A stretch of DNA of 63,677 nucleotides, counting the filler, from Stramenopiles sp. TOSAG23-3 (lineage: Eukaryota), in assembly GCA_900128585.1 (NCBI GenBank). It is 21 parts of 21 records of this genome, joined end to end, with 100 filler letters (N's around TTAATTAATTAA, not from the genome) between each part and the next. Parts side by side here need not be neighbours in the genome. Positions count along the whole stretch, not along the records: positions 15,257 to 18,196 come from LT644506.1; 20 more parts are not named here. One strand, 5' to 3'. The notes below the pieces were generated by a model. That model worked only from the letters and a program-made list of their open reading frames with translations. It made no database searches and was not told where the DNA came from. The translations under genes and the position numbers were made by a program. How positions within the stretch are numbered: the stretch's first letter is position 1; every line of letters begins with the position of its first letter. This document shows positions 1-63,677 of the stretch, one piece after another.

Positions 1-193
1 ATTATTATTATATTTTTTTATTATAACTAACAGCGAATGAATCCTTGTTCTACAAAAGTTCATTAGATGTTTATTTATAGACAAACATAAAATTAAAGAA
101 GAGGGACAAACACAATTGATGTGTATTACCTATTTAATTGTTCTCGGTCTAAAAAATCAGGAAATAGTGTGCAGTAATAGTTTGTGTCTGATT

Positions 194-895
194 ATGAGCA
201 ACATTGCTATCCCTTCTGCTGGTGGTAGTGGGTCCAATCCGCAACGGAAGAGGAAACGATCTATTCCGTGGACTCGGGGAGAGCTTCTTCAGCTTTCTGA
301 ACTAGCTGATATTTATAAAGATAATTGGAATGAAATTTTTCGATTAGGCACTTTCCAGGAGGGACGTACCGAGGCGGAGATTAGGCAGCGATGTGCAAAG
401 CTGAAGCGTATTCAAACCCCAAATATGAAGAGCAAATATAGTAAGGAGAGGAGAGAACATTTAGTTGAGCTGGAGAAGCGGGTCCAATATCTTGAAGAAA
501 AGTTGGCCCCCCTAGAGCGAAAGGCTGCAATTCTGGAAGAAATAAAAGACAAGGTAAGAACGATATCAAAGCAATTGGAAGGGGGCGCTTTAAGCAAATA
601 TTTAATTTCAGGACGCGATGGTAGTCACGGAGAATTAAAGTCCCGTACCATATTCCACACGTTGGTCGCAATATGCCCCAGCAATCAGTTGGACATCAGA
701 TCTTTGAGCGAGGAGTTTGGTATTCCCAGCAAATACCTGGAAACCGGCGGTAAAAGATCTAACCCGTTCTGCAAGTTGCGCAAGGAGGAAGAGGACATTC
801 TTAAGGCTGGAAAAGAAATTGAAAACGAGGGGACAAAACACACTCTTTCTGCGAAAAACGCTGCACCGGAGCCCAAAACAAAGGCTGTTATTTAA
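194..895 (+). CDS. Myb/SANT-like DNA-binding domain protein with coiled coil
   Basis: WTRGELLQL...YKDNWNEI...GRTEAEIRQR fits the Myb repeat pattern; basic NLS-like RKRKR precedes it; likely start ATG at 194. Confidence 0.65.
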   Translation: MSNIAIPSAGGSGSNPQRKRKRSIPWTRGELLQLSELADIYKDNWNEIFRLGTFQEGRTEAEIRQRCAKLKRIQTPNMKSKYSKERREHLVELEKRVQYLEEKLAPLERKAAILEEIKDKVRTISKQLEGGALSKYLISGRDGSHGELKSRTIFHTLVAICPSNQLDIRSLSEEFGIPSKYLETGGKRSNPFCKLRKEEEDILKAGKEIENEGTKHTLSAKNAAPEPKTKAVI

Positions 896-1244
896 GTATT
901 TAAAATTTATGTCCAGTAGAGTTTTTACTTCCTTCATGTGCGGCGAATTTAATTTGATACACTCTATACTCTTTTTACTAACAAACAAAAAATTGGCTTT
1001 TATTTAAAAGTACTTATACTATAAAGTACTATATATTTTGTTTTTTAAAGTACTTTGTACGAAGTAAATTAAAATTTATTTTTCTCATGTACCGCGAAAA
1101 TAAATCTGCTCCTTTTGTCCATTAAAGGTTTGCGTTCCTGTATATTGAATTATTTTTCAAGGGTATACTGATTAGTCTAGTAAAACAAGAGCAGAGATAA
1201 GTTCGCAGCACATGAAGGAATGTAAACCTTGAATGTCTAAAGTT

Positions 1245-1301
1245 AGAGTTCAGTTCGCAATACATTAATTTTAATTACTTAAATAACAGCCAATTTTCTT
1301 G
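1245..1301 (-). repeat. Copy of dispersed 3'-associated element
   Basis: agagttcagttcgcaatacattaattttaattacttaaataacagccaattttcttg closely matches the copies at 21590, 31679 (inverted) and 54264. Confidence 0.85.
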
Positions 1302-1531
1302 CTTATTAAAAAATTAAAATCTCAGGAGCAGATATAAGTTGGCAGTATATGAAGAAGATAAATTTTAACTTATAAAGGGCCAATTTTTTGTTTTTAAATT
1401 TAAAGATTCTTACGATTTACTTTTATTCCGCGTTTAAAATTCTCTCTCCGATTCCATACAAATATTTTCGCCTATTTAGGTAACCCATATCTTCAGCCGC
1501 AAACACGGGAAGTGGGGCGGGCGTTTCTTTT

Positions 1532-2329
1532 TTATAAAACTTCCAATTCAACGATCCGGGCGCTCTGCCACATGTTGTCCACACTACCGTCAATGACATG
1601 ATTGTTGATCACTCTCATACCAGATTTCTGAAGCACTTCGTCCAGTTGACTTTCAAAAAACAACTGTCCAAAATCGATAGTAGTCACGTACTTGAGGAGA
1701 GGCTTAACGATTCCAGCCCCCGGGAGTCCTTTTCGTTGAAATGTTTGGGTAATAAAAATTCGCCCACCACTTTTTACGTACTTTGCGAGGACGAGGAGTG
1801 CCTCCAAAGGGTCAGGCATCAACGAAAAGGAGCCGCTGAAGTAACCCGCATCGAATTTTCCATGCTTGCCGACGATGCCTTCCACGGGCGTCGCGCTGTA
1901 AATCGAACAGCAGTGCACCTGGACTTTCCCTGAAATGTTTTCAGCCTCCAGCGATTTTTGCGCAGCCTTAACGTACGTCGCATCATAGTCGACTCCAACA
2001 ACCTCAACGTTCAATTTTTCCAAATACTCCTTTTGGGTTATCAGCGCTGTCGCCGTTCCGATTCCGACATCCAGAACACGGAAGGGCGGGTTGTCTTTGC
2101 TTTTCCTCATCTTGAGAAAATTTTTATTTTTTGCAACCTTTTCGAAAAAGGCCATGTACCACTTCGAAGTCATATGGATGATAATTACGTCATAAATCTG
2201 AGGAGAAAATGTTCTCAGCAGAAACAAAAACAGCAGCAACGACGCTGCTGCGTACATAAACATAGCTGGACTAGTACCAATACTACCACTACTCGATGAA
2301 GTTGTTATCTTTCCTTTACGCGAACGCAA
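1532..2329 (-). CDS. Class I SAM-dependent methyltransferase with N-terminal hydrophobic anchor
   Basis: Motif I VLDVGIGTA, post-I VVGVDYD, FDAGYFSGSF; start uncertain (TTG at 2329 or a downstream ATG). Confidence 0.85.
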   Translation of the reverse strand: MRSRKGKITTSSSSGSIGTSPAMFMYAAASLLLFLFLLRTFSPQIYDVIIIHMTSKWYMAFFEKVAKNKNFLKMRKSKDNPPFRVLDVGIGTATALITQKEYLEKLNVEVVGVDYDATYVKAAQKSLEAENISGKVQVHCCSIYSATPVEGIVGKHGKFDAGYFSGSFSLMPDPLEALLVLAKYVKSGGRIFITQTFQRKGLPGAGIVKPLLKYVTTIDFGQLFFESQLDEVLQKSGMRVINNHVIDGSVDNMWQSARIVELEVL

Positions 2330-2957
2330 ATTGCACCAGCAAAAAAGAGACCGACAACTCTTAACTTTAGTGTATTTAAATACTCCTAGGAAATCACTGT
2401 CAATAAGTCCAAAAGAATCTTGGAGATATTCAATCTTATTAATTCAAATTATGATTTAAAAATATGAAGTCTCTCCTGTAGTATAATAAGAATTTCAACA
2501 CTGAACATAACAACAAACGCGCCCATCCATCCATCATCGTCCATCACCATCCATCTTCTCAATTCGCCGTCGTCCTTCTTCCTCCTCTTGGATCTTGGAG
2601 TCCTTGGAGTCCTCCTCCCTATTATTATATAATATTGTTGGTATAATAAATATTATACTATTAGAGTACATTATATTGGCTTTTATTTTGAAACACTTTT
2701 CATCATCACCCTCTACCCTCTTTGATCGATCAGCAGACAGCAGACAGCAGAGAAGAAAAAAAAAGAAGAAGAAGAGAAGAAGGAAAACATTTTCTTTTTT
2801 TATTAGTAAAATGTATTTATAGGCCAATATTATTTTATTATTATAAAAAACAAATTATTTATAGTGTTACTATGCTAATACTACGGTACTGAAAAAGACT
2901 CATTAATAATTATAGCTAAGCTAATAATAAAATTGTTGACTAAAATATACAGACGTT

Positions 2958-3057
2958 NNNNNNNNNNNNNNNNNNNNNNNNNNNNNNNNNNNNNNNNNNN
3001 NTTAATTAATTAANNNNNNNNNNNNNNNNNNNNNNNNNNNNNNNNNNNNNNNNNNNN
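2958..3057. other. Artificial contig-joining linker (first of 20; others start at 6012, 9065, 12114, 15157, 18197, 21237, 24277, 27313, 30347, 33381, 36413, 39445, 42477, 45509, 48541, 51572, 54600, 57627, 60654)
   Basis: Identical N44-TTAATTAATTAA-N44 blocks with stops in all six frames; intervening contig lengths fall steadily from 2957 to 2924 bp. Confidence 0.98.
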
Positions 3058-3751
3058 CCACGCTGCTTCTTGCAGGGGACGACTTGGGGCGAAAATTTTC
3101 ATTGTCGACAATCTTTCTTTCCATCAGCATAATTACCTCTTGCTTACTCTGTTCCAGCATCTTTTGACTGGCTTTCAAATGCCCATCCATTTGGTCGAAC
3201 TGTTTCTTCGCAGCTGCTTCAGATGCCACAAGCTGCGCCTCTTTGACCTTCCACGTTTGCTGGGCACTCCTCATTTCACGGATGCTGCGCAAGGCGTCCC
3301 GCAGTTTTTCCGCGTTTTGTATCACGTTCGACTTGCTCGACATTCTAAGCGTCATGACTTCCTCCTCTAAGGATTTCTTTTCTTCTAGCCATTCCGCTTC
3401 TCGCTCTTTCGCCTCTGCGATAAGCTCCATGTTCCTCTCCTCCGTCTTTTCCACACGCTTCAGAGCAGCCTCCGCGCGGTCGTTAGCCTGTTTCAGTTTC
3501 AACCGGAGCTGTTGCATACCTCCTAGTCTCTCCTCGTCTGCAAGCGATAGCCTTGAACGTTTCTTCGACGGACGGTCTTCCGCCTCAAAAAAATCATCGA
3601 CCTCATTCAGAATTTGTTCCAATAAATCTTCTCCGCCCCCCGGTTTCGCACCACTGCCGTCCAACCTGGCTTGTGACTCTGCCGATTCTTCCGTTTGCAC
3701 TAGATTGACGGACGGGTCGTCGTCCCCGAGAATTGTGAACCCTAAGGACAT
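3058..3751 (-). CDS. Coiled-coil protein, 3' partial
   Basis: ORF from ATG 3751 (MSLGFTIL) runs off the contig; E/K/A/L-rich heptads. Confidence 0.7.
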
Positions 3752-4158
3752 GTGTGGCAGAGGAGTTGGTGGTGGACTAACGAAACGCGACAGGTACGAA
3801 ATATGCGTCTGTCTCAACAAAGCTGCTCAGTATTATTGTTTCTATGAATGTGTTGTTATAAAAATAATTTAATGAGATTCTACAACCACCTATAACTAAC
3901 ACATATAAAATACGTGTTCTAAACAAGCAGTAGTAGTTGTTTTATACTAGTCTACCAACAAAAAAAATACTAATAATATAAATAATAATAATTCAAAAAC
4001 AATATTATTTTTCATATAGACCAACTACTTATTTTACGAGGAGGTAATAATAATAAATAATCGGACAGGATCGGAGGGAGGAGGTGGAGAAAAAATAATG
4101 AAAGAAAAAAAAAACTCAATATTATTTTTTTTTCCTTTTTTTTTTTCTTCTTAGTTTG

Positions 4159-4435
4159 GATGCTATTACCTGTTGATTGTTTGAGATTTTATTTTCGAAC
4201 AGATTTTCCTATATAATATATGCTTATTTACGTACTTGTAAATCTATCTACACTACGTATATATCAAAGTGTTTCAAGTAAAAACGTCACTTTCGTTTAT
4301 ATCTTAAGAAATAATACAAGTACATATTAACTATATAACGGTTTTCTCAAAATTATTGATTATTGAATTGAATAATATTCGATAGGAAAATCTGTTCGAA
4401 AATAAAATCTCAAAAATTCAACAGGTAATAGCATC
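4159..4435. repeat. Inverted repeat, arms 4159-4212 and 4382-4435 (52/54 identical), with degenerate outer extensions
   Basis: gatgctattacctgttga...cgaacagattttcctat versus its reverse complement. Confidence 0.9.
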
Positions 4436-5003
4436 ATTCAAACTAGTCTAAGAAAAAAAGAAGAAAAAAAACAAAAAATAATTAATAATAGTTATTTATT
4501 ATTATACCCTTGGTATTATTGAGTTTTTTCTCTTTCTTCATTTTTTTTTTCCTTCAAAAAAAAAAGATCTTTTTTCTTCTCCACCACACCACCACCTCCC
4601 TCCCTCCTCCCTCCTGCTCCTCCGTCGTCGTCCGATTTAAAAAAATAAATAATGACTTCTTCTTCTTCTTTCTTTCTTCTTCTTTTTTTCTTCTTCTCTT
4701 ATATATACTCATCACTCTACTCTTGGATTATTATACAGGTTTTCAGAGAAGATATGGTCGACTATACAGTCATAATTTGTAATATATAAATAACTTTAAA
4801 TAATAGTATATAAAAACAGCACATATTGGCTGGATTGAATGGTTTTATTGTGTTGTTAATAGGAGTATAGTTAATTGGTATAGCACTGCCAAAAGTTGAA
4901 ACCAGTATCCTGTTCTTGAAATCAAAGCCCAGGTGGGGTCCTGGGAACGAACGTATACAGTACCGGCGATACTGGTAGGACGCGCGGCGCGTGATAAGTG
5001 GCT

Positions 5004-6011
5004 ATGGCCAGTCACTGGCTGAACTTGGGTAGTAACTTGTATTTATCCCTTGTGGTTGCCCAGGGATGTGTTCTGCTAACGGTGTTTTTTTATTTTAAAC
5101 GGTTGCACTCGAGAACTGTGGAGGATGCTCGGGCAAAGGGGAAAATAGAAGCTGAAACAAAAGTTAATCAAGTGATACACGAGCTGGAAAAGTACAAGTT
5201 CAACTTGGCAACGAAGCAAAAGCAAGAAATTAACAAGGCGGTGGAGTCCGGAACGTTGGCGCTTCAGACTCGAGTATCCATGCTTGAGCGTAAGTTGCTC
5301 AAGTATAGGTCAAAACACAGCCATGGGAAATCAAAAGCGCGCCAACTCATGCGTGTGTACGAGCAGCGCCAACGTCGACTTTCGTCGCTTGTTGCAATTC
5401 AGGATTTGGACGCCGAGGAAGCAGCGAAGACCGGGGTGGGAGGCGGGCCAGTGCTGGAGCGTGATGGCAAGAAATCCGACCGCGATGCCGAAAGCGATAC
5501 CAGTGGTAACGTTGGGAGCGACTTCGACGCCACGATCCAAGCGGAACTGAAGCGGTGTGAAGATGTAGAGCGATTGCTAATGAATGACATCGAAGCACCG
5601 AGCGGCAGTGGTGCGCGTGGGGAAGGGCAGAAGGTGAGTGTTCGGGCACCCCCTCCCCATGTCAGAATAAAGGTACCCAGGCGAAAACTGGAAGAACCTT
5701 TCACAAAAATATATGGGGCTGGAAGGCTCCCGATGACTTCGGAAATCTCTGCCACTCCCAAATGGGTTAAATTCGGGCAACTAAGGGAGAAAGACGTTGT
5801 CCAAATAGCCTGTAGTATAGACGGGGAAAACATCCTATGCCTTTCTAGCGAGGAGGAGCTGTATTGGTGGGCGGGGGAAGACAATGCCGAAACGATGTTT
5901 GAAGCACACAAAGAGAACCAAAAGACCTCCCCAAAAGCGCCATGGGCTCCTGCAAGAAGCGCTGTCAGCATCAAATGCCCAGTTGCAGTCGGTCATGAAA
6001 GAGATGTCGGC
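5004..6011 (+). CDS. Single-TM coiled-coil protein with start of RCC1-like repeats, 3' partial
   Basis: Hydrophobic helix LYLSLVVAQGCVLLTVFFYF; KDVVQIAC...ILCLSSEEELYWW resembles an RCC1 blade. Confidence 0.6.
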
Positions 6012-6111
6012 NNNNNNNNNNNNNNNNNNNNNNNNNNNNNNNNNNNNNNNNNNNNTTAATTAATTAANNNNNNNNNNNNNNNNNNNNNNNNNNNNNNNNN
6101 NNNNNNNNNNN

Positions 6112-6159
<48 letters not shown>

Positions 6160-6190
6160 AGAGAAAGAAAGAAAGAAAGAAAGAAAGAAG
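6112..6190. repeat. (AAAG)n microsatellite at contig edge
   Basis: Direct reading of the sequence. Confidence 0.95.
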
Positions 6191-6599
6191 ATAGTCTATA
6201 TGATCATTATGATGATGATGAATGATATAAAATAATAAAAAATAATATTTTATGTTGTGTTTGTTTGAGATTTACAATTATAAAATATTTATGTTTTTTT
6301 TATTATAATATTTATTATTATTACACTGTAGTATTTATTAGGAATTGAATTTCTTCTTCTAAATTTTTTAATCTTTGTTCTAATTTTAATTTTAATTCTC
6401 ATTCTAATATTTCTAATTCTCATTATTTCATGGCTTATTTATTTTACATTTTTTGCTCGTTGTTTTCCGTTTATCCGTTTTTATTTTTGTTTTTTTGAAA
6501 CTGCTACACGGTCCATAAAATATATTTTTTTACAGTGCGTGTAGTACGTTTGGCACGAGCGAGACGGAGAGAGACGTGTAGAGAGAGGCGCACACACTC

Positions 6600-9044
6600 A
6601 TGTCGCACCCCCTTTACGAAGATATCAACGCGATAGCGAAAGGTACATTTGGGGACTGTACCCTTGTGCGTCGGCGGCGGGATGGGAAATCGTTTGTTAA
6701 GAAAAACATTGAGTTGGCGAAATTGAAGCACCCCGTGTCCAAGGCGTCGTTGACGGACTTTGGGAACCTGGTCCGCCTGCGACACCCGAACTTGGCGCGC
6801 CTCCGGGAAGCCCTTATTGTCGGGAGCGCACACTCCTCCATGGACGACCAGATGGTCGTCATTCTGGACTTTGTAGAGGGCGGCTTCAACCTGGCGAAAG
6901 CAGTGGAAAAGCGTATTTTAGACGGACGGCCGTTCTCAGAGATGGAGACGACACGGGTATTTTTGCAAATAGTACTGGCCTTGAAAGCCCTCCACGATTC
7001 GGGCGTTTGCCACGGCAACCTGAAGCCCGAGAACGTCTTTTTGGAAGGCCCGGCCTTTCCAGCGAATGGGCGGACACTGGTCAAAGTCTGCGACTTCGGC
7101 CTCTGCTCCTTCTTTGGGACGGCCGGGACGCCGCGGAGCCTGCCCTACTACACCGCGCCCGAGCAGACGAAAGAGGGCGCCACCGATGAGATCATTTTCT
7201 ACCAGTTTGCAACGTCGGCGGACGTGTGGAGCCTGGGCTGCATCGTGTTCGAAATGATCATGCTCCGCAAGCCTTTCTTGGCACCCACCCACTACGCTCT
7301 GCAGCTGAAAAAGCAAGAGTCCGCCACCAAGATCGCTGCGGAAAAAGGCCGTTCCCCCGCGAAAAAGCTCTCCCCCCTCATCAGCCACAACTTCCAAGAT
7401 CTCGTCTCTCAAATGCTCGACGTGGACCCGTCCCGGCGTCCGTCCGTCAATAGCATATTGCTCCTGCCGTTTTTGCAACCGCACCTGGAGGACTTGATTT
7501 CGTCCAACGCGTCGGTAAGCAGCAGGATGCTCGAGGCGTCCCCCGAAGTCTCCCGTGCGAGCGGTGCGGGCAATGGCGTGCCTTTGAACGCCAAGCGATT
7601 TTCGCCGAACATAACGTTCGTCGGCAAGCCCAAGCCCTCGGTCAACGGGAGAAAGCCGTCTTCGCCGCCTGACCTCAGGACGGGAGACACGTTTCCAGGC
7701 GTATCGGACGAGTCCATCAGGCTAGCCCTGGAGAGCGAGCAGGAAGCGTTTCAGAGCAAACAGAAAATAATACGATCGCCAAGGGTGAGCAATTCGCCCC
7801 CGCCTCGGTCGATCAAAACCGAGTTTTCCGGCGCGCTGTCCCCCAACTCCCCCCTTTCCCCTACCCAAATTACTGCCGCGAACTCGGCCCGGCGGAGGGC
7901 GAAAGAACGAGAAGTCTCGCCGCCGTCGGTCTTCAATGCTGGGGGGCAGAACTACCGGGAGAGGGTCAGGAACGAAAAGCGAGACAAGCAGGCCCAGCAC
8001 GAGGCGGCGTTGGCCAAGGCAAGGATCGCCGCCTTTGAAGAGAGGAAACGGCTGGCGGCCAAAATGAGACAAGTCGGGGGACGCCCGGTCCGAGCTGGGG
8101 ACGTGGGCACTGGCACCCCCCAGGCACTCCCAGCAGCTGCCAGGCAGTCCCCAGGGTTTTCTAGCGCACCTGGTAGGAATCCCCGGCAGCGGCGGGAAAC
8201 GGAGAAAGAGCGAAAGGAGCGAGAGTACAAAGAGGCCCTTGCCAAGGCCAGAAAAGAAGCCTTTGAGGAGCGGAAGGCGTTGCAGGAAAAGATGCAGACG
8301 GTCGGCGGGCGCCCCGCCCGCGTGTCGTCCAGGGGTGCTCACTCGTCGTCGCCCCCCGAGAGCCACGGCGACACGAACGTAGCCCCGGCCGTGGGCCAGC
8401 GCTCCAGCAGGGATGGCCGGACGTCAAGGAAAGCAAAAGAGGAAGAGGATTACATGAAGGCCTTGGCGAAGGCAAGGAAAGAGGCGTACGATGAGCGCAT
8501 GGCGCTCCAAAGGCGCATGTCGAACGTGGGTGGGCGTCCCGCTCTCCGAGAAACGGCCGCCAGCACCGCGTTTTCGTCCGCCCAAGAGGGAAAGGAGGGC
8601 AACGCCAGCAACGCGCGGGCGCTTCAAAGAAGTGCAAGCCAAGACTATAGACTCCCCAACTCCCCCGCCCGGAACGCAAAAGCGAGGGCCCAACAGCGGA
8701 AGGATGCAGAGAGGGAGGCGCGGCTTGAAGAGCTCACGCGCGCGAGAAAGGAAGCGTTCCAAGAGCGAATGAATTTGCAGAGACGGATGAGCGATTACGG
8801 GAGCAGGCCCCAGCCGATGGAGCAAAATTGGTCCGGGGGAAGCGCCCACCAACAAAACAGCGCGACGCCTTTTGCAATCGACGAATCCGTCGAGAAGATT
8901 ACTGCTGCCGAGGCGGCATCGCGCAGAAGAGTCAGCATGAAGACAAAGCAGGCACAAGAGGAAGAGTACAAAGCAGCCTTGGAGGCTGCAAGACGAACGG
9001 CCTTTGCTGAACGACAACGGTTGAAACAAAAGTACGGTAGATAA
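6600..9044 (+). CDS. NIMA-related (NEK1-like) kinase or pseudokinase with five C-terminal helical repeats
   Basis: KGTFG loop, DFG, YTAPE, SADVWSLGC, RRPSVNSIL; catalytic loop reads HGNLKPEN. Confidence 0.85.
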   Translation: MSHPLYEDINAIAKGTFGDCTLVRRRRDGKSFVKKNIELAKLKHPVSKASLTDFGNLVRLRHPNLARLREALIVGSAHSSMDDQMVVILDFVEGGFNLAKAVEKRILDGRPFSEMETTRVFLQIVLALKALHDSGVCHGNLKPENVFLEGPAFPANGRTLVKVCDFGLCSFFGTAGTPRSLPYYTAPEQTKEGATDEIIFYQFATSADVWSLGCIVFEMIMLRKPFLAPTHYALQLKKQESATKIAAEKGRSPAKKLSPLISHNFQDLVSQMLDVDPSRRPSVNSILLLPFLQPHLEDLISSNASVSSRMLEASPEVSRASGAGNGVPLNAKRFSPNITFVGKPKPSVNGRKPSSPPDLRTGDTFPGVSDESIRLALESEQEAFQSKQKIIRSPRVSNSPPPRSIKTEFSGALSPNSPLSPTQITAANSARRRAKEREVSPPSVFNAGGQNYRERVRNEKRDKQAQHEAALAKARIAAFEERKRLAAKMRQVGGRPVRAGDVGTGTPQALPAAARQSPGFSSAPGRNPRQRRETEKERKEREYKEALAKARKEAFEERKALQEKMQTVGGRPARVSSRGAHSSSPPESHGDTNVAPAVGQRSSRDGRTSRKAKEEEDYMKALAKARKEAYDERMALQRRMSNVGGRPALRETAASTAFSSAQEGKEGNASNARALQRSASQDYRLPNSPARNAKARAQQRKDAEREARLEELTRARKEAFQERMNLQRRMSDYGSRPQPMEQNWSGGSAHQQNSATPFAIDESVEKITAAEAASRRRVSMKTKQAQEEEYKAALEAARRTAFAERQRLKQKYGR

Positions 9045-9360
9045 ATTATTTACATGAAACGTTANNNNNNNNNNNNNNNNNNNNNNNNNNNNNNNNNNNN
9101 NNNNNNNNTTAATTAATTAANNNNNNNNNNNNNNNNNNNNNNNNNNNNNNNNNNNNNNNNNNNNACCTTGGTATTACGATTGGGCAATGATGAATGTAAC
9201 GGAAAATTGTATTACAATCAAAAGATCCATCCATTGAATACGATAAATAAATACGACAACAACCAAAAGGAAAGGAAACCATCGATTCATTCATCAAACG
9301 AACAATTTTGAGGACTGCGTTCACTGTCAACGACACCCACGAAAGAAAAGGTAACCACCA

Positions 9361-9915
9361 ATGAACATTTCTGGCCTGAACATTAACGGCGGAGCAGTCG
9401 CCAGGCCTGCCCAGCCCCGGCGCCAAGTGCGTCAACAAACGTACGAAAGCAAGTGCGGTGATAGCGAGGGAAAAGAGAGGACGTCCAGCCTTAACAATAA
9501 GGCAGCTTTGCAAAGAAAGAACGACGGTGTCGACGAAAGTAGGTACATGCTGGCCAAGAACGCCGCCACTTGCGACCACGATACCCGCAGGTTTGGATAC
9601 AGGCAACAGCTCGAAAGCGAAAAGGAAAATGCTAGGGAGGCCTGCGGTGTTTCCAGGGCAAAGTACTGGAGCGTTGACGTCGAGAACATGTTTCGAATTC
9701 AATCCGGGGGCTGGAGAGATCTCTACGAGTACATTGCTGCGCATGGGCAGCCAGAAATTTGGCTCACGAACGGTCTAGTCTCGAAGGTTTACGTGAAGAA
9801 AACAGGGTTCATAACGTACTGGAGCGAGTCCAGAGAGTGCCCGGACAACAAATTGCATCTGGTAAAAATCTTCAAGTACAAAGATGCCAAAACAGGGCGT
9901 GCCTCGAAAAAGTAA
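9361..9915 (+). CDS. MEIG1: MEIG1-like (meiosis-expressed, flagellum-associated) protein
   Basis: WSVDVENMFRIQSGGWRD...RECPDNKLHLVKIFKY matches the MEIG1 family pattern (WS.E.ENLYRFQ.AGYRD...REC.DKE.HKVKIY.Y). Confidence 0.8.
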   Translation: MNISGLNINGGAVARPAQPRRQVRQQTYESKCGDSEGKERTSSLNNKAALQRKNDGVDESRYMLAKNAATCDHDTRRFGYRQQLESEKENAREACGVSRAKYWSVDVENMFRIQSGGWRDLYEYIAAHGQPEIWLTNGLVSKVYVKKTGFITYWSESRECPDNKLHLVKIFKYKDAKTGRASKK

Positions 9916-10273
9916 TCTGCTACGATCGGAAAACAAACAAATAGCTAGGAAGACGTAGGATGCGGCAAAACACTGTGCAAATTAAAGACATTTTTTTTCC
10001 AGAAACGAAAACTTTGGCAGTTTTCAATTGACAGAGGGAGAGGGAGTCTTTTCCAAAATTTTATTTTTATATTATTTACGTTCGTTCTTTAAAAAAAACA
10101 TGTACACCCCTTTAAAAAAAAATCGTGTCATTTTTACTGGAAAACAATCTGGGATTTCGAAGAATCAATAACTTTTGTTAAAGTGAGCGTCTTAAAGCGC
10201 ATACTATATATAACATTTTTTTTATATCTCTCTAGAGAGTATGGTTGTTCGTGTAATTATTCAATGATATGTT

Positions 10274-10291
10274 ACAGCCAATTTTCTTGTT
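10274..10291 (-). repeat. Core of dispersed 3'-associated element
   Basis: acagccaattttcttgtt. Confidence 0.7.
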
Positions 10292-10740
10292 CCTTATTAT
10301 TATTCAATGACTGACGACTAGAATGAGATCAAAAATTAAAAAATATATAATTTCCTCTAGATTTAAAATGTAAATCTCTCTCTTTATAAAACTGTTTAAT
10401 CAAAAATATTAAAGAATTCTTTACTTGGAAACATTATTTTCTCTCAATTGAAGACACCCACAGACACGGGACGTGAATTTGATAAAGAAACCTGGGACGC
10501 AATTGTTTGTATATTTATTTATTATTGTACGAACTGAAACCAACAAGCACGGGGGTATACTTTCGAGTTCGCAGCAGAGAGAGGGACCGCACCACGAGGC
10601 AGCAGACACCAGACCATGATTACACGTACAACATTTGGTACTGTTAAGAAAATTGTGCTGCTGGTTGATTTGCTGGTGAAGTAAACGCAACACGCGCGGC
10701 ACACACACCACCCTGACTCTCTCCCGCTCCGTCTCTCTCT

Positions 10741-11853
10741 TTACACGTGATGCTTCACACCGCCGATGCGGAGGGCACCAATCCACTTCACGTGGTCTCC
10801 CCTGCTCCATAAGCCTTCCCTCCACTTTCCGTTTGGGTACCGTATGGTGCCTTTTCCATCTTTCAAATTCTTCTTCCATTCCCCGTCGTATTTGTTTCCT
10901 TTCTCGTTCAACTCCACGCCCCTGCCGTTCTTCACGCCGTACACCCAGTTCCCATCGTACACGCAGTCGGTCCGCGAGACATACTTTCCTTGGCCGTGCA
11001 TGAAGTTGTCTTCCCACATACCGTTGTATATGTCTCCCGTTTTCCACTCAAACACACCACGACCCTTTCGTTTCCCATCGACGAATGTCCCCTCGAAAGC
11101 GCCCGCGCGGGTGACCAGCTTTCCCTGGCCGTGAAATTTCCCGTTTAAAAAGTCCCCCTCGTAGCGATCGTTGTTTGGCCAGTGCTCGACCCCGTACCCG
11201 CTCCGCTGTCCTCCTTTCCACTCCCCCTCGTACTTGCGGCCTTTCGCAAAAATGTACACCCCATGACCGTCGCGAAGCCCGTTCTTGAAGCTGCCCTCGT
11301 ATAAGTTCCCACCCGTCCAGACGAGCTTCCCTTTTCCGTGCCGAATGCCACTGTCCAAATCTCCCTTATAGTCCCCTCCGTGGCCTGTGAACTTTACAGA
11401 TTTCATTTTTGCCTTTAGAACGGCCTTTCTCGACTTTATCTGTTTCCGTGTTGGTGATTTTTCGGCCGGGGCGGGGGTTTCAGCCGTCTTGGCAGCGCTG
11501 TCTCCCCCTGTTTTTTCTTCTGGGGTTGCCGAGTCGTCCGCTGATTTGCCCTCTGCGGCTGCCCCGTTCTTGCTTCCAGCAGCGTCCGCGCTCGGCGTGG
11601 ACTCTTCCGCCTCTCCGACAGGGTCGACGGGCGCCTCTGGGTCGCTTCCAACGGCATCGTTTTCGACCGCTGCTGTCTTTGCTTCGCCAGCTGGAGCGTT
11701 CGGAGTCTCGGAGTCTGTTTTTCCGCCTACGTCGTCCTTTTTTGGCATTGTCTCTTTTGGGTCGTTCGCGACAGGATCGGCCGGCGCCTCGGACTTGCTT
11801 GCAACAGCCGCGTCGGTTGCTTCCACCTTCTCCCCTGCCTCACTCTCTGACAT
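10741..11853 (-). CDS. MORN-repeat protein with acidic low-complexity N-terminus
   Basis: About eight YEGxW/F...HGxG repeats. Confidence 0.9.
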   Translation of the reverse strand: MSESEAGEKVEATDAAVASKSEAPADPVANDPKETMPKKDDVGGKTDSETPNAPAGEAKTAAVENDAVGSDPEAPVDPVGEAEESTPSADAAGSKNGAAAEGKSADDSATPEEKTGGDSAAKTAETPAPAEKSPTRKQIKSRKAVLKAKMKSVKFTGHGGDYKGDLDSGIRHGKGKLVWTGGNLYEGSFKNGLRDGHGVYIFAKGRKYEGEWKGGQRSGYGVEHWPNNDRYEGDFLNGKFHGQGKLVTRAGAFEGTFVDGKRKGRGVFEWKTGDIYNGMWEDNFMHGQGKYVSRTDCVYDGNWVYGVKNGRGVELNEKGNKYDGEWKKNLKDGKGTIRYPNGKWREGLWSRGDHVKWIGALRIGGVKHHV

Positions 11854-12213
11854 TTTTCTCTCGGCTACCTAGGTTTACACGCTCGTTCTTTAAGAGCAGC
11901 AACGTGGAACATTGAAAACCTCGAATTGGTCCGTAAGATAAAAAGGGTACCAGGTACTGATATATTAGTAGGTACGAATGAGCGTCTTCGTAAAATCAAT
12001 AAAGCACTCTCGTTTGACCAGCGTTATCCATCCACATTTAAATTTTATTTAGCGTCGACTACTAAGAAATAATAGTGTAGTTTTAATTATTCTTAGTCGT
12101 CTCTCTATATTTANNNNNNNNNNNNNNNNNNNNNNNNNNNNNNNNNNNNNNNNNNNNTTAATTAATTAANNNNNNNNNNNNNNNNNNNNNNNNNNNNNNN
12201 NNNNNNNNNNNNN

Positions 12214-14057
12214 GGCGGCTGTTGGCTCGGGAGTACATTCAACGCCATAATCATACCAAGTGGTATGTGCTGCTCCATATGGCAATGGAATTGCCATACA
12301 CCAGGCGCCCAGGCATGAATCCTCAAAACAGCCCAACTTCGTTGCCAAAGTTGAAAACTGTCTTTCCTCAAAGGGGTTTTCAGGTTTTGCTTGGACTTGT
12401 ACTTGGATGCGTTGTAGACGCATCCCCAATAAAAGTCTTCTTCTCCGCTCATGTGGTCGATGTCCGACATCCGTCGGTCTTCCTCGGGGCATGGATTCAG
12501 CTGCTCAGGCATCAAAAAGCATGCGGTCTTGTTCACGTTGCACCACGTGTAATTTGCAATGTTGATGACCTGGAACAACAGACCATGCAAATGAATATTG
12601 TGCGCCGTTGGGCTCAAGTTGTTTAAAACAATCTCCACGGTGGACGCATTTTCAGGGATGTCCAAAACAGGCGACCCGGAGTTCCCGCACGTGTTCTTCG
12701 TATGAAGTGCTGGCGTGACTGGTTTCTTCCACGTTTCCCGCCGCCCATCAATGTCCATGTACCATCTTCCGTGCCTGAGCGGCTCATCTGTTGGGTTTTT
12801 GTACGTGGGGCCTTTCAACCCCAGCGCAATCGTAAAGCGCGCGTCCGGTTCCTCCGGCTCAGGGCGCACGGCAATAGGCTGCGTTTTCTTCCAATCCCCG
12901 GGGTTCGTCAAGTCGAACGGAACTCCTTCCAACGGTTTGGGGTTCGCACCGCCACCCTCCCCTTTGGGGTGCGACGGTGGGCCTAGCAGGCCTTTAAAAC
13001 CTGCGTAGTGAATGAAGGAGTAAAATTTGCAGCTTGAGACGGCGTGAAAACCTGGAGGGATGAAGTTGCCGGGCGTCAAAGCGCATGCGTAGTCGTATTT
13101 CATTTCGATGGGGTAATACCCAGGTTTTTGGTTTGCACACAATATAACATCAGCTCGCTCGCCGATATGCATGTTGATCTCACTTATCAAAAGTGGGCGC
13201 ACTGGGACACCATCCAGCGCGACCAAGGTCGTGTCGTGGCCTGCAAAGGTTACAATGTAATTCTCTGCGTTCGAGGCTTGCATGATCATTCGCAACCGGT
13301 AGCATTTGCCCTCTTCCACTTCAAGAAGTGGGTATGGGTATTTTTTAATGTTGGGCTTTTGCAAATTTCCCCACGCGACCTGTCCGTTAAAGCTGGCGTA
13401 ATCAATGTCGCTACAAACGTCATTGCCGGCCATTGCACCTTCGAGCTTAAGGCATACTTCAGGGTCACGCCACTCGTCTGCAAGTACAATGACCTTTTCT
13501 TCATCGTATATCGGCATAAACTTTTTCTCCAACGGGTCCTTCACTACGAACGGCCCTCTCATGCCCTTCGCGGACTGCATCCCGTCCATGTGAGAGTGCC
13601 AGTAGTGCGTTCCCGCAGGCCACGCGCGAAACGTATACGTGAAGTTTTCCCCCGGTCGAATGCCCGCTTGGGAAACGCCCAGGGTACCGTCCGTCCAGGG
13701 TGTTTCGTACGGGTGGATTCCGTGCCAGTGGATGGTCGTGGCCTCGGACAACAAGTTATTGACGACGTTGATCGAGACAGTGTCATTGACGTTGACCTCA
13801 ATCAACGGTCCAGGGTACTGACCGTTCACAAGAATTGCACCTTTTCTGTTCTCGTCTGGGATTGCATAAGGGGTTTGCCGCGAAGAGGCCTTTTGCTTGA
13901 GTGCAACGGTGGGGCGAAGGAAATCAACCACCCAGTCTTCCACGACGAACTCAAAGTTGTGGTGGGCCGCGTCCGTGCGCTCGAAAGCAAACACTGCCAA
14001 ACCAATGGTTAAAAGTACGCACAAGTTCATGGTTGGTTCAAATGAATCTGGTTTCAA
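12214..14057 (-). CDS. Secreted multicopper oxidase (laccase/ascorbate oxidase family), 3' end truncated
   Basis: All four Cu-binding motifs: HWHG, WHSH, HNIHLHG, HCHMEQH...M; signal peptide. Confidence 0.95.
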
Positions 14058-15014
14058 TGGATTATTTTATAAATTGTTACGTTCCTGACTCTGTTTCTTG
14101 AAGAAATTATTGAGCTAACTTTCTGGAAACGGATTTGGAAAAAGTACAACTACTATACAGATCGCCCGCCATAATAACAATTGTTCGAATAATTGGTTAA
14201 TTATAATAATTTTTCCTTCCTTCCTTCTTGCTGCTGCTGTTTCTATTTTATTATTATTTTTTAAAATTAAAAAAAAGAAGAAGAAAAAATATGATGATGT
14301 TGTTCGATGGATGGAATGTTGTTCGATGTTGTTCGATGTTTGTGGATTATATTGTGGAGAAGAAGAAAGAAAGGAGAATAAATATAATTTAAAGTACCTG
14401 TACCGTACTAGCACTAGCACCGAGCATGGAGCAATTGAATAAAAGGAAGGAAGGGAGGAAGGAGGGTCGAAGAAGAAGAAAAATCATTTAGAGCCTTGAC
14501 ATTTTAACGCTCTTATTTTTAGGGTATATTGTATATAGACACAGCAGGGATATTTTGACTTAAAAAAAAGAAATATCTCTTCTCGATGATTTTCTATTTT
14601 TTTCTGCAATAATTAATAATAAAATAATATAGGAATACAATGTAAATTGGGGTTCAATTGATAATTACAGATATTCCTATTATTTAGACTACATTACTAT
14701 CTGCAAATAGTACTTCAGTTGGATTGGATGGTGATAAAATTATATATTATTATAGCATAGTTTAAAAAATCCTCGGCGCAGTCGGCAGTCGGCAGTGGCT
14801 ATTATATTTCGGTATAATAATATTTAGATAAACAAAAAAAATAGAATTGTGGGTTCCACTGACCAAAACCCAATTGCAAATTTTGAAGAATGAACTAAAA
14901 TAAATCAAATAAGATTTGTAGTGATACATCCATGTTTAGCGAGTGCTAATATCTGCGAAGTTGTTATTTAATCCTTTTTAGTGAATACCGGGAATAACTT
15001 TTAAAAAATCTCAA

Positions 15015-15156
15015 ATGAAATCTGCTGTGTTTGTTTTGTCTGCAGTTGCTTTGTTCGGGGTCGCCTTGGGTCGGAACACGACGACGACGTACGAAATCAA
15101 AGACCCTGTATGCGGCGAAACCGATATTCCAACAAAATACGTCAAGTTGGCGGAAA
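15015..15156 (+). CDS. Secreted protein N-terminus, partial
   Basis: MKSAVFVLSAVALFGVALG signal peptide; runs off the contig. Confidence 0.55.
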
Positions 15157-15256
15157 NNNNNNNNNNNNNNNNNNNNNNNNNNNNNNNNNNNNNNNNNNNN
15201 TTAATTAATTAANNNNNNNNNNNNNNNNNNNNNNNNNNNNNNNNNNNNNNNNNNNN

Positions 15257-15335
15257 GGGATAATAATAATAAAGCATGATTTATGACACCAAATGGTGTC
15301 AAAAGATCGTCCAATATAAAAAGCACGGAACGCAA
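15257..15335 (+). repeat. Left 79-bp inverted repeat, contains palindrome TGACACCA-aa-TGGTGTCA
   Basis: Exact reverse complement of 18118-18196. Confidence 0.95.
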
Positions 15336-15386
15336 AAACAAATCACTGCATTTGATCAATATATCGTTTAATTTTAACAATTGAAG

Positions 15387-16808
15387 ATGTCGTATGATGG
15401 TATTATCACCCAAGGAAAGGAGTACGCACGCAGGCGCAACTTCACTCCTGATAATATAAACTGGAAGCGATGGAGTCAAAGAAACTTCGAGTATAATAAC
15501 TCAAGGAGATATGCCGGCGATGGCTTTCTAATCAGAGTGCTTGGAAAACGCAAATTTTACCATCTTAGCACATATCCAAATGATGATGCATTCAACAGTT
15601 TGACGGAGTCCATGAATAACCCACGGTCAACGAGCTATGTGAACTCTGCATCAAAGCGGTGTGACCAATGTGGGAAACCATTCCGCCCTGTTGCCGAACA
15701 GGAGCTATGTACGTTGTGTCTTGTTAAGGCTAATAAAGATGCTCAATCTCGTGCAGCCATTAATAGCAAAGAGGCAAAGGATAAGGCAAAGGAAGTGACC
15801 TTGCTTAGATCCAAATTAAGTGAATTGAACGAAGTTTCTAACAATCTTGCACTCAAAGTTGAGGAGTTTGAAGCAAAAGCGAATGAAAATGAGAGATTAT
15901 ATCTACAGGCATCACAGAATGGTAAAACGCTGTGTGCAGAGATAAATGGGAAAAACAAAGATGTGCTAAATTACAGAAATATCGTCCAGCAGTTGGCAAA
16001 GATAAATGTTAACTTGGACAGATGTGTAGCTACTCATCAACAATTAAGTGTAGATCTGTTGAAGCTTAAAAGTGAACAGGCGACGATAAAAGATTTGATA
16101 CATAATTGTGAAAACGAATTGCAATCTATGCGGCCAAAGAATGTATCTATAATTACAATACTGCGCGAACAAATAGCAGAGGACGTATTGAATTTTTTTA
16201 GGTGTGCATTTGGAACTACAACCCCCAATCGAAATGTGCGGCATAATTACCTAGAAAAAGTGCTGCGTGAATACCCGAAGAAGTTGCATGGCCTTTTGGC
16301 TTCAACAGGACTTGTGATTGAAACAGAGTCCAAACACAATCTTCAATTCCCACCCTTGTCGTCGTTTCTATCAATGTTCGAAGATAACGTATCTTCACAA
16401 ATAAAAGCACTTTCAAATTTTGGTATGTATATCAATGAAGAAACAGATAAAGTTAGTGTGGGGCATATGGCCAATTACGATATTTATGATTTAATTGCGC
16501 AAAAAGATGAGATCGTGGATGGTGAAATACCTGCATGCTATCGTATTGAGCGGGAGACACTTGACTTGTGGAAGCGCATTTCGAAGAAACATTTGGCGTC
16601 AAAAGTGATTGAACACTTGTTTGCAATCGATTTCTTGACAAAGTATAAGCGCATCACTCATGCAAGAATCATGCTCATTGAAAAAACTTATGGTGTCGAA
16701 ATGCTGATTGAGGTGAAAATGAAATCATTCAGGAAAATAGGTGGAAAAATGCAGCAGGACAAAGACCTTAAAACTTGGCAAAAATTGACATCAGAATCAT
16801 TCGTATAA
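15387..16808 (+). CDS. Orphan protein with CxxC-x12-CxxC zinc ribbon and coiled coil
   Basis: 473-codon open frame from ATG; CDQC...CTLC; heptad region; no family recognised. Confidence 0.7.
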   Translation: MSYDGIITQGKEYARRRNFTPDNINWKRWSQRNFEYNNSRRYAGDGFLIRVLGKRKFYHLSTYPNDDAFNSLTESMNNPRSTSYVNSASKRCDQCGKPFRPVAEQELCTLCLVKANKDAQSRAAINSKEAKDKAKEVTLLRSKLSELNEVSNNLALKVEEFEAKANENERLYLQASQNGKTLCAEINGKNKDVLNYRNIVQQLAKINVNLDRCVATHQQLSVDLLKLKSEQATIKDLIHNCENELQSMRPKNVSIITILREQIAEDVLNFFRCAFGTTTPNRNVRHNYLEKVLREYPKKLHGLLASTGLVIETESKHNLQFPPLSSFLSMFEDNVSSQIKALSNFGMYINEETDKVSVGHMANYDIYDLIAQKDEIVDGEIPACYRIERETLDLWKRISKKHLASKVIEHLFAIDFLTKYKRITHARIMLIEKTYGVEMLIEVKMKSFRKIGGKMQQDKDLKTWQKLTSESFV

Positions 16809-16824
16809 CATATTCTGTAATTAA

Positions 16825-16849
16825 AACAAGAAAATTGGCTGTTATTTAA
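16825..16849 (+). repeat. Core of dispersed 3'-associated element
   Basis: aacaagaaaattggctgttatttaa, 16 nt after the stop at 16808. Confidence 0.85.
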
Positions 16850-16997
16850 TTATTTGAAACAAAATTTTATTACCATAACAATTTCCTTGCGCGGGCCGCG
16901 TCCAACATCGCCCTGTGTTCGCGCTCAAGCTTGGACACCGTGTCGTGGACTTCGCCGTGGGCACCTTCAATCTCTTCCGCGTAACTCTGGAGCTCAG

Positions 16998-17213
16998 CAC
17001 GCAGTTCTGCTGCGCGTGCACCAGCTCGGGCACCTGCCTCTGCACCGCTTCGACGACGCTCGGATGGGAATGGCCCGTGCTCAGCGCCCCGATACCAGAG
17101 GTCATGTCCAAGTACTGCGTGCCGTCCGTGCCACGCAACCAGCAGCCGCGCTCCTTGTGCGCCACGATGCGGTTCAAGTGCGTCTTGAGGGGCGCCGACG
17201 CGCCGCGCACGCC
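16998..17213 (-). pseudogene. N-terminal fragment of class-III PLP aminotransferase (GabT/ArgD-like) within a GC-rich insert
   Basis: RGCWLRGTDGTQYLDMTSGIGALSTGHSHPSVVEAVQRQ matches the class-III N-terminal signature; only about 70 aa present. Confidence 0.8.
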
Positions 17214-17594
17214 GCCCGACGACTTCCGCGGGCAAGTCGTAGCCCATGTCGGCGGTGCCCTGCGCCCGCACCGCGACCTGCGCCGCACCGTTCATCTGCG
17301 AGAGCGCGTCGGCGCGGTCTTCGTAGTCGAGCGCGCTGAAGGCGTGCAGAAAGGCGGGCCGAAACCAGACGCGCACGCAGGCTCGCCCGAGCGCGTCGGC
17401 CGCGAACACGTTCGTGCAAGAGCGCCAGCTCCGCCTGCGGCCGGCCGGCGCGCAGCTCGAGCAGCACGAGCAGCCAAGATGCGAGAATGGCGCGCCACAA
17501 TAACTAAACAAATTTTAATTTGAAACAGTTATCCCCTTCATAAAAATCGGTTTTGTAAGTTTTTGTGATCTTGATAATATTTTTTTTACTACTG

Positions 17595-18196
17595 ATGGGA
17601 TTACAAAGGTCCCGTAAAGCAGGGAAGCAAAAAGGGTTACCAGAAACAGAGAAAGGAATGACAGCTATATTTTCCGCAATATATTTGCTGACTATATATA
17701 CTAGAGATCTTGTATACTTCATGAGTTTGTCGTCTGGTCCTGAAAACGAAACTGCAGACGAAAAAAAAATACGATTGAAAGCAGTAGCAGCTGGATACCG
17801 TAAAGCGGCCATCAAAATAGAGTTTTTGCAAAGTTTTTGTTTTCCGGATCTATTCCGACCGTATGACCTCATTGCAACAACTGTTGGACCTGATGTGATG
17901 GATAACTTAGTGTCACATGGGTTCTTATTGGGGGAGGTTGGTTTATTAGAAATAATGGAGTCATACCACAAATACGTTAAAACATTACCAGTGTTTAAAA
18001 CAAATTCAAGGACAAAAACAAATGCTAGTTCGTGTATGGCAAAATTAGTAAAAATTCTCCTAACACATACATATGGTGAAGCGGTAGACCCTCAACCCTT
18101 GAAGAAAACACGATCTGTTGCGTTCCGTGCTTTTTATATTGGACGATCTTTTGACACCATTTGGTGTCATAAATCATGCTTTATTATTATTATCCC
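17595..18196 (+). CDS. Orphan ORF running into the right inverted repeat; possible transposase C-terminal fragment
   Basis: Open frame of about 200 codons; RPYDLI...GPDVM...LLGEVGLLEIMESYHKYVK. Confidence 0.45.
18118..18196 (-). repeat. Right 79-bp inverted repeat
   Basis: Exact reverse complement of 15257-15335. Confidence 0.95.
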
Positions 18197-18296
18197 NNNN
18201 NNNNNNNNNNNNNNNNNNNNNNNNNNNNNNNNNNNNNNNNTTAATTAATTAANNNNNNNNNNNNNNNNNNNNNNNNNNNNNNNNNNNNNNNNNNNN

Positions 18297-18916
18297 TTTG
18301 GGCTTCTTGCCAAGACCTGGATTACTCCTAAATGCCCTTGCTGACATGCCAGCAGCATCGGACTCCCTTCCTCCATGCTTTCTGGTTCCGGATGAGCGTT
18401 TGCGTATAGTAAATCTTTAACAATTTTGGCATCTCCATGTTCTGCAGCCAGTGCGATCGCAGTCTTACCATTTCTTATAGACAACTCCAAATCCTGATAA
18501 ATCGGTTAGCTTCGTAAGTTTTGCGCAAGAATAGAGTATACGGGGCTTGGTTTACTTACTGTAAATTCTTTTAGAAGCATTTTTACAATTTTGCGATGAG
18601 AATTCATCGCAGCCAACATCAGCGGACTGTAGCCCTCTCTAGTACAGACATCTACAGTGGCCCCTTTGTCCAAAAGTATATTCAATATTTCCAGGTTCCC
18701 ATGCTTGCATACGGCATGGATTGCTGCGTACCCATCATCATCTTGGACATCGATCGCAATTTTACATTCCTTTAATAGGTATTTAATTAGATCTTGGTTT
18801 TTATTATTGTTGCAGGCCGCAATCAAGCAGTTTGTATTGTTGTGTCCACGATCATTTGGATCAGCACCATGCTGCCGCAACATCTTAAAACCTTCAAAAT
18901 TTCCATTCGATGCTAA
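18297..18916 (-). CDS. Ankyrin-repeat protein fragment, two exons, partial at both ends
   Basis: Repeats such as GYAAIHAVCKHGN, GYSPLMLAAMNSH, GKTAIALAAEHGD; removing the intron restores KMLLKEFT|DLELSIRNG. Confidence 0.85.
18494..18559 (-). other. 66-nt spliceosomal intron
   Basis: GTAAGT donor, GCTAAC branch point, ATCAG acceptor, phase 0; contains the in-frame TAA that splits the ORF track. Confidence 0.88.
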
Positions 18917-19800
18917 GACAGGGAAAAGGAAGGGTGTACGATTCGGATTGGTCGGCACTGGTCCAAGAAGGAGAAATATCTGTGGCAGCGCCTATTGCTT
19001 ATCACAACAGCAAAACCCAGGAAAGCTTCTTGTTTAGTGGTATGAATAAAAAGAGAGCCAAGGCGATAGCTATTGCCGATTGCGTGGCAGAGGCACGTGA
19101 GGCGGCTAGGAACGCGTTTGAAGCGAGAAGAGCAGAAGACGAGCGTCACTTTCACCAGGTGTACATGGCTACAAAAATTCAGTCAAAGTTTCGCATGAAA
19201 CTAGGTTGGAGAGCTGCTGTAAAAGAGGTTCAGCGCCTCTGGGTAAAAGTCTACGATGCCACATCGGATTCAACGTACTATTACCAGACCCGAGATCGTA
19301 TCGTCGCCTGGGAAAAACCAAAATTATTGGGGCACTTTGGAGATATAAAGTTTTTATCAATGTGGCAAGTCAAGTTTGATGATGAAATGTTGGCGTACGT
19401 GTACTATCACCGCAAGTCCCCCTGGGAAAAATCGGTTGCAAAGCCTAACAATATCATCATGTGCGAGAGCTGCGGTTTCTACTACGCCAGACGTAGGTGT
19501 CTGGACGATTGTTGTTTCGATAACAACGATGCCTATGTGTACACTTGTTTTCCATGTTACGATAGGTACCATGAACAATACACCAGGAGAAAATCGATTT
19601 TGTATCGTGAAATTGAAGAGCACGCTTGTGTCATTTGTGAGCAGAATACTGGAACGCTTTACTGCAGAGGATGTAACTTTGGGGATGTCTATTGTAAAAA
19701 TTGCTATCATGCGATCCATATGAGAGGGGAATTTCAATACCATCCACATCCAATTGAAATAAATGAACAGAAAAGCAATAACGGTGGTGGTTTCTTGTAA
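18910..19800 (+). CDS. IQ + WW + B-box zinc-finger protein, probably 5' partial
   Basis: ATKIQSKFRMKLG (IQ); WVKVYD...YYYQ...WEKP (WW); CESC...C...CFPC..H and CVIC...CRGC...YCKNCYHAIH (B-box-like). Confidence 0.8.
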   Translation: MLRQGKGRVYDSDWSALVQEGEISVAAPIAYHNSKTQESFLFSGMNKKRAKAIAIADCVAEAREAARNAFEARRAEDERHFHQVYMATKIQSKFRMKLGWRAAVKEVQRLWVKVYDATSDSTYYYQTRDRIVAWEKPKLLGHFGDIKFLSMWQVKFDDEMLAYVYYHRKSPWEKSVAKPNNIIMCESCGFYYARRRCLDDCCFDNNDAYVYTCFPCYDRYHEQYTRRKSILYREIEEHACVICEQNTGTLYCRGCNFGDVYCKNCYHAIHMRGEFQYHPHPIEINEQKSNNGGGFL

Positions 19801-20526
19801 ATGTAATAGACGACAGGAAGTTAGTCGACGCTCTGTGCCTGGATTTATGTTGACTAAAAAAATACATTAAAAATATTTTTAATAACCAAACAACAACAAC
19901 GACATTCTCAACTTTTATTATTAGTCCTATGTGTCTAATATTACATTATAATATTATTACATTATTAGACGACTATCATAATATACGAGGAAGTCTTATT
20001 AATATTATTACATTTAATACTTCTTTTTTTGTTGTTGGTGGTTTGATGATTTTTTTTTAGTTTTTTATTTGTTGTCCTTGTTCCTTGTTGTATTATTTAG
20101 ATGTAAATCTAACTACAGTATTATTTTTTTTAGATGCGTAAAATTCAAAAAAAAATATACTAGGTCTCTACGAAGTCTCTAGGATAATACCATGGTAATA
20201 ATTAGACGTACTAAAAAAAATTAATAACACCCCCCCACCCACCACCCAGTTGGTAATAATTAATAGTATGATATAAATAATAACTTAAGACTCTACTATT
20301 ATTTACCCTTTGTAGATACATATAGATTTTAAACTATTGGAAAATTAAGTAAAAGACAAGTGGATGGATACTTTAGAAACTGTTCAATTGAAAGCCTTGG
20401 TAAAGCTTAGGGCAGCCAAGAGATCCAAGTTTGCAGGGGGGTGATTTTAGATCAAGTGTCTTCTTAAGAGGGGGGGTGCGGGTGCAGGATACAGAAGTTA
20501 ATACCAAAACTTTTTGTAGCGCTGAT

Positions 20527-21236
20527 ATGAAAAGGAGATCAACATACAACGAACGCAAAAGGCGTAAAGTTGAATGCATCCCATCAAAAGAATTAGAACA
20601 AATATGCGAGGAAAAATCTTACTCTTGCCCAGAGTTTGTTTTCAACTCTGGCATGGGAACGGTCAGGTGTGATATATATAGGGATAACGAGTGCAGTGTG
20701 ATTAATCGCCTTTCTTTGTTAAGATACGGCCCATCTCCAGAAGAAACAAAAGAAATGGTTGCAGCAGCTTGTTTAATAGAAATCAAAACAAAGCCTTTTA
20801 AAAAGGCCCTCGTAATGAACCAGGGCAATGGGAACAAGACCCAAACGCCCCAATGCAGGTATGGATCAGGGTGCATCAAGCAGCATGCAGTCCCTCCCTG
20901 CCCATTTTTGCATCCAAACCAAAACAAAGGCCGACCGCCCCATTGCAGGTATGGGGCAGGGTGCATGAAACAGCATGCAAAATTTCCCTGCCCATTTTTA
21001 CACCCGAATCAAAACCAAGCCCGACTGCCCTATTGCAGGTATGGGGCAGGGTGCATGAAACAGCATGCAAAACCTTCTTGCCCATTTTTACATCCAAACC
21101 AAAACCAAGTAAGTGAGATGGAATGTTTTAGAATTATTGCAGAAAAAATTACGGCAGGAGCTTCAAAGCAGAAGTCTCCCATCAGTATTATAAACGAGAT
21201 TTTACAGAAGTTGCCATCTGTGTTGGATAAGAAACC
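20527..21236 (+). CDS. dsRBD-like + 3 CCCH zinc-finger RNA-binding protein, 3' partial
   Basis: Three 90-bp repeats encoding CRYGxGCxKQHxxxxCPFLHP; PSKELEQICEEK...KEMVAAACLIEI and KSPISIINEILQK resemble dsRBD helices. Confidence 0.65.
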
Positions 21237-21484
21237 NNNNNNNNNNNNNNNNNNNNNNNNNNNNNNNNNNNNNNNNNNNNTTAATTAATTAANNNNNNNN
21301 NNNNNNNNNNNNNNNNNNNNNNNNNNNNNNNNNNNNAGTATTATTCTGGAACAAGGAGGAGTTTGGGTTCTTGAACGGTTTTACCTTCTTTTTTCTTTTC
21401 TTTTTTGACTTAAAATATACTATATATATAATTTGTTTTTTTAATTCTATCTAAAGTTGATTATGGGTCTCCTGACATCGACGC

Positions 21485-21657
21485 AATTCCACACACCGAT
21501 TCGGATCATGCATGGAGTACATATGAAAATGATCTAGTCAAGACTAAGTGGCAACGGTATATTGATTACTGAAATGAATCACACCAGTAGAGTTCAGTTC
21601 GCAGTACATTTTAATTTTAATTTTACATTTTTTAAATAACCAGCCAATTTTCTTGTT
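21485..21657 (-). repeat. Long (~175 bp) copy of dispersed element
   Basis: Aligns over its full length with 54156-54332 (aattccacacaccgattcggatcatgcat...agtcaagactaagt...gagttcagttcgcagtacatt...cagccaattttcttgtt). Confidence 0.9.
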
Positions 21658-21701
21658 TTTATAACCCCTATACAAATTGTTCTTTTGTAATTAATTTGAT
21701 C

Positions 21702-24095
21702 TTAAGAATCTTGTCTCGCCGCCGACAAATATTCTCTAAATTTATCGTTCAGTTGCGAAATTGCGGATTCGAGGTACTCTAAACCGACCTCTCCGTTCTG
21801 CTTTTCAATTTCTTCGCATAAAGCTTCCAATTTAAGTGCCCCCACTATCTTTGCGCTGCTCTTAATTTTGTGGACTTCCCTCATTACCCCAACATTATTA
21901 TGTTCATGGTACTTTTGCTTTAAAGTTTGAAGGATTTCTGTGTGCTCAATTTTGAAGGTGGATATTGCCTCTTGCTCTTGCCCCTCCAGGATGGACAAAA
22001 ATGTCACTTTGTTCCACACGGGCATATCGATGTTAAGTTGTATCTCCTTCAATCGGTCGCCTTTTGGCTTTACCTGCCCTAGACCCGCAGCGGTTTCTAT
22101 TTGGTCAACGATGTGCTTTTCGAAAGGAATGCCCGGGTCTTTCCCGGCCATTTCCACAGAACTTTTGGTCGGTAGATCAGCAGCCAATTTTGCACCTCTG
22201 TTTGTCAACGTAAACCAAAAGCAAGAGCCGTAAGGGCAGAGGGTTGGCTTTCCGTTAACAATTTTTATTTCTGTGTAGTACGGTGTTTTGACCCCGCAAT
22301 ATTCTCCCAGCCAATCTACAGTTGAGTGGACTACCCGAAGGTCATTGCTACTCTCTTCCGCCTGGCCAAAATTGCTTTCGTTGCTAGAATACAATTCACT
22401 GTCTTCGACTTGGGCTTTCTCCCCGAAGATCCTGGGATCAATCGTTTCAAAACGTAGTTTCGTACTAGATTCTGCACAGGACACTTTCACGATTAATCGT
22501 GTCGCACCATGGTGTATGCTATGCCGCACCAAACTCGTGCAGCAGCACAAAAGTGCAGACATTTCGACACTCACCATATTGGGAACGTTCGGTTCCACTT
22601 CAACTCTAACCGATGCTAAGTTCCCGGTGGAATATAAATATGGAATAACTTCCAATACATTCCTGATGTTGATTTGTTGATACTCTGGCGCATACTGGAG
22701 ATAGTTTAATGAATTTACGTACGCCTTCAAGAGTGAGTGGGACCATACAATAATAGTCTCTCCCTTTTCGCATAATTGGGATGTCGTGCGTAAATAAGCC
22801 AATAATTGTCTCAACTTCCTTTTGAATGGCAGGGGTACTCTGGTTTCATTGTCATCGTCAGCAATACCTTCCAATACTGCGCTGAACTTTGAATTGTTTT
22901 TCTCTATTTCTTGAAACAATTCCACATTAACGAGGGCACTAAAATCGTCAAACGTATTCTTGATAAGTCTCTTTTGATCCGAGCACCTCTCGCTAAATTT
23001 TGTTTGCACAAACCACATCCGCTTCAACGCAAATACTATCCCGTACAAACCGTATGTCACTACAAGTATAAACAAATGGGCGCTAAAGTGGAATTGCAAG
23101 TACGAGTAAACGCCAATGTTTATGACCAGACGGATTAAAGAGAGCAGCAAAGGGATAAGTAAAACGATTAAACTAAAACCGTATCCACAACGCCTCCGCG
23201 ATTTTCCGCAGCAGCATCTAAAGTGCATGTCGTACGTTGTCATCCCCAGCAAAAAATACACGAAGAATGGCGAGTATAATTTTGAAATATACGCGAGCCC
23301 AATCTGCACACGAAGCCATGGCCGCACCACTTCATTAAAAGCAACAAGCTGCTTTGTGCAATTGTTACGTGAAAACAGATCGAACATGTCTGGCGTAACG
23401 CCTGTCTGCACGAAATTGGTTGGCGCCTGGGAAATCCAATGGTTCACAGCGCATGTCATTGGCAATACATATACTTCAACGTCGGTCCAATAATTCCAGT
23501 AACCAAAAGAACACCGATGGGTTTGATACGAGTCCATCACCCCCCAGACGGCGGTATAAACATACAGGACCGACGGCAGCAGCACTTCTCTTAACCAAGG
23601 GTAGAGTGACGAAGGGATTGCCCTTTTCCAACTACTTTCTAATCCCAATAGGCCTGTGCAGACTAATATAATTAAACTAGCAAAAAATACCGCCACCTCC
23701 GTTGCGCCGCTTGGGTATCGTTGAACGCCCAAACTCCGCAACTCTGGGCTAATCCTTTCTTCTTGGTACGATTCCCACAAAACCGACGAAGACGCCGCCT
23801 GTGCGAAAAATACAACCGCAATTACCTTGAAGGAGTACACCGTAAGCGCTTTTCGCTCCCACTCTCGGTATGCCATTTCTAGGTTGTCATCAAAAAACAG
23901 CCCGTTTAACCAGCATAGTTTACCATGTTGATGCACTCGTGCTTTCTTTCGTTCTTTCCATGCTCTCCAATTGTTAGTGGATATGTAGACGATGATAACC
24001 GCAAATAATACGTTGACCACCACAACAAAGTACGGGCTCGTCACCACCGTGTGCCCCATCTCAAAAAGAAATCTTTCAGCCGAGCTTTTGTCCAC
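21702..24095 (-). CDS. Multi-TM protein with degenerate histidine-kinase-like core and C-terminal HPt domain
   Basis: Several TM helices; VEPNVPNMV...LRFETID...GSCFWFTL HATPase-like skeleton; EVHKIKSSAKIVGALKLEALC HPt motif; start uncertain. Confidence 0.75.
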   Translation of the reverse strand: MDKSSAERFLFEMGHTVVTSPYFVVVVNVLFAVIIVYISTNNWRAWKERKKARVHQHGKLCWLNGLFFDDNLEMAYREWERKALTVYSFKVIAVVFFAQAASSSVLWESYQEERISPELRSLGVQRYPSGATEVAVFFASLIILVCTGLLGLESSWKRAIPSSLYPWLREVLLPSVLYVYTAVWGVMDSYQTHRCSFGYWNYWTDVEVYVLPMTCAVNHWISQAPTNFVQTGVTPDMFDLFSRNNCTKQLVAFNEVVRPWLRVQIGLAYISKLYSPFFVYFLLGMTTYDMHFRCCCGKSRRRCGYGFSLIVLLIPLLLSLIRLVINIGVYSYLQFHFSAHLFILVVTYGLYGIVFALKRMWFVQTKFSERCSDQKRLIKNTFDDFSALVNVELFQEIEKNNSKFSAVLEGIADDDNETRVPLPFKRKLRQLLAYLRTTSQLCEKGETIIVWSHSLLKAYVNSLNYLQYAPEYQQINIRNVLEVIPYLYSTGNLASVRVEVEPNVPNMVSVEMSALLCCCTSLVRHSIHHGATRLIVKVSCAESSTKLRFETIDPRIFGEKAQVEDSELYSSNESNFGQAEESSNDLRVVHSTVDWLGEYCGVKTPYYTEIKIVNGKPTLCPYGSCFWFTLTNRGAKLAADLPTKSSVEMAGKDPGIPFEKHIVDQIETAAGLGQVKPKGDRLKEIQLNIDMPVWNKVTFLSILEGQEQEAISTFKIEHTEILQTLKQKYHEHNNVGVMREVHKIKSSAKIVGALKLEALCEEIEKQNGEVGLEYLESAISQLNDKFREYLSAARQDS

Positions 24096-24437
24096 TGAAA
24101 TCGCTCTTGTTAATCCTTAAGCTACTAAAGCTTGCCTTTTTTTTCTTCTTTTGGGTGGACAAAAGGTCATCCGATCCATCCTTGCCTTGTGGTTATCATG
24201 AAGGAATAGTATTCCAACTATAATGGACTGTACCCACCACCTCACCACCTCGAATCTCCTCTCGTTTTTTTGTTGTNNNNNNNNNNNNNNNNNNNNNNNN
24301 NNNNNNNNNNNNNNNNNNNNTTAATTAATTAANNNNNNNNNNNNNNNNNNNNNNNNNNNNNNNNNNNNNNNNNNNNATTTTAAAATGTTCTTTTAGTACT
24401 TTGTATTGACTACCTCGCGCGGCGCCACTTGCACTAT

Positions 24438-24959
24438 TTAAGGAGTGGGCGATACACTTTTCGTCCATTTCGGTAAGTTCGACAGCACAATGGGGCCCCG
24501 CTTTGCATTCTTGTCCGGCCCAAAAACCAAGTCGTTTGGTCCCCCGTCAGTGGTGTGATGCATTACCGAGCTGGTTATGACAGCTTCACTGACGGAGTAT
24601 TCCACGTTCCCTGAATTGCTAGATTCCCCCTGCCCCCACTGCGGAAGCGAACGGAAAACAGTAAACTTGATGTTCTCCCCCGCGTTCGTTTTGAGGGTAA
24701 ACATAAACTTAGTACCGGCAACGACTTGAGTTTTAAAAGTGTCGGGGACGAGGGCGGCTTCGACGCCGATAATAACGTTTGGGTTTCGTTCTTTGACTAA
24801 TTGGAATGCCCTCTTGATCAATTGCATGTGCTCTTCGTTGACGACTTTTTGCGTCATTGGACAGCCCGCACATATGCCCTCCGAACCCTCGGCGTACGAC
24901 TGGGGCACGGAAACGAACAAAACCAAACCAAGCAAAACAGTGAAAACGTTGGGGGTCAT
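24438..24959 (-). CDS. Secreted cystatin-like cysteine protease inhibitor
   Basis: Signal peptide, N-terminal Gly, QVVAG motif. Confidence 0.85.
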   Translation of the reverse strand: MTPNVFTVLLGLVLFVSVPQSYAEGSEGICAGCPMTQKVVNEEHMQLIKRAFQLVKERNPNVIIGVEAALVPDTFKTQVVAGTKFMFTLKTNAGENIKFTVFRSLPQWGQGESSNSGNVEYSVSEAVITSSVMHHTTDGGPNDLVFGPDKNAKRGPIVLSNLPKWTKSVSPTP

Positions 24960-25278
24960 CGCGGAGGAAATAGTAGAACAAGCCACCCTTTTGTCGGTGA
25001 ATAAACTGAAAAATAAACACAAATGAATCCTATGACAATACCACAATTTTTCTTTCAGTTTCTTTTTCTCTCTTGTCTCTCTCTCTCACACGCATTAGAA
25101 AAAAAAAGAACGAGTCTTGGAACGAATAATCGTCTACCGTTACCGTCTTGATTTTCGTCGATACTGTGTGTGACGACGAGAAGAAAGAAAGAAATAATAA
25201 TAATAAAAAAATATTATTTTTTTATAAAAAAATTACAAAAAAAACGGTGCGTAATACTACACACCAACTACGGTAAAC

Positions 25279-25305
25279 CCTACCTGTACCATTTGTACAG
25301 GTAGG
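25279..25305. promoter_or_regulatory. Perfect 11-bp-stem palindrome upstream of the cystatin gene
   Basis: CCTACCTGTAC-cattt-GTACAGGTAGG; regulatory role is inferred only. Confidence 0.35.
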
Positions 25306-25643
25306 ATTATAGCTAACAATTCCATTATTATTTATTACCAAATAGAAGACGACTTCGTACCGGTACCTGAACTCTAATAAAAAAAGAAAAAAAAAAGTAG
25401 AAAAATATTACTTTTTATTTCGTCGTTGTATTTTTGAAAAAAAGATGATCAAATAGTAGTGTACGTATATTAATAACACATTTATGTACATAGTCACTAA
25501 GAGAAATGCTTCATATATACCAAAAGTAATACCAAGGGTAGAGAGAGATGTGGAAAAACTTTAGCTCGAAAGAGTTTAGTCGTCTATCCTCTACCTACTT
25601 GGTAATACTACTACTGCACATGATAAATTTCTCATTTATCGCA

Positions 25644-27134
25644 TTATGGATATTTAGTAAGGATTGGTTCCTTATACGATGTTGACCTCTTTTGAAACAT
25701 AGAGAAAGAGTTTTGAAACATTTTTAAAGGCTCCAAGAAACTGATTTGGTCGAATTGAAACGGGCCCTCGTTGCCCATCGATCGCATTTCTTCCAACCAT
25801 TCCCTTGTCAAACGATTTGTCACCGTGCTATGGACCAAAACAAAACCGCCATCCTCTAACCGGCCCCACCACTTTTCAAAAACTTTCATCAGCTTATTGC
25901 TTGCGGCAAAATCTAGCCATATGAAATCCAAAGAATTGTCCTCGGGCAAGTTGAATTCCCAAAAATCGACGTCGTGCAAAATCAAATGGTCCCCCAGCCC
26001 CAACGAGTTGGACATTTCCTTGACCCGGTTCGCAGTGGTGTGCGCGTGGCCCATGTGGTCGACGCAGTGGAGCACCCCCTTTCCGCCTTCGACATCCATG
26101 TACTTGTTCAGGACCGACTGTACGCACCAGGGCTGGCCCTCCACCGTGCACTTGTTGCGCTGTGAGAGTGCGTGGTAGTTCATTGCTTCTTTGGCATTGT
26201 CGGCCAACGCTTGAAGCAAAAATATGCTGGTATAACCGGCACCAACCTCCAGCAAACTTTTCACTTTCAAAAACCGAACGATGGAGTACAGCATTGGCGC
26301 CATGTTTTCGACCCCCATGTGGACATCATATAGAGTCGAAACTTGGTCCATGAACAGCTTGGAGTATATTCGCCCGTTGCTGCCTTCCGGCATTCTGCTT
26401 GTGTTCTTGTTTACTATTTCGCGGCGAATAAATTTCTCAAACTTCAATCGCTGCTCGCAAGTTTTCAAGCCAAACACGTCGATCATCTCACGCGTGGACT
26501 CGAGCGCGTACACCAAGTCTTTCCCCGTCACGTAACTTTTTTCGATCGTTTCAAAATCCAGGTTCATTTCGCTTGGAGCCATCGCCTTCAACCACTCCAA
26601 ACACTCCTTTTCAGGCATATCAAACGCATCCCCCCCCTGCCCGTCCCCCTCGCTGTCCTCTTCGTCTTCTTCGTGCAGTGTTTCGCTGATAGCCAACAGG
26701 CTCTGTTTTGTGTCCCCCAAACTTCCAGCTGAAAAAAGGACGGTCATTATCTTGTGGATATCCCCATCCGTGGCCCCTATTGACCGTAGTAGCTGCTCAG
26801 ACGATTCTTTTCCCAAGCTTTCAAGCGCAGACACGGAAAAAATGTTCGCCTCCAAAAATGTATCGATAAAATATTTCAATCCAACCGCCTCCAAAAACAC
26901 TTCCAAGGGCTCCCCCTTTGCCTTTAAACCCTTCTCCTTCCACCCCAAAACTTCCCCGTCTTCGAACAGAATGCTATCGTGTTCTTCCAAAACCGTTTTC
27001 GCCCCCGTATCGTTGTCACTTTCACCCTCGCTATCGTAGGAATCCTCGTCCGATTCTATCGTCATTTGTCCGTTCCCAAACAAACCTGCCTCGTCTCCGC
27101 TCCACTCCTCATCGTCGTCAGAAGAAGAAGCCAT
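25644..27134 (-). CDS. SAM (sterile alpha motif)-like domain + class I methyltransferase
   Basis: FLEAVGLKYFIDTFLEANI (sterile alpha motif-like); LLEVGAGYTS, LDFIWLD, GGFVLVH (methyltransferase). Confidence 0.75.
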   Translation of the reverse strand: MASSSDDDEEWSGDEAGLFGNGQMTIESDEDSYDSEGESDNDTGAKTVLEEHDSILFEDGEVLGWKEKGLKAKGEPLEVFLEAVGLKYFIDTFLEANIFSVSALESLGKESSEQLLRSIGATDGDIHKIMTVLFSAGSLGDTKQSLLAISETLHEEDEEDSEGDGQGGDAFDMPEKECLEWLKAMAPSEMNLDFETIEKSYVTGKDLVYALESTREMIDVFGLKTCEQRLKFEKFIRREIVNKNTSRMPEGSNGRIYSKLFMDQVSTLYDVHMGVENMAPMLYSIVRFLKVKSLLEVGAGYTSIFLLQALADNAKEAMNYHALSQRNKCTVEGQPWCVQSVLNKYMDVEGGKGVLHCVDHMGHAHTTANRVKEMSNSLGLGDHLILHDVDFWEFNLPEDNSLDFIWLDFAASNKLMKVFEKWWGRLEDGGFVLVHSTVTNRLTREWLEEMRSMGNEGPFQFDQISFLEPLKMFQNSFSMFQKRSTSYKEPILTKYP

Positions 27135-27412
27135 GGCAAAGCTAACAAACCGCCGTTCCGTTAAACAATATTACACTGTTGGTAATGAAAAGCAGGTTCT
27201 ATGCATACATGCACATATAATATGAATTCATTGTTAAAATATTTATTAAAATTACACACGCATACACAAAATAAACAGGTGCAGCAGAAAGAAAGAAAGA
27301 AGAGGCAAGCACNNNNNNNNNNNNNNNNNNNNNNNNNNNNNNNNNNNNNNNNNNNNTTAATTAATTAANNNNNNNNNNNNNNNNNNNNNNNNNNNNNNNN
27401 NNNNNNNNNNNN

Positions 27413-28142
27413 AATCTTGAATAAACCACCCACACAGCATTTCTGCGATGATCAGCCCCAACGACCATACATCTGATTTTCCATCAATTGAAACGTTTTG
27501 TTTTCTGCTCTCTGGCGCTTGGTATGCAATATGGCCCCGCGGCTTGTACAGTGTACTCATGTATTGCGATTTCATGCCCTCGCCTTTGAATTGCGTAGCT
27601 AACCCTAAATCAACCAACTTCAGCTTTCCGTCAGGCCCAAAACAAATGTTGTCCTGTTTCAAGTCGCGGTGCACAATCCCCTGGCTGTGGAGGTACTCCA
27701 AACCTTTCGCTAGTTGCAACAAGTACTGGCGTATGGACTGCGGGGAAAGGGTTTTTTTCCGCTCGTTAAAGTGCGCCGCCATGTTCTTTTGGCAAAGGCC
27801 CATGGCAATCAGCACATAGGAATCGTTCTCGTCGACTTGCTTGTACTCCACCACATGCGGGTGGCCGTTCAATTTCGCCAAGTTCCGTGCTTCCTTGTAT
27901 ATTTTTTCGACGGCACTGTCGCCGTAAGCGATTTTAATTTTGTTTTTGTCAATGATCTTAGCAGCGTAATTCTTTCTCTCAATGGTATGCCGAACACGGT
28001 ATACTGTGCCAAACGAACCGCCGCCAATACGCGCGTCTGAAATCTTACGGACTTTCTTGCCATTTTCCCCAATAATCTGGTAGTTATTTTTTAGAAAGAT
28101 GTCGCGCCGTGAGCCAGCCTGACTGCCAGAGCCTGACGCCAT
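27413..28142 (-). CDS. Ser/Thr protein kinase, 3' partial
   Basis: IGGGSFGTVY, YAAK, HRDLKQDN, DLG, APE, SDVWSLG. Confidence 0.92.
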
Positions 28143-28595
28143 CCTCAAAAGTGTCGTCCCGTACGTGTGAGTAAGAGTAATTCCTTGCTGAATAATACGC
28201 AGCAGTACTTAGTTAATATTTATCCCTTATCTTATGCCTTGCAGATAAAACACTTTAATCCAAGAAATAAAGAACAGGGTAAACATTCCTTTTCGTTTTC
28301 TATTTTTTTGTTGATACCCATCATCTTTTTTATTTTCCTTTTTTTTTTTAGCTGTTTTCACGTCGTTATTAGTTGTAATATATTATATAACAGAATACTT
28401 CTGCAGGACCTTCTCCAAAGGCTTTCGAACTTCACTAGTTTATATACTAATGGCATGACGTCATTACCCTTCAAATTGTATTCCCTTTTATCATTGATTT
28501 ATGCGTTGCCCATTTGATCCAAAGCATATACGAATTATATACATTCTTAAAGTATTTCTGAACCAATTTCAAATAAGACTTCATTCACTAAAGAA

Positions 28596-30346
28596 ATGAG
28601 CAAAGTAAGCCCTGTCCCGGACGCGGGAGACGCGAATGGTGAAACAGAGGAGGTGGAGTACGAAGACAATTGCTGGGACCGCAATCCCTGTGCAAGTAAA
28701 AAGAGTAAAATTCAGGAGATCGAGAAAAAAGCGCAAGACTTATACGAACGCGAGGTACGCTTTAAAATTACTCATGGTCCTGAAAACAAGGTGTACGAAG
28801 CAAAAGTGACGAAAGTTGACAAGAAGAACCATGAAATCACTCTTACTTACGAACGAAACATGCACCCGAAAGAAACAATCAAAGAATCGGACTACGCAAA
28901 CTTTCTAAAGAGAATTCCTCAGAAGCGTCAGAAGCAGCCAAGGTGGAAGATAATTCCTCACCTGTTTGGATTTTACTCCTTTCTACTTCTTACATACCGA
29001 ACCTACGATTTGTCCACCGTCAATGAGGGCCTAAGCGTCGCGGTAGGAAAAATCAAAACGACCCCAAGTCCCAGTTCCCAATGGAAAACTTTTGGTGAGG
29101 TAGTGGACATAGCTTCTTTCTACGAGTTTCTTACCACTAATTTGCTTCCCAACGTTGATGGTGCAGGGGAAATGGACTTCAACAATGTGAAAAACGACAA
29201 GAAAAATGGTGTTAAACTTCACCGAAGCCCCACAACCTCGCCTGTAACCTTTCTTCCCATCACCATCGAGCAAGTACGCAGAAAGAAGGCGCCAATGTGC
29301 ACAGAATACGATAAGCTGAAGAAAGAGGATGATGGAGAAGTAAAAAAAGACTACATCGAAGTGATGGGCGGCGTATGCCATGAAGACGAAGATCATATGA
29401 AGATCATTCTGGACACTTATGAGTACGGGTGCAATAAGTCTAGGGTTGTTCGTTTCGTATTTTGGAGCGGAGGGATACCGAAGCGCGGTCAACGATATTG
29501 TTAACCGGATCATTCAAAATATGGGCAATATGAAGGACGGGGCAAGCGGTGGAAGCCCGTTTGAAGATGAAGAATGGTTGACAGGCTTTGATAATACGTT
29601 GACAGAAGCACAGATGACTATGCATGGGCTCAATGTTTACTTTTTGGTGATCATCAGCCTGTTTACCGTAAAAATGATGCTGCTCTTTATGGAGACGGAA
29701 AAGGTATACATTATCCCAAACACCATGATAAGATCGTTGCCAGCAATTCTGAACTTGATGATCGTTATTTTTTCGATTATTAGTGCCTTTGCTGCGATGG
29801 CAATGGTCTGTTATGGACACTCATTTGCGCGATGGACCAGCCCGGGGAAAATGCTCATGGAAGTCTACCAAATGATGCTCGGTGACTGGGGAAATCAGTA
29901 TGAAGAAATGTATGCACAAGACAGAGTACTCGCTATTGTGCTGTTTCTCTTCTTTAGTGTCATACTAATGATGACCGTTGTTAACATATTTCTGTCTGTG
30001 GTAATGGACACTTACGATGACTTGAAGAAGAAGGATCGTAAGGCGAGAGGTGTTAAAGAAACTAAACAGGAAGAAGAGGAAGAAGAGGAAGAAGAGGAGC
30101 TGCCAGGTCCCATGGAGAAAGATCCCAGGGGGGGTCAGGCCCAACGCAAAGCCAAGGAGGCAAAGACTAAGGCCGAGCAAGCACGAAAAAGTGCAAATGC
30201 AGCGCAGTCAAAAGCAGATATTGCAAAAAAGAACGCGGCGGACGCTGATAAGAAAGCCGAACAGGCCAGAAAGAATGCAGAAGACGCGAGGCTAAAGGCA
30301 GAGCAAGCAATCAAAAGCGCAGAAGAAGCCAGGGTGAAAGCCGATG
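28596..30346 (+). pseudogene. Polycystin-2 (TRPP)-like channel with apparent internal deletion and frameshift near 29400; 3' partial
   Basis: First frame: S1 plus start of TOP domain (FYEFL...PITIEQVRR); second frame: RSFWTL (S3) through pore and S6 (QMMLGD...VNIFLSVVMDTY); S2 and most of TOP absent. Confidence 0.65.
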
Positions 30347-30664
30347 NNNNNNNNNNNNNNNNNNNNNNNNNNNNNNNNNNNNNNNNNNNNTTAATTAATT
30401 AANNNNNNNNNNNNNNNNNNNNNNNNNNNNNNNNNNNNNNNNNNNNAAAATGAAGAAGAACGGACGGCGGACGGAGACTAAAAAAAAAGGGAACATGTTG
30501 GTTTTTAAAGAAAGATGTATAAGAATCATCATATTACAAACTTATTGAATACATTTTCATAGGGAGCACGGTTGAGAATAAGGGAGAAAAGGGGAAAAAA
30601 CGTCTTCCTATAATATATAGATAGTATACATTGGGGTGGTTCCTCTCGTTTGCTGGAAAAGAAC

Positions 30665-31618
30665 ATGTCTGGGTCCCAAACCAGTTCACCGCCACCGCTG
30701 GACTACGACGCCATTACTGAGTCTTTGCTGGCCTCTGGCGCAACGACTCCAAAGCTTGTTGGCGACGATAGCGCGGTGAAAATAGAAAATATGGATCTTG
30801 GAAATGTGGATACGTACTCTCCGGGGAATTTTGCTGAGGAGAAAACAGTGTACTTTTCTGTGAGCAACGTCGCCTCGGAGGTTCCTCGCACCCCGGTTGG
30901 AGCTAGCCTCAACCAAGAGGGTTACTCTGTGAGCGTGGGCCGAGCAGTGTCCGACCCAGACGGGGATTTGTCACTCACGTTAAGGGCGCATACGGTCGGA
31001 AAGCTTTGCGCGGTCCTGGGCCTTGTCACGACAATCCTGACGTATATCGTAGGAAGCATATCGGGAAAGTACAACGGGACGGGTTTGAGTTTTTGGCCAT
31101 TGAGGACTATCAGCGTCTATGGAAGCACACTGCCAGCAGCGTGGATTTTTCGCTCGGGGTTCATAATTTGCGGGATGGGGATCACGCTGTTCTCGTTAAT
31201 GATCAAGCAAGGTGAGTGGTTCCGGCGATCTTACCTGTTTCTGTTCGTTGGAGGGATGTGCCTGATAACTTGCGCCGCAATTAGCTGCGCAGAAAACAAT
31301 GCGATCCACTCCATGTTTGCGGTGTTTTTTTTCTTCTTGAATGCGTTCTTTTGCGTTCACTTTGGTTGGACGGCCAAGTTCGGGTCGTCCCAGGAGGCGC
31401 TCCAAAGCGCCTTTAAAAAGGTTCGCCTCCACGGTCTTGTCGGTGGAATATTTTTGCTTACCGAGCTGGCGTTCTTAATATTGGTGTTTTCCAAGGTTGT
31501 ACATATGGAGCGAAATACGGCCCTGCCTTTGCTAGAGTGGCCCGGCGTGGTCGTCATTTTGACCTTTCTGTGGAAATTGTCCGACTTTCTCGACAAGGGG
31601 AGCTTCGAACAGGTGTGA
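30665..31618 (+). CDS. Frag1/DRAM/Sfk1-family membrane protein
   Basis: Six TMs; TISVYG..PAAWIF, IHSMFAVFFF, LEW motifs. Confidence 0.75.
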   Translation: MSGSQTSSPPPLDYDAITESLLASGATTPKLVGDDSAVKIENMDLGNVDTYSPGNFAEEKTVYFSVSNVASEVPRTPVGASLNQEGYSVSVGRAVSDPDGDLSLTLRAHTVGKLCAVLGLVTTILTYIVGSISGKYNGTGLSFWPLRTISVYGSTLPAAWIFRSGFIICGMGITLFSLMIKQGEWFRRSYLFLFVGGMCLITCAAISCAENNAIHSMFAVFFFFLNAFFCVHFGWTAKFGSSQEALQSAFKKVRLHGLVGGIFLLTELAFLILVFSKVVHMERNTALPLLEWPGVVVILTFLWKLSDFLDKGSFEQV

Positions 31619-31678
31619 CGCGGTGTGAGGAGTTGGGGGGGGTATTTCAATATTGTAACAGCCCGTATAACCATTAAG

Positions 31679-31765
31679 AACAAGAAAATTGGCTGTTATT
31701 TAAGTAATTAAAATTAAATTAATGTACCACGAACTGAACTCTACTGGTGTGATTTTAGTAATCAA
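31679..31765 (+). repeat. Copy of dispersed 3'-associated element
   Basis: aacaagaaaattggctgttatttaagtaattaaaatt...gtaccacgaactgaactctactggtgtgattttagtaatcaa, 60 nt after the stop at 31618. Confidence 0.9.
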
Positions 31766-31939
31766 ATATTACACTTAAGAAATCTTTTTAAAACCAAAAT
31801 ATATTGCTGTGTCAATGTATCTTTATGATCAAAAATTACTCTGACGTATTTTATCGCCGCTCTAATAAGGTTATATTTTTATTTCTACACCGTTCGTTAA
31901 AACACACCGGTGAAAACGCCCCCTACTCTTGTCTCTTTT

Positions 31940-32959
31940 TCATTTCCCGGGAACGCCGTACAGGTCGGCCAGAAAGTTCCACAAGTCTTCTACATCCTGT
32001 TCGGTGTTCGACGTGAACGATCCCCAGAAGCAAATCTTCTGAACCTCTCGATCAAACCAGAACGCACCCATGTTCTCCTCGCTAGTGATGTCGGGGTCCA
32101 TGGACGTGCTCAGCCAAACCGCCGTGTCCGCCCCTTGCCACTCTGACCGCAACCGATCCCCTTCCTTTTCGTAGAACCAGCTCATTTGGCCCGTCTTCAC
32201 GCCGGGGCTCGACGCCCACCCAGGGTGGTACGACGAAAACGTAACCCCACTCCCGTGGAACAACTTTGCAAATTTTTGTGTCAGCAAGACCTGGGCACGC
32301 TTTGCTTGGACGTACGCGTACAGCCCGTCGTACTTGCCCTCGTACGCACCTTTCCGCGCGTACCTGGCTTCGTACTTTGCCAAATACATCCCCCCGCTGG
32401 AAACGTTCACCACCCGGCTGATCCGCTGCGCTTCACCCCCCGCCCCGGCCGCGGTTTTCAGCGCCGGCATCAGCAGGTTGGTCAGGAGGAAGGTTCCCCC
32501 CATAGCAGTGGCAAAGCAAATTTCCGTCCCCGTCGAATTTAACTTTCGCTCATTCATCACCACTCCCGCGTTGTTGATCAAACCGTTCAAACTCTTGTAC
32601 TGGGATAGAAACGACTGCGCAAAGGCCTTTGTGGACGGCACGTCCGAAATGTCGCACAGGTGCAAAATCACGTTCTCGTTCTTCGTCTCGCTCTTTATTT
32701 GTTCTAGGCTCTTGCGTCCCCGCTCCTCGTTCCTGCAGACCATATGGACCTCCGCCCCCAACTCTGCAAACTTTTTAGCACACTCGTACCCGATTCCAGA
32801 GTTCGCACCAGTAACCAAATATTTGTACCCTTTCAATGAAGGAAAGGTTTTCTCCCAGTTCGCCCTTTTGGCCGCCGTCTCAAACCCCGCCTTTCCGTAC
32901 CAGGCGCTTCCCTCCCTCCACCATAACGGGAGTGCAACAATTGAGTAGGAAGTTCCCAT
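31940..32959 (-). CDS. Short-chain dehydrogenase/reductase, DHRS12-like
   Basis: TGANSGIG, INNAG, VSSGGMY, YVQAK, HPGWA, QGADTAVWL, FWFDR. Confidence 0.9.
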   Translation of the reverse strand: MGTSYSIVALPLWWREGSAWYGKAGFETAAKRANWEKTFPSLKGYKYLVTGANSGIGYECAKKFAELGAEVHMVCRNEERGRKSLEQIKSETKNENVILHLCDISDVPSTKAFAQSFLSQYKSLNGLINNAGVVMNERKLNSTGTEICFATAMGGTFLLTNLLMPALKTAAGAGGEAQRISRVVNVSSGGMYLAKYEARYARKGAYEGKYDGLYAYVQAKRAQVLLTQKFAKLFHGSGVTFSSYHPGWASSPGVKTGQMSWFYEKEGDRLRSEWQGADTAVWLSTSMDPDITSEENMGAFWFDREVQKICFWGSFTSNTEQDVEDLWNFLADLYGVPGK

Positions 32960-33481
32960 ATTATGGCCAAAAAGTCAACGACGTGAACGTTTCTTTTTTA
33001 CGACAGGTTGAAAAATAACCGTTTACTATTCTTGCCGAAACGTTGGTGTGTGTACCTTTTGTGTACGTTTCTGTTATATTGAATATTCACTGACAACATT
33101 TGTAATTGAATTATTATTAGCTATTTATGCATTCCCCATTTTATTTTATTTTTACCCATCATAGCAGCAGCAGGCAGCATTCAAAACATCAATCTTCGAC
33201 AGTAGTGGAAGAAGGTGGAAAAAGGAAAAAAAGAAGAAGAATGAAAAAACGAAAAAAAATATAATTATAATCGAACTTCGAAGAAGGAATTTTTTACAGG
33301 AAATGAATGAGGAATGAGGAATTGTCCTCCTCCTCCTGATCTGACCTCCTGACTCCTGACCTCCTTGAACACTGAACACTNNNNNNNNNNNNNNNNNNNN
33401 NNNNNNNNNNNNNNNNNNNNNNNNTTAATTAATTAANNNNNNNNNNNNNNNNNNNNNNNNNNNNNNNNNNNNNNNNNNNNA

Positions 33482-34873
33482 GGCAAAACAATACAGCCCT
33501 GGAAAGAGCAATCGGAAGACAATATTAATCATGCATTTCCAAAAGAGGTTGCTATAGTAATAAGAGTTGAACGCTCAAAAACGGTGGTTGAAAAGGAAAT
33601 ATCGACGGATAAAACACATGTACCAGCACCAAACAGTATGCCCCAGGGCAGTGATCAAGTTATGTTTGCGTGCACTGTTGTGTTCCGGCGCCAAAATGGC
33701 CAGATGGATACATTGCGTAGGACTTTGCACCTAGCCTCTCTGACCCGCCATTTCCAAAAGCGGTATGCTAAATCACCTATGGAGATGGTTGCAGATTGCC
33801 AACTTCCCGAAGTTTGCAAACAAATAGTTCATTCTCTGCGCTTAGCCTTTATCAGTCCGCCCGAGGGGGATAAAACAGATGAAAATGGCCGTTTTCGTCG
33901 GTACCGACCGAGAGAGGCCATTCATGAAGCGGAGATTGAACTATTGTTTGAATGGCAAAAACCAAAGCGGCGAGCTATATATATAGTACCCGAAGAGGTT
34001 CCTTTGATACCAGTCGTCGATCAACCAATGCCGTTGCACTTAGATGATTGCCTTGAAGATGCTAGTAATATGGAAGTTTCCTCGCTCGCGGACAAATTCG
34101 ATGGGCTGAGACAAGAAGAAGAGAACGAGGCGGCAAATAATATACAAAGAGTATTCCGTGGTCACATGGGGCGAGTTGCCGTTTTCAGAACCCGGGAACA
34201 ATTGCAGAAGATTAGAGAGGCTGAGGAGGACGAAAGGCGCCAAAATGAAAAGAAAAGGCGGGAGCAACTGCGGCAAGAAGCTGCCGAAGTTGAACGTAAA
34301 AAGGCAATTAAAGAAATGCAAAAACTTCAATTTTTGTATACACTTTCCCGAGAGCTTGAGATCGATGGGAAGATAGTAAATCTCCAGGTTCAAGTCGTAG
34401 AAAAACCCTCAATTACCTTCAAATTTACTGCTGCGGTAGCAAAGCTCAAAAAGAATTTGAAACTCAGCGTTTCTGGTGCAAAACTCGATTCATTTGTGGC
34501 ATACCAAAATTTAGATACAGCTCGCTTTCGAATGCTTGCTGAGGAACGAGAAAAAAAACAGAATACTGCCATTGTCCATACCGTGGATATGGTAGAAGAC
34601 ATTCCAGGACTGGCTGAATTGCTGATCGAAAAGCTTCAAATTTTTTCCTCGTCCGCTAATAACGTCTCTATTTTGTCCATCAAGCCGCCAACGTCACTAG
34701 ACATTAGTAACACAGATGTGTACTTGGTAGAAGACAAGTCGAAACAGTTTAAGACCCCACCGCGACCGTCTAACATTCCGAAGCTGGACATGAATTCTGT
34801 GAAGAAGAGTAAAAGAAGACGCCGTAGAATTTCATTGGGGCTGGCCCCGTTGTCTGCCAAAAATAAAAAATAA
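33482..34873 (+). CDS. IQ-motif coiled-coil protein, 5' partial
   Basis: AANNIQRVFRGHMGR; frame open to contig start. Confidence 0.75.
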   Translation, partial: GKTIQPWKEQSEDNINHAFPKEVAIVIRVERSKTVVEKEISTDKTHVPAPNSMPQGSDQVMFACTVVFRRQNGQMDTLRRTLHLASLTRHFQKRYAKSPMEMVADCQLPEVCKQIVHSLRLAFISPPEGDKTDENGRFRRYRPREAIHEAEIELLFEWQKPKRRAIYIVPEEVPLIPVVDQPMPLHLDDCLEDASNMEVSSLADKFDGLRQEEENEAANNIQRVFRGHMGRVAVFRTREQLQKIREAEEDERRQNEKKRREQLRQEAAEVERKKAIKEMQKLQFLYTLSRELEIDGKIVNLQVQVVEKPSITFKFTAAVAKLKKNLKLSVSGAKLDSFVAYQNLDTARFRMLAEEREKKQNTAIVHTVDMVEDIPGLAELLIEKLQIFSSSANNVSILSIKPPTSLDISNTDVYLVEDKSKQFKTPPRPSNIPKLDMNSVKKSKRRRRRISLGLAPLSAKNKK

Positions 34874-34947
34874 ACTTTTTATAATTTCTCTTGGCTGTTA
34901 AGTTGCTTTTTATGTAAAAAAACAAATTTTTGTATGAGGACAAGCTA

Positions 34948-34984
34948 AATTTAATTACTTAAAATAACAGCCAATTTTCTTGTT
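34948..34984 (-). repeat. Copy of dispersed 3'-associated element
   Basis: aatttaattacttaaaataacagccaattttcttgtt. Confidence 0.85.
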
Positions 34985-35205
34985 TTAAAAAAAAAAACAA
35001 ATTATAATTGTTCTTTTAAGACTCTCATTTTATGTAATATCAAAAACAAAACCAAATTAATATATTAGGGAAAGTTGGTTAAGGGGTTTGGATTAGTTGG
35101 GAAAGTTTTAACATAATATGTTTTTTTAAGACTCTCATTTTAAATCAATTACTATTTCAGTTCCAACCCTAATCCTATCTTGTGATATCAAAAATATTTA
35201 CAAGC

Positions 35206-36411
35206 TCACGCATTGGCTGGATACGGAAGCATACATACAGCCACGTTCGTGTTTGACATGTACCGCAGCCGATTGTTAATGATAAACGCTGGAAACGTTT
35301 CTATTCTAACCGCAGCAGGCTTAAAAGGCCAATGTGGCCTCTTCCCGCACCCCTGGACAAAACCCCACTGGCTGCATGCAAGGTCAAGCATTTCGAACGC
35401 GTTTGAAAACCTAACATTGTGGCCACCGACTACTGAAATATCAACTAACACCTTTAATAATTTCAACACAAAATAGGGGTCGATTGGTGGTGCTGTCACA
35501 CCACTGTGTGAATCGTCCAATACTATTCTAAACAGCTGAGATAGATAGTGAAAAGCTAATATTTTCGAATTTAAGGCGCCACGAGATAGAGCCTGACAAT
35601 AAAGTAGTTGTATGTCAAGTAGAGATGGTCTAAGGTTGGCTGGGCTGTTGTCCCCCAACTCGCTAAAGGCATGCAGTGAGTGACGGAACTCTGCTATGGC
35701 AACTTTTAATTGACTTCTGTTTGTGCCCCCTAAGCGGCAAAATTCGTTGTATAATGAAATGCCGATACCACCCCGAGCTGTGGCAAGCAGCCCCAGTTGG
35801 CTCATATTCATGAAAGTGCCATCGCATTTAGCCCTGGCGACAATCTTATCGAACTGCACTTTTGCTTCTTCGTAACGCTTCATATCCAACAATATTGAGC
35901 CCATTCTCATCAACTCTTCATCTGGCCTGTCCTCAATAGGTTCCACATGCATGCCTTCTTCTGCAGTCTCCATTTCGAATTCATCTACGTATGGGTGGCA
36001 TGGGTCTCGTAGCAAGGAAATTGTGACCGTACTTTCCAAATTTACTGTCCCATGGAACATCCCATCAGGGAAACAGAACACTGTGCCTTTCCGCTGCAAA
36101 TAGAGAGTAGGGGCCAAATTCATGTTTGAAAGTTCCTCGTAATGTTGCAGAACATCTAAGGGGTGGACACCTTGAATGCAGTTGCCTTCTACAAACGGGC
36201 AACGTTTTGGCAAATGCGGAGGGAGAGAAGGGGGGCCAACGAGTCTGTTCATTTCTGCTTCGGTATAGAGCATCCACAATTTATCGCCTGTGGAACTAGC
36301 ACAGGCTGACGAATGGCGATGTATGAAAGAACCGCTAAATTTATTGCCTACATATGCGAAAACTTCTCTTCCGACTGTTTGCGGTGTCAACTCGCCAAAT
36401 TTCCCCCCATC
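35206..36411 (-). CDS. JmjC/cupin domain + TPR-like helical protein, 5' partial
   Basis: SGSFIHRH...GDKLWMLY...QRKGTVFCFPDGMFHGTVNL; MGSILLDMKRYEEAKVQFDK is TPR-like. Confidence 0.7.
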   Translation of the reverse strand, partial: DGGKFGELTPQTVGREVFAYVGNKFSGSFIHRHSSACASSTGDKLWMLYTEAEMNRLVGPPSLPPHLPKRCPFVEGNCIQGVHPLDVLQHYEELSNMNLAPTLYLQRKGTVFCFPDGMFHGTVNLESTVTISLLRDPCHPYVDEFEMETAEEGMHVEPIEDRPDEELMRMGSILLDMKRYEEAKVQFDKIVARAKCDGTFMNMSQLGLLATARGGIGISLYNEFCRLGGTNRSQLKVAIAEFRHSLHAFSELGDNSPANLRPSLLDIQLLYCQALSRGALNSKILAFHYLSQLFRIVLDDSHSGVTAPPIDPYFVLKLLKVLVDISVVGGHNVRFSNAFEMLDLACSQWGFVQGCGKRPHWPFKPAAVRIETFPAFIINNRLRYMSNTNVAVCMLPYPANA

Positions 36412-37380
36412 GNNNNNNNNNNNNNNNNNNNNNNNNNNNNNNNNNNNNNNNNNNNNTTAATTAATTAANNNNNNNNNNNNNNNNNNNNNNNNNNNNNNNN
36501 NNNNNNNNNNNNGAGAAGAAAAGAAGAAGAGAGAAAAGAAGAAGAAGAGAGAAAAGAAGAAGAGAGAAAAGAGAAAAGAGAAGAGAAGAGAGAAGAGAGA
36601 AGAAAAGAAGAAGAGAGATAGATAGGGAATTAAATATCCTAAATAATAATCAATAAAAGTATAGGAATAAAGAAGGAAAGAAAGAAGTAATAAAATTTCA
36701 AAATATAATAAAAATATAAACATAATTTATTAGGCTAATAAGTATCTTATAATAAAATATGGAAGATATGAAGATAATAAAATAATAAAATTATTTAAAT
36801 ACGTATTATTTTATTGTATAATACATAATGAACACTATAATATAATAGTCTAATAATATATTTTATAGCTCTATTGTGTATGTCACAATGTCACAATTTA
36901 AATAAAAGGACTATTTTTATTAGTCTAATTAAAACCATCCTCCTCCCACTATTACCCTGGTGTATTAATAAATCGAAAACCACCCAATCGATCAGACCAT
37001 CATCCACCACCAAAAAAACATCATCATCCATCCTCTATCTCCTATCTCCTCCTCTATATAATAATATCTCTCTTTTTCTTCTCCTCTCTTCTCTTGTTTC
37101 TTTCTTTCTTTCTTTCTTCTTCTTTTTTTTTTTATTTATTATTATTATTTTTTTTTTATCAATCAAGTTTGTTTGTTAGTTATATTATTTATTTATTATT
37201 AATATATTTTATATAGTAGTCTCTTTCTTGGTATCAGAAGACTCTTTCAAGTTCTTCTTCTTCTTATTTTTATAAACACAACATCAAAGTTAGGTATTCA
37301 TTCTCTCACATGGTTTTCTTTGCTTGTTTGCATCCATTGAATATTTACTACTATAGAAACGAACGATATACGTGTTCCCC

Positions 37381-38904
37381 ATGCGCCTTCACCTCGAACG
37401 GCTAACGGTCGTGCTCTGTGGGGTTCTTTGGGCGTGTGCGTTTCCGTTGGGGGCAGACGCAAAGCTTGTGACTGGGAGTTTTGTACTGGACGGTGTCAGC
37501 ACGGAACATTTCATGGCCAAGTTTTCGTTCGGGATCGGCACTGGACGAATCAGTGGGCGATTCTGGGTAGAAAATGACTACAACGATCCGCGGGAGTTGG
37601 AACTGTATTACTTTTGCGACGATGAGTGGCCTGCGGCGCAGAAGGCCCTCACGTGCAGGGACAAGGTTGCACTTGCACGGGACCGGGACCGACTCGCGTT
37701 TGAAAAGCACGCGACCGCCGACGGCGAAAACGAGTTGGGAAAGCCGGCAAGGGTGTCGCAAGTGTTTCGTGTCAACAAAAACTTTACGATGCACATTCGC
37801 ACCCACTATTGGTACTTTATGATTGCCGACTGTACGCTGGAGGAATATTTTCACAAAGTGCCCAGAATATACTACAACCTTGAAATATTCAATGAGCCAG
37901 GCGACCACCACCTCCCGGCCGACGAGTTCGGAATGGCCCGGTTGCACACACTAAATGCGATGTACTTGGCGGGCTGCTTGGTTGCCATGGGCTACACGGT
38001 GATTCAGCGGATTACCAAGAGTTCCAGCATCCATATCGCCGTGCTCATGTTAGGGTCGGCGCTGCTATTGGGGCTGTTGTCCAGCATCTGCGAGCTTATC
38101 CACCTGGGAACGTACGAGAGCAACGGCATCGGATCAGCGTTCTGCGACACGCTGTCTGCCTTGTGCGAATCGTTGTGCGACTTCGTTGTCTCGTTTCTGC
38201 TCATATCCATTGCCTGCGGCTGGACGCTCAACTCGACATTGCCTATGTCCATGGCCACCTTCGGGTTTTCGAAGAAGCGCCAGGGCATCGTTGAGCTCAT
38301 TTTGTCTCAACTGCGCAACCCCAAAATGTTTTTCCGAAAGCAGAATGCGAAGTCGACGGGGTTATTATTGGGGTTGTTCATGTACCACGTGCTTTTGGTC
38401 ATTTGGGGCCGTCGGTACGGAGAAGAGTTCGATACCTTTCATGACTTCGAACACACCCCGGGGCGACTGCTTTTGCTGTTCCGGTGTTGCGCCGGTATTT
38501 TGTTTTTCTTTGCGTCCCACAGTACTCGAAAACGCCAAGGCGGGGTCGGAGAGATAGCATCCTTTCTGTTCATGTTCCAAATGGTAGGGGTCGGGTGGTT
38601 TTTTTCCCTTCCAGCAATGGTAGTCATAGCCTCGATAACAGCAGAGTATCTCCGGCACATGTTTATATCTGGGGGCACAATGTTTTTGCAAAATCTAGCA
38701 TGCAGTGGCTTTGTCTACCTTTTTCTTGGCGCAAACAACAGTTTGTTTTATCGGAGTTCTACGGCAGGGAAGCAGGGTTCTGTTGATTTGGATTCCGTGC
38801 CGAAAAGCAAATTTTCCTTGGGCATTTCGAACAGATCGAGCTTCGCACCGAGCATCAGCAACGTCTTGTCAAAGGTAAGGAAGACTCGCGTGCATGTCGA
38901 CTAA
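37381..38904 (+). CDS. GPR180/TMEM145-family 7TM protein
   Basis: Signal peptide, FMAKFSF, RTHYWYFMIADC, HLPADEFG, ISIACGWTL, seven TMs. Confidence 0.85.
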   Translation: MRLHLERLTVVLCGVLWACAFPLGADAKLVTGSFVLDGVSTEHFMAKFSFGIGTGRISGRFWVENDYNDPRELELYYFCDDEWPAAQKALTCRDKVALARDRDRLAFEKHATADGENELGKPARVSQVFRVNKNFTMHIRTHYWYFMIADCTLEEYFHKVPRIYYNLEIFNEPGDHHLPADEFGMARLHTLNAMYLAGCLVAMGYTVIQRITKSSSIHIAVLMLGSALLLGLLSSICELIHLGTYESNGIGSAFCDTLSALCESLCDFVVSFLLISIACGWTLNSTLPMSMATFGFSKKRQGIVELILSQLRNPKMFFRKQNAKSTGLLLGLFMYHVLLVIWGRRYGEEFDTFHDFEHTPGRLLLLFRCCAGILFFFASHSTRKRQGGVGEIASFLFMFQMVGVGWFFSLPAMVVIASITAEYLRHMFISGGTMFLQNLACSGFVYLFLGANNSLFYRSSTAGKQGSVDLDSVPKSKFSLGISNRSSFAPSISNVLSKVRKTRVHVD

Positions 38905-39545
38905 GTACAACATAATGGCAGAAATGCATTTCTCATTTCAAGTTAGTCTGCAGCACTCTTTGTGGACTCCACAACAAAATCTGAAATCCGTACTACGATG
39001 ATACGACGAAGTTGTTGTTGAAAGTACAAATTCTTCTATTATTAATATATATGTTGTTGGTCTATTTTGTTTAATGCCGTACCCTGTACAGGTGCCTGAT
39101 TAATTACTACTTTGTTTTTTTATTATAATAATTATTAAAAACTTTAATCAAGATTCCGTTATTTTATTTCACATAGAAACGGAGAGTTAAGGTATAAAGT
39201 ATATAGATCGAATCTTTATATAATACAAGAGTTACCAAAATATTGTTATGGTAAACGAACCTTACTAGTTGAAGAATTGAAGCGATTTGTGACGAGTAGT
39301 GCTACGTAGCAGTTCAACACATGAAAAAACAACTTCTTCTACTACAATAATAAGCAGTTGCTCAATAATTGCTAATTATGTTTACACTTACACACTTAAC
39401 GCTCATTTGTAACTAAGTGCAGCACGGCAGACCAAGGGGGGGGGNNNNNNNNNNNNNNNNNNNNNNNNNNNNNNNNNNNNNNNNNNNNTTAATTAATTAA
39501 NNNNNNNNNNNNNNNNNNNNNNNNNNNNNNNNNNNNNNNNNNNNT

Positions 39546-41915
39546 TTAAAAAAAGGAAGAGAGCCAATTGCTCGCTTTTTCCAAAAATGATAAGCCGTCC
39601 GAACCGCCTTCGACCTGTTCGGTATCCACCGCGTCGGAATTCTGACGCCTATGGGCACTAATTTCATCGTCGTATTTCTTCAGGCAATCGTCGTCTTTGC
39701 ACGCAAACCGCTTCACGTAAAGTGCCTGGATACGGCCGTCTGCGTGAGGGCGAGTGTGAGACCACATGGCCCCGCGCAATGTCTGTGCCGTGTGCCTTGC
39801 CAGGGCCAGCTGGGCATTCCTGGTGGCCGCGTCTAATTGCACGACGGCCTTGGCCTTTTTGCTTTCCGTGTTTCCGGACACGACTTTTGGTTCGTCTACG
39901 CGAACGGTCACGGAAGAGAGCGAATCCGGAAGCGAGGCTCGAAACGAGGCGCCGGCTTTGTCATTTAAAATAGTATTTGCAATCGACTCAGCCGTTTTCA
40001 GTGCTTTAACCCCATGGACGGTGATCAAAATTTTCAGATCTACACTGGGTTTCGAGGTCTGGGAATCGGGGACGTCGACGGGCCCGGCGGGGACGTCCAC
40101 GCCGGAGGTGCCGTTGCCGAGTAACTCGATAAATTCATCAAGCGCCGCGGGCGCAGAGGCCCCATTATCAACGGGCATCCCTGAACGGATATCTAATAAT
40201 TGCACGTTCCTATAGAACTTGGGGCTACCGGTCCACGCCGTCGCGATTGCCTTCGTAAAATTGACGGTGTGTTCCCGAAGCTTGCGCTCTGAAATACCCA
40301 CGAGTCGCATTCCCACGCTGACCGTCGCTTCCGTCGACGGTTTGCCGTCCGGGCCAATGTTGTCTCCAAGAACAGTCGGGGCCGGCGAATCCACTTTCGG
40401 TTCCGCGTCCGATTTTGCTTCTACTTCCAGTTCTGGGCCAGAGGCGCCGGTCGACGTTGCGCCTACACTTCCGGTGGCGCTGCCCCCTAACGAGCCAGTT
40501 GCCCCGGTGGACCCCACGCCCGTGGCGCCCGTGGACCCGGTGGTCCCCGTCTTGGCCATCTCCGCTTCCAAATCGGCCTTTTCTTTGGCTTTGCGTGCTT
40601 GGTCCTTCAGCAGTTTCGCTTCCTCCGCCTGGGTTTTCGCGTTTTCTTCTTTTTCCTTCAGCTCTGCAGCTCTATCGGCTTTGTCTTGTGCCTCTTCTTT
40701 CGCTTTGTCCTCCTCGTCCACCCCCGTGGCGCCGGTGCTACCGGTGGAACCAGTTGCCGCCGAACCAGTCCCAAGCTCAAGGAAGGAGTCCGCTACGCCG
40801 AATGCGGCATCCCCGCAGTCGGAGAATCGTACCGAAAATTTTCCTTGCTGTTCCTTGCAGCGGGCGATGCGCTCCTTAGTGTACGCCTCTTGCTGCGCTT
40901 TCAGCGCGGCGAGGGTCGATTTTCGTTCGCTTTCCTTTGCCAGCTGCTCCTTGTGAATTTTCTGCGCCTCTAGACTTTTCGCTCGTTCGCAGTCGGCTTC
41001 CGAGTTCCCTTTGGCCAAGCACATGTGCTCGATTGCCAGCAGCCTGAGTTTTGCGCGTTCGCAGTCGCCCGGGCTTCCCGCGAACGAGGAGCACTCACCG
41101 TCGAACAGAAACACGGGGTCGGCAAATTTCGTTGGGGGCGTTCCAGCAGGGGCATGGTGTGCTGGGCACACGCTGTTCACGCCCTTCGAGTGGAGCCAAT
41201 TCTGCCCGCAAGTCGGGCCAAACCGAGGTTGCACGGCGCCGCCTTCCAAGCACGCCCTCTCCGTGGCGCACCACCCACAAGCGGTCATTTTCAAGCACGA
41301 CCCGCAGTCCTTCGCGGCATCGCACTCGTCGGCATCACTCAACTTACTCTTCGCGCGTCGCAACGCGCCAACAACCCTTCGCAGGGTTTCGCACTGGGAA
41401 CCGGTGCAGGGCCTACCCCGTTCTTCGTGGAGCTGTTCCAGGCGCTCGGTCACTTTCTCTAGGTTTGCCTGCTTCCGCTTCGACAAGAAGTCTAAGTCGT
41501 CGTCGAGTTCCAGCCGGTCTAGGTACTGGTCGTGCTGCTCCGCGGTGTTTTTCTTTTGATGAGCACTGAGCTGCTGGACCCTTTGGTTCAGTTGCACGGT
41601 TTGCTTCTGTATCTCTTTCTGTAGGTTTGCCAAGAGCTCCTTCACTTTGTCACTGTGCGGGGCTTGCTGGACAACCTTCGGCGGCGCCGGTTTGACTGTT
41701 GGCTTCTTCGGCGGCGCCGGTTTTGCTGCTGGCTTCGGACGGATGACCTCGGTCTTCACCGCTGCAACCTTCGCCTTTGTGATCGACAGCCGTTCGTATA
41801 CATGTTCTGCGTCTTGGACAATGTCATTCGCATCCGTAAGGATCGGGTTCCGAACCTCGGTGGACGCGACGACTGCCAAGGTGCAAGCCAAGAAAAACGC
41901 TACCCTCCTGCTCAT
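39546..41915 (-). CDS. Secreted PSI-domain, coiled-coil and GATG-repeat protein
   Basis: Signal peptide MSRRVAFFLACTLAVVA; DCGSCL...CGWC....ACLEG (PSI); TGATG low complexity. Confidence 0.8.
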   Translation of the reverse strand: MSRRVAFFLACTLAVVASTEVRNPILTDANDIVQDAEHVYERLSITKAKVAAVKTEVIRPKPAAKPAPPKKPTVKPAPPKVVQQAPHSDKVKELLANLQKEIQKQTVQLNQRVQQLSAHQKKNTAEQHDQYLDRLELDDDLDFLSKRKQANLEKVTERLEQLHEERGRPCTGSQCETLRRVVGALRRAKSKLSDADECDAAKDCGSCLKMTACGWCATERACLEGGAVQPRFGPTCGQNWLHSKGVNSVCPAHHAPAGTPPTKFADPVFLFDGECSSFAGSPGDCERAKLRLLAIEHMCLAKGNSEADCERAKSLEAQKIHKEQLAKESERKSTLAALKAQQEAYTKERIARCKEQQGKFSVRFSDCGDAAFGVADSFLELGTGSAATGSTGSTGATGVDEEDKAKEEAQDKADRAAELKEKEENAKTQAEEAKLLKDQARKAKEKADLEAEMAKTGTTGSTGATGVGSTGATGSLGGSATGSVGATSTGASGPELEVEAKSDAEPKVDSPAPTVLGDNIGPDGKPSTEATVSVGMRLVGISERKLREHTVNFTKAIATAWTGSPKFYRNVQLLDIRSGMPVDNGASAPAALDEFIELLGNGTSGVDVPAGPVDVPDSQTSKPSVDLKILITVHGVKALKTAESIANTILNDKAGASFRASLPDSLSSVTVRVDEPKVVSGNTESKKAKAVVQLDAATRNAQLALARHTAQTLRGAMWSHTRPHADGRIQALYVKRFACKDDDCLKKYDDEISAHRRQNSDAVDTEQVEGGSDGLSFLEKASNWLSSFF

Positions 41916-42860
41916 GTTGAATACTTTCTTCTCCAGCACACTTACTAAACGCCAAGTATTCAATGAAAGGCACAACCACTGTTTCTTCCGGTTGTCATAA
42001 AACACGAGACGTGAAACCCCTTTCTTTCATTGATTCATTCTTTCAGGTTACCTGGCTTCCTTTCCATCCTTCGTGACTCCTTCGTGTTGCATCAAATGAG
42101 GTTTGCAAGCTGTGTTGTTTGTTAAAAAATCAAAATTAAAATCATGTTCAGACGTTGGTATTATTATTTAATGTATTTGTATTAATTAATAATACTTATT
42201 GTATATAGGACAAATAAGGTTACAATACTCCTTCCCTTTTACCTTTAAAAATTAATAGATATCAATTATATTACAAGTATACCAATTCATATTGTACGTA
42301 GATCTTTTATATGTATTAATTTAGCTATCAAAATAGAAGTAACTATATAAATTTTAATTTAAAAAAACAATTTGGGCTTCGAATACTAATTTATTAACTC
42401 AATAAGTATTCTATCTATCTATCTAATGAATACAACAATATTTATATAATTTGGAACCCCCCCCCCCCCCCCCCCCNNNNNNNNNNNNNNNNNNNNNNNN
42501 NNNNNNNNNNNNNNNNNNNNTTAATTAATTAANNNNNNNNNNNNNNNNNNNNNNNNNNNNNNNNNNNNNNNNNNNNCGTCAGGAAGACCCTTGCCAAGCT
42601 CTGCCCGAATCAGACGACGAACGGGATGGAGATCGGATGAACTGCCTGCCAGACTTTTGCAAGATCTATGAGCGGGATCTCGAGTACAAGGGAGCCTGGT
42701 AAGCTAGCATTGGACACAAACACGTGGTTTGATTCTCGGTACAGGCTGCGCGTCTCTTCCCCAAACAAACTTACAGTCGGGGAACGAAATGAGGATGTAA
42801 CGTTTTGTAAAATATAAAAAAGCGGCATTATGAGCACAATAATACAAGCGCGGTGCGGTG

Positions 42861-44581
42861 ATGGGCGCCAACCTGTCAGGAAGGGTATGCTGCAGCTACG
42901 GTGGGGCTTTTCGCGACAAAGGCCCCCAACCAATCAAACTCGATCACGGTAAACAAAATCACTACATTGTTAATATGCTAATCGATGCCGGCTCTCCGCG
43001 TGGGCAGCAATTTGCATGCCAACGCCTTCCCGCGCTTGTTGTTCTTATGTTTTTTGTCCCATTCCGCCTGCTATAGGCCCCTTTGGTGAAGTCGGAACCG
43101 ATGGCAGAGGCGACTCACCCATACGCGTCCAAACACGACATTCTGATGCCATCGATCGAGGCCACCTGGACCACATATCGAGCAAAACAGTTGTCGTGAG
43201 CTCATCTGTTTCGGCTCTAGGCCCCTCGTCCACAACAGACAACCCGGTCCCATGCGTGGCCGAATTCTCAAAGCCAGATGGCGACGCAGTCACGCGAAAA
43301 GGAGAGATGAAGGGCGCACAGACACCACCAGATGCACCAGTGTCTCCGCCCTCTGTCACAGACGGTACGAACGATGTTTCAACTGCACTGCTGAGTGCGC
43401 CAAAGAAACGCATTAAAGCATATGAGACCCAAACCATCAACATGGAAGATGCCAAGCGGATCGCCGCGGCTCTGGTGGAGAGAAGTGAGGACCGTATGAA
43501 GGAGGACGGCGCAGGAGTTCATTCTTTGACATTTGATATCCGTGAAAAATTAGGAATGTCAATCTGTGAGGATGCGCATGCAGACGCAGAAGCATTGACG
43601 GATCTTCGTGTGACCCGCGTTGTGCCCGGTGGCCAAGCCGACAGATTAGGACTTCGAATTGGGTGGGCACTTGTCTCGATGGATGGCATCAGTCTTGATG
43701 AAACGTCAGCCAATGATGTCAGGGCGGCGATTGTGAGGAAAAAAACTTCGGGTGAGTCACTTTTATGCTTGGCGTTTGAAGAACCACAGGAAATTGAAGC
43801 AACAATAATACCTCTTGAAGGATTACGTGGTTTGAGACGAATTCATAAGAAAATTGACAGATCGGGTGTTCGGATTGATACGGCTACAGCGATACAGGCA
43901 TCGCCTGAGGAGGAAAGAAGGCGTGGCATTGACATACATCACCACACCATTCACAACCCCATTCTCAACCCCATTCACGACCACGCCCATGGCGCTGCAG
44001 AGTCACGAGGACCACCCACCCACACACGGCATAGACGCAACCAAAGCAGTCTTTCTCTTCGGGACCTTCCTGTCCTGGGTGCGGTTCTCGAGAAACGGAC
44101 ATCATGGGGTGTGTGGCAACGACGCCATGTGCGTGTGCGTGAATTTGCTCTCTTTTACGCGAAAAAACTCAACACCATACAAGACAAAAAACTCGTTAAA
44201 AAGGTAGGAAAGGCTTTGCGCGCGGCTGCCGCAGACCCTGTCGAAGCCGCTAGCCGATCCAAGCTCGGAGATCTTACGATGGTGCCATTTTCAGCGATTG
44301 AGACTGTGACGGTTACGGATGGTTGTCTCGTCATTCACTGCCAAGGCCGTCGACAATTGACGTTTCGGGCATCGGCAGCACGACCGGTTGATCTTGGGTC
44401 GTGGGTAGATGGACTTCAAATTCATCTTCGCTTTTACCGCAAAGTCATGGCCAAAGAAATGGCTAAAGAAGTGGTTAAAGAAATGGCCATCGAGCGGATG
44501 AACCAAGGGGTTGCCGTTCTGTCGCGGCAAAGCCAAACTGACAATGTTGTTGAGGGAAAGCAAGACAGGACGAAACGATAA
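42861..44581 (+). CDS. PDZ + PH domain protein; predicted first exon 42861-42948 with intron 42949-43076
   Basis: KLGMSI...VTRVVPGGQADRLGLRIG (PDZ); GAVLEKR..WGVWQRRHVRV...SWVDGLQ (PH); GT...TAG splice joins an MGANLSG N-terminus in frame. Confidence 0.75.
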
Positions 44582-44846
44582 GATGACAACACACACACGA
44601 TGACAACACAAGATGGCTAATGCTCTGGATAGGAAATGAAATGACTTTGAAATACAGTACTATAAGCAATAAATACGAAACTGTGAGCGCTTGACAATTC
44701 TTTTTTTCATTGAACGTACGATTGGTTTGTGTATTGCGGTCGATACCTACAACTGTGTTGCACTCTTTTTCGGTGTGCGTAGAGACAGGTTGTGCATGGA
44801 ATTGTAATCCAGGGAGGCGCCCTCCATCATACATCTGTTTGCACCC

Positions 44847-45508
44847 TTACGAGAGACCAAAACCCTCTTCAAACTCAATCGCCTTGATCAACTTCTCCCG
44901 CAGCGTCTCGAAGCTCCCATACTCTGGCAAAATAAGTGTGTTGAAACACGTGTGTGCGCTGGGGAGATTGCTTGTGTTGGCGCCTCCACTCTGAATTCGA
45001 AGATTCAGCTCAGCCAGCCCACGCAGCGGCGCTCGGTCGGATCCTGTGATAAATTTAAGCACACGTCGCTTGGAGTTTTGCGGCAGTTCCCGGAAGCACC
45101 GCCAGAACCAATCTACAACAGGAGGACGATGGGCAGATGAATGTGTGGATGTCAATACCTTCTGGTCTCCTCCCACTGCCACTTGAGCTGTGTTAAACCC
45201 TTCGTACCTCGTAGACGCCTCAAGTGCATCAAAGTCAAACGCAGAGCTGCCGCACAACAAAGCCTCAAGTTCTTTCGCTGTAAACATAGCGGACACATTT
45301 TTGGTATGTGGGGGCCAAGCGGTGCTGAAAAAGCCCTTTTTAAAGGCTTTCATTGGCCCCGAGACCGAAAGACGCAGGAACCAGTCCGCATACGCTGCTA
45401 TGTAGTCTTTGCAGTTGGCGCGTGTCACTGGCTTGTCCGCTCCCCCCTCAACCAGCTCAAAGGAGCGCATTTCCCCGGACGGTGCGGCCGGCGCAGAGGC
45501 CTCAAACG
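44847..45508 (-). CDS. HECT E3 ubiquitin ligase C-terminus, 5' partial
   Basis: ELEALLCG, VVDWFW, LKFITGSDRAP, LPSAHTCFNTLILPEY (catalytic Cys), GFG. Confidence 0.95.
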
Positions 45509-45610
45509 NNNNNNNNNNNNNNNNNNNNNNNNNNNNNNNNNNNNNNNNNNNNTTAATTAATTAANNNNNNNNNNNNNNNNNNNNNNNNNNNNNNNNNNNN
45601 NNNNNNNNAT

Positions 45611-45793
45611 GCAGCGTCCAAAAATAGCCTCGCAAAGCAGGCCTATTACGCAACTCACGGTCGGTTGTTGTCAGCACTTGATATGGAAGGTTGCCCCGGG
45701 GGCAGTTGCTGTGGCGTGGGATGTGATCACGACAGCGATTGCTCCGGCTTCTGCAACTATTGCCATCACGGGATGTGCACAGAAAACAATTGA
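45611..45793 (+). CDS. Cysteine-rich knottin-like peptide, 5' partial (not in ORF track)
   Basis: Translates ...HGRLLSALDMEGCPGGSCCGVGCDHDSDCSGFCNYCHHGMCTENN*; 8 Cys in 29 aa. Confidence 0.7.
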   Translation, partial: AASKNSLAKQAYYATHGRLLSALDMEGCPGGSCCGVGCDHDSDCSGFCNYCHHGMCTENN

Positions 45794-46705
45794 CGAGGGC
45801 CTGTGCCTGTTTTAAAATTAACTTTTTAGCCAAACATCTTTGCCGAGGTTGAATGGACGGATAGCGAAGACTAAAAGGATTAGAGTAATACATTTTTTTT
45901 GCATCCTGTCCCTTCTCTTTTTAGAGAAGAATAGAACCTGATTAAGGTGTACTTATATTTCAAATGCCTATTTGTTCTTATATACTAAGTATATAATATA
46001 TATAACTATTTTGACAGAGGACACGATTTAATGCTATGAGATGTAATTAAATTCATAGCTCGGGCCTCTGGAAGGAAGTAGACGAACTGAAAAAGAAGAC
46101 ACCAAAATGAATCATCATCATCAATCATCAATAGACGACTATAACAACCGACCACTGATTTTTCGGCTGGATGTTTCCGTCGCTATTTGGAGCGATGCAC
46201 TTATTAGCTCTCGTCGTACGGATTTTGTTCGATAATTTACAGAATGCGTCGCATTGCTTGAAATCCCTTGATTCAACGCCTGTCCTGTTGCGTTGTGCCC
46301 TGCGCAATACAGCCAAGACGACGAAATTGATGACTGCACGAAATCAACGGTTCGTGCTACGGTTTTAGGCGTGGTGTTGGGAGATTTTGGTACTGAAATT
46401 GCTTCTATTGTGTGTGTGTTTTAAAGAAGTGCACTATAGTTAATACAAAAGTCGTCTACGAATCTAAATATCTAAATATAGAGTACACAAATTATTATCA
46501 TTTTTCACTTTTTTACTATTTACATTTTAATAGGAGAAAGAATATTTTTACAATACATCTTAACAAATACAAGTACAATGGGGTACAACAAAAAATAAGC
46601 AGAACTCTTCTTAATAATTAACCAAACACTAGTAGTTTGTCGTCTGTTGGACTAATATACATAATCACAGCAAAGGGTTAAATTTTCTTCTGTTTTTTCT
46701 TCTCT

Positions 46706-46753
46706 TTTTTGCTTTTGGCTTTTGGCTNNNNNNNNNGCTTTTGGCTTTTGGCT
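46706..46753. repeat. (TTTTGGC)n tandem repeat collapsed around an internal scaffold gap
   Basis: gcttttggcttttggct on both sides of a short N run. Confidence 0.8.
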
Positions 46754-47781
46754 GTGCGCCGTTTCCCTTTCTCTTTTTTTTTAGCTTCGAAATGATGGCT
46801 AGAAAAGAAAACATTCTAATTCCCATTCTATACTTTTCTAATTGATCGTATTCCTAAGTTAAAAAAATGGTTTCTAAAGTTCTTTTGTTCTATTTGACAC
46901 AATTTTTTATAAAAAGTCACTAGTTAGCATATTCGGTGACGTGCGACAACAAAAGCATCAAATATTGTATCTAGGCACTATCTACAAATAGTAAAGCCTT
47001 CGCCCTTCTTTTCCCCTTCTTGCAACGCCCAAATAGTCGAGCTGTTGGAGCTTGGGTGTTTCTTCCAATCTAACTAAATGAGAGACAGATAGACAAACAG
47101 AGCCATTCTGGTCTTTGACCAACAACAGGAGACACAATTAGAGAACCAAAAATAAAATGAAGAATGAAAACAATTTTTTGATTTAGGAGTACACAACACT
47201 CTCTATATATATAGAGAGAGAAAGGTAGAGACGACTATTATCCTATCCATTTAGCCTTCTTCTTCTTCACCTTTCGCCTTTCGCCTTCCAGAATTCTTCT
47301 AGATAAAATATTCTTCATAAAGAAGACGTACCTACCCAATATAACATAAACACAGCATCTTTGAATATTACAATAAACTTTGAATCAATAAACAAAAATA
47401 ATATAGAAAGAAAAAGAAAGAAGAAAACTTATGAAGAAAAAAAGGAAGCTTTTTATAGAATTTTATAAAATATACATGGACACAGCATATACAAAAAAGT
47501 ATCGAATCCATCACCCATCATTTTTTATTATTATTATTATATTAATAAATAAGTCAACCATCAAACAAACAAACAAATAATTTCGTCTTCTTCACAGTTA
47601 TAGGAACATAAACAAAACTTTTGTTACATAAATTAAATTTAAAGGATAAGATTTTTAAACGATTAAAACAAACGGTAGATAAAAACGAAGGTTTTTTTAT
47701 TATTACTTAGCATTGATACACAAGTTTACTGTATCTCTCTCTCTATCTTCAAAAGTACCTCGCCAACGAACGAAACGCATC

Positions 47782-48207
47782 ATGAACAAGGGCGCCCTCG
47801 TGACGCCAGCATTAGATCTTCTCTTTGCTGCGGGTGCAAGCAGAATCTGTAAACTCCCGAACGAAGGTGCCTGTCTCGGTTCGCCGAGGCGTGCATGTAC
47901 TATAAGGGTTCCCGAAATGGTACAAATAGATATGAAGTGTAGGAAAGACTCCTGGTCACCCAATAGTATTGCTTGTAGAAGCAAGTCTCCGCCCATTTGC
48001 ATTCCAGTGGCCAAGAAGAAGAAAAGGCTACCCAGCCCAGCAATCAACCTTCACCGGAAACTTCTTCGTTCTAGGAAGCGAAGAAAGTCCCCGAAACCGT
48101 GTGTAAGGCCAAACTGTGCTAGAAATTTAGAGGTGATCAACTTTTCTTCGGAAGAGGAGAAAGAAGACGAAAACGACCAAGAGGACATTTTCATGTTCGA
48201 AATGTAA
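47782..48207 (+). CDS. Small disordered protein with SP sites, basic patches and acidic C-terminus
   Basis: GC-richer ORF in an AT-rich context, ends EDIFMFEM; no family recognised. Confidence 0.5.
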   Translation: MNKGALVTPALDLLFAAGASRICKLPNEGACLGSPRRACTIRVPEMVQIDMKCRKDSWSPNSIACRSKSPPICIPVAKKKKRLPSPAINLHRKLLRSRKRRKSPKPCVRPNCARNLEVINFSSEEEKEDENDQEDIFMFEM

Positions 48208-48641
48208 AGGAAAGCTTCGGTTTAGGTGTGTACCGGTATGTTACTGGTACCTTTTTTTGTCGCACACCCGCCTTCAAAACCTTTTCCCTAGTTAAAAAAA
48301 AAATGAACGCCTTTAGTCGGGCATAGTTAAAGTCTTTAAATTAATGATTATTATTGTGCCCGTAACTAACATTTTACCTTACTCTTACGCTTTGCCGGGC
48401 CACGATGTAGCACCCCAAGTGCCGGAAGGTTTTCAAAAAATAACATTCCGCTCCACACCTCCCCCCCTTTTTTTGTAGAGAAGAAGAAAGAAGAAGAAGA
48501 TGTCTCCTTTATGACTTTTTTATGACTTTATGAGAAAATANNNNNNNNNNNNNNNNNNNNNNNNNNNNNNNNNNNNNNNNNNNNTTAATTAATTAANNNN
48601 NNNNNNNNNNNNNNNNNNNNNNNNNNNNNNNNNNNNNNNNA

Positions 48642-51431
48642 TGTAGTAAAATAAGTATTTAATGTATTGTAAATTAAAAAACTAGAAAATGCTCCTAAAA
48701 AAGTAAAAATTAAAGGTAAACTTTTAATTCTAATATTTAATTTGTTAATACCAAAAGATAATCGCGATTGAAAAGTTTTATCAAACATATGTAAACTTTC
48801 TTTTGTTCAACTTTTTACTTGAAAATTTAAAACAAAATTATTTTTTTTAAAAACAGTAGGAAATTTTTTTCTATAAGTAGGAAGTGCTGTTTTTAAACAT
48901 GAAGGAATATTATAAATAAAATCGTTAAAAAAAATATTTGAACGAATAAAACCAGTATAAGAAAATTTTCCTGCAGAAAAATTTTTAATCTGAGGTTTAT
49001 TTTTTAAATCTTCAAAATTTGTCAAATTTCAAAAAGGTTTATTTATAGTTAAAGCTGTAATAAAATGACTTCCAGTTTTTGCAGTAATTGCTTGAAAACG
49101 AAATTTTCTTTCATTACTTAGCACAGGTTTTTTATTGATTTTTAAACACTCTGCAAAAAACTCTTTTTCTAATAAACGTCAAGCAGTAATATCAAGATGA
49201 TTTTTATTAAAAGTACTTGTAAAGTATGTTAAATATTTATAAGGTTCTGCTACAGTAAAGTTAGAAGAAATCAAGTATTCTTCAAAGCTTGGCTCTTGTT
49301 TAGAAACTTTTTTATCTTGTATTTTAATGACTGCTTTATTTCTTTTAAAATGACGTTTTTTACCTCCTCTATAATATAAAAAAATCCCTCTTAATAAATT
49401 CGGAAAACGACGATAATATTGGCGTTGTCTTTTAAGTCAATTATAATTTCTAAATAACGGATCTTTTAAATAGCTAGAAATAGAAAGTGTATAAAGAGAC
49501 ATAAAATTTTTAGTAAAAGTTTTTTTTCACAATTGATGAGTTCAATTTTGTTTATCTTCATATAAAATTCTATTTTTATCAGCCCAACGACTTGTTGTTT
49601 GTACAGGTTTTTCACTAGACTTATAATAACTAAGATATTTTTTTTTTCCTTTATTAATTTTATTTTTTTTTTTATTTTTTAATTTTAAAGTAAAAGGACT
49701 AGTTGCTATAGAACAAGAACTTTTTGATACTTTTGAATATTTATTACAAAGATAATTTATTTTTTTTAAATAGTTATTTAAAAATTTTTTTGAAGTAAAG
49801 ACATCTTTAACTCTATATTTTGTATATGGAAGAATATAATCACGATTTAAAGATGTTATTCTTTGTAAATGACGTTCTAGTTTTCTATTTTTCATAATAT
49901 GAGGACGTGTTTTATGTAACATTTTACGAGAAATAGGAGTAGGAAAGAAAGTAGGATAAATTACTGCTCCATGTCATAAATAAGCAGAAGTATTAAATAA
50001 AAAAATTTTTGATAATAAAATATCAAAATTAGAAGATGCTTTAAAATTTTGCTTTTCAACCATAGTTAATAAAGACGAAGAAGGTTGCAACATTAATTTT
50101 TTTCATTTAAAAAAAGTAAAAGCAACACAGAAAGCATATTTAGGTCTAGCAATATCATATAATTTAGCAGTTTCTTGATAAGCTTTTCGTCAAATATCTA
50201 CAGTACGTCAATCTTTTTCATGTTTAAGCAATTCTTGATCAATATGTAAATCAAAAATAACACTAGGCGAACTTCTTCACGGAGCTATACCTATATAATG
50301 AGAAGGTTCTGTAGGAGACATTACATATGAAACATTTTTATTTATATTAATATAATCATCGTTATCCGCATTTGCATGGTGAATCTTGATACGTTTAACT
50401 AAAGATTTTATTTTTCTATTATTAAAAACTTTACGCTCTAAATTTGTTTGTTTAAAAGCATATTTTAAAGCTCATTCATGTTCGCGAGTAGTTTCTTTTT
50501 TTCGAGAATAATATAAAACTGTACGAGATTTTAAAAAATTTGCTTGTAAACTTGGCATTTTATTTAAAGTACGTCAAAATTTATCTTCATTTTTTTTTAA
50601 TAATGGAAGTTTAGATAAAAAAGTATCTTCTAAATATTCTTTAGTTTCTAAAGCATGAGTATTATAACGATAACGTCCTGTTGAAAATTCATTACGAGCG
50701 TTTAGATATAAATTATAGCCTTTTAATAATCAATTAAATTTACGAACTTTATTTTTATCAGCTTTTCTTGTTTTAATTTGATGTACAAAATTTTTTCTTT
50801 GAATAACATGGGTATTATTTCAAAAATGATGAGTTTTTTTAATAATAAAAGTTTTAAAATCAGGTAAAATTTTAGATGATTCATAACATCTTTTTCATGG
50901 ATGTTTAAATTTAAAAAGTTTACTAATCACTTCAGGATAAGATTTACGATTACGTTCAAGTTTACGAAGTTCACGGAATCTTTTTAATTCTTTTCGTGTC
51001 ATTTTTGTTCTTCGAATAAATTGAGGATCAATTAATTTTGCTAATTTTTGAGGGTTATCAAATTTATCTTTATGATTAATCAAAAATTCTTGTCTTTTTA
51101 TTTTTTTTTCTTTAGCTAAAAAACGAAAACGACCTTGATGGAACTGATATCATTTTTCAACCATATTTTTATTTTTTTTTCGTTGAACACTATTTAAATC
51201 TATTTTTTTCGAAGCTAAAGTTAAAAAAATTGACTCAAATTTTGTTTCAAGATTACGTTGAAGTTTTTGACGTAAATGATCTTTAAAAAAATTAAAAATA
51301 TATTTTTGTTCTACATGAGTTCCTAATAACTTATAAGTATGGTAAGGACGCTTACTACGACGTTTACGAAAAATAGGATATTTTTCAATTGCAATCTTAG
51401 GAAAAGCATAACGATTAAAAAAAAATTTCAA
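48642..51431 (-). CDS. Large basic ORF (at least 930 codons) in genetic code 4 (UGA=Trp), organellar-like, 3' partial
   Basis: The five short ORFs listed for this contig share one frame, separated only by about 17 TGA codons and no TAA/TAG; very AT-rich; starts at ATA or TTG after TAA at 51441. Confidence 0.88.
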
Positions 51432-51789
51432 TATGAGTTTTTAATCTAAATTGTGGATACCTTTTATTTAAAAACATATGTGATTTATAAGTAAAAGTTT
51501 GAAATTTTTTTGATTTTCCTTTTTTAATAAGAAAAGATTTTACTAATCTTTTATACCCAAATAATTTAATTNNNNNNNNNNNNNNNNNNNNNNNNNNNNN
51601 NNNNNNNNNNNNNNNTTAATTAATTAANNNNNNNNNNNNNNNNNNNNNNNNNNNNNNNNNNNNNNNNNNNNTGGTGCCTCTGTGCCCGCGTTTTCTATTT
51701 GCCGGTGTATATCCATGGGTGGTGCAATATCCGCCCCCGCCTTTCCGTTCCTTTCCTTTGACGGTGCGAACCTTTCCGTTAGCAGCAAT

Positions 51790-54081
51790 ATGGCTAAGGA
51801 AGACTTGTTCCTACTCCTTGCCAGCGAAATGCTTATTGCAAGTCGAAACATCATAAAGCTGCAGGAAAGTGCAAGTCGCTTGTGCAGTTTCAAGAGGCCA
51901 GTCTTACGGTATAGAAGAGAATGTGAAACAGATGACAACGAAAATGAGTGTAGCCTCGATGAAGCGGATAGTGATTTCGACGAGGACAATCTTAATGCAA
52001 GTGACGAGGAAGAAGATAAAAAATGGAGTAAGGTATTTAATAGCAAGCGTTCACGCACCAAACTAAATCTCACCATTCGCCCGACCGTCATACTCCCAGA
52101 AGATGCCAATAGTAATAACCCACACTACGTGTTATATAAAAAATTGAAAATGGCGGAATATGAGCTGAGTCAGCTGGATACATTCCCTACCTCTTTGGAG
52201 TGTGAACAAGAACATAAGTTCATTGAGCTCCGGTGGTCGCTCGGTAAGTTTAGGGAAATGTGCTCGCACGAACAGTATCAAAAATATGTTTATCCGGTTT
52301 ATGACTTAATCAGCGATCGTGAAGATGAATTTTACAGGAAAAGGCAAGAAAGGATCGATTCGGTTGCTTGCAACTACAATGACAATATATTTGATCAGAC
52401 GTTGGTGCTGCCTACTTTCAGAGGCCTTTTAGCCCAAGCTATGGAACAATTCGATGACTGGGAGACTATCTTGTCCAAACCACTTGAAAATGAGAAGAAC
52501 AATCGATCAATATTACATTTTATAGAGGAGGATGAATTAAAGGACACTGCTATTCCCCCTTCCATAGGATGCATCCGTGATGCATTTGGTCTTCTCGCTG
52601 ACCGTAGAAACAGACGGACAGAAGCGGAAGAAAGAAGAGAAAAACTGAAGAAGAAAAGTAATGAGCTAGAGAAAAATGAAAAGGGCGAAAGCTTAATATT
52701 GCGCAATTGTATTGCGGATGGAGATTGGGACAGTATAAATTCATTACTTCTCAAACCCATGCATCGCAGAGATTGGGATAAGGAAGAGGACGAAGATTAT
52801 GAAGACCTGGAAGAAAGGATGGTCTTTAGTACTTCTTTGCTAGAATCTAACATTGAGGAAAATGGGAAAAGGTATAAATCCGTTCACCACGTATTTCTTC
52901 GTAATTTAAAGCGTACCTGTGATAAACACCGACACATCTACGATATTGTTAAGATAAATTCAACAATGACGGGTGCAAAACGATCACCATTGCATTATGC
53001 AGCGCATTTTCGCAGAACAAAGGCAACTGTTGCACTGTTGCTAATGGGGGCGAATGCTTTGCAGAAAGATGCAAATGGGTTCACCCCAGGGGACTACGCA
53101 TTGCGCAGGGGACATAAGGCTTTGGGAGCTTCTTTGAAAGCGGTTGAATCAAAACTACGCTGCCAGGCCGCAGTTATTGAGAAAATTATTCCAGTCGAGA
53201 TAAAAGAATATTTTCCTCCCATCTTCGTGCGAAAAATTGCTACCTTTCTTTATCATCCTCTTGATTTGGTTGGAAAGAAAATCGTAGGACGATTGAATGA
53301 CTCCGAAAGGCCAGGTTATTACATCTGGATTGGGTTTCGTCTGCGCAAATTAAAAGAAAAAAATGCTGCCGATCCATACAATTTCAAAAAAAATTCCAAC
53401 AACAAAGATTCCCCCACAACCCAGATGGAGGCAAAAGTATTTCGTGCATGCAGGGATATTGATGTGAACTTATTGAAAGATGTAGTGCGACGGGTGGGCC
53501 TAGAAGACAGCGATGAGGTTGCCGCAATAAAGAATTGGAAGTGGAACGCGCGCCTCCGCACATACGTCACAGGGTGTATGCAGCCAACCATGTATAGAAT
53601 GTTCCTAACCTATGGTTACGGGCAAAAAGAACTTCACGAATTGATGGCAGGCAGCAGCAAGAGCATGAATGACATATTTGCGGAGGGTGACAATTTACTC
53701 GAGATGTTCGTAAAGCGTATAGTTTTCATCGACGGGTTTGTTACGAGTGAAAATGTTTTGCAAATTGTTGCATTTATGAAAGCATTGGTGGAAGATTGTG
53801 AAATTACACCAGTCCATGCCATAAATAAAATAGTGCAGAAGGAGAAAGAATTTGAACAGAAATTTCCTTTGGTTTTTAAACGAATTAGGGAAATTGAAGC
53901 GGAATATGAGAAAGAACAAGAAAGAGAAATACAGGTAAAACAGGAGGAAATGGAAAAACGTTTTTCTCACTTTTCCGTTCTACTGGAAGAGACTCTAGGA
54001 GAAAGGCTTCCGTTCGTTGAGAAGTTGAGACAATTAAAATATTTGCGTGCGGAAGAGGAAGAAGAGGAGGATTCTGAGTAG
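51790..54081 (+). CDS. Ankyrin-repeat-containing coiled-coil protein
   Basis: RSPLHYAAHF...LLLMGANALQKDANGFTPGDYA; start uncertain. Confidence 0.75.
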   Translation: MAKEDLFLLLASEMLIASRNIIKLQESASRLCSFKRPVLRYRRECETDDNENECSLDEADSDFDEDNLNASDEEEDKKWSKVFNSKRSRTKLNLTIRPTVILPEDANSNNPHYVLYKKLKMAEYELSQLDTFPTSLECEQEHKFIELRWSLGKFREMCSHEQYQKYVYPVYDLISDREDEFYRKRQERIDSVACNYNDNIFDQTLVLPTFRGLLAQAMEQFDDWETILSKPLENEKNNRSILHFIEEDELKDTAIPPSIGCIRDAFGLLADRRNRRTEAEERREKLKKKSNELEKNEKGESLILRNCIADGDWDSINSLLLKPMHRRDWDKEEDEDYEDLEERMVFSTSLLESNIEENGKRYKSVHHVFLRNLKRTCDKHRHIYDIVKINSTMTGAKRSPLHYAAHFRRTKATVALLLMGANALQKDANGFTPGDYALRRGHKALGASLKAVESKLRCQAAVIEKIIPVEIKEYFPPIFVRKIATFLYHPLDLVGKKIVGRLNDSERPGYYIWIGFRLRKLKEKNAADPYNFKKNSNNKDSPTTQMEAKVFRACRDIDVNLLKDVVRRVGLEDSDEVAAIKNWKWNARLRTYVTGCMQPTMYRMFLTYGYGQKELHELMAGSSKSMNDIFAEGDNLLEMFVKRIVFIDGFVTSENVLQIVAFMKALVEDCEITPVHAINKIVQKEKEFEQKFPLVFKRIREIEAEYEKEQEREIQVKQEEMEKRFSHFSVLLEETLGERLPFVEKLRQLKYLRAEEEEEEDSE

Positions 54082-54155
54082 ATTCATTTTCGCGGTATAC
54101 GAGGAAGATAAATTTTAATTACTTTTTAAACTAACAGCCAGCAGTTTTGTTTCTA

Positions 54156-54332
54156 AATTCCACACACCGATTCGGATCATGCATAGAGTACACAATGAGA
54201 ATGATAGTCAAGACTAAGTCGAAAAGGGTATATTGATTACTAAAATCACGCAGTACATGCGTTGAGTTCAGTTCGCAGTACATTAATTTTAATTATCATA
54301 CTTACTCGTACATAACAGCCAATTTTCTTGTT
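54156..54332 (-). repeat. Long (~175 bp) copy of dispersed element
   Basis: Aligns with 21485-21657. Confidence 0.9.
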
Positions 54333-54707
54333 TTTTATTTGGGACACTCTATTATTAATACTCTTAAGAAATACTGTGAGATACATCCACGCTCTTCTTC
54401 TTTTCTGGCTTACAGACCCGCTCGTTGGTAGCCTGGGTGCCCCGGGAACGCTGGCCGCGAGTCGCTGGACTTGTCCCGCCCGCTAGTTCCCCAGCTAATA
54501 ATCCCGATTAAGACCGCTCGTAACACTCGTGACCCATCTATAATTTGCGAAACGTTAGAGTGTTTGAAGCGCCTAGTACGCTGCGGAGATCTGATCGGAN
54601 NNNNNNNNNNNNNNNNNNNNNNNNNNNNNNNNNNNNNNNNNNNTTAATTAATTAANNNNNNNNNNNNNNNNNNNNNNNNNNNNNNNNNNNNNNNNNNNNT
54701 GATGAGA

Positions 54708-54772
54708 TTCTTCTCTTCTTCTTCTTCTTCTTCTTCTTCTTCTTCTTCTTCTTCTTCTTCTTCTTCTTCTTC
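54708..54772. repeat. (CTT)n microsatellite near contig edge
   Basis: Direct reading of the sequence. Confidence 0.95.
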
Positions 54773-55075
54773 TTTCTTTTATCTTCTCTTCTTCTCTTCT
54801 TCTCTCCCTAAAAAAAAGAAGGAACGTATATTTTTGAGTTTTAATTACATATTTATCTTCCATTTGTATACATGTTAATTTATAAAAATGAACAGGTAGA
54901 AGCACACAGCCGGGAAGGTAAAAAGAATTAGTAAAAAGAATTAGTAAAAAGAGGACATTCATTTCTGTTGTTATTGCTCACGTTTTTTCTGTTTGTTTCC
55001 TCACTCACGCACGCACGCACGGACGCCACGCACGAACACCACACCCCACACGCTTAGTTTGTTCCACTCAATACC

Positions 55076-56242
55076 ATGTCCAATGAAGACGTAGTTGTCT
55101 GCGACAACGGGACTGGGTTTGTAAAGGCGGGGTTCGCATCGGAGCATTTCCCGCGCCACATGTTCCCGTCCATGGTAGGAAAGCCGACCCTGCGCGCAGA
55201 GGAAGCCGCCATCGGGGACATTGAGATCAAAGACGTCATGTGCGGCGACGAGGCCGCCGCGGTCCGCCAGGCCCTGGAGATAAGCTACCCGATCGACTGC
55301 GGGATTGTCCGCAACTGGGAGGACATGGAGAGCCTGTGGGACTACACCTTTTACGAGAAGATGAAGATTCAGCCGGAAGAGAAGAAGCTCATGCTCACCG
55401 AGGCCCCGCTCAACCCGAAAAAGAACAGGGAAAAAACCATCGAGATCATGTTCGAGAAGTACGGCTTCGAGGGCTGCCACCAGGCCATCCAAGCCATGCT
55501 CACCCTGTACGCCCAAGGGCTGCTCACCGGGGTCGTCGTCGATACCGGGGACGGGGTCACCCACGTGGTCCCGGTCTACGAGGGGTTCGTCCCCCCACAC
55601 CTGATCCGTCGCCTCGACGTCGCGGGGCGCCACATCACCAAGTACATGATCAAGCTGCTGTTGCTGCGGGGGTATGCGTTCAACCGGACCGCCGATTTTG
55701 AAACCGTGCGAAAGGTCAAGGAAGACCTGTGCTACGTCGCGAACGACATCAAGGAGGAGCGCCGGCTGGCGCTGGAGACGACCGTGCTGGTCAAAAAGTA
55801 CCGCCTCCCGGACGGGCGCGTGATCAAGGTAGGCCGTGAGCGGTTCGAAGCCCCAGAGGCAATGTTCTCCCCTAGCTTGATAGACGTGGAGGGCGACGGA
55901 ATGGCAGACATGGTGTACGAGATGATCCAAAAAGCCGACGTTGACTGCCGCTCAGATTTTTACAAGCACATTGTCCTGTCCGGGGGCTCTAGTATGTACC
56001 CCGGGCTGCCAACCCGCTTGGAGAGAGACATTCGCCAGCGGTATTTAGAAGGCGTTTTGCACGGGGACAAAAGTAGGTTGAATCGTTTGAAGCTGAGGAT
56101 AGAAGATCCCCCGAGACGAAGAAACATGGTCTTCCTGGGCGCCTCCGTCCTCGGCGACATCATGAGGGACCGGGAGGACTTTTGGATATCCAAGGACGAC
56201 TGGGACGAAATGGGCCCGTCCTGCCTGGATAGGCTCAGCTGA
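55076..56242 (+). CDS. ARP2: Actin-related protein 2 (Arp2/3 complex)
   Basis: [56 protein letters not shown] are Arp2-diagnostic. Confidence 0.97.
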
Positions 56243-56440
56243 AAAGGACAAGCCGCTCGTTCATCAAAGCTAATCTATTCGTAGTGTGCTGTAATTTTAT
56301 TATCGTATTTCCTGTGTACAAAGCAAGAGGGCAAATGCGTGTGGGGCGTGCGTGTGAAAAAATAATTTATATTGCATTTTACTACTGAAAACCTCGCTCG
56401 CAGCTCTCCCTCGTCATGACAATCTGCACGGAGTTATCGT

Positions 56441-57361
56441 TCAAAGCTTCGCGCCCATCTGCTTCAAATTCTTCAAAATGAACGTGAACGCGTCGCCCGC
56501 AATCTTTGGGTAGTCCGTGGGCCCGGTAAAGTTCTTGATGTTGTCCCACTGGGCATCAATGTCTTCTAGCTCCAGCCCTTTCCTCAAATCAAACCCAACG
56601 CCAGCCGACCGCTGGTACTTGACTTGCCCGATCCAGCCGCCCCCCGTCTCAAAGATGGAGCCGTTCTCCTTGCACTTCTCGCTCGCAAGGTACCCCACGA
56701 ATGGGGCAATAAACTCCGGCTTCAGGCCAGCCACCATCTCTGGGGTCATGATGGTCTCGGTCATTCGAGAGCCAGCGAACGGGGCAATCACGTTCGTGAA
56801 AATGTTCCGCTTCGCCCCCTCCTTCGACAAGGTATTGCAGAGCCCCACGACGGCCAGCTTCGCAGCCGAGTAGTTTGCCTGCCCAAAGTTCCCGAAAAGC
56901 CCTGCACTCGAGGTGATGAAGACGACGCGGCCGTACTTTTGCTCCCTCATGTAAGGCCACGCCGCACGCGTCGTCTTGTAAGCACCGGTCACGTGAACAT
57001 TCTGAACAAGCTCCCAGTCTTTGTCGGCCATCTTGTGAAAGCTTTTGTCGCGCAAGATTCCCGCGTTGTTGATCAGGATGTCTATCCTTCCGTACGCGTC
57101 CACCGCAGTCTTCACGATTCTTTCCCCGTCCGTGACGGAGTCGTAGTTGGCCGTGGCTTCCCCGCCCATGCGTTTGATTTCCGTGACAACATTGTCCGCC
57201 GGCCTGGACGAACCGGTCCCATCGCCACCGTCCATCGCGCCACCCAAATCGTTCACTACCACCTTTGCACCACGCGCCGCAAGAAACAGAGCGTACGCCC
57301 GCCCGATGCCGTTCCCCGCACCCGTTACTATCGCAACGCGACCGTCGTATCGTATCGCCAT
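56441..57361 (-). CDS. Peroxisomal (3R)-hydroxyacyl-CoA dehydrogenase (stand-alone MFE-2/HSD17B4 SDR domain)
   Basis: TGAGNGIG, VVVNDLGG, NNAGILRD, GNFGQANYSAAK; C-terminal PTS1 AKL. Confidence 0.93.
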   Translation of the reverse strand: MAIRYDGRVAIVTGAGNGIGRAYALFLAARGAKVVVNDLGGAMDGGDGTGSSRPADNVVTEIKRMGGEATANYDSVTDGERIVKTAVDAYGRIDILINNAGILRDKSFHKMADKDWELVQNVHVTGAYKTTRAAWPYMREQKYGRVVFITSSAGLFGNFGQANYSAAKLAVVGLCNTLSKEGAKRNIFTNVIAPFAGSRMTETIMTPEMVAGLKPEFIAPFVGYLASEKCKENGSIFETGGGWIGQVKYQRSAGVGFDLRKGLELEDIDAQWDNIKNFTGPTDYPKIAGDAFTFILKNLKQMGAKL

Positions 57362-57593
57362 GTTAACACTGCTGTCGTTCAAAGAGAGAGAGAAAGAATT
57401 ACCAAATGTATGCAATTTCTTAAATTATGGTTTGTTGAAATTGTTCTAAATTGTTATATATGATTTTAAAAAGTCATTTAAATGATAATCTTGGTATTGG
57501 TTAGACGACTGTTTGGTTCTTCTTCTTATATTTTGGCGGGCGGCGGTCGAATTAAAAATATTATTAAGAAGAAGAAGAAAAAAAAAGAAGAAG

Positions 57594-57626
<33 letters not shown>

Positions 57627-57916
57627 NNNNNNNNNNNNNNNNNNNNNNNNNNNNNNNNNNNNNNNNNNNNTTAATTAATTAANNNNNNNNNNNNNNNNNN
57701 NNNNNNNNNNNNNNNNNNNNNNNNNNTATATGAAGAAAGACCACGCATTGTTATATACCCGCAATGGTTGATGAATGAATAAAATAAAAAAAACTTGTTT
57801 TATACGTATGTGCTGTCAATTTTAAAATTAAACCGAAGGCGCAAAAGTTACTGCGACCATCACATATCATCGTTGCAAATAAATTGGAAGAAAACGGCTC
57901 GGGACAATAGATAAGC

Positions 57917-59146
57917 ATGTCGCGCGCGTCGACACGAGACATGCTGGCAAAATTTGACAAGGATAGGATGTCCAGAAGCCTCACTGATGCCCAGAGCAAA
58001 TACGTAAAGCCTCATATTGAATCTGGCTATAAGTTCACTACCCCATACGTTATAAAACATTCAGATAAATATTGGAAGGAAAGAGCCGGTAAGCAAAGTA
58101 GAAACATAAAGTGCTCTGCCGACTCGATCATGAAAGTAAAGCTTGGCCGAAAGAATCCAGGCAGATGTGTTTGCGGTAAAATGCAAACCGAATGTTATAA
58201 TGGCTCGTGTTTGCTTGCGTTGTGCAAACGTAGTGCACAAGAAGCTAGAGACGACCGGTTAAATAAACTGTGGTATAATTACGGCGATGGTGCCGTGGAA
58301 GAAACAGATTTGCCGCTGTCTGAACAGATACGAAGAGTTGCAATTGATGAAGGGGAAAGTGTGCTTCCTGCTGTGCGAAGAACCCAGTTCGAAAAACTGA
58401 AAGAAGAGAAAAGAGCGGACAAACGCTTTTCTGTCTCGGAGGGTTGGCTATGTGGCGTGTGCCGGGCCCTGAATCTTGCCGAAATGAAAAAGTGCGGAAC
58501 ATGCGGTCGTGAAAAGGGCGAAAGCCTCGAAGTAGATGAGGACGACTATGTACGACGACTGAAAGAAAGGTTTGCGAGGAGGGGGAAATATGATAGAACG
58601 ATAGAGGAGAAATTAGAGGAGAAGAAAAATAACAGGGAAGAGAGAAAATCGAAGCGCAATGAGCGGTACGAAAAATATCTGGAAGATGAGAAACTCAAAG
58701 CAGAAGATCAATTAGAGGAGGAGGAATTCTACGACGAAGAAGCTGAGAACCAAAGGTTCGGATCCGAATCAGACGAAAGTTCATCAGACGAAGACGTGTG
58801 GTACATGGGCGAGATGATGACGAAAAAGGAGAGGGGAAGACTGGAAGAAGAAAAGGCACTCCTTGCCGTTCAGCCTGCTAAAACCAACATGCTTTCCAAT
58901 TTTCTGAATGAGGTAAACCCGTTTAGGCACGGGAGGATTGCTATGTACAGCTACATGAGAGACGAATTGGATCGCAGAACAAAAATAGGCGAATCGATGC
59001 AATTTGTTCTGGGGACGGACTACACAGATATCATCCAAGAAACAGATAGGCGCAAATTACTGGATGGGAAATTGACCCCCAAGCCTGATCCTTTGCTGGA
59101 GGGAGGCCCTAAAAAGAAGAAGAAAAAGAAGAAGCAGGAGTCGTAA
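57917..59146 (+). CDS. RanBP2-type zinc finger, coiled-coil protein
   Basis: WLCGVCRALNLAEMKKCGTCG; acidic and basic tracts. Confidence 0.75.
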   Translation: MSRASTRDMLAKFDKDRMSRSLTDAQSKYVKPHIESGYKFTTPYVIKHSDKYWKERAGKQSRNIKCSADSIMKVKLGRKNPGRCVCGKMQTECYNGSCLLALCKRSAQEARDDRLNKLWYNYGDGAVEETDLPLSEQIRRVAIDEGESVLPAVRRTQFEKLKEEKRADKRFSVSEGWLCGVCRALNLAEMKKCGTCGREKGESLEVDEDDYVRRLKERFARRGKYDRTIEEKLEEKKNNREERKSKRNERYEKYLEDEKLKAEDQLEEEEFYDEEAENQRFGSESDESSSDEDVWYMGEMMTKKERGRLEEEKALLAVQPAKTNMLSNFLNEVNPFRHGRIAMYSYMRDELDRRTKIGESMQFVLGTDYTDIIQETDRRKLLDGKLTPKPDPLLEGGPKKKKKKKKQES

Positions 59147-59470
59147 TGAAGTAAAGCATAAATATTTTGAATATTATTCAGCTCAGGTTAAAGAAAGAGG
59201 GAGGGGGCAGATAGAAGAGGAGGAGGGGGGCAACACAGGAAATGCAAATGATAAGCGGATGCCAATCCAAAAATATCCTTCATACGACACTAGACTTTCA
59301 CATCAAGTAAAATCAGAATTACCCAATCTATATTCTTAATCATAAGGAGGATTGGCAAAGGCAGATCACGCAAACGCATGCGGCACACCGACGGTACAAT
59401 TCCGTACATGCCGCCCTGGAAGGAAGCATGATTTTACGGATAACTACATGGCGGAACGATGGTACAGTTT

Positions 59471-60427
59471 TTATAAATTAATTGGTTCCGGCAGTATAAT
59501 GCTGGACTTTTCGTCCGTGTCCTCGCCGAATTCCGTCGGGCGAGCTCGATTGTACAGACAGTAATGTTGGCAAAGAAAAATGCAGTCAAAAAACATGGAT
59601 ATTAACCCAAGGCCAAGTTTTGGAAAGTTGCTCACGACAATTGCCCAAGACCCAGCATCGATGAAGAGCTGTGCAACACTACATACACCACCCGTAAAAT
59701 CAAGAAGAACGTTGTGAATAGTCCAGCCAACAGTGCTTTGCCTTTTGTAGTTCAAATAAACTTGCGGGACGTATTTTATTAACGTCACAACGATCTTGAA
59801 CGTTCCCAATGAGTACAAATATGGCAAGTTCGAACCCATGAACGCCGTCAGTGCGCTCAAGCACACAAGAATAAACAAGGAAATAACACCTGTTTTTTTA
59901 TCCCCGTTGTACATAACGATCTGGGACACTGTCACCCACGTGAGTACACACGCATGCCACGAGAAGAACAAGTCAGACAGTCGCACAACATTAATTTTGC
60001 CACTGTGTTGGAGACAAAATTGAGACTGGACTTGCGCAGATATGTAGAAAAACCCGTTGTATATTGAGTACGCTGCGTATCCAGCAATATTCATCAGCTG
60101 GTAAAAAGTCGACAAACCGTTTGTGTGTTTCAATCGGTAATTCAAAAATATTTGTGGATAGAAAGAAATAGACCACGCACAAAAAGATACCCACCCAAGA
60201 AAGAATGAAACTCGGCTATGCCTTGTTTCCGTTGGTGGTTTGCAATGCGGCGGGACAGTATGCGACGCACCAGACGTTGGATCGCCCAACGGAACGAAAA
60301 GGCCTATGGCAGAACCCACAAGCAGCGCCCCAACCAACCAATAGGAAACACCCCGCTCCCCATCATCGCCACCACCACCATCGCCGGACTTGTTCAACAG
60401 CGGTTCCTCTTGCCGACTCGCCCGCAT
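59471..60427 (-). CDS. Cystinosin/ERS1-like PQ-loop lysosomal transporter
   Basis: WSISFYPQ, KYVPQ..LNYKRQSTVGW.I.NVLLDFTGG, KLGLG, QHYCLY; N-terminal EEPLL dileucine signal. Confidence 0.92.
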   Translation of the reverse strand: MRASRQEEPLLNKSGDGGGGDDGERGVSYWLVGALLVGSAIGLFVPLGDPTSGASHTVPPHCKPPTETRHSRVSFFLGWVSFCAWSISFYPQIFLNYRLKHTNGLSTFYQLMNIAGYAAYSIYNGFFYISAQVQSQFCLQHSGKINVVRLSDLFFSWHACVLTWVTVSQIVMYNGDKKTGVISLFILVCLSALTAFMGSNLPYLYSLGTFKIVVTLIKYVPQVYLNYKRQSTVGWTIHNVLLDFTGGVCSVAQLFIDAGSWAIVVSNFPKLGLGLISMFFDCIFLCQHYCLYNRARPTEFGEDTDEKSSIILPEPINL

Positions 60428-60846
60428 TCTATGGCACACACTGCACTTACTTGACTGCTCGTGCAATCTGTATTTGTTACCCAATCCAAAGAGGGAAAGT
60501 GTGCACTACATTTTGAGAAGAAGAAAAGGTCAACAACGTATAATATTACAAACATTTTAGTACTTGTTGGCATAATAATACCACCTCCTCCTGGTGGAAC
60601 TATTAAATATACACATACTACAACAACAAAAGCAGAGAAGAAAAAGAAAAGAANNNNNNNNNNNNNNNNNNNNNNNNNNNNNNNNNNNNNNNNNNNNTTA
60701 ATTAATTAANNNNNNNNNNNNNNNNNNNNNNNNNNNNNNNNNNNNNNNNNNNNTTCAGTACGTTTGTATTAAAGTAGTGCCTTCTTTCCCTTTGCCTTGC
60801 TGTTGTCGTCCGCTGCCCGTTGTTATTTTTTTCTGTGGTTTTAGAT

Positions 60847-63516
60847 ATGAGTGGGTGGTTTATGGGGTTTGCTTCGCCCATGGCTACAGAGAAGACGTAC
60901 GTGGAGGAGGTTGCTGGGGGAGACGACGGTGGGAACTCTCCGGAGAAGCGTGTCAAGAAAAGTGGCGGACAGCCGGAAGTGGCGTTAGATGCAGAGAATC
61001 GCGATGAGGGGGAACCAAGCGATAGGAAAGGCCAACATGTAGATAAGTCAGCTCCTCGGGACAGCACCGCGACTGTGGAAGGAAAGAAGCCGGTTTTAAA
61101 AATTAAAAAACGCAGGCCTGTGTTCTCCCCAAAGTTCATAGGGCTGTATGTCACTGAGGCACGGTTTAACTTGCCTCTAGATATGTTTCCTCATAAAACT
61201 ATCGACATAAAACTTATTTCTGACGGATCGCTCGTGTCTTCTGCAACGGACATCCCGCTGAAGAGTACTCTTAGTGGGCGATCCACCGTCGCATTGTGCG
61301 ATTTGTTGTCGCTGCTAGAGTTCGAACAGTTGAACGAGCCTTTTGGGGCCGCCAATTCGCCGAACGCAGACAAAGGATCCTCTCCCCCCCAAGGTGCCGG
61401 GTCTGCCGACAACACTGAAAGAAATAGGAGGTTGAGTCGAAGGCGTTCGTTCGAAAAATTGAAAGGGTCGTACCTGGAGGTAATTGTGTCTCACACAGGT
61501 GAAGTATTTGCGCAGATTCGGCTCTCGAAAGACCACGTACGGGGTCGAAGGTACGACGACGACGACGAGGCAATCACCTCCGGAGTATCAGGGGTCCGGG
61601 ATTTTTGGGTTTCCGGGGCCGTCCCGGAGACAAAAGCTTACATTATGCTGCACATTCGGACCATCTCGATGGTTGAGAAGCCAAATAAGGGGAACAGTAG
61701 AATAGAGAAATCTATGTTTGAGTATTCGTCACTGTCCGAGTGCCCAAAGTACGATCGGTATGGCATTCGCGTGGACTCGACGGAAACGTTACAGAGAAAG
61801 TCAGCCTCGTGGCAATCATTTTTTGATTGTGAAAATGATTTTTATAGAATTACACCGTGGCACGAAGCTGCTGCGGGGAAGTACAGTGCATTGTCGCAGC
61901 GGCACCCTTTTGAGCTTTTGGGCGACGGTGGGGGGGAAGGCAGTGGGATAACAGACAGGATAAGTTTACGAAGCATCGCCAGGAACAGTGGAAAGAAAAC
62001 GAAGACCAAGGAGCAGTTAAAAAGTGATTGCAACTGGCGAAATAATGTGTGGCACTGTTTCATCCCTCAAAATATTCGCATGAACGTCTACCTCGAAATA
62101 TCCGGTGCAAACTTAAAACGCCGCAAAGAAGCCCCGTCGTACTACAAGCGTTTGTGCAGGCGAAAGGCGACGGAAACGGACGCCCTGCAAATAGAGGTTG
62201 ACCTGCCCAGAACATTTGCGGGGCATCAGAGCTTTATCAACACGGACACCGGCATGGAGAAATTAAGGCGAATCCTTTTGGCATTTTCGTGCCGAAATCG
62301 TGCAATTGGCTATTGCCAAGCAATGAATTACCTCGTCGCGCGGCTGCTGATGCTCAGCGACGACGAGGAAGACGTGTTTTGGGTGCTGTGTGCAATTTGC
62401 GAAGATATTTTCCCAGGGTATTGAGTCCCATCGATGACCGGTGTACAAGCGGACTTGCGCGTTCTCGAAGACTTGATAAGGGCGCGATTGTCCAGGGTTG
62501 CTTTGAAGATAAAACGCCTGGAGATCCCACTAACTGGCATATTGTCCCAGTATTTGCTGACCCTGTTCCTTCTGACGCCATCGGATATCTGTTTTCGAAT
62601 TTTAGACTGCATCCTCTTGGAGGGTGGGAATGCGCTCTTGGCTATCGCATTCGCCTATTTCAAGGTTTTTGAACATTCGCTGATATACGATGCTCATGAT
62701 TTCGATGATTTCTGTACGTTGCTGAAGAAAGGCGTAGAAGCATTTCACGACGTTTCAGAAATTTTAGCGCTGGCCTACAACGAATTGGAAACTGTTGGGC
62801 GGAGCACGTTGTCTATGGCCCGGTACAATTTTCGAAGGGAATTCAACGAAAATTCAGTGTTTGAGACTCGAATGAAGCAACGGCTGAAATCAAAGTTGGA
62901 CATGCCAGAAGACCATTTTGAAGGGGCGTACCACGTTTTCAAAAACGCGATGCAGCGAAAAGACGTGTACGACGACGTGAAAGGGGAGGAGGACAGGCGC
63001 CTCAGTATTGATTACTGGGCGCTGGATTTGGAACATTTTCGTGCAGTGATTCTTGACTTGTCTCCAATGTGGAAGAACGATATCTCCGTGATTGACCGCT
63101 TTTTTGTTTCGCTAGACCGAACGCACAGTGGGTTCGTTGACATACACGAGTACATGTACGGGGTGAAAGTGTTGGCAACCGGTACCGATGAAGCTAAAAT
63201 GCGATTGATTTTTCAGGCTTACGATTGCGACGATACGAATCGCATTACGAAAGGCGAGCTTACTTGCTTGATGGACACTGTTTACAAATTAGCAAAAAAG
63301 GAGCTAGACCCTGGGGCCTTAAATGCAAGCGTCGAGGCATGCCTGTCTGTAGTCATGGTCATGGAAGATAGGGGGGAGCCCAACGACGACGGAGGTGCCG
63401 GACCAGAGGAAGCGGCACAGAAGATGTCTTTGTCATTCGCCAAGTTTTTTCACCTTGCAACCCTGCAGCCGTTGATTCTGAAATGCTTTCATTTGGACGT
63501 TCTATCGGTGGGGTGA
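60847..63516 (+). CDS. Rab-GAP TBC domain + EF-hand protein, interrupted by one in-frame TGA at 62422-62424
   Basis: QIEVDLPRTF and IGYCQAMN fingers; DRTHSGFVDIHE and DCDDTNRITKGE EF hands; ORFs 60820 and 62434 share a frame. Confidence 0.85.
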
Positions 63517-63677
63517 CCTGTCTGCGATACTCGTATATTACTCGTAGGTTAAAAAATACAGAAAGTATGATTTTTGTGCTCGTAAACTTTAGACGGCTAC
63601 TATTCTTTTTACAACATTTTATGTATGATATTACTTCGTACGAAATATATATATCATATTAAACACACATAAAAAAA

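Follow-up and report, generated by a model that had tools for sequence, protein, structure and literature searches.

A 2.9-kb marine protist contig with exact inverted ends probably represents host DNA lying between two copies of a longer low-copy repeat

The window analysed in this study is a stretch of 63,677 nucleotides made up of 21 contigs of about 2.9 kb each, separated by N/TTAATTAATTAA spacers, and the contig under study occupies positions 15257-18196 (2,940 nt). In none of the other 20 contigs are the two ends complementary to each other over more than 3 nt. The first 79 nt of the contig under study (15257-15335) are the exact reverse complement of its last 79 nt (18118-18196), as a preliminary description of this DNA had stated and as sequence comparison confirmed. 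The other 20 contigs had no end 25-mer in common with any contig of the window, and an Rfam search of the whole window gave no matches. The interior of the contig is a patchwork in which an intact 473-aa gene with a short motif behind it is followed by a GC-rich relic block and a fragment of a second gene. Sequence data sets used for comparison were X1, which is the likely source run (about 5-6 Mb of contigs, with unitigs taken from a k=31 graph), and X2 and X3, which are metagenomes of a single study and whose contigs are of low depth (3-8x). Stretches without cover in X3 or in the data set X4 were excluded as evidence.

The intact gene, ORF1 (15387..16808, plus strand), belongs to an uncharacterised family that was recognised through its relatives and through structure prediction. 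It had been described as an orphan zinc-ribbon/coiled-coil ORF; the 473-aa reading frame is indeed present, but it is not an orphan, as relatives were found at 99% and 42% identity and 21 clusters belong to the family at E<=1e-3, of which about 8 are full length. One of these relatives, P0005, is encoded on a contig of 36,433 nt, and another, P0001, on a contig of 2,071 nt. ORF1 is predicted to have a beta/alpha domain at its N terminus and a conserved alpha/beta domain at its C terminus, together with a CxxC...CxxC zinc ribbon and an antiparallel coiled coil (approximately residues 106-250), and the AF2 model has a pLDDT of 87 (an earlier structure built from 3 sequences was unusable at a pLDDT of 50.6). 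When 19 family members were scanned, no Pfam or PHROG family was obtained at the curated level; ORF1 itself gave sub-threshold coiled-coil or zinc-ribbon rows only in Pfam and sub-threshold rows only in PHROGs, and a sequence-profile search of the PDB returned coiled-coil proteins only (best E 0.0011). A Foldseek comparison, which the preliminary description had suggested might reveal transposase, recombinase or viral folds, produced no match for ORF1 at E<=0.001 in PDB or BFVD; the VIA-align rows for ORF1 cover the coiled coil (106-250) only and barely touch the N- and C-terminal domains. The protein atlas held no usable match for the whole of ORF1, and the leads for residues 255-473 (0.83-0.85) were under chance level. 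A possible likeness between the N-terminal domain (three strands and a helix) and AP2/integrase-type DNA-binding domains was dropped, as Pfam did not support it. Taking both ORFs of the contig together, searches with Pfam and PHROG and with Foldseek against PDB and BFVD turned up no family or fold of a transposase or recombinase, and neither a tyrosine nor a serine recombinase was detected by Pfam or PHROG on the 2.9-kb contig. DNA loci encoding relatives of ORF1 or ORF2 were also sought: none was found in viral_contigs with ORF1, P0005 and P0006 as queries, none of 193 pattern matches to alignment A1 in metagenome_contigs was confirmed, and the same was true of the 24 pattern matches to P0005 in genome_contigs.

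Downstream of ORF1 lies a dispersed short repeat, motif M (16813..16859, core 16823-16849, plus strand), which starts 15 nt past the ORF1 stop codon. The core was found in 6 of the 21 contigs of the window, each time 15-226 nt after the stop codon of an ORF on the same strand, and the depth summed over its words comes to about 83,000 in X1 and 1,700-2,900 in X2-X4, with unrelated flanks. The X1 unitigs that carry it reach depths of 1,800-2,500, compared with 18-25 for the contig at 15257-18196. Motif M is an organism-wide 3' motif that is found downstream of genes. Some contigs have repeated M units with spacers of 3-32 nt. A literature search with the motif strings and a second box gave no match. 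Two possible identities of the motif were considered and rejected: a stable hairpin terminator had no folding support (z -0.15), and a CRISPR-like array does not fit inter-copy unitigs of 36-4,439 nt and copies that follow ORFs on separate contigs.

The GC-rich block reported in the preliminary description was borne out; it spans 614 nt (16884..17497, no strand assigned) at 69% GC between flanks of 36-38% GC. Inside it, on the minus strand, is a 65-codon relic of a class-III aminotransferase gene, derived from the N-terminal region (17013..17207; Pfam Aminotran_3, E 2.4e-14). The match covers profile positions 10-70 of 403 and amounts to about 44-64 codons, where the whole protein would have about 400-460 aa, and tblastn with 6 full-length bacterial homologues recovered only this stretch and no other part in any frame. 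An intact class-III aminotransferase gene was therefore rejected, the full PLP-dependent fold of about 400 aa being absent. The idea that the block is a recent piece of a sequenced prokaryote was also rejected, since 500 pattern matches yielded 153 confirmed relatives, and the best prokaryote identity among these was 57%, over a stretch of 44 aa. Nor is the block a chimera of the source sample alone, because both of its junctions recur in independent metagenome contigs of X2 or X3 (X3 rec19, X2 rec14 and X3 rec21). X2 and X3 have 34 other letters in place of 16884-16993.

The second reading frame, ORF2 (17565..18116, plus strand), is an internal gene fragment of 184 codons as judged from its family alignment, cut on the left by the GC-rich block and on the right by the terminal repeat. 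It was originally regarded as a second orphan ORF that reads into the right repeat. An ORF does run from 17565, but it is a fragment of a family whose only whole member found has 455 aa: residues 1-184 of ORF2 align without gaps to residues 178-361 of that protein, P0027, at 54% identity, and ORF2 also aligns to P0006 and P0030. A relative was found in a eukaryote proteome set, and no Pfam or PHROG family was obtained for ORF2 at the curated level. Three relatives run about 95 residues further, whereas the window turns into the repeat one to two bases after 18116; that the frame stays open through the repeat is due to the chance absence of a stop codon. The tail of the family is Cys-rich at its C-terminal end, as P0027, P0028 and P0030 show. 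A 384-nt contig of X2 carries 17863-18116 and then continues for 130 nt off the repeat, with the departure point at the end of the family homology, and we infer that this continuation is the uninterrupted ORF2-family gene. The 18117/18118 join is absent from X2, a data set that does have the left repeat. In X1 the unitig 16823-18147 crosses this join without a branch and no alternative continuation was seen.

The inverted ends are the inner 79 nt of a longer repeat, R, whose left copy lies at 15257..15335 (minus strand) and whose right copy lies at 18118..18196 (plus strand; X1 unitig rec8 and X3 rec23). The left copy has its inner edge at 15335/15336, with 51 nt between this edge and the ORF1 start codon downstream. 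Positions 1-79 of the X1 unitig rec8 (342 nt, depth 45.1) correspond to 18118-18196, and the unitig then extends beyond the contig by 263 nt or more. The unique unitigs of X1, 15306-16847 and 16823-18147, have depths of 18 and 24.8 (a sum of 42.8 compared with 45.1 for R), and both end 30 nt inside R, which fits a k=31 graph at a repeat with two contexts. The unique part of the contig is thus at single-copy depth relative to R in X1, where inverted copies of R of at least 342 nt bracket a 2.78-kb segment. X3 gave a comparable picture: its R unitig, rec23 (308 nt, depth 7.92), extends 229 nt past the contig end, the left unitig break is again at 15306 and 30 nt within the R edge, and the depths of the ORF1 side (3.4) and of a contig with a third context (about 4.5, obtained by arithmetic from the last depth bin) add up to about 7.9. 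In the contig with the third context, 255 nt or more of unrelated sequence abut R at the same edge (18117/18118); 17707-18098 is without cover in X3. In X2, contig rec9 spans 15257-15411 unbroken across the left edge and continues 61 nt leftward, at a depth of 5.2 compared with 4.7 for its neighbours. One sharp edge of R therefore has three contexts, namely upstream of ORF1 (X1, X2 and X3), inside ORF2 (X1) and next to a third sequence (X3). The copy number of R is low, about 2x in X1 and X3 and about 1x in X2, and the ends are accordingly not the edge of an unrelated high-copy repeat, an outcome that had been named as fatal to the original idea. Exact-pattern scans with a 44-nt stretch of R gave no matches in viral_contigs or in metagenome_contigs.

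Each 79-nt end also contains the 18-bp dyad noted at the outset, TGACACCA-AA-TGGTGTCA, which lies at 15284..15301 (no strand assigned), inside R and 34 nt from the inner edge, with its mirror at 18152-18169. Dyads with 8-nt arms and a loop of at most 6 nt number 34 in 61,677 nt when overlapping matches are counted, so that about 0.04 would be expected per 79 nt. Folding of the left copy gave a z of -2.7, with 1 shuffle in 200 folding equally well; the right copy had a z of -1.8, with 11 such shuffles in 200. The same arm position is changed in both metagenomes, by 15298 G>A in X2 and by 18155 C>T in X3. A dyad with 8+8 arms is only mildly unusual.

Since R runs on past the contig end at about double depth, the 79 nt are most likely the clip point of a collapsed, longer, two-copy inverted repeat, as the preliminary description had itself cautioned when it noted that the true repeat might be longer. 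The number 79 is a standard or default k step of one widely used metagenome assembler, and it would be the k of the assembler here. The two contig ends are reverse complements of each other because the two copies of R are inverted, and with R collapsed into one graph node with k-length overlaps, the contig ends would be neither the ends of an element nor the ends of a molecule. The underlying inverted repeat is real biology in the reads and no artefact. The other possibility raised originally, a unique segment between two longer inverted repeats, agrees with the X1 data.

The explanation favoured here is that the supposed 79-nt TIR is the clipped inner edge of the longer low-copy R (at least 342 nt), which probably stands inverted on both sides of a 2.78-kb stretch. 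The assembler would have merged the two copies into a single node of the graph, with each end of the contig keeping an overlap of k length (79 nt). R itself would be a unit of its own that ends sharply at a natural boundary. The left copy sits 51 nt upstream of the intact ORF1, and the right copy is fused, within the reading frame, to part of an ORF2-family gene. One copy, the one beside ORF1, may be shared between populations, and the second may vary in position. On this evidence R is probably mobile, and it is most likely the end of a low-copy mobile element; a recombination-prone duplicated segment seems less likely. The left copy lies near the ORF1 start in all of X1, X2 and X3, and an arrangement in which R and ORF1 belong together would fit as well. 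The contig falls to the eukaryotic genome because motif M is common to other contigs, because ORF2 has a eukaryote relative and because the contigs adjoining it in the window carry eukaryotic domains. It is therefore reasonable, if not certain, to regard 15257-18196 as host chromosomal DNA of a marine protist between two R copies, and not as the element itself. A bolder version of this explanation is a long shot: R would be the terminus of an active low-copy DNA transposon, with a fixed copy at ORF1 and a second copy at sites that vary between populations, in the source cell inverted inside the neighbouring gene, and the composite-like unit would be able to mobilise or invert the 2.8-kb segment, with ORF1, from a conserved family that is confidently modelled yet unclassified (zinc ribbon, coiled-coil hairpin and a new alpha/beta domain), perhaps as its own DNA-handling protein.

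One alternative to host DNA is that the segment is the inside of a larger element that has R as its long inverted repeats, either a Pack-MULE-like transposon that has acquired gene fragments or an extrachromosomal plasmid or virus-like element of the 2-micron type, whose unique segment could flip by recombination between the repeats. Inverted copies of R flanking the segment at about twice its depth in X1 are what such an element would present, as are a subterminal dyad in R, a left copy 51 nt upstream of ORF1 in X1, X2 and X3 that resembles a promoter carrier, and an interior mosaic of an intact gene and two gene fragments like those of fragment-capturing elements. This alternative is nevertheless unlikely. 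The X2 segment has the left R but other sequence after 18116, and the right edge of R lies inside a conserved reading frame, which looks like an interruption and not like a designed boundary. Neither ORF1 nor ORF2 gave a transposase or recombinase signal with Pfam, PHROG or Foldseek, the unique part is single-copy in depth, and the 3' motif of ORF1 is common to 5 other contigs of the 21. A compact element, with the contig as a complete 2.9-kb DNA transposon, linear plasmid or virus-like genome with true 79-bp TIRs and the dyad as a candidate transposase or recombinase site, was the headline of the preliminary description, and it would explain the exact 79-nt inverted ends with their dyad and the fact that no other contig among the 21 has such ends. 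It fails because the repeat does not stop at the contig end, running past it by at least 263 nt in X1, 229 nt in X3 and 61 nt in X2. ORF2, moreover, is a fragment that the right copy of the repeat cuts, no transposase or polymerase was detected by Pfam or PHROG, and the dyad varies in nature. Such a compact element is highly improbable.

It could also be asked whether the 18117/18118 join was created during whole-genome amplification, with the displaced 3' end of ORF2 priming on the opposite strand 2.8 kb away, in which case R would occur once, upstream of ORF1. The geometry, an inverted join of sites 2.78 kb apart on one molecule, is right for such an event, and the join cuts a gene in mid-frame. 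X2, which is independent, lacks this join and has the left one, and X1 is small (about 5-6 Mb) with M unitigs at depths of 1,800-2,500 compared with 18-25 here. However, X3 branches at the identical edge of R with a third partner at about equal depth, a random breakpoint should miss natural boundaries, and the X1 unitig 16823-18147 passes the join unbranched. A chimera is accordingly doubtful, and two inverted copies of R in the source cell are the preferred reading.

The practical meaning of these results is a caution: when a short contig of a fragmented assembly has exact inverted ends of k-like length, they point to a collapsed inverted repeat and not to the boundary of an element, and such ends can be checked quickly against the unitigs of the source run. 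The locus is also a small, testable case of structural polymorphism in an uncultured marine protist. Both R, at a gene, and a short 3' motif show presence/absence variation, and a GC-rich gene relic is embedded in AT-rich DNA. Two conserved uncharacterised families of eukaryotic proteins, those of ORF1 and ORF2, are flagged as well. The finding is otherwise an ordinary one and touches no long-standing open question.

Several known systems resemble parts of this locus. The yeast 2-micron plasmid is an inverted-repeat replicon with flipping unique segments, and here too inverted repeats of several hundred nt enclose a unique 2-3 kb segment that encodes an uncharacterised coiled-coil protein. It differs in that no FLP-like tyrosine recombinase was detected here by Pfam or PHROG, the 3' motif of ORF1 is found on 5 other contigs of the 21, and X2 is without the second repeat copy. 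Pack-MULEs are DNA transposons with long TIRs that carry captured gene fragments. They share with this locus the long inverted repeats (at least 342 nt here) around a mosaic of gene fragments of differing composition, but here neither a MULE transposase nor a TSD was seen, the edge of the repeat itself cuts one of the gene fragments, and there is an allele that lacks the right repeat. Composite transposons are built around pairs of IS elements, as in Tn10 or Tn5, and the classical ones are bacterial. The locus is like a composite transposon in having two inverted copies around a 2.8-kb segment, and like transposable element insertion polymorphism of this general type in having one sharp edge next to three unrelated sequences, a site that is filled in one population but seems to be empty in another, and an insertion inside a coding frame. 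It differs from Tn10 and Tn5 in that the host is a eukaryote, and the likeness is one of the inner part of R and one of its edges. Multiple displacement amplification yields inverted chimeras, as described by Lasken & Stockwell (2007, PMC1855051). Such chimeras resemble this locus in the inverted join of sites a few kb apart that is missing from one independent sample, and differ from it in that the breakpoint here is a boundary also used in the independent X3 and has no competing continuation in X1. A further comparison is with the k-length overlaps that de Bruijn assembly leaves at collapsed repeats, where, as here, a repeat copy of fixed length is found on both ends of a unique contig and a separate repeat node of about double depth (X1 45.1 compared with 18 + 24.8) continues beyond it. 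The difference is that the inverted repeat at this locus is real biology, with 79 as the presumed k.

The contig at 15257-18196 is probably host DNA flanked by a discrete, low-copy repeat (R), one copy on each side in inverted orientation. The 79-nt "TIR" at its ends would be a clipped overlap with this longer repeat. The window holds 21 contigs of 2,924-2,957 nt, which are sorted by length and separated by N/TTAATTAATTAA/N spacers, and thus does not represent a single molecule. The first and last 79 nt of this 2,940-nt contig (15257-15335 and 18118-18196) are exact reverse complements, and terminal complementarity does not exceed 3 nt in any of the other 20. An 18-nt dyad (TGACACCA-AA-TGGTGTCA) lies inside R at 15284-15301, with its mirror copy at 18152-18169. 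The inverted ends and the internal dyad reported in the preliminary description are both confirmed. Across 61,677 nt of the window there are 34 dyads whose arms are 8 nt long and whose loops do not exceed 6 nt (overlapping hits counted), or about 0.04 expected per 79 nt. The 79-mer folds better than 199 shuffles out of 200 in one orientation, compared with 189 in the opposite one. The variants 15298 G>A (X2) and 18155 C>T (X3) fall at the same arm position after mirroring. By itself, the dyad is poor evidence of a protein site.

Part or more of the contig is present in 20 of the 22 listed public runs. The fraction of sampled contig words present was 0.99 in X1, which was flagged as the possible source, and 0.63 and 0.45 in X2 and X3, two marine metagenomes from one study with low-depth contigs. 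The contigs from X1-X4 (X4 being a seawater metagenome of another study) that align to this stretch are k=31 unitigs, which are informative on presence and joins rather than on molecule ends. In X1, the unique sequence is represented by unitigs covering 15306-16847 (depth 18) and 16823-18147 (depth 24.8), both of which end 30 nt within R. R itself appears as a 342-nt unitig whose positions 1-79 correspond to 18118-18196 and which extends 263 nt beyond the contig end; its depth of 45.1 is close to the 42.8 obtained by summing the unique unitigs. This is the pattern expected of a two-copy repeat whose copies are inverted and have been collapsed into a single graph node. Because R continues past the contig in this run, the contig ends are the point at which an assembler clipped 79 nt into R and not the ends of an element or molecule. 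The number 79 would be the assembler's k; it is a standard k step of a common metagenome assembler. Since a k=31 unitig spans the 18117/18118 join, that join is present in the X1 reads and was not invented by the assembler of the window. Two suggestions of the preliminary description, that the true repeat was longer and clipped at a k-mer size and that the contig was a unique segment between two longer inverted repeats, are therefore supported as regards R, and the 79 nt would reflect the k-mer size.

The edge of R was seen again in the other runs. X3 has the same start points as X1: 18118 for the R unitig (308 nt, depth 7.92) and 15306 for the unitig on the side of the 473-aa gene, ORF1 (depth 3.4). 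An additional X3 contig attaches 255 nt or more of unrelated sequence to R at the identical edge. The depth of this third partner is about 4.5 (last depth bin), and 3.4 plus 4.5 approximates 7.9. In X2, a 216-nt contig spans the left edge unbroken (15257-15411 plus 61 nt leftward) at a depth of 5.2, similar to its neighbours, and a 384-nt contig matches 17863-18116, leaves the window exactly at 18116 and continues for 130 nt that are not on R. For R past its inner 79 nt, and likewise for the continuation in X2 and the partner in X3, the data consist only of ranges or 30-letter stubs. The edge of R is natural and sharp and has three different neighbours across samples. R is present in about one copy per genome in X2 and about two in X1 and X3, and so is not the edge of a high-copy repeat.

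The interior is composite. The GC-rich block at 16884-17497 (614 nt) has 69% GC vs 36-38% in its flanks. At 17013-17207 its minus strand matches class-III aminotransferases, but only over profile positions 10-70 of 403 (Pfam E 2.4e-14). Six full-length bacterial homologues gave no other match in any frame (tblastn), and the best prokaryote identity of this stretch was 57% over 44 aa. The block is a gene relic. A chimera confined to the source sample was ruled out for the block, since each of its two junctions is also found in a contig of X2 or X3. In both of these runs its left 110 nt (16884-16993) are swapped for the same 34 letters, with the replacement boundary at 16994 close to the end of the Pfam match (~16991); tblastn matches end at 17013-17016. 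The recurrence of the junctions and this replacement show that the block is natural and polymorphic.

To its right lies ORF2, the most decisive part of the interior. Its residues 1-184 (17565-18116) align to a 455-aa relative over residues 178-361 of the latter, without gaps and at 54% identity, and also to two further relatives, one from a eukaryote proteome set. Three relatives run ~95 residues further into a Cys-rich tail where the window enters R 1-2 bases later, which indicates that ORF2 is an internal gene fragment. Its left cut by the GC-rich block is common to X2 and X3; its right cut by R is found in X1 only. The open frame into the right repeat does exist, but it is the read-through of a truncated family gene and not the orphan that had been proposed.

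ORF1 (15387-16808, 473 aa) is an intact gene with one relative 99% identical and another 42% identical, a copy of the latter sitting on a 36,433-nt contig. In a profile search against 1.84 billion representatives, 21 related clusters reached E<=1e-3, about 8 of them full length (456-514 aa), and the domain plan is retained at 24-44% identity among full-length relatives. An AlphaFold model from 19 sequences (pLDDT 87) has a beta/alpha domain at the N-terminus and a conserved alpha/beta domain at the C-terminus, together with a CxxC...CxxC ribbon and, at ~106-250, an antiparallel coiled coil. The ribbon and coiled coil described earlier are therefore supported, but not the orphan status of the gene. 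Five of the six single-base differences between X1 and X2/X3 are non-synonymous (S2P, T313K, A362V, C384R, D460E). A 473-nt contig in X4 is identical to 15714-16186, and the rest of the contig's unique sequence was not found there at 90% likeness or above. ORF1, or this segment of the gene, has a wider distribution than the remainder of the contig.

A short motif, M (16813-16859, core 16823-16849), starts 15 nt after the ORF1 stop. When up to 4 mismatches are allowed over 27 nt, its core, AAAACAAGAAAATTGGCTGTTATTTAA, is found on 6 of the 21 contigs, the other copies being at ~31677 (+), 54308 (-), 34960 (-), 21633 (-) and 1279 (-). In every case an ORF on the same strand stops 15-226 nt before the copy, one of these ORFs being only an open frame of 62 codons at the end of a contig, and four of the six copies are followed after 16-24 nt by a second conserved box (…ATGTACTGCGAACTGAACTC…). 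The summed word depth of M, in unrelated flanks, is ~83,000 in X1 and 1,700-2,900 in X2-X4, hundreds of times the depth of the contig, and some run contigs hold multiple units with 3-32-nt spacers. No Rfam match was found in the whole window, and a literature search on M found nothing. M could act as a signal at the 3' ends of genes, or could be a very small dispersed repeat. One X3 contig lacks exactly 16818-16846 (29 nt), most of the core, downstream of ORF1; this presence/absence polymorphism in nature is more consistent with a small insertion than with an essential signal. Pfam families were found in 8 of 10 long ORFs scanned on other contigs, including RabGAP-TBC, GPR180/TMEM145, protein kinase and PDZ. 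Together with the sharing of M and its run depths, these matches make it most likely that the contig is part of the eukaryotic genome from which its neighbours come, with ORF1 carrying that genome's usual 3' motif. It should be noted that the contig at 48641-51571 has 23% GC, compared with 37-54% in the other 20, and could derive from an organelle or from a different organism in the sample. The contigs at 36513-39444, 39545-42476 and 54700-57626 have ends in homopolymers of G9, C20, A30 or more, and several contigs start or end with AAG/GAA microsatellites; such ends may be artefacts of sequencing or assembly.

These data contradict the compact transposon or linear element with 79-bp TIRs that headed the preliminary description, since run contigs extend over and past both ends; a complete element of this kind is extremely improbable. 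The segment could also lie inside an element with long TIRs, or in a replicon with inverted repeats that is able to flip; the mosaic interior and the constant 51 nt between left R and the ORF1 start in X1, X2 and X3 speak for this. However, the X2 allele, the cutting of ORF2 mid-frame by R and the lack of a recombinase or transposase signal in ORF1 or ORF2 argue against it, and we consider it unlikely. An inverted amplification chimera in the source is quite unlikely: X3 has the identical boundary with another partner and X1 shows no competing continuation, although the join is not in X2 and its geometry agrees with that of the MDA chimeras described in PMC1855051.

Within the favoured reading of host DNA between inverted copies of R, R would most likely be the end of a low-copy mobile element, one copy being shared and one variable. 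This is suggested by the same sharp edge with three unrelated neighbours and by the ORF2 frame, which R cuts in one population and which continues into other sequence in another (X2). A recombination-prone segmental duplicate would be a weaker alternative. The end structure of the contig is the familiar assembly-graph overlap at a collapsed repeat. In biological terms, R resembles a transposable-element insertion polymorphism, and its inverted copies may bracket host DNA much as in composite transposons.
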